Source: an uncultured archaeon (GTDB lineage: Archaea; Iainarchaeota; Iainarchaeia; Iainarchaeales; GCA-2688035). From it: 25,590 nucleotides of DNA. The stretch's first letter is position 1, and each line of letters starts with the position of its first letter. Where the stretch lies: the NCBI GenBank assembly GCA_964354805.1, contig CAYHBD010000022.1, forward strand, positions 1 through 25,590, given 5' to 3'. This document shows positions 1-25,590 of the stretch, piece by piece. Position numbers and translations under genes: made by a program. The notes under the pieces were generated by a model, which worked only from the letters and a program-made list of their open reading frames with translations, was not told the DNA's origin and made no database searches.

Positions 1-570
1 GGGGAAATGCTTGTGAGGAAAGCACTGCAAATTGCAAGGAAGGAGAATGCAGGGAATCTGGTTTTTGGGACAATCAAGAACGATTTAATGGTGTGCAGGG
101 AAGAGGAAACAGGGATAAAGGGCTTTGAGCTGGTTGAGCCATTGAAGGATTTTACAAAGGACCAGGTTATTGAAGCTGGAAAGCAGTTGGGTTTGCCCTC
201 TGAACTGTGGGAAAGGCAGCATTTTCCTGGCGTTGGCTTTGCTGTGAGAATTGAGGGAAAGGTTAACAGAAAAAAGCTTGCGCTCATAAGAGACATTAAC
301 GAAGTGGTTGAAAAAAAGGTAATGGAAATGGGCTTGCACAAAGGGCTGTGGGGTTATTTTCCCTTTCTGTTGCAGAACATTGTTGAGGGAAAGAATGTTT
401 TGGTTTTGAGAATTGTTGAATCAGGCTATGGCCTGATGGCTGAGATTCCGGAGATAAAGAAAAGTGAGCTGATTGAGTTGAGGGAAGAGATTTTCAGGCA
501 GAAGCCGGAGATTGGAAGGGTTTATTTTGATTTGACTCCAAAGCCTGTTTCATTGATTGAGCTGATGTGA
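1..570 (+). CDS. Divergent GMP synthase ATPPase/C-terminal-domain-like protein (5'-partial)
   Basis: Frame is open to the window edge. EPLKDFTKDQV..GKQLGLP..RQHFPGVGFAVRI and RVYFDLTPKPVSLIELM match the GuaA motifs EPLxxLxKDEVR..LGLP..RHPFPGPGLAVR and RVVYDITxKPPxTIEWE. The KxHHN and VGVxGDxRTY motifs are missing. Confidence 0.7.
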   Translation, partial: GEMLVRKALQIARKENAGNLVFGTIKNDLMVCREEETGIKGFELVEPLKDFTKDQVIEAGKQLGLPSELWERQHFPGVGFAVRIEGKVNRKKLALIRDINEVVEKKVMEMGLHKGLWGYFPFLLQNIVEGKNVLVLRIVESGYGLMAEIPEIKKSELIELREEIFRQKPEIGRVYFDLTPKPVSLIELM

Positions 571-571
571 A

Positions 572-1222
572 ATGGTTGGAATGAGGTTCTTTGAGTTGCC
601 TGAAGGGCTGCTTAACACGCAAATGGAGAAGGGCCCGGAAGAATTCAGGGAGTTCACGGAAAATGAAATGGGCTTGCTCAAGCGGAGTATTGGCAGGAAT
701 TCGGTTGTTCTGGATGTTGGATGCGGCTATGGGAAATATATTGCAGAATTATGTGGGAAGGCAAAGCAGGTTTTTGGAATTGATTCATCCAAGCCAATGA
801 TTGAAAAAGCAATGCAAGAATTGGGCAAAGAAAAGAACGTAAAGCTTTTTCTTGGCGATGCGGAAAAAATGCCGTTTGAAAACGATTTTTTTGATTTTGT
901 AATCTGCACGAGAAACACCTTTGGGAATTTTTTAAATCAGCAGAATGTTCTTGGTGAAATGCGAAGGGTTCTCAAGCCAGGTGGAAAAATGTTTATCGGG
1001 GTTTACTCGCAGAAAGCAAAGAAGCTGCAGCTTGGGTATTACAAGAAAAACAAAATGAGGATAACAAGGGAAACAGAGGACTGCGTTTTTGCTTTGCCTG
1101 ACTTTAAATCAGAAAGGTTTTCAAAAGAAAAGCTGCGCAGAATTTTCAGGGCGCAAAAATTGAAAGCAGAAATAATTCCCCTAAACAGAATTGCATTTGA
1201 ATGCACAGTAACAAAAAACTGA
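572..1222 (+). CDS. Class I SAM-dependent methyltransferase
   Basis: Motif I VLDVGCGYG, GID.S..MI, GDAEKMPF..FD, EMRRVLKPGG. Starts 1 nt after the upstream stop. Confidence 0.9.
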   Translation: MVGMRFFELPEGLLNTQMEKGPEEFREFTENEMGLLKRSIGRNSVVLDVGCGYGKYIAELCGKAKQVFGIDSSKPMIEKAMQELGKEKNVKLFLGDAEKMPFENDFFDFVICTRNTFGNFLNQQNVLGEMRRVLKPGGKMFIGVYSQKAKKLQLGYYKKNKMRITRETEDCVFALPDFKSERFSKEKLRRIFRAQKLKAEIIPLNRIAFECTVTKN

Positions 1223-1284
1223 AGCGATTTTTTTCGTCGGAACGTAAACAGTAGCGACCTTCCGCCTTGAGCTTTTGGCTTTGC

Positions 1285-1722
1285 TTATTTTCTTCTCGGC
1301 CCTATTTTTTGTGGGAATCTCAGGTGGCCTTTTCTTTTCCTTGCCCCAAGCCTTCTCCTGTAGTATCTTTCCATTTCTGTGGTTGTGCCCCAGCTGCTGA
1401 GGTCTGCTCTCTTGTTGGTTTTTCTCAAATCTGTTCTGATCAATTCCACCATCTTTGGGAATTTCAAGAGGCCGTTGGCTGCCTGCGAATGGACTACCCC
1501 AATTGGATAAAGGTTTTTGTTGTCGCCATGCTGGGGAATCTGGCAGCTGACAGCCAGAACCAGTTTGTTATCTTTTTTATTGTGCAGCCAGTAAACAAAG
1601 TAATCAGCCCCTGCTTCGGGCAAATCAATGCGAAAGCCCCTCACCATGGTTTTGAAAAGCTGAAAATTGCCCTCAACCAGGACAGGTTTTTTGCCTGCAA
1701 TTTCTTCATCTTCCGAAGCCAT
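1285..1722 (-). CDS. Hypothetical protein with Arg/Lys-rich C-terminal tail
   Basis: 145-aa ATG ORF filling the gap, protein-like composition, TTTTTAAT TATA-like box about 25 nt upstream. Confidence 0.6.
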   Translation of the reverse strand: MASEDEEIAGKKPVLVEGNFQLFKTMVRGFRIDLPEAGADYFVYWLHNKKDNKLVLAVSCQIPQHGDNKNLYPIGVVHSQAANGLLKFPKMVELIRTDLRKTNKRADLSSWGTTTEMERYYRRRLGARKRKGHLRFPQKIGPRRK

Positions 1723-1893
1723 AAAAAAAACTAGTGCTTTGAAATTAAAAAGGCTTGCTTTTCACGCTTGCGAAAGGCCGGCTTGGGCTTTGGCTTTGCC
1801 TTTTTGGTGGTTTAGGGGCAATCAGCGGAACAGTGCTCTTTGGAAAGGGTTTTAAAAAGGCGATTCCAATTATGTTTTTGGAAGTGGGTTTTT

Positions 1894-2445
1894 TTGGGGA
1901 ATTTTTATTTGGATATTGAGACAACAGGCCTTGATCCAAAGAGGGACAAGATTATTACCATTCAGTACCAGGAGCTTGACAGGCATACTGGCAGGGCAAT
2001 TGGAGAGCTTGTGATTCTAAAGGAGTGGGAACTGGGTGAAAAAGGCATTCTTGAAAAGTTCATTGGGGATTCAAAGATTGCGGGCAGCTATGACTTTGAC
2101 TTTATTCCAACAGGCTACAATCTGGGTTTTGAGCACAATTTCCTGAAGGAAAGGACTGCTGTCCACGGCCTGAACCAGCTTGACATTCTCACCAAGCCGT
2201 TCATTGACCTGAGGGCGTTTGGAATAATAATGAACAAGGGAGAGTTCAAGGGTAGCGGGTTGGACAAAATAACCGGAAAGGCAACAAGCGGAAAAGAAGT
2301 GCCTGCATGGTACCAAAACAGGGAATACGAAAGAATAATCCAATACATTGAAAACGAAACAAAATCATTCATAGAATTCAACGCCTGGCTATACAAAGAA
2401 ATGCCGGACTGCCTGCAAAAATTCAAAAAAGAAAACAAAATCTGA
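1894..2445 (+). CDS. RNase H-like DEDD 3'-5' exonuclease domain protein (YprB/PolB-exo-like)
   Basis: ExoI YLDIETTG, ExoII-like GYNLGFE, ExoIII-like QYIENE. Start moved to TTG 1894 (GAAGTGG upstream, TTTTAAAA near 1850). Confidence 0.8.
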   Translation: MGNFYLDIETTGLDPKRDKIITIQYQELDRHTGRAIGELVILKEWELGEKGILEKFIGDSKIAGSYDFDFIPTGYNLGFEHNFLKERTAVHGLNQLDILTKPFIDLRAFGIIMNKGEFKGSGLDKITGKATSGKEVPAWYQNREYERIIQYIENETKSFIEFNAWLYKEMPDCLQKFKKENKI

Positions 2446-2505
2446 TTCTCGGGAAAAAAAGCGTTTCCGAAAGAATAAAAAAGGGGTTTGGACTTTTATA
2501 AAAAA

Positions 2506-3006
2506 ATGAAGAAGATTTTTTTGTATGTTGCATTTGGCTTTGTTGCCTGGGTGTTGGCAGAATATGTTACTGTTTGGGCTGAGAGAGGCATCGCAGAGTG
2601 GGCCTCCTACATGCCCTGTATATTTGTGTTCTATATTGTCTACCCCCTGCTGTTCGCATTTTTGATATACGGGTATAAATGGGGCAACTTGCGGTTGTTT
2701 GCAGCAACCATTGCCGCTGGTTTTGTCCTTGAAATTGTGTTCTTTCAAAACTATGCCCTGGTGCAACTGCCAACCGCAACATACTACATCCCGGCGTTGA
2801 TCCTAATATACAGTTTTTTGACGTTTGCGCCCAAATTTGCGGTTTCAAAAGTAATGGCTCTCCCCCCCGAAACCATAAAATGGGGTTTTTGCGCGATAGG
2901 GCACGTCGAGCTTTATTTTGCTGCGATTATTCTTGTTTTTGGCGCTTTCTTGAAGCCTTTGTCTGCTGTTACAAAAGTTGTTCCTGTTTCCATTGCGCTT
3001 GAGTAA
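2506..3006 (+). CDS. Hypothetical integral membrane protein
   Basis: About 4 hydrophobic segments. ATG at 2506. The last 94 nt overlap the convergent PIN gene, so the true 3' end is doubtful. Confidence 0.65.
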   Translation: MKKIFLYVAFGFVAWVLAEYVTVWAERGIAEWASYMPCIFVFYIVYPLLFAFLIYGYKWGNLRLFAATIAAGFVLEIVFFQNYALVQLPTATYYIPALILIYSFLTFAPKFAVSKVMALPPETIKWGFCAIGHVELYFAAIILVFGAFLKPLSAVTKVVPVSIALE

Positions 3007-3302
3007 ATCAGGCTGTCTATTGTGTGAAGCCTGTATTTTTCACAGTTGCCAACTGCCGCCAGCGCAGCCTCTTTGCTCAGGCCAACGATTATGCTGTTGT
3101 CCCCAATGAGATTAATGGCCTGCCTTGCTTCCTCTTCATTGGTTCCGAACTTTTTCAGCCCTTTGAACACTTCGTGGATTGAGATAACTGAAGTGAAGAG
3201 AATGGTTTGCTCTGAATCCACAATTTCCCTTGTTTCCGGAATATTGCCCAAAAAGTAGCCAAGCCACACGCTGCTGTCAAGAAACAGCTTAAAACCTGTC
3301 AC
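2913..3302 (-). CDS. vapC: PIN-domain toxin (VapC family)
   Basis: FLDSSVW, SVISIHEV, LHTIDSLIYSSA, FVTADKGF PIN motifs. Start is GTG 3302 or 3311, overlapping the antitoxin end. Confidence 0.9.
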   Translation of the reverse strand: MTGFKLFLDSSVWLGYFLGNIPETREIVDSEQTILFTSVISIHEVFKGLKKFGTNEEEARQAINLIGDNSIIVGLSKEAALAAVGNCEKYRLHTIDSLIYSSAMETGTTFVTADKGFKKAPKTRIIAAK

Positions 3303-3498
3303 TCTTATCACGCAAGCCCTTTAGCATCTCACTCACAGAAACTGTTTTGCCCCTGGAAAGCTTTCCATACATTGATTTGGTTTTCTTCCTCAAAAGGTTC
3401 TGAATAACCTCGTCATAAGTCTTTGAATTAAAGCTCTTCTTCAGCTCATTCAGCAATTCCTTGGTTGGGGCCTCAATCTGGATAGTGCTGGTTTCCAT
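3289..3498 (-). CDS. vapB: Antitoxin (VapB-like, probable RHH fold)
   Basis: 69 aa with the STIQI..TKELLNELK..TYDEVI..LL pattern, directly upstream of and overlapping the PIN gene. GGTGA RBS. Confidence 0.8.
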   Translation of the reverse strand: METSTIQIEAPTKELLNELKKSFNSKTYDEVIQNLLRKKTKSMYGKLSRGKTVSVSEMLKGLRDKSDRF

Positions 3499-3511
3499 AA
3501 AATCACCAATA

Positions 3512-3546
3512 AACTATAGCGCTATAGTTATTAAAAAGGTTTTCGG
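3512..3546 (-). promoter_or_regulatory. vapBC promoter (BRE-TATA) plus palindromic operator
   Basis: Minus strand CCGAAAACCTTTTTAAT is followed immediately by the perfect 18-bp palindrome AACTATAGCGCTATAGTT (3512-3529). Confidence 0.7.
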
Positions 3547-3596
3547 AATGCGCTTCCGAAAGGGTAAAATAGGGGAATAGGCATTATTGTGAGCGT

Positions 3597-3824
3597 ATGA
3601 AAGGATTGAATTTAAGTGTTCTTTTGGCTGTGTGTGCAATAGTTTTACTGGCCCATGGCGGCTTGGTTGATTGCTGGGCAAACAACCCATTCACGCAGCA
3701 AAGGTTGTTTTCTGTTTTTTGTTTTGCCTTGAAATCAGTAATTTCTGCGGCCTTAATTCTGCTGGCGGTAATTTTGTTTTTGGCGAAAAAAAGGAAGGCA
3801 AAGAAAGCGCCTTCGAAACAATAA
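3597..3824 (+). CDS. Small membrane protein (2 TM, basic tail)
   Basis: 75 aa, two hydrophobic stretches and a KKRKAKK tail. Confidence 0.6.
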   Translation: MKGLNLSVLLAVCAIVLLAHGGLVDCWANNPFTQQRLFSVFCFALKSVISAALILLAVILFLAKKRKAKKAPSKQ

Positions 3825-3840
3825 AAAAAAGCGTTTTTTT
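3824..3840 (+). terminator. Probable terminator (A7-GCG-T7)
   Basis: A/T inverted repeat ending in T7, right after the stop codon. Confidence 0.35.
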
Positions 3841-3908
3841 GTCAGGGAAACCTTTTTATATTCCATTTGCATTTATAATTTAACATTAAACGAAAACGGT
3901 TGATTGCT

Positions 3909-4313
3909 GTGGGTTTCAAAAAGGAAGCTGGAAGTCAAGCTTGGGATATTGCTTCTCTTGAGCGCAAGGCGGATGAATTGGGCGCGGAGATTGTTGCCAT
4001 GAGGGCGAAAATCGTTGATATTGAATCAGCGCAGAGGAGAAAGATTGCCCAAAAGATTGAGCTGGAGGACGGCTTGAGCGCTCTGCTGAGGAGAAACCTG
4101 AGCGCGGAGAAGGCTATTTTGAGCAGGATTAAGACAGGCGCCAAATTGAAGGAAGAGCATTTGAGGGAAAAGATTGCTTCCTTGGAAAGAGTGAACAAGA
4201 TTTTTGAAGAGAAAAAGGAAAGGGTTTCCGCGGCAAAGAAAAGATATGCTGCATTGAAGAAACAGCTTGTTGCATTGGAAAAGCAGGCAGAGGGCCTGAG
4301 TAGCTATGAGTGA
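3909..4313 (+). CDS. Coiled-coil protein, paralog of the N-terminus of the next gene
   Basis: Heptad-rich helical sequence. Start is GTG 3909 or TTG 3900. TTTATA promoter box near 3854. Confidence 0.7.
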   Translation: MGFKKEAGSQAWDIASLERKADELGAEIVAMRAKIVDIESAQRRKIAQKIELEDGLSALLRRNLSAEKAILSRIKTGAKLKEEHLREKIASLERVNKIFEEKKERVSAAKKRYAALKKQLVALEKQAEGLSSYE

Positions 4314-4361
4314 AGGGGAAGGAAAAGAAATTAAGGAAAAAAGCAATTAGAGTGCATTGTT

Positions 4362-5852
4362 ATGGGCGACTTGGCAGATGAAGGAAAAGAGCTTAATGCA
4401 ATAAAGCAGAGGACAGATGCCCTTGGAAAAGAGATTCTGCAGATGGAGAACCAGGGCGCTGCGCTGATTAAAAAGGAAATTGCTTTGGAGGACAGGCTGG
4501 TTGCTGTTTTGGGGCAAATGCTTGAACTGGAGAAGGGAAAAATAGCTGATGCAAAGAGAAGCGGGGCAGCAAAGGAAGCGGCTTTGATGGGCAGGATAGC
4601 TTATTTGCAGAACAAGCAGCGCGAATTCGAGAAAAGAAAAGAGATGGTGAAACATTTAAAGGAAAAAAGCCTTGCAATAAAAGAGGAAATGGGCAATGCC
4701 GAGAGAAAAATGCGGGAGGAAATCGCTGAGCTGTACAGGATAAAAGAAATAAAAAAGAAGCACGCTGTTGAAAAAGAAGCGCAAAAGGCAGCCAAAGCAG
4801 CCGCTGAAAAAGCGGCCCAAATGGCAGCCGAAGCGGCTGCTGAAAAAGCGGTTAAGAAGGCAAAGGCTGCTGCGAAATTGAAGAAAGCAGTGCCTGCAAA
4901 GAAGCCTGCTGTGAAAGCGAAAAAAGCAAAGCCAAAAGCAAAGGCTGTTAAAAAAGCGCCGAAGAAGAAGGCGGTTAAGCGCGCAAAGCCGAAAAGGCTG
5001 GCTGCAGTAAGGAAAGCTGTTGTTAAAAAGCCTGTTAAAATAAAAAAGCCAAAAGCGAGGGTGCCGAAATTAAAGCTGGCAAAAAAGCCTGCTTTCCTTG
5101 AGGAACTGCCGGAAGCCGAGGAAGAAGAGGAAATGGAAGAGGAGGAAGCTGAAGCTGCAGAGGAAGAGGCTGTTGAGGAAGAAGCGCCGGCAGAAGAAGC
5201 AGCTGAGGAAGAGGAAGCGCCTGCTGAGGAAGAAGCGGTCGAGGAAGAAGAGCAAGTTGCAGAAGAACAGCCTGCTGAGGAGGAAGCTGTTGAGGAAGAA
5301 GCTCAGCCTGAAGAGGCTGCAGCTGAAGAGGAGCAAGCCGAAGAAGAGCCAAGCGCTTTGCTTGAAAGGGTTTTGGAAAAAGCAAAAGAAAAAGTAACTG
5401 AAGAGGAACCTGCTGCAGAGGCTGGGGCAAAAGAGCCAGGGGATTATGATTTCACTGAATTCAACAGCGTTGATGTTTCAATTTCCCATCCTGATTGGCC
5501 AGAGAAAAGCGGTGCGCCGTCAAATGCTTTGCTTAGCAGGGCTACAGGCAATTTTTCTTTTGATTTGCTGCAAATACCTGCCCAGGGAAGAAGCGTTGAT
5601 GACGTTGTTTCACAGGCAACTATTAAAATTGAGTCAAACATTGGCAGCAGGGTTTTGGAGAAAAAGAAAACAGGTGACAAGGCTTTCATTGTTTACAGCG
5701 AATCGCGCAGCGGCAGGGAGTTCCTGAACAAAGCAATCTTTGTTCTGCACCTGGACAAGATTTATAAGCTGGTTTTCAGCGCGCCAACAGAACAATTTGA
5801 CAAAATAAACGACATATTCTGGAAAGCGGCGAAGTCAATCAGTTTCAAATAA
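4362..5852 (+). CDS. Coiled-coil + Lys/Ala/Pro-rich (histone H1-like) + Glu/Ala-rich + C-terminal PsbP/DcrB-like domain protein
   Basis: Composition blocks are obvious. The C-terminus (SISHPDW...KIYKLVFSAPTEQFDKINDIFWKAAKSISFK) has a PsbP-fold-like pattern. Confidence 0.8.
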   Translation: MGDLADEGKELNAIKQRTDALGKEILQMENQGAALIKKEIALEDRLVAVLGQMLELEKGKIADAKRSGAAKEAALMGRIAYLQNKQREFEKRKEMVKHLKEKSLAIKEEMGNAERKMREEIAELYRIKEIKKKHAVEKEAQKAAKAAAEKAAQMAAEAAAEKAVKKAKAAAKLKKAVPAKKPAVKAKKAKPKAKAVKKAPKKKAVKRAKPKRLAAVRKAVVKKPVKIKKPKARVPKLKLAKKPAFLEELPEAEEEEEMEEEEAEAAEEEAVEEEAPAEEAAEEEEAPAEEEAVEEEEQVAEEQPAEEEAVEEEAQPEEAAAEEEQAEEEPSALLERVLEKAKEKVTEEEPAAEAGAKEPGDYDFTEFNSVDVSISHPDWPEKSGAPSNALLSRATGNFSFDLLQIPAQGRSVDDVVSQATIKIESNIGSRVLEKKKTGDKAFIVYSESRSGREFLNKAIFVLHLDKIYKLVFSAPTEQFDKINDIFWKAAKSISFK

Positions 5853-5891
5853 AAGCTGCAATTGCAGCTAATTCCTGATTTCATTCTTTCG

Positions 5892-6530
5892 CTATGTTTT
5901 ATGCACTTTTTCAAAGAAAACAAACAACGCAAGCGGCAGCAGCAATGCGCCTGCAATCAGCGCCAAAAAATAAATTGAAAAATCTGAACCAAGCCCAAAG
6001 CCAGTAGCCAGCTGCTGGAAATATTGCACAATGCCTGAAAGGAATGCAAATTGCATGAAGTAAGCGGCAATGAAAACAAACAGGAAACCGCCTGCAATAG
6101 CGGTTATTGCAGCAAAAACCCTGAAGCCAAGCCTTTCGGTAAATTTTTTCCTGAAAACAGTGCCCTGCTTTTGTGCTTTCAATCGCGCTATTTCTTCTCC
6201 AAGTTCTTTTGCTTTCCCTTTCCATTCACCAATCTGCTTTCTTTCTTCCTCCAGCTTTTTTCCCCTGCTTTCAATCGACTGCTGTTCAGCTTCGCCTGCA
6301 GGGCCTTCTTTTGCTACTGTTCTTTCAAAAGCAACATCAACCTTTTTCTGCTCCAACGCAATCCTTTCTTCCTCCTCCGAAATCAATTTGTTCGCTTGCG
6401 CCAGGCACTGGCTCTTGTAGTTAACCAAAAAATCAAAGTCTTCTCTTGCTCCAGGCTTCTTTTCAAGCCTTTCATCAACCTTTTTCGCTTCGCTGAAAAG
6501 GTCCCGCAATGCAGCACTCAATTCTCTCAT
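5892..6530 (-). CDS. Coiled-coil protein with two C-terminal TM helices
   Basis: Charged helical N-terminal region followed by two hydrophobic segments. ATG 6530 fits the promoter spacing. Confidence 0.75.
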   Translation of the reverse strand: MRELSAALRDLFSEAKKVDERLEKKPGAREDFDFLVNYKSQCLAQANKLISEEEERIALEQKKVDVAFERTVAKEGPAGEAEQQSIESRGKKLEEERKQIGEWKGKAKELGEEIARLKAQKQGTVFRKKFTERLGFRVFAAITAIAGGFLFVFIAAYFMQFAFLSGIVQYFQQLATGFGLGSDFSIYFLALIAGALLLPLALFVFFEKVHKT

Positions 6531-6667
6531 AAGCAAATAATAACAGCAAACAGGAATTTAATTGTTTTGGGTGCAGGGCATGTTTTCTGCAAATTAGGGC
6601 AGTGAAATGTTTTTTTTACGGATTTTATTTTTTCTGGGATGCATTGGTGCAATTGCTGCTACTCTTC

Positions 6668-7570
6668 TTATGCAAGAATTTCGTTAATCTTTGTCATAAC
6701 TGCTTTTCTGAATTGTTCGTGCGGAAGGTTCCTGCCGCTCTCAAGCAAACTTGTTATTTTCGCTCTCTTGATTCTGTCACTCACTCTTGGAACCATGTTT
6801 TTCATCCACCATTCTATTTCCTCTTTTGTGCGCCAGTCCTGAACAGGCCTAGCAAGAGTTTCCTTTATTTCAACAGTTTTTTCCTTTTTCGCTTCTGCCT
6901 CAGCAGGCTTTTTTGCTTTGGGTTTTTGGGCAGGTGCTTTCATGCTTTTGTAAAACTCTTTGAAGCGCTCTGCTTCCTTCCTTGTAACATAGTTTTTTCC
7001 GCCAACCTGAACTATTTTCAGGTTTTTGTATCGATAAAGAGAGTCTTTACCTAAACCAAGCTCTTTCGCAAGCTGCATAATGTGGATAACATACCCTTTT
7101 TCAAGCATTTTCGGAAGATTCTTCCTGTGCTTTGCCTCTGCAAGCATTTCTTCAACAAACTGCTTTGGGAAAAAAAACCTGTGCCTCTGGTGCCAAGCAT
7201 CCTGGGAAAGCCCCCCATTGGGAAGTTGTTCCCTGCCAGCGTAAATCCTTTCAAGTTTTTCTACAATGTCCCACTGGTGTACTGTCAGACCTTTCTTTTT
7301 TGCAATTCTGTAAATATCCTTTGATGTAAACATGCCCTTTGGCACAATGGCCTTTTTTGGGCATTCGGCAATAACCTGCATTAAATTATTTTCAGGAAAC
7401 ACAACACCCTTTTTCTTTCCAGGAAGTATGCTCCAGAAGCGGATTTTCCCTTCATGGGCATTGTCTGCAAGCACTTTCGGGTTAATATGAAGGCCCATTT
7501 TACTTGCCCTTTCAGCAACCTGCTTTGGCGTGAGAAACCCACTCGGCGCTTTCAACGGTTTTCCTGGCAT
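6668..7570 (-). CDS. Basic protein with about 3 MerR/excisionase-like HTH repeats
   Basis: FLTPKQVAERASKMGL, MFTSKDIYRIAKKKGL and IHIMQLAKELGLGKDSLYRY...VGGKNYVTRKEAERF units. Confidence 0.65.
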   Translation of the reverse strand: MPGKPLKAPSGFLTPKQVAERASKMGLHINPKVLADNAHEGKIRFWSILPGKKKGVVFPENNLMQVIAECPKKAIVPKGMFTSKDIYRIAKKKGLTVHQWDIVEKLERIYAGREQLPNGGLSQDAWHQRHRFFFPKQFVEEMLAEAKHRKNLPKMLEKGYVIHIMQLAKELGLGKDSLYRYKNLKIVQVGGKNYVTRKEAERFKEFYKSMKAPAQKPKAKKPAEAEAKKEKTVEIKETLARPVQDWRTKEEIEWWMKNMVPRVSDRIKRAKITSLLESGRNLPHEQFRKAVMTKINEILA

Positions 7571-7634
7571 ACTATAAGTATTTCAAAAGCGGAAGAATTT
7601 AATTGTTTCCCTCTGGCAAGCTGCCTCAATTGCC

Positions 7635-7642
7635 TTTTTAAA
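7635..7642 (+). promoter_or_regulatory. TATA box of purF (likely leaderless mRNA)
   Basis: TTTTTAAA ends 25 nt before ATG 7668, and there is no RBS. Confidence 0.55.
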
Positions 7643-7667
7643 CCCTAATTTGTTCTGATTCTTTTGT

Positions 7668-9218
7668 ATGGCCGATTTAAGGGAACAATGCGGCCTTGCC
7701 GCCGTTCATTTGTTCAAGCCATTGCGCGAGCAGCATTTAGGCAAAGCAGCGTACTATTTGTACAGGATGCTTTTGCAGCAGCAGAACAGGGGGCAGGTAA
7801 GCGCAGGCATATCCACTTTTAATGCCGAAAGGGAACAGCTGATTTTGACAAGAAAGGAACTCGGCTTGGTCAACGAGGTTTTCAGGGCAAACCATCCCGA
7901 AAAAAACAATGCAATTCTGCAGCAGTTGTCAGGCTCAAGCGGCATTGGCCATGTAAGGTATGCAACCTGCGGCCAGGACAGAAAAGATTACGCAATGCCG
8001 TTTGAAAGAGTGCACGGCAGGAAATGGAAATGGTTTTCTTTCGGCTTCAACGGAAACCTGGCGAATTTCGTTGAATTGAAAAAAGAACTTGAAGAAGCAA
8101 ATTATCACATAACAAGGGATGTTGACAGCGAAATAATAATGCACTTCATTGCAAAGCAGCTTGTGGGTGAAAACAGGCCTGACTATAAAACAGCTTTCGG
8201 CAACCTTGCAACAGTTTTTGACGGCGCATACAACCTTGTTTACCTGAATGCAGAGGGAACACTGCTTGCTGTAAGAGACCCAATCGGATTCAAGCCACTG
8301 AGCTATGCAAGAGATGATGAAAAAATTTTGATTGCCAGCGAAACAAGCGCATTCAGCGACCAAGGCATTGAAAAAATCAATGATGTTCAGCCAGGCGAAA
8401 TGGTCAAGGTTGAAAACGGCGGAGTTTCAGTTGAAAGATTTGCCAGCAGCAAGAGAACGGCAAGGTGCATGTTTGAATGGGTTTATTTCGCAAATGTAAG
8501 CAGTGTTTTGGATGCTAAGCCTGTTTACGATGTGAGGACAGAGCTTGGAAAAGAGCTTGCAAAAATTGAAACAGAGGAAATAAGCAATGACCATATTGTT
8601 GTCGGAGTGCCTGATACTGCAACTCCTGCTGCAGCAGCAATGGCTTTTGCTTTGGGCGTTCCGCTTAAAGAAGGACTGATCAGAAACAGGTATGTTGGCA
8701 GGACATTCATTGAAAGCAACAACAGGGCTGACAAGGTAAGGGACAAATATACCCTGATAAAAAGTGTTTTGAAAGGGAAAAAGGTTATTCTGGTTGAGGA
8801 CAGCATTGTAAGGGGAACAACAACAGCAGGCGTTGTTGAGAGAGTAAAGAAAGAGGGCAAGGCAAAGGAAGTGCATGTAAGGGTAAGCTGCCCTCCAATC
8901 CGCTACCCCTGCTTTTATGGCATTGACATGTCAACTCTTGGCGAGCTGATTATGCCAAAGCACAGCAGCTATAATCTTATGGATGTCGGCAGCAAGCAGG
9001 TAACTGAAAAAGAGGCAAATGCCGTTGCAAAAGAAATCGGCGCAGACAGCGTAATCTACCAGCCGATTGGCGGCCTAGTTAAAAGCATTGGCTTCAGGGA
9101 AAACGAGCTTTGCCTTGCCTGCCTTAACGGCTGCTATCCGACAGAGTGCGGAAAAGCCCTTTTGTGCAGGGCAGTGCAGCAATTCAAGAAAGGCGGAAGA
9201 AAAAGAACTTATGAGTGA
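7668..9218 (+). CDS. purF: Amidophosphoribosyltransferase
   Basis: Propeptide followed by catalytic CG, QNRGQ, GHVRYAT, CMFEWVYFA, RYVGRTFI, VEDSIVRGTT, PCFYGIDM, CLACLNG. Confidence 0.97.
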   Translation: MADLREQCGLAAVHLFKPLREQHLGKAAYYLYRMLLQQQNRGQVSAGISTFNAEREQLILTRKELGLVNEVFRANHPEKNNAILQQLSGSSGIGHVRYATCGQDRKDYAMPFERVHGRKWKWFSFGFNGNLANFVELKKELEEANYHITRDVDSEIIMHFIAKQLVGENRPDYKTAFGNLATVFDGAYNLVYLNAEGTLLAVRDPIGFKPLSYARDDEKILIASETSAFSDQGIEKINDVQPGEMVKVENGGVSVERFASSKRTARCMFEWVYFANVSSVLDAKPVYDVRTELGKELAKIETEEISNDHIVVGVPDTATPAAAAMAFALGVPLKEGLIRNRYVGRTFIESNNRADKVRDKYTLIKSVLKGKKVILVEDSIVRGTTTAGVVERVKKEGKAKEVHVRVSCPPIRYPCFYGIDMSTLGELIMPKHSSYNLMDVGSKQVTEKEANAVAKEIGADSVIYQPIGGLVKSIGFRENELCLACLNGCYPTECGKALLCRAVQQFKKGGRKRTYE

Positions 9219-9234
9219 AACCGCACTTCCGCAA

Positions 9235-11034
9235 CTATTCCCACTCAATTGTTCCCGGCGGCTTGTGGGTTACATCAAAGAAAACAGCGCCAATGCCTTG
9301 CAGCTGCATTATTTTTTCCGAGATTTCATTTAAAACCGCGAGTGGCATTTCAAAGAAGCTGGCTGTCATTGCCTCTTTGCTCTCAATCGGCCTGAGCACA
9401 ATCGCTTCTCCAATGCCGTTAACCTGCAATGGCAGCAGAATAACAGGGAATTGCCAGATTGCATCCATGAGTCCATGCTTTTCAATTGCGCTTGTTGCAA
9501 TGGTGTCCGCTTCACGCAGCAGTTCAATTCTTCCCTTGGTCAGAGTGGCTTTTGCGAGTTTTATTGAATCAATTTTTTCAGGCGCAACTGCAACCACAAC
9601 CCTGTTAATGCCCCTCAGCCTGTTTGTAATCTCGGTGCTGCATTGCCCTGCTTTTTTCCAGTCAATTTTTCCCTGCAGCAGGGCAACAGATGCATATGTT
9701 CTGCTGTCGCCTTGCACTCCAACGCTTTTAACAGGAAGAACTGTTGCATTAAAATTGAATTTGCCTGCAATTTCCTGAACTTTTTTTTCCAATTCAGCTT
9801 GTTTTTCTGCAATGCCGTTGGAGCAGAGGCACCTTATTGCCAGAGCCGGCCCTGGAAAAGGGTGCCTTGCAATTAGCTCTTTGGGCAATCCAAGCTCTCC
9901 TCCAAGTTGCCTGACTTCATCCTTGTACAATTCCGCGATTGGCTCAATTACCTTGCCTTCGGCAATTAATTGTTTTATGCTTTCAACCCTGTTGTGGTGT
10001 GTTTTGATTTTTGCGGCATGCCTTGTTCCAGCTGTTTCAATTGTGTCAGGGTAAATTGTTCCCTGGCCCAAAATCCATTCATCTGGGTTTAGGTTAAGCT
10101 TTTGCAGTTCCCTGTTCTGCACCTCAATGAATGTTTTGCCGATTATTTCCCTTTTGCGTTCAGGGTCAATAATGCCTGCAAGCTTTTCAAAGAACAGGGT
10201 GCTTGCGTCAACAACATGCAGCTGTGAAAAATTGAGTTTTCTGAGCGCCTGCTCGACTTTTGCCGTTTCACCCTTTCTCATAAAACCTGTGTCAACATGC
10301 ATTGCGTAAATCCTTTCCCTTGGCAGTGCCTTGTTCAAAAGAGCCAATGCGACAGTGCTGTCTACTCCGCCTGAAGCGAGCAGAAAAACCTTTTTGCCGC
10401 CAACCTTTTTCTTTATTTCATTAATCTTTTGCTGCAAAAAATTTTCAATTGTCCAATCAGGGCTGCATTTGCATACTTTGAAAACAAAGTTGCGCAAAAT
10501 GCCAAGGCCATGCGCTGTGTGCGTTACCTCTGGATGGAACTGTAGCCCAAAGTAATTGCGTGAAAAATCTGCAACAGCGGCATTTTCACAATCTGCTGTG
10601 CTGCCAATTGCCTCAAAGCCTTTGGGCAGCCTGCTTACCTTGTCTCCGTGGCTCATCCAGACTGTTTCTTTTGCTGCAAGGCCGGAAAATAATTTTTTTT
10701 GGTTTTTAATCTGCAATTCAGCGATTCCAAATTCCCTTGTCTTTCCTTTCTCAACCTTTCCGCCAAGCTGCCTGGCCATCAGCTGGTGGCCATAGCACAA
10801 TCCAAGCAATGGCACCTGCAAAGAAAAAATTTTTTTATTAAAGAGTGGCGCATCCTTGTCATAAACGCTGGCAGGGCCCCCGCTCAGGATTATGCCGTTT
10901 GCCTGTTCCAGCTGCTGTAGCGAGGCGGTTGGTTCAAGTATTTCCGAGAAAACGTGCAACTGCCTGATGCGCCTGGCTATTAAGTGCCCATATTGCGCAC
11001 CGAAGTCAAGAACTATAATTTTGCTTGCAGCCAT
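9235..11034 (-). CDS. guaA: GMP synthase (glutamine-hydrolysing), fused, with duplicated C-terminal subdomain
   Basis: LDFGAQY, GLCYGHQ, QFHPEV, SGGVDS, GTIYPD, KTHHN, RHPFPGP, KPPGTIEWE. Confidence 0.97.
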   Translation of the reverse strand: MAASKIIVLDFGAQYGHLIARRIRQLHVFSEILEPTASLQQLEQANGIILSGGPASVYDKDAPLFNKKIFSLQVPLLGLCYGHQLMARQLGGKVEKGKTREFGIAELQIKNQKKLFSGLAAKETVWMSHGDKVSRLPKGFEAIGSTADCENAAVADFSRNYFGLQFHPEVTHTAHGLGILRNFVFKVCKCSPDWTIENFLQQKINEIKKKVGGKKVFLLASGGVDSTVALALLNKALPRERIYAMHVDTGFMRKGETAKVEQALRKLNFSQLHVVDASTLFFEKLAGIIDPERKREIIGKTFIEVQNRELQKLNLNPDEWILGQGTIYPDTIETAGTRHAAKIKTHHNRVESIKQLIAEGKVIEPIAELYKDEVRQLGGELGLPKELIARHPFPGPALAIRCLCSNGIAEKQAELEKKVQEIAGKFNFNATVLPVKSVGVQGDSRTYASVALLQGKIDWKKAGQCSTEITNRLRGINRVVVAVAPEKIDSIKLAKATLTKGRIELLREADTIATSAIEKHGLMDAIWQFPVILLPLQVNGIGEAIVLRPIESKEAMTASFFEMPLAVLNEISEKIMQLQGIGAVFFDVTHKPPGTIEWE

Positions 11035-11071
11035 AAAAAAGAAAGGTGGAAAAAGCTTATTTTCCTTTGCG

Positions 11072-14000
11072 TTACGCTTTTTCCATGTATTCCTGCCAGT
11101 GCTTTATTTCCAGGTCATCCAGTTTCTTTTTTGAGATGCTGTGGATGAGCAGCTTTGCCAGCTGCCTGTTTGTAATAAGCGGAATGTTGAAATCTATGGC
11201 GCTTCTCCTCAGCTTGTATTCCGCTTCCAGTGATGCCCTGTCAAATTCGTTTGGAATTGCTATAACCAAATCAAGCTGTTTTTCCCTGAAAAAGTCCATT
11301 ACGTTAGGTTTCCTCTTCTCCTGGATTTTGTGGATTATTCTGCTTTCAATGCCCTGCTTTTTGAGGAAAGCGTGCGTTGTGTCAGTTGCAAAAAGGTTTA
11401 ATCCGATTAGCTTAAGCGCCCTGAATTCGTCGAGCAGGTCAAACCTGTTTTCGTCGCCACTAACCGAAACAAGGACATTTTTTTTGGGCACAATAAACCC
11501 TGCAGCAATAATGCTCTTGAGGAATGCGTCCTCGAAATCCGTTCCAATGCAGGCAACCTCGCCTGTTGAGCTCATTTCAACTCCCAACAGCGGGTCAGCT
11601 CCCTTCAGTCTGCTGAAAGAAAATTGCGGCGCCTTGATGCCTACATGGTCAAGGTCCAGGGCTGATTTTTCAATCCTCTGCATTTTTTCGCCCATTATTG
11701 CCCTTGTCGCAAGCTCAATGAAATTGGTGCCTGATACCTTTGAAACAAATGGAAAGCTCCTTGAAGCCCGCAGGTTCATTTCAATGACTTTTATTTCATT
11801 CTGCTTTGCAAGGAACTGGATATTGAAGGGCCCTGTGATGCACAGCTGCCTGCATAATTTGCTGGCAATCCCCTTTATTCTCCTGACTGTTTCAATGTAT
11901 GTTTTCTGCGGCGGGAAAACCATTGTAGCATCCCCAGAATGGACGCCGGCATTCTCCACATGCTCATTTATTGCGTAAACCACAATCTCGCCAGATGCAG
12001 CAACAGCATCAATCTCGAGTTCCCTTGCGTTTGAAATGAACTTGCTTATCACAACAGGGTATTCTGGGCTGAGAGAAGTTGCCTTTTCAAGGTAATTGCT
12101 TAAATCTTTTGCATTGAATGCAACGCTCATTGCAGCGCCGCTCAGTACATAGCTCGGCCTAACAAGCACTGGGAAGCCTGCCTTTTCGGCAAAGAGCAGG
12201 GCATCCTTTTTGCTTGTCAGCTCTTTCCATTCAGGCTGGTCAATGCCAAGCCTGTCGCATAATTTGCTGAAACTGTGCCTGTTTTCTGCTTTGTCAATGC
12301 TTTCAGGCGATGTGCCGAGGATTTTCACGTTTGCTTTATACAGTTTCATTGCAAGGTTGTTTGGAATCTGACCGCCCATGCTTACCAGAACGCCCAAGGG
12401 CTGTTCTTTCTCGTAAATGTCAAGCACTCTTTCCAGAGAAAGCTCTTCAAAGTATAGCCTGTCGCAGACATCGTAATCTGTGCTGACTGTTTCAGGGTTG
12501 AAATTCACCATAAGCGTGCTGTAACCCATTTTTCTCAAGGTGTTGTTTGCTGTTACTCCGCACCAGTCGAATTCAACGCTGCTTCCAATGCTGTAGCTGC
12601 CGCTGCCAAGCAGCAGCACCTGTTTGTTTTCGCTGCTGTTTGATGCTTGGTTGTTTGCTTTGTTGTTGAATTCAACATCATCCTCAATTCCATTGTAAGT
12701 AACATACAGGTAATTTGTTTTTGCAGGGAACTCTGCCGCAAGAGTGTCGATCTGCTTTACAACAGGCATTATGCCAAGCTGCTTTCTTTTCTCCCTTACA
12801 AGCAATTCGTCTGTTTCGCCAGCAAGCATTGCAATCTGCTTGTCCGAAAAGCCCGCCTTTTTTGCTTCAGCCAGCAGCTGTTCAGGGATGCCTGCAATTG
12901 TGCATTTTTTCAATTCACGTTCAATTTCAACAACTTTTTTCAATTTGAACAAAAACCATTTGTCCACATGGCTCAATTTATACAACTTTTCAATCGGATA
13001 ATTTTTCCTTATTGCCTCAATCAATGCAAAAATCCTCCTGTCTGTAGGGTGCTGAACGCTGTGGACTATTTTTTTAATCAGCAGCTTGTTTCCAACCAGG
13101 CCATACATTCCAATGTTTAGCATCCTTATTGCCTTCTGCATTGCCTCCTCAAATGTCCTACCAATTGCCATTACCTCCCCAACGCTCTTCATTTCAGTGC
13201 CAATCAGGTAACTCACTTTATTGAATTTCTGCAGATCCCATCTCGGAATCTTCACCACACAGTAATCAAGCGCTGGCTCAAAGCATGCAGCTGTCTGCTT
13301 TGTTATCTTATTCTGCAGCTCTGTCAGGCTGTAGCCAAGCGCCAGCTTTGCTGCAATGAATGCAAGCGGGTAGCCTGTTGCCTTGCTTGCCAATGCGCTG
13401 CTTCTGCTCAGCCTTGCATTCACCTCAATAACCCTGTAATCGTCGCTTTTTGGGTCCAAAGCAAACTGTATATTGCACTCGCCGACAATTTTGAAGTGCC
13501 TTATTGCCCTGATTGAAATCTCCCTGAGCTTGTGGTACTCGTTGTTGTTCAGTGTCTGGCTTGGGGCAACAACAATGCTCTCCCCGGTGTGAATTCCCAA
13601 TGGGTCAAAGTTCTCCATGTTGCAGACGGTAATGCAGTTGTCAAAGCAGTCCCTCACCACTTCATATTCGACCTCTTTCCATCCTTCAAGGTATTCCTCA
13701 ACAAGGATCTGGGGCGCGAAAGTAAATGCCTGCTCTACAATGCCCCTCAGCTGCTTTTCGTTTTTTGCAACACCGCTTCCCCTGCCGCCCAAAGCATAGG
13801 CTGCCCTTACAATTATCGGATAGCCTACCTTCTTCGCTGCAAGCATGGCATCCTTTTTGTTTGTAACAGGAATGCTTCTCGGAACTTTCACAGCAATGCT
13901 TTCAAGCTGCTTATTGAACAGCTCCCTGTCCTCTGTGTCAATGATTGCCTGTATTGGCGTTCCCAAAATTTGCACCTTGTGTCGTTGCAGCGCGCCGCTC

Positions 14001-14333
14001 TTAAAAAGCTCTACCCCACAGTTCAATGCTGTCTGGCCTCCGAAGGAAAGCAGTATTCCATCAGGCTTTTCTTTTTCAATCACTTTTTCAACAAAGAAAG
14101 GGTTTACCGGCAAAAAATAAATTTTGTCTGCAAATCCCTTGCTTGTCTGAATTGTTGCAATATTCGGATTGACCAAAACAACCTCAATGCCCTCTTCTTT
14201 CAGTGCCTTGATGCATTGGGAACCGGAGTAATCGAATTGACGGTCTAAAAGGCTAACTGCCTTATAGACTTTCGCCTGCTTCTCCGATTTTCAACGCACC
14301 ACTGCCGAGAACAATAACCTTTTTTGGTTTCAC
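11072..14333 (-). CDS. carB: Carbamoyl-phosphate synthase large subunit; two exons (14333-14271 and 14236-11072), 1075 aa after removal of a 34-nt intron
   Basis: RBS AAGGAGGTGG, then GTG 14333 gives MKPKKVIVLGSGALKIGEAGE. After the insert the frame gives FDYSGSQCIKALKEEGIEVVLVNPNIAT..., two ATP-grasp halves and an MGS domain. The ORF-track start at 14176 is an artefact. Confidence 0.93.
14237..14270 (-). other. Putative bulge-helix-bulge (BHB) intron in carB mRNA, 34 nt
   Basis: AGTCTATAAGGCAGTTAGCCTTTTAGACCGTCAA. Central helix GGCG/CGUC, bulges AA|A and AA|U, 11-position internal stem. Removal restores the conserved GEFDYSG motif. Confidence 0.88.
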
Positions 14334-14349
14334 AAAGCTGCCACCTCCT

Positions 14350-15435
14350 TTATTCTCCTCCAATAATTTTTAAAAATTCATCAAACAAAAACGCTGTATC
14401 AACTGGTCCAGGCGCCGATTCAGGGTGAAATTGAACCGACATGAAAGGCTTGCTCTTATGCTTTATTCCTTCATTTGTGCCATCATTCAAATTCCTGAAC
14501 CAGGGCAGCCAATCGCCTGGCAGTGTTTTTTCATCAACAGCAAAGCCGTGGTTCTGGGAAGTGATATAACATTTTTTTGTTCCAACAATCTGGCATGGCT
14601 GGTTCTGGCTTCTGTGCCCGTATTTCAGCTTATAGGTATCTGCGCCTGCAGCCAATGCGAGAATCTGGTTTCCAAAGCAGATGCCAAAAGTCGGCAATCC
14701 ATATTCAAGCGATTTCTTCACTGTTTCAATTGTTGCCTGCATTGTTTTCGGGTTTCCGGGGCCGTTGCTCACCAGAATTGCATCAAAGTCATATTTTCCA
14801 TTGAACAAATTGTAATCCCATGGAACCCGAAGAACCGAGACATTCCTCTGCAGCAATGACCTTGCAATATTGTTTTTTGCCCCGCAGTCAATCAATGCAA
14901 TTGTTTGCTTACCGTTTTCATGCAAAACAGGCTCTTTGCAGCTTACTTCTGCGGCAAGGTTTCTTTTGTTCGGGTCAACAAAAGGCAATTCTTCATTGCC
15001 AAAAACAATTTTTCCAAGCATTACCCCTTTTTCCCGCAGCTTTTTTGTGAGCGCCCTGCAGTCAATCCCTGTTATTGCAGGAATGCCCTCTTTCTGCAGC
15101 CATTCGGCAAGGCTCTGCTCTGCCTGCCAGTGGCTGAATTGGCTTGAATAGTCTGCCACAATCAGGCCAGTGATTTGCGCTTTTTCAGATTCAAAGTTTT
15201 TGAGCAGGCCAAATTTGTCTTTTTCTTTGCCAGGAACCCCATAGTTTCCAATCAAGGGATATGTCAGAGCAAGGATTTGCCCATTGTAGCTCGGGTCGGT
15301 AAAGCTTTCCGGATAGCCGACCATACCTGTGTTGAATACAACCTCGCCTGCCGTGCTTTTTTCAAAACCGAAAGAAAAACCACTAAAAACAGTTCCGTCT
15401 TCCAGCACAAGAAAGGCATTCACCGGCTTGGGCAC
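14350..15435 (-). CDS. carA: Carbamoyl-phosphate synthase small subunit
   Basis: GEVVFNTGMVGY..TDPSY, SNGPGNP, GICFGNQ, TSQNHGF, QFHPE. RBS AAGGAGG and GTG start. Confidence 0.97.
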   Translation of the reverse strand: MPKPVNAFLVLEDGTVFSGFSFGFEKSTAGEVVFNTGMVGYPESFTDPSYNGQILALTYPLIGNYGVPGKEKDKFGLLKNFESEKAQITGLIVADYSSQFSHWQAEQSLAEWLQKEGIPAITGIDCRALTKKLREKGVMLGKIVFGNEELPFVDPNKRNLAAEVSCKEPVLHENGKQTIALIDCGAKNNIARSLLQRNVSVLRVPWDYNLFNGKYDFDAILVSNGPGNPKTMQATIETVKKSLEYGLPTFGICFGNQILALAAGADTYKLKYGHRSQNQPCQIVGTKKCYITSQNHGFAVDEKTLPGDWLPWFRNLNDGTNEGIKHKSKPFMSVQFHPESAPGPVDTAFLFDEFLKIIGGE

Positions 15436-15548
15436 AGCAACGCCTCCTTTTCGATAAAGCCATTAAAAAAAGCCTTTTTTGCCAATGCAAAAAAGCCTTG
15501 GGAAAAAAGCTTCGCAAAACAAAAAAAAGAGAAACAAAAAAGCTTCAT
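15420..15548 (-). CDS. Putative 42-aa leader ORF of carAB (U-rich)
   Basis: ATG about 29 nt after TTTTTAAA. MKLFCFSFFCFAKLFSQGFFALAKKAFFNGFIEKEALLCPSR*, overlapping the carA start. Confidence 0.3.
   Translation of the reverse strand: MKLFCFSFFCFAKLFSQGFFALAKKAFFNGFIEKEALLCPSR
15465..15495 (-). terminator. Hairpin plus U7 in the carA leader (attenuator-like)
   Basis: CTTTTTTGC-ATTG-GCAAAAAAG perfect 9-bp stem, then GC and T7. Confidence 0.6.
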
Positions 15549-15561
15549 TCTAAAAGAGGAA

Positions 15562-15584
15562 TGATGGCGCCATCAGTTTAAAAA
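15562..15584 (-). promoter_or_regulatory. carAB TATA box plus 14-bp palindrome
   Basis: TTTTTAAA (15584-15577) followed by the perfect palindrome TGATGGCGCCATCA (15562-15575). Confidence 0.5.
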
Positions 15585-15606
15585 GCTAATGCAAAAAACC
15601 AGCTGC

Positions 15607-17139
15607 TTACTGTTGCTTTCTTCTCGCAATCGCATTCAGCATTTTTTCAGTTGCTTTTACAGCAGCCATTACCTGATCGGAGTCAACGCCGATTGTTGCA
15701 AAGCTTTTGTTATCCCCTGTTTGCCATGTGATTGTTGTCTCAACCAATGCATCCGTTGCGCCGCCAGGCGGGATTCTCACTTCATAATCAACAAGCAGCG
15801 GCAGTTTCAACCCAATCCTTTCCGCGATTTTTGCCAGGGCATTCATGAAAGCGTCATATCCCCCGTCTCCAACAGCGCTTTCGCTATATTCTCTTCCATT
15901 AACTTGCAGGGTAAAAGAGGCATTCGGTTTTATGCCAGTGCCGCTGCTCACAGTGCAGCTTTTTATTCTCGCCATTCGCTCTTCAGGCGTATCCAAAACA
16001 TCTGCAACAATATATGGCAAATCCTCTGTTGTGACAATTTTCTTTGTGTCGCCCAATTCTACAACCCTTTGCAGAACCCTCTTTTTGTCATCTTCGCTTA
16101 AATGCAATCCAAGCTGGTCCAGATTCTGCTCCAGGCTTGCTTTTCCGCTCAGCTTTCCCAAAGCATACTGCCTTTCCTTTCCAAAGCGTTCAGGCCTTAA
16201 TTTGCTTTCATACAGCCTTGCTTTTTTGTCTCCGTCAGCATGAACGCCTGCTGTCTGCGTGAAAACATTGCTGCCGACAATAGGCTTGTTTGCGGCAATT
16301 CTTTTCCCTGAAAATGTTTCAACTATTTTGCTCATTCTTGCAAGATTTTTTTCAACAACATTGCATTCAAAATCTGTTTTGTCATTCAATACGGCAACTG
16401 TTTCCTCCAGAGCAGCGTTTCCAGCTCTTTCACCCAGGCCATTCACTGTTACATGCACTCCACTGCAGCCTGCTTTTACTGCAGCCAGATTGTTTGCTAC
16501 TGCCATTCCATAATCATTGTGGCCGTGGAACTCAAAGTGTGCTTTTGGGAATCTTTCAACCATTTCTTTTGCAAAAGCGAATGTTTCATCCGGCGAAAGA
16601 ATGCCAAGAGTGTCAGTCAAAAAAATTCTCTGCACAGGCATTTTCTGCAAAGCAGAAATCAGTTGCATTACATATTGTTTGTTTTCCTGCACCCCATTGC
16701 TCCAGTCCTCCAGAAAAACATTTACATTTATTCCCTTGCTTTTTGCATAATTAATTGTTTTCCTAATATCTTCAATGTGTTCAGAGGGTTTTTTCCTTAA
16801 CTGTTCAGTTAAATGTTTCAGGCTTCCTTTTGCAAGCAGGTTCAATGTCTTTGCCCCTGTTGCAACAAGCCAATCAACGCTCTTTTGCCCATCAACAAAT
16901 CCAAGCACTTCAATTCTTTCAAGCAAGCCATTTGCTGCAGCCCACTTGGTTATTCCCTTGACAGCTTCCATTTCGCCTGGGCTTGCCCTTGCAGAGGCAA
17001 CCTCTGCCCTGTCAACTTTTACTTCCTGCAGCAGTATTTGCGCAATGCCCAGCTTTTCCTCTGGCGTAAAAGCAATGCCCTGCATCTGCTCTCCATCGCG
17101 CAGCGTGGTATCCATTATTTCAACCAAATTTTTAGCCAT
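15607..17139 (-). CDS. cimA: (R)-citramalate synthase / 2-isopropylmalate synthase family
   Basis: DTTLRDGEQ, HGHNDYG, GLGERAGN and a C-terminal LeuA-type regulatory domain. LEDWSNG and GVHADGD resemble Leptospira/Bacteroidetes-type CimA. Confidence 0.85.
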   Translation of the reverse strand: MAKNLVEIMDTTLRDGEQMQGIAFTPEEKLGIAQILLQEVKVDRAEVASARASPGEMEAVKGITKWAAANGLLERIEVLGFVDGQKSVDWLVATGAKTLNLLAKGSLKHLTEQLRKKPSEHIEDIRKTINYAKSKGINVNVFLEDWSNGVQENKQYVMQLISALQKMPVQRIFLTDTLGILSPDETFAFAKEMVERFPKAHFEFHGHNDYGMAVANNLAAVKAGCSGVHVTVNGLGERAGNAALEETVAVLNDKTDFECNVVEKNLARMSKIVETFSGKRIAANKPIVGSNVFTQTAGVHADGDKKARLYESKLRPERFGKERQYALGKLSGKASLEQNLDQLGLHLSEDDKKRVLQRVVELGDTKKIVTTEDLPYIVADVLDTPEERMARIKSCTVSSGTGIKPNASFTLQVNGREYSESAVGDGGYDAFMNALAKIAERIGLKLPLLVDYEVRIPPGGATDALVETTITWQTGDNKSFATIGVDSDQVMAAVKATEKMLNAIARRKQQ

Positions 17140-17192
17140 TCAAGTCACTTCCATTAAAACAAGTTGCAGCACTAAACAAATTCGGTAGAATT

Positions 17193-17269
17193 AAAAAAAA
17201 TTCAGCAAAGAATCCGTGAATCACTTTTGCTGTGCATAAATAATAGCTATTGGAAGCGGGTTTTTTAAA
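17193..17269 (-). promoter_or_regulatory. cimA promoter and leader (TATA, 11-aa uORF, hairpin, U8)
   Basis: TTTAAA 17269-17264; ATG 17237 MHSKSDSRILC*; CAGCAAA/TTTGCTG stem; T8 at 17200-17193. Confidence 0.4.
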
Positions 17270-17285
17270 TAGTTTTGTTTCTTTC

Positions 17286-19028
17286 CTACAGTCCAAGGCA
17301 TTGCCTTTCCTCTTTTGCTTTCTCCCGCAAGAACTGCAGGTATTCTTCTTCGAGGTTTGTTGCTTTGTGCATTTTTCCTGTTTCAAGGAATTCGGCAACA
17401 TTCTGCAGGAAAAGGTTGCTTCCGATTACGTGCGGCATGCAGACAAAGTCTGCCCCTGCCTCATACAGGCGCAGTGCATCGCTGTAGTAGTGTGCCCTTG
17501 CAAAAGCGGTGATTTTTGGATTGAGTTTTTTCGCTTTTTTGATTAATTTGGCTGACTCCTTTGGCTCTGGAATTGTTGCAATAAGCAGCCTTGCCTGCTC
17601 CAAAGAGACCTTTTCCCAGACCTCCTCATTGTCAGGATTGCCGTAAATCGCATGATTCCCCTTTTCAATCAAATCCATTACCACATGTGGGTTGTGGTCA
17701 ACCACAACAAAAGTTTCCCTGTTCCTGAGCAAATTAACCAAACCACTGCCGAATACGCCGCATCCAACAAGAATGGTGTGCCTTTGCAGCTCGTTTTTTT
17801 CAGGCAGTTTCTCCAGCTTGTGCAGCCTGCTGCTCAAAAAGGCACGCCTTGCACTCGGAAACAAACGCTTGAAAATCCCGCCCAATACATCAAACATCCT
17901 GTTGCTGTTTTCAATCATGTAGGGCGTGGTCATCATCGAAACAGTTATCACAAGCAATGCAGCGCTGTAAATCGGCTGGCTGATCTGCTGCAGCCTGAAG
18001 CCCTGCGAAGCAAGAATAAAGCTGAATTCGCTTGCCTGGCCCAGGGACAGCCCGATCAGGAATGATGTCCTTGCTCCATAGCCGCTGCCCAAGCTGATTA
18101 GGAAATAAATCAAGGGGTTGAGCAGGTAAACAACAGCAAGCATTACGATTAAAACAGCCAGGCTGCTGCCTGCAAACCCTAGGCTGATTTGCATTCCAAG
18201 CGATACGAAAAAGATTGTTGCAAAGAAATCCCTCAGGCCCCTTATCTTGCTCGCTGCCTCAATGTTGTAGGGCAGGCTGCTCAAGCTTATTCCCCCAATG
18301 AATGCCCCTACTGCAATTGAAAACCCGAAAAAGCCTGAGATGGAAATGAATGCAAAGCAGACTGAGACGATTATTAAGTAAAACAATTCAGCTGTGTTTG
18401 AAAAATATGCAAGAATTTTCGGCAGGACAAATTTGTTCAAAACAAAGGCAAGGGCAAAAAGCGAAAAAATGCTTGCAGCAAACATCGCTGCAGCATTCGC
18501 CTGCATTATTGTGCCTGGGTTTGCAAGCAATGGCATGAGCAGAACAGCCAGTGCATCCTGCACTACTGCAAAGCCGATGATCAGCCTGCCGTGCAGTGTG
18601 CTAACCTGGTTTCTTGCTGAAAGAATCTTTACAACAATCACTGTGCTGCTGAATGCAAGAATAAGCCCTAAGTAAACGCTTTCCATGAAAGAAAGGGAAA
18701 GAAAGCGCATTATTGCGAAAACGATTGCTGTTGTTGCAGCAACCTGCAATACCGCTCCTCCAATGACTGTTCCCTTCATTCTCACAAGCTTAGCGAAATC
18801 TGTTTCAATGCCCACAGCAAAAAGCAGGAAGGCAACACCAAGCTCAGAGAAAAGCAGTATGTCTGCGCTGTTTGACACCAATCGCAGGCCCAATGGCCCT
18901 ATAATCAACCCGGCGATAATGTAAGAGAAAAGCGTTGGCTGCCGCAGCACTCTTGCAATGCAACCGACAACAGTGCCTGCTAAAATAATCAAAGCCAAAT
19001 CAACCAAAAGCATTGCTTCAACAGGCAT
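17286..19028 (-). CDS. CPA2 cation:proton antiporter with TrkA-N (RCK) domain (KefB/KefC-like)
   Basis: About 12 TM segments, ELGVAFLLFAVGIE, FSSTVIV, LRDFFATIFFVSLGM, SEFSF, and RCK motif ILVGCGVFG. Confidence 0.93.
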   Translation of the reverse strand: MPVEAMLLVDLALIILAGTVVGCIARVLRQPTLFSYIIAGLIIGPLGLRLVSNSADILLFSELGVAFLLFAVGIETDFAKLVRMKGTVIGGAVLQVAATTAIVFAIMRFLSLSFMESVYLGLILAFSSTVIVVKILSARNQVSTLHGRLIIGFAVVQDALAVLLMPLLANPGTIMQANAAAMFAASIFSLFALAFVLNKFVLPKILAYFSNTAELFYLIIVSVCFAFISISGFFGFSIAVGAFIGGISLSSLPYNIEAASKIRGLRDFFATIFFVSLGMQISLGFAGSSLAVLIVMLAVVYLLNPLIYFLISLGSGYGARTSFLIGLSLGQASEFSFILASQGFRLQQISQPIYSAALLVITVSMMTTPYMIENSNRMFDVLGGIFKRLFPSARRAFLSSRLHKLEKLPEKNELQRHTILVGCGVFGSGLVNLLRNRETFVVVDHNPHVVMDLIEKGNHAIYGNPDNEEVWEKVSLEQARLLIATIPEPKESAKLIKKAKKLNPKITAFARAHYYSDALRLYEAGADFVCMPHVIGSNLFLQNVAEFLETGKMHKATNLEEEYLQFLREKAKEERQCLGL

Positions 19029-19062
19029 TTTAGGTCAATTAATAAAAAAGCGCTCTTTATAT

Positions 19063-19332
19063 TTAAAGCTTTCTGGAAAACCTTTTTCTAATTCTGGCAA
19101 AAATTGCTGGAAGAATTGGTTTCTTTTTCGCTGCTTTTGCGCTAAGAGCTGCTGCTTTCATGGCTTTCATTTGGGCCATGTCGCCAAGTTGGTGGGCAGC
19201 TGCTCCTCCTGTTTTCCATCTCTGCTCCCAAGCTTGCCTTGCAAGCTCTAAATCGGTTGCAGCACTGTGCGCGCTCATCAAAGCCCTTTGCTCTAAACGC
19301 CTTGACTTTCTCCGAAAGAACAATGGTCTCAT
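19063..19332 (-). CDS. Small basic hypothetical protein
   Basis: ATGA overlap with the cysS stop. 89 aa, Ala/Arg/Lys-rich, fills the gap. Confidence 0.55.
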   Translation of the reverse strand: MRPLFFRRKSRRLEQRALMSAHSAATDLELARQAWEQRWKTGGAAAHQLGDMAQMKAMKAAALSAKAAKKKPILPAIFARIRKRFSRKL

Positions 19333-20720
19333 TTCTGCACCTTCCATTTTGTGCCTTTTTCAGTGTCATCCAGCAGGATTCCTTTTTCCGCGAGTTTTTT
19401 CCTTATTTCATCAGCTTCGGCAAAATGCTTTTCATTGCGCAGCCTTTCCCTTTCCTTTATCAAATGCAAATCCTCTTTGCTTATTTCCGCTTTCTGCTCG
19501 AAGTCCATTACAGCAAAAATGCTGTCAACTTTTTGCAGAAACTGCAATGCGGCAATTGCATCCTTTTTTCCTATTGCGCCTTTATCAAGCAGTGAATTGC
19601 ACTGCCTTACAAATTCAAACAAGGCGGCGAAAGCAAGGGGCGTGTTCAGGTCATCGTCCATTGCTGATTCAAATTTCTTTTTTGCAGCAGCAACCGGCTT
19701 TTTTATTTTGCCTCTGTCCTTGCCTTTTGCTTCCTTTAGCTTTGCAATCAATTCATTCAGCCTTTCAATGCTGTTCTGGGCTGCCCTCAGCGCCTCAAAA
19801 GTGAAATTGAGGGGCTGCCTGTAGTGGCCGTTTATCATCAGGAACCTGATATCGATTGGGTTATAGTCCTTCAAATCGCGCAGAGTGTAAAAGTTTCCCA
19901 GGCTCTTGCTCATTTTTTCGCCGTTCACCATCAGGAAAGCGTTGTGAACCCAATAGCGGACAAATTTTTTCCCGGTTGCTGCCTCGCTTTGCGCAATCTC
20001 GTTCTCATGGTGCGGGAAAATCAGGTCAATGCCTCCACTATGGATGTCAAATGTTTTGCCAAGGTACTTTGTGCTCATTGCGCTGCACTCAATGTGCCAG
20101 CCAGGCCTGCCTTTCCCTATTTCCGTTTGCCAGAAAACGTTTCCATCCTCGCTGCTCCAGGCTTTCCACAAAGCAAAATCCTGCGCTTCCCCCTTTTCGT
20201 ATTCATCCTGCTTTACCCTGGCGCCTACTTTCAGTTTCCTGAAATCAATGCCAGCAAGCTGCCCGTATTTTTTGAATTTCTTTATGCTGTAGTAAATGCT
20301 TCCATCCTCACCTTTGTATGCAAATCCCTTCCGCAGCAGCTTTTTAATCAGGGCAACCATTTCCTTAATGTGCCCTGTTGCTTTTGGATAAATGTCCGCG
20401 GGCAGAATCCCTACTCTTTCAATGTCCTCAAAAAAAGCTTTGGTATACCTGTCAGTGAATTGCTGCAGGGAAATTCCTTCCCTTGCACTACCCCTTATTG
20501 TTTTGTCGTCAACATCGGTAATGTTTCGAACATGCAGCACCTTGAAGCCATTGTACATAAGATAGCGTTTCAGAACATCTTCCGCGAGAAAGCTCTTCAA
20601 ATTTCCTATGTGGATGAAATCGTAAACAGTCGGCCCGCAGGTGTAAATTCCGACTTTTTTTCCGTGCAGCGGCTTGAATGCCTCTTTATTCCTGCTCAGG
20701 GTATTATACAAGCGCAGCAT
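19329..20720 (-). CDS. cysS: Cysteine--tRNA ligase
   Basis: CGPTVYD..HIGN, NITDVDDK, GRPGWHIECSAM, FPHHENE, KMSKS. Confidence 0.98.
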   Translation of the reverse strand: MLRLYNTLSRNKEAFKPLHGKKVGIYTCGPTVYDFIHIGNLKSFLAEDVLKRYLMYNGFKVLHVRNITDVDDKTIRGSAREGISLQQFTDRYTKAFFEDIERVGILPADIYPKATGHIKEMVALIKKLLRKGFAYKGEDGSIYYSIKKFKKYGQLAGIDFRKLKVGARVKQDEYEKGEAQDFALWKAWSSEDGNVFWQTEIGKGRPGWHIECSAMSTKYLGKTFDIHSGGIDLIFPHHENEIAQSEAATGKKFVRYWVHNAFLMVNGEKMSKSLGNFYTLRDLKDYNPIDIRFLMINGHYRQPLNFTFEALRAAQNSIERLNELIAKLKEAKGKDRGKIKKPVAAAKKKFESAMDDDLNTPLAFAALFEFVRQCNSLLDKGAIGKKDAIAALQFLQKVDSIFAVMDFEQKAEISKEDLHLIKERERLRNEKHFAEADEIRKKLAEKGILLDDTEKGTKWKVQK

Positions 20721-20783
20721 TCCAAATCACTAAAATTTAATGGATTAAGCAATATAAAAGAATTAGCTTGGTGGCAATAGTGC

Positions 20784-21398
20784 TTATTCGGCTTTTACTC
20801 CAAATTTTGCCAGCTCTTTTTTGAGCTGGGGCAGATTTTTGAATTGTATTGCGTTCATTCCAAGGGCTCTTGCAGCTAGCACATATTTTTGCAAATCGTC
20901 AATGTAAACGCAGTTTTCCGGCTTTTCCCCCAAACCTTTTAATGCTGTCAAAAAGATTTTTTTATCCGGCTTCCTGCTATGCACTTTAAAAGAGGTTGCA
21001 GCTGCGTCAATGAATGGCAGTAATTTGTATCTGTTAATCATATCAGGATAGCCTATTGCATCGCATGTAGAAACTATTCCAATCTTATAACCTGATTTGT
21101 GCAATTTTTTGAGATACCTTGCTACAGCTGGCTGGGATGCAAGAATCTTTACCCATTCTTTCTTAAATTTAGAAAAAGAGATTTTTTCTTTCATAAATGG
21201 GGTGAGCCCTTTGAAGAACTGTTTTGGCTCAACTCTGCCCAATTCGAATAGTTTCAACAAACGGATTGCCTTTTTATTATTCCATTGAAGCTTACCGGGA
21301 TCGGCAACCAATGTATTAATCTCCCTTACAAAGACAGCATTCCTGTGCTTGACAAGCACTCCGCCCAAATCAAAAATGACCGCCTTGATTTCACTCAT
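20784..21398 (-). CDS. HAD-IA family phosphatase (YihX-like)
   Basis: IFDLGGVL, KPD..IF, YIDD. Confidence 0.9.
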   Translation of the reverse strand: MSEIKAVIFDLGGVLVKHRNAVFVREINTLVADPGKLQWNNKKAIRLLKLFELGRVEPKQFFKGLTPFMKEKISFSKFKKEWVKILASQPAVARYLKKLHKSGYKIGIVSTCDAIGYPDMINRYKLLPFIDAAATSFKVHSRKPDKKIFLTALKGLGEKPENCVYIDDLQKYVLAARALGMNAIQFKNLPQLKKELAKFGVKAE

Positions 21399-22096
21399 TT
21401 AAATCGTCTCCTTCTTGCAAACCTGTTTTGTTTTTTGCAGGGTCTTCTGCCAGTTCTTGCAATATTTTTGCCCTTAGTTGTTGGAATCCTAACACCAAAT
21501 CCAAGAAGGTTTCTTCGCAGCTGCTGCAGGTTTTTGAATTGCACTGCATTTAATCCAAGTAATTTCCCCATTTTCACATAGCGCTGTAAATCATCAATGA
21601 AAATGCAATTACTTGGCTTTTCTTTTAGGTTGCGCAGCAGCGCTGAGAACAAATCCTTTTCATATTTCCTTTTATGAACCTCAAAGGAAGTGGCTGCTGC
21701 ATCAATGAAAGGCAGCAAATTATAGCGCTTCATTATGGCTGGATAGGTTACTGCATCACAATCTGAAATAACGCCAATCTTATAACCAGCTTTGCGCAAT
21801 TGCTTTACAAATTGTATAACAGAAGGTCTCCAAGTGAAAATCCTGTTGCCCCAAAATGTTTCAAATTCGCTGAAAGAGATTTTGTGGCGCATGAATGGCA
21901 GAATTCCACTATAAAACTGCTGTGGCGAAATTAACCCCCTCGCAAATTTATTGTACAGGGCAGGCACTGTTTTGTTGTTCCAATCAAGTTGCCCTGGTTT
22001 CGGAACAAATTTTCCTTTCACTAGAACATTTGGCCTGAATCCGACAAGTACACCGCCCAAATCGAAAATAACCGCTTTTATTTCAGCCCCTGCCAT
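21395..22096 (-). CDS. HAD-IA family phosphatase, tandem paralog with basic tail
   Basis: IFDLGGVL, FIDD. Shares GYKIG..S.CDA..YP..LLPFIDAAATSF.VH with the downstream HAD. Confidence 0.9.
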   Translation of the reverse strand: MAGAEIKAVIFDLGGVLVGFRPNVLVKGKFVPKPGQLDWNNKTVPALYNKFARGLISPQQFYSGILPFMRHKISFSEFETFWGNRIFTWRPSVIQFVKQLRKAGYKIGVISDCDAVTYPAIMKRYNLLPFIDAAATSFEVHKRKYEKDLFSALLRNLKEKPSNCIFIDDLQRYVKMGKLLGLNAVQFKNLQQLRRNLLGFGVRIPTTKGKNIARTGRRPCKKQNRFARRRRFK

Positions 22097-22102
22097 GATA
22101 AT

Positions 22103-22231
22103 TCACCTTTTTGCGCTTGCATGGCAGTGCGGGCATTTCACTTTGTAGCCGGAAATTTTGCTTCTCCACACATGGCCGCATATTCTGCATTGCCTTATTC
22201 TTTTGTACTGGTTTGAATTTTCTTTCGCCAT
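22103..22231 (-). CDS. 42-aa zinc-ribbon microprotein (not in ORF track)
   Basis: MAKENSNQYKRIRQCRICGHVWRSKISGYKVKCPHCHASAKR*. CxxC-x14-CPxC; fills the purB-HAD gap; its stop lies inside the GGTGA RBS of the next gene. Confidence 0.8.
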   Translation of the reverse strand: MAKENSNQYKRIRQCRICGHVWRSKISGYKVKCPHCHASAKR

Positions 22232-22246
22232 GCTCTTGCCAAAAAT

Positions 22247-23614
22247 TCAGATTTTCAATTCTCGTTTCCAGAAAGCGCAAACCTGCTCTGTTTTTTCAAC
22301 AGCTTTTCCGGTGTATTTCTCTGGGTTTGAGAGAATTTCCCTTTGCTTTGCTGAAAGCTTGCTCATGTACTTTTTCAATTCATCTTTCCCGTCTGCAAGC
22401 TCAAGCAGCGGCTTCCCGCTTGAATCTGCTTCAAGCGTAAGCTTCCTTATTGCCTCGTGCGCATCTGGGTGCCCATTCATTGCAAGCAATATGTAAAGAG
22501 GCTCTGCAACAATGCCCTTTTTGCTTTGCTCAAAGTTGCGCTGCATGCTTTCCTTGTCAACAACCAATTTTTTGCACACTTTTGTTAGCCTTTCAGATGA
22601 TGCAACCAAGCCGGCAAAAACCTCCGGCAGGAAGCGCGCTGAAGCGCTGTTTGTCAAATCCCTTTGGTGCTCGCTAATGCTGTCCAGGTAAACTGTCATC
22701 ATTCTCGGCATGAACTGCTTCCAGAGGCTTTTCACGTTCTCGAAATTTATGGGGTTTCTCTTGTGCGGCATTGTGCTGCTTCCAACCTGCTTTGCCTCAA
22801 ATGCCTCAGCCACTTCGCCAATCTCTGTTCTCTGCAGGTTTCGCATGTCATCAGCAAAGTTTGCCAGAACACAGAACGCTCCTGAAAGCGCGTGCATCAG
22901 GTCCTGCAGTGATTCAGGCTCAACAATCTGGGTGCTGTGCATGGATTGCTTTAAGCCAAGCGATTGCATTATTTCTTTCTCCAGTTCAATTGGCTGCGCC
23001 AAAAAAAGGCTGCTTGCATTGTATGCCCCTACCGCGCCTGAGAATTTTCCCTCCAGATTGTTCTTCGCATTCTCAATTGCCTTGATTCTGTTTCCAAGCC
23101 TGTTCACAAACTCTGCAATTGCAAACCCGAATGTAATTGGCTCGGCATGCTGCCCGTGCGTTCTGCCAATCTGCAGCGTTTGCTTTTCCCTCAATGCAAT
23201 TTCAATAAATGCCTTTTCCAGTTCAATCAGCGCCGGCAAGACAAGCTGTTCTGTTGCCTCCTTGTAGCGCAATGCTGAAGCAGTGTCAACAATATCATAG
23301 CTGGTTGCGCCAAAGTGCACAAACGGCTTTGCATCTTCGCTTACCTTTGCCCTGATGCAGTTTGCAAGAGCCCTTACATCGTGCTTTATTTTTTCCTCTT
23401 CAGCATAAACCTCTGCTGCTTTAACCTGCCCTGCTGCTGCAGCAATCTCTGCAGCAATTTTTTTGCTGCAGATCCGTTTTTTTGCAAGCGCTGCAGCCAA
23501 TGCCGCTTCAACCCTTGCCTGGTATTTTATCCTTGCTTCCTCGCTTAAGAAGCCGGAGAATTTCTCATTGCCATAGCGGTAGTCAAGCGGTGAAATGCAT
23601 TCGAATTTGTCCAT
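22247..23614 (-). CDS. purB: Adenylosuccinate lyase
   Basis: ISPLDYRY, HFGATSYDI, GRTHGQHA, GSSTMPHKRNP, HQRDLTNS. Confidence 0.97.
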   Translation of the reverse strand: MDKFECISPLDYRYGNEKFSGFLSEEARIKYQARVEAALAAALAKKRICSKKIAAEIAAAAGQVKAAEVYAEEEKIKHDVRALANCIRAKVSEDAKPFVHFGATSYDIVDTASALRYKEATEQLVLPALIELEKAFIEIALREKQTLQIGRTHGQHAEPITFGFAIAEFVNRLGNRIKAIENAKNNLEGKFSGAVGAYNASSLFLAQPIELEKEIMQSLGLKQSMHSTQIVEPESLQDLMHALSGAFCVLANFADDMRNLQRTEIGEVAEAFEAKQVGSSTMPHKRNPINFENVKSLWKQFMPRMMTVYLDSISEHQRDLTNSASARFLPEVFAGLVASSERLTKVCKKLVVDKESMQRNFEQSKKGIVAEPLYILLAMNGHPDAHEAIRKLTLEADSSGKPLLELADGKDELKKYMSKLSAKQREILSNPEKYTGKAVEKTEQVCAFWKRELKI

Positions 23615-23690
23615 TACATATCACTCCTTCTGTTTCTAAAATTTCCCCTTTTTTTCAGATTCAATCCATCTTTTGCAATGCTTTTCATTT

Positions 23691-24656
23691 CTAAAATTTT
23701 CCCTTTTCAATGAGGTGTTTGTATTGCCCTACAACCTCTTCAATTGATGGCGCGCTCCAGATTTCTTTTCCAGTCCATGCCTCTGTAGCGCTCTTGTACA
23801 TGTTGCAAACCAATTCAAGCAATTCCTTTGGCAGCCTCGGCGGAACAGTGTAATTGCCTTTGCCCTTTCCTTCAGCTTTCTCTTTTTCTATAACAGCATA
23901 CCACGGTGTTTTCTTGTAATAATCGCGCAGAACCTGCTTGCTCAAATGCACCCCCCCATATAGGAAGCGGTCTTCATCAAGTGTTCCGCAGACATCAATT
24001 AATATCAAGCGCCTTTTTGGGTCAACAGCGAATTCCACCTTTCCGTCAGCGTGCTCCAATCCAATCTTTTTTGCCCTCTTGTTCAAAAAATCATTCACCT
24101 TAAGCGCTGTTTTTTTCAGCTTTTCAATTTCTTCCTGCGAAAGGCAGCTGATTTTAGCTGCCTCTTCCCAGCTCAGGTAGCGGTCTGTTTCCTCAAGCTT
24201 TGTGCTGACATCCATCAACGGCTTTTCGAGCTGCTCCCCAGGCTTTGGCATTCTGCTCAGGCCAAGCTGTTCCGGCGTTGTCTGCCCTGACTGCAGCCTT
24301 TTGAATACACTGCTCCCTTCCGGCAATGAATTCCTGTAGATCACTTCCAATGGAATAAGGTAATTGTCCATTCCCTCTTTCAGCTCGCCTTTTTGCGGAT
24401 AAAGAACCCTTACCAAATCTACCTCCATTTCGTTTCCTTTCGCCAGCTTTCTGAAATGCGATTTTATTCCAAGCTTTTGCAGCTGCTCAAAGTTGTATGC
24501 GGCCATCCTGCACAATGCCTCGCCTTTTGCCTCAATGACATCAGGCATTTTCCCGTAATCGAAAACGCTGTAGTCATCTGTGAAGTGGAAAACGCCAATG
24601 CCTGTTTCATTGGCTGTAGCTGGCTTTTTAACGAACAAATCCTTTACGCTTCCCAT
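23691..24656 (-). CDS. purC: SAICAR synthase
   Basis: MGSVKD, FTDDYSVFD, IPLEVIYRN, STKLE, DGKVEF, GTLDEDRF, LSKQVLR. Confidence 0.96.
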   Translation of the reverse strand: MGSVKDLFVKKPATANETGIGVFHFTDDYSVFDYGKMPDVIEAKGEALCRMAAYNFEQLQKLGIKSHFRKLAKGNEMEVDLVRVLYPQKGELKEGMDNYLIPLEVIYRNSLPEGSSVFKRLQSGQTTPEQLGLSRMPKPGEQLEKPLMDVSTKLEETDRYLSWEEAAKISCLSQEEIEKLKKTALKVNDFLNKRAKKIGLEHADGKVEFAVDPKRRLILIDVCGTLDEDRFLYGGVHLSKQVLRDYYKKTPWYAVIEKEKAEGKGKGNYTVPPRLPKELLELVCNMYKSATEAWTGKEIWSAPSIEEVVGQYKHLIEKGKF

Positions 24657-24726
24657 TTCAAAACCGCCTGTTCATATTTTTTTGCTATCAAATCCTTTAC
24701 GCTCCCCATTATTGCCTCATCTCCTT

Positions 24727-25551
24727 CTAGCAGCCCTTTTTTGCCGCTTCTTTATCCGCTTCTGCAACTTTGTCAGCCAGCTCTTTTCTTATTGCAAGAA
24801 TCTTTTCCCCGAATTTTCCGCTGTGGATGTCAAGCAGCTGCGCTGCTGCAAGCAGCCCATTGTCAACCCTGTTCAACCCAATCCACAGGCCCTGCCTGCT
24901 TTTTTCAAACAACTCAAGCGCTTCCGGAGTGCTGCTTTCTTTCAAAATTGGAACGTTTAAAACAATTGCCTGCTTCAAACCCAAAGGCGAATAGCCTGCC
25001 AATTCAACAACGTTTACCAGAATTTCCTCTTTTTGGTTGAAGGTTGATTCATCAATTGATTCAATGAATTCAAAGCTCAAGCCAAGCTGGTTTGCAATCG
25101 GCTTGATTTTCTCAACCTGCTGGCGTATTTCATCATTGTACTTGTTTCCGGTGACTTTTACAATGCTGTGCTCCCTAAGTGCAAGCTGGACTGCTGTTGC
25201 CGCTTCCTCCCCTCTATTAACGCCTGTTGCAATTACCGGAAAGCCGTAAGGCATCTGCACTGTGCTCAGCAATGAATCCAGGCCAGCGAAAGTGCTGTTG
25301 ACCGGAACACCAATAACAGGCTTTGTTGTTTTGCTGGCAATAACTCCAGGCAGGGCAGCTGACAGGCCTGCCCCTGCAACAATTATTTTTGCGTCGCTTT
25401 CAGCAACGATTTTTTCAAGCATGGCTGGAGTCCTGTGCGCGCTGCATATTCGCAGCTGCGCCCTGATTCCGTTTGCCTTTAATTCAGCCATTACCCTGCT
25501 GTAAACAGGCTCATCGTTCTTGCTTCCGAAAACAACCAAAGCGTCGCTCAA
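24727..25551 (-). CDS. purE: AIR carboxylase / N5-CAIR mutase with degenerate second PurE-like domain
   Basis: FGSKND, SAHRTP, AGLSAALPG, PVIGVP, LDSLLSTVQMP.G.PV. About 274 aa. TTG start. Confidence 0.92.
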   Translation of the reverse strand: MSDALVVFGSKNDEPVYSRVMAELKANGIRAQLRICSAHRTPAMLEKIVAESDAKIIVAGAGLSAALPGVIASKTTKPVIGVPVNSTFAGLDSLLSTVQMPYGFPVIATGVNRGEEAATAVQLALREHSIVKVTGNKYNDEIRQQVEKIKPIANQLGLSFEFIESIDESTFNQKEEILVNVVELAGYSPLGLKQAIVLNVPILKESSTPEALELFEKSRQGLWIGLNRVDNGLLAAAQLLDIHSGKFGEKILAIRKELADKVAEADKEAAKKGC

Positions 25552-25590
25552 CCAGAAAACCCTTTAAATTGCAAGAATAAAGGCAATTTA

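Follow-up and report, generated by a model that had tools for sequence, protein, structure and literature searches.

The cbf5 pre-mRNA of Crenarchaeota carries a bulge-helix-bulge (BHB)-type intron of 16-44 nt that is removed by EndA, with splicing seen in cDNA (Watanabe 2002; Yoshinari 2006; Yokobori 2009, PMC2738675). EndA is known to cleave each of the two bulges behind its second base, and RtcB to join the exons (PMC2738675, PMC5829648). As of 2009, introns in other archaeal protein genes were predicted, not confirmed (PMC2738675), and a 2020 study named cbf5 as the only other reported case besides the 5' UTR intron of Haloferax HVO_1309 (PMC7714728). The literature searched treats cbf5 as the only confirmed archaeal coding-sequence intron, of unclear origin (PMC2738675, PMC7714728). 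Sakai 2022 (PMC8784108) mentions only a 16S insertion. A search that covered few subscription journals returned no report of a carB intron, of coding-sequence introns in DPANN archaea or of intron-endonuclease pairing in archaea; the putative DPANN mRNA introns mentioned in a first-pass annotation of this DNA were not encountered there either.

Two further systems combine an insert with a neighbouring endonuclease. Collaborative homing is exemplified in cyanophage S-PM2 by the free-standing F-CphI and the psbA gene next to it, which contains an intron (Zeng, Bonocora, Shub 2009, according to PMC6083498 and PMC2988022). In the T4 gene 60/MobA system, the gene next to an endonuclease carries a short, stop-bearing insert within a conserved codon, and the ribosomal bypass of such inserts requires matched take-off and landing codons, usually with a stop right after take-off (bioRxiv 10.1101/2022.08.31.505936).

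Here a 34-nt insert in an archaeal carB gene is compared with these systems. Like the cbf5 intron, the carB inserts are short (17-42 nt), lie inside a conserved coding motif, are patchily distributed and are too short to encode a nuclease; unlike it, they interrupt a metabolic gene, occur in DPANN archaea and Nitrososphaeraceae, belong here to a host with a single-gene EndA and are linked to a free-standing endonuclease, and their splicing is predicted from sequence. EndA also acts on mRNA in Haloferax HVO_1309, where the BHB intron is in the untranslated 5' UTR, whereas the carB intron is inside the reading frame. With F-CphI and psbA, as far as the later accounts describe them, the carB locus shares an ORF-less intron, in relatives an adjacent free-standing endonuclease gene, and the expectation that the intron protects its own allele. 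It differs in lying on a cellular archaeal chromosome, not a phage one, and in that its BHB mini-intron would be spliced by the host, where group I introns splice themselves; F-CphI, moreover, is Endo VII-like while the carB endonucleases, whose cleavage is predicted, are LAGLIDADG proteins and a second, HNH_repeat-type family. By analogy, the mobility of the carB intron would resemble collaborative homing in phages. The likeness to gene 60/MobA lies in the endonuclease gene of relatives and the short stop-bearing insert in a conserved codon; removal of the carB insert is predicted at the RNA level.

By its sequence, the carB element can be defined as a BHB intron that would work like that of cbf5: it is real and conserved, is very probably spliced and is probably mobile. 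If the tRNA machinery also spliced the mRNA of a widespread central metabolic gene, as a second case besides cbf5, such splicing could no longer be regarded as a curiosity, and the endonuclease link offers a testable route by which nuclease-less introns could enter and spread through protein genes.

The interrupted carB gene

The window (the whole 25,590-nt stretch of DNA that was analysed) belongs to a genome of 1.38 Mb (44% GC, 49 contigs, 88.5% complete) from the Iainarchaeota (Diapherotrites, DPANN). The carA-carB region contains the following features:

14350..15435 (-): carA, small subunit; TIGR01368; abuts carB; in relatives an endonuclease gene sits at this carA-carB junction
14271..14333 (-): carB exon 1; 21 codons from the GTG start to GEAGE, equal to residues 1-21 of intron-less relatives
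14237..14270 (-): predicted 34-nt BHB intron; A, 11-bp stem (one U-U mismatch), 5-nt loop, CGUC and AA; in-frame TAA, +1 frameshift
11072..14236 (-): carB exon 2; 1054 codons from FDYSGSQ to the stop; TIGR01369, 1458 bits, profile positions 25-1050

The positions given in the first-pass annotation were all borne out (GTG at 14333, 21 codons to GEAGE, insert at 14270-14237, TAA as the third insert codon). In the unspliced carB mRNA a stop is reached after 23 codons. Removal of the 34 nt yields one open frame of 1075 aa, the intact CarB that had been proposed, containing GEAGEFDYSGSQ. The conserved E-F pair was obtained only with deletion registers -2 to 0. A new EcoRI site does arise at the spliced junction, as had been predicted, but four others are already present in unspliced carB. 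One carB copy was found in this genome, and a search across it for a second copy of the intron found none. Partial CarB proteins from spliced RNA contigs were also sought; what turned up was a genomic intron-less allele. Among the contigs examined from four DNA runs, none joined the exons across the intron, a result that concerns DNA and not expression.

An assembly or sequencing artefact might be suspected in an assembly of this kind (49 contigs, 88.5% complete). It was refuted, and its probability is negligible: the insert is genomic, since 14136-14358 is covered without a gap, and with 6 differences, by a contig that comes from a separate DNA run, the identical intron is present in two other assemblies (L120, L272), and dozens of different inserts occupy the same site in relatives.

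As had been anticipated, gene callers truncate or miss genes of this kind. The public protein collection holds this carB in a truncated 1034-aa form starting from TTG 14176, and in four NCBI records no carB is called behind the endonuclease gene. Such calls would agree with carB being a pseudogene, or with exon 2 alone being translated from TTG 14176 as a shortened protein while the hairpin is a passive insertion. The 1034-aa form, however, is without 41 residues that include the conserved GSG..IG.AGEFDYSG motif, and the exon 1 motif and ribosome-binding site (RBS) are kept. Exon 2, where relaxed selection would have pointed to a pseudogene, is instead under purifying selection (93 synonymous vs 15 amino-acid-changing codons against the relative L303) in the sole carB copy, and passive insertions would not covary as the related inserts do. 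A pseudogene or shortened protein is therefore very improbable. The only gene for carbamoyl-phosphate synthase in this genome is broken by a 34-nt hairpin, whose removal from the mRNA would almost certainly fall to the tRNA-splicing enzymes. With carB truncated or uncalled in public annotation, too few DPANN genomes may be credited with the synthesis of pyrimidines and arginine.

Fold of the insert region

The predicted BHB comprises four segments:

14282..14289 (-): outer exon-exon helix, 5' arm; pair probability 0.95-1.0
14270..14276 (-): central helix 5' strand (GGCG, exon) and 5' bulge AA/A; from the fold and related inserts
14236..14242 (-): central helix 3' strand (CGUC, intron) and 3' bulge AA/U; from the fold and related inserts
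14221..14228 (-): outer exon-exon helix, 3' arm; from the fold, the ensemble and relatives

The minimum-energy fold of 14300-14210 was -36.9 kcal/mol (z -6.38), with 0/200 shuffles as low, and contains the BHB that had been described as canonical. Across the ensemble, pairing was firm in the intron stem and in the outer helix (mostly p 0.95-1.0), but the central helix reached ~0.45 and the A14277-U14235 closing pair 0.07, so that 'canonical' is true of the best structure only. A closing pair of this type is possible in only 19/35 related inserts; given this weakness, the motifs as a family are not strictly canonical but in part 'relaxed'. On the exon side, the BHB is flanked by one weak A-U pair, then an internal loop, then a 6-8-bp helix, and the intron-side helix is strong and covarying. 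The 4-bp central helix (ensemble ~0.45) lies between two 3-nt bulges at the exon-intron borders, which is the arrangement of an EndA-spliced intron. With both cuts placed behind the second bulge base, the functional sequence is regained, and the border is the same in all 37 alleles collected.

In the proposed reaction, the transcript would fold so that exon GGCG pairs with intron CGUC between the two bulges, held by the intron stem and the outer exon-exon helix. EndA would then cleave both bulges, in each case behind the second base, and the joining of GGC GAA to UUC GAU by RtcB would give full-length CarB.

Same-site inserts in relatives

A match was obtained in 64/215 genomes of the phylum, and 61 Iainarchaeota loci were examined. 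Comparison of carB among these relatives, which had been proposed as a check, placed an insert at exactly this boundary in 19/61 loci (8 families); the other 42 were intron-less. Inserts at the same boundary were also present in eight Nanobdellota genomes and in metagenome contigs that form a clade and encode, next to carB, proteins grouping with entries of Nitrososphaera and Nitrosocosmicus (Nitrososphaeraceae). The 'Methanosarcinales' label of one locus (L056) was not trusted, as its CarB groups with Woesearchaeota. Pair counts were made on the 37 alleles obtained by protein searches only, which hold 35 distinct inserts of 17-42 nt; metagenome loci found by DNA pattern were excluded because the pattern presupposes the central helix.

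The inserts differ in sequence, but compensatory changes, some of them in exon-intron pairs, preserve the central helix and the stem. Central pairs c2-c4 can form in 35/35 inserts and c1 in 32/35, and at c3, an exon-intron pair, U-A replaces C-G by a double change in four inserts. The first four stem pairs can form in 35, 35, 34 and 34 of 35 inserts (shuffled means 25, 28, 14 and 16), and 0/2000 shuffles reach these values; the counts are inflated by relatedness, yet stem positions 3 and 4 hold four to seven pair types. The 6-bp core of the outer helix is complete in 17/19 intron-bearing vs 2/42 intron-less loci, and the fixation of synonymous sites across families is confined to codons -6 to +5 of intron-bearing alleles.

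All 35 distinct inserts break the frame, and their lengths fall in all three frames (17/11/7). A stop codon is present in 17/17 in-frame inserts vs 6.6 expected, which suggests selection against read-through of unspliced mRNA. A hairpin, stops within the insert and a neighbouring endonuclease, as also found in the gene 60 cassette (bioRxiv 10.1101/2022.08.31.505936), would also be in line with the ribosome having skipped the insert (translational bypass of the T4 gene 60/MobA type) or having shifted frame, with no removal from the RNA. Against bypass, matched take-off and landing codons were found in 0/37 alleles and an immediate stop in 0/37; against frameshifting, no single frameshift works for lengths in all three frames. 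The covarying exon-intron pairs moreover form a 4-bp helix with a 3-nt bulge on either side, which is the geometry of EndA. Decoding of this kind has a very low probability.

Splicing machinery of the host

As the first-pass annotation had asked, endA and rtcB were looked for, and one of each was found (endA at C11:9447-10043, with PF01974 at C11:9474-9734; rtcB, PF01139, C9:56487-57794). EndA is encoded by a single gene of ~170 aa, and a search of this genome for a second EndA subunit found none. Tyr, His and the recognition Arg are all present. The residue at His+31, the catalytic Lys in, for example, the M. kandleri enzyme (PMC5829648), is Thr in this EndA and is not Lys in any of 22 Iainarchaeales EndAs compared. 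Across the Iainarchaeales sequences (L031, L274-L301), His+31 is mostly Thr, with Lys or Arg one residue before. The missing Lys is a trait of the lineage. Activity of the host EndA would be implied only by the intron-bearing tRNA genes, of which this genome has many. Many of the host tRNA introns are long and made of related A/T-run hairpins; these show no match to the carB intron.

Taken with the exact restoration of the motif, the covarying same-site inserts in three phyla, purifying selection on exon 2, the single carB and the truncated calls, the presence of endA and rtcB upholds the original claim of a BHB intron, and splicing of carB mRNA by EndA and RtcB is very likely. Two carbamoyltransferases are encoded in the host genome, and a search of this 88.5% complete genome for arcC (carbamate kinase) did not find it.

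A genome-wide BHB scan, blind to relaxed motifs and to stop-free in-frame inserts, yielded one further convincing case (kae1); its other matches were mainly chance matches at gene junctions. The kae1/tsaD insert, the top scan match, is a second BHB insert of 21 nt with an in-frame TAG (C9:102729-102749 (+) in this genome, G000; L304:2730-2750). Taking it out restores GIESTAHTFG. ORFs adjoining it gave no match to an endonuclease family.

The endonuclease gene at the carA-carB junction

In L120 and L272, which have the identical intron, a free-standing 405-aa ORF lies between carA and carB. It encodes a two-motif LAGLIDADG protein (Pfam LAGLIDADG_3) whose acidic motifs D137-G138 and D229-G231 are invariant in 27 homologues. 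The structural model had a pLDDT of 90, and the top Foldseek matches were LAGLIDADG enzymes of inteins and introns, among them PI-PfuI, PI-SceI and I-DmoI (E 3e-8 to 1e-3), with the non-cutting WhiA also matched. A PDB sequence search was uninformative. The first neighbouring ORFs considered as endonuclease candidates were TauE or without family and were rejected.

Among the 19 intron-bearing Iainarchaeota loci, the endonuclease gene is full in 5 and left as a 3' remnant in 3. It was not seen in the other 11/19 or in the Nitrososphaeraceae loci, many of which offered ~500 nt of upstream DNA, nor beside intron-less loci in the upstream DNA examined (again ~500 nt for many). As an independent test, a search by the endonuclease alone returned 29 proteins and retrieved nine new loci. 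The gene was directly upstream of carB in 9/9, with carA upstream in all eight that reach that far, and carB carried the intron in 9/9. Elsewhere in this genome no homologue of the carB endonuclease exceeded about 28% identity, so supply of the endonuclease in trans is not indicated.

A probable endonuclease relic and the shared tract

Two features link the window to this gene:

14330..14358 (-): carB ribosome-binding region, identical in sequence to the last 29 nt of the L120/L272 endonuclease gene; reads ..RIKEVAAL and stop in another frame
14177..14358 (-): putative co-conversion tract (RBS, exon 1, intron and first 60 nt of exon 2); 182 nt compared with L272

The 25 nt before the GTG and a stop overlapping the GTG are identical to the end of the endonuclease gene, and 14330..14358 is a probable relic of a homing-endonuclease gene lost from this locus. 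A GGAGAA hexamer occurs near the end of carA and in the L120 endonuclease tail, and could explain the deletion. The intron reading of the first-pass annotation stands, but it was made without the link to a homing endonuclease, whose 3' tail alone remains in the window.

Three alleles that share about 91% DNA identity form a trio, namely those of this genome (intron only), of L272 (intron and endonuclease) and of L303 (empty, with neither intron nor endonuclease); the window adds the endonuclease-lost state with a matched allele trio. Within the tract, this genome and L272 differ at 3 positions in 182 nt vs 78 in the next 870 nt (98% vs 91%; 9% background; binomial P 4e-5). At the 111 exonic tract positions, L303 differs from this genome at 20/111 and L272 at 3/111 (Fisher P 0.001, in this one trio only). 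Beyond +60, the three are equally distant, with 74-81 differences in 870 nt. The 182-nt tract shows a pattern of putative co-conversion, of which it does not itself give the direction; most near relatives are intron-less. Selection on the RNA helix would likewise account for the conserved flanks, which weakens the block-copying reading.

Proposed spread of the intron

We propose that the free-standing two-motif LAGLIDADG endonuclease would cut intron-less carB at or near this boundary, and that repair would copy a block of endonuclease gene, RBS, exon 1 and intron into the cut allele. The intron would interrupt the target and so make its own allele immune. This genome would then have lost the endonuclease gene, possibly via recombination at the GGAGAA microhomology, keeping its tail as the carB RBS, and the intron would persist because only exact deletion restores CarB. 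Comparison with close relatives suggests that the intron arrived together with the endonuclease gene since lost here.

A spliced intron could also be old and vertically inherited (or an RNA-level insertion) and repeatedly lost, with the endonuclease an independent passenger of the carA-carB junction. This is compatible with splicing. One shared site with similar ends across three phyla fits a single origin, and Nitrososphaeraceae loci have the intron with no endonuclease seen. Other free-standing LAGLIDADG genes of this genome, moreover, have neighbours without obvious intron. Mobility is favoured by a CarB tree (quick, with weak support) in which intron state was not more clustered than shuffled labels (16 changes vs 15.7) and the starred branches force at least 4 changes; related genomes are not independent, and the change counts cannot separate gain from loss. 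Vertical inheritance is also opposed by the endonuclease never being seen beside an intron-less allele and by the 9/9 endonuclease-first loci that carry the intron, by a 182-nt tract with a history separate from the rest of carB, and by most family members nearest this CarB being intron-less. We consider it unlikely.

Endonuclease-driven spread of the intron is probable on the present sequences, and the explanation as a whole, an archaeal BHB intron in carB mRNA that was mobile via the endonuclease and later lost it here, is held with good confidence. We lean, more tentatively, towards a general class in Archaea of mRNA mini-introns that are spliced by the host and owe their mobility to free-standing homing endonucleases, as collaborative homing in a cellular form. 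The start of carB would be a hotspot (up to three introns, two endonuclease families, three phyla), and this genome would represent a late stage in which the endonuclease is lost, the intron is stranded and carbamoyl-phosphate synthesis depends on tRNA splicing.

Additional observations

A second BHB-like insert site lies in carB exon 1 at the codon after GSGA, with inserts of 14-35 nt (L243, L245, L246, L247, L249, L250, L264, L265, L271). L264 has a third insert at NIAT/IQ, giving up to three introns in one carB. Upstream of intron-bearing carB, a second, unrelated family with HNH_repeat domains and a PD..E.K-like tail occurs at L243:891-2231, L245:845-2194 and L254:846-2141. In L190 (1138-1992) and L262, carA is separated from an intron-bearing carB by two ORFs of 168 and 113 aa that belong to no known family. 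In L251 (G216), carB exon 2 is lengthened in frame by ~170 residues near position 490, and the upstream endonuclease is internally truncated (287 aa).

Six more free-standing LAGLIDADG-type ORFs are present in this genome (C28:49833-48751, C30:47069-46143, C35:83002-84078, C16:128814-127819, C28:40911-39886, C28:21702-20290), and 3/6 share an N-terminal motif, SGTPLFQ/TGTPLFQ, that is similar to how the carB endonuclease begins. Further LAGLIDADG matches inside long proteins of this genome are probable inteins.

Elsewhere in the window, a 496-aa ORF at 4362-5852 (+) had no NCBIfam or Pfam match. The RBS and ATG (22096) of a HAD hydrolase gene are enclosed in a hairpin of nearly perfect BHB shape at 22084-22128 (-), through chance or translational control.
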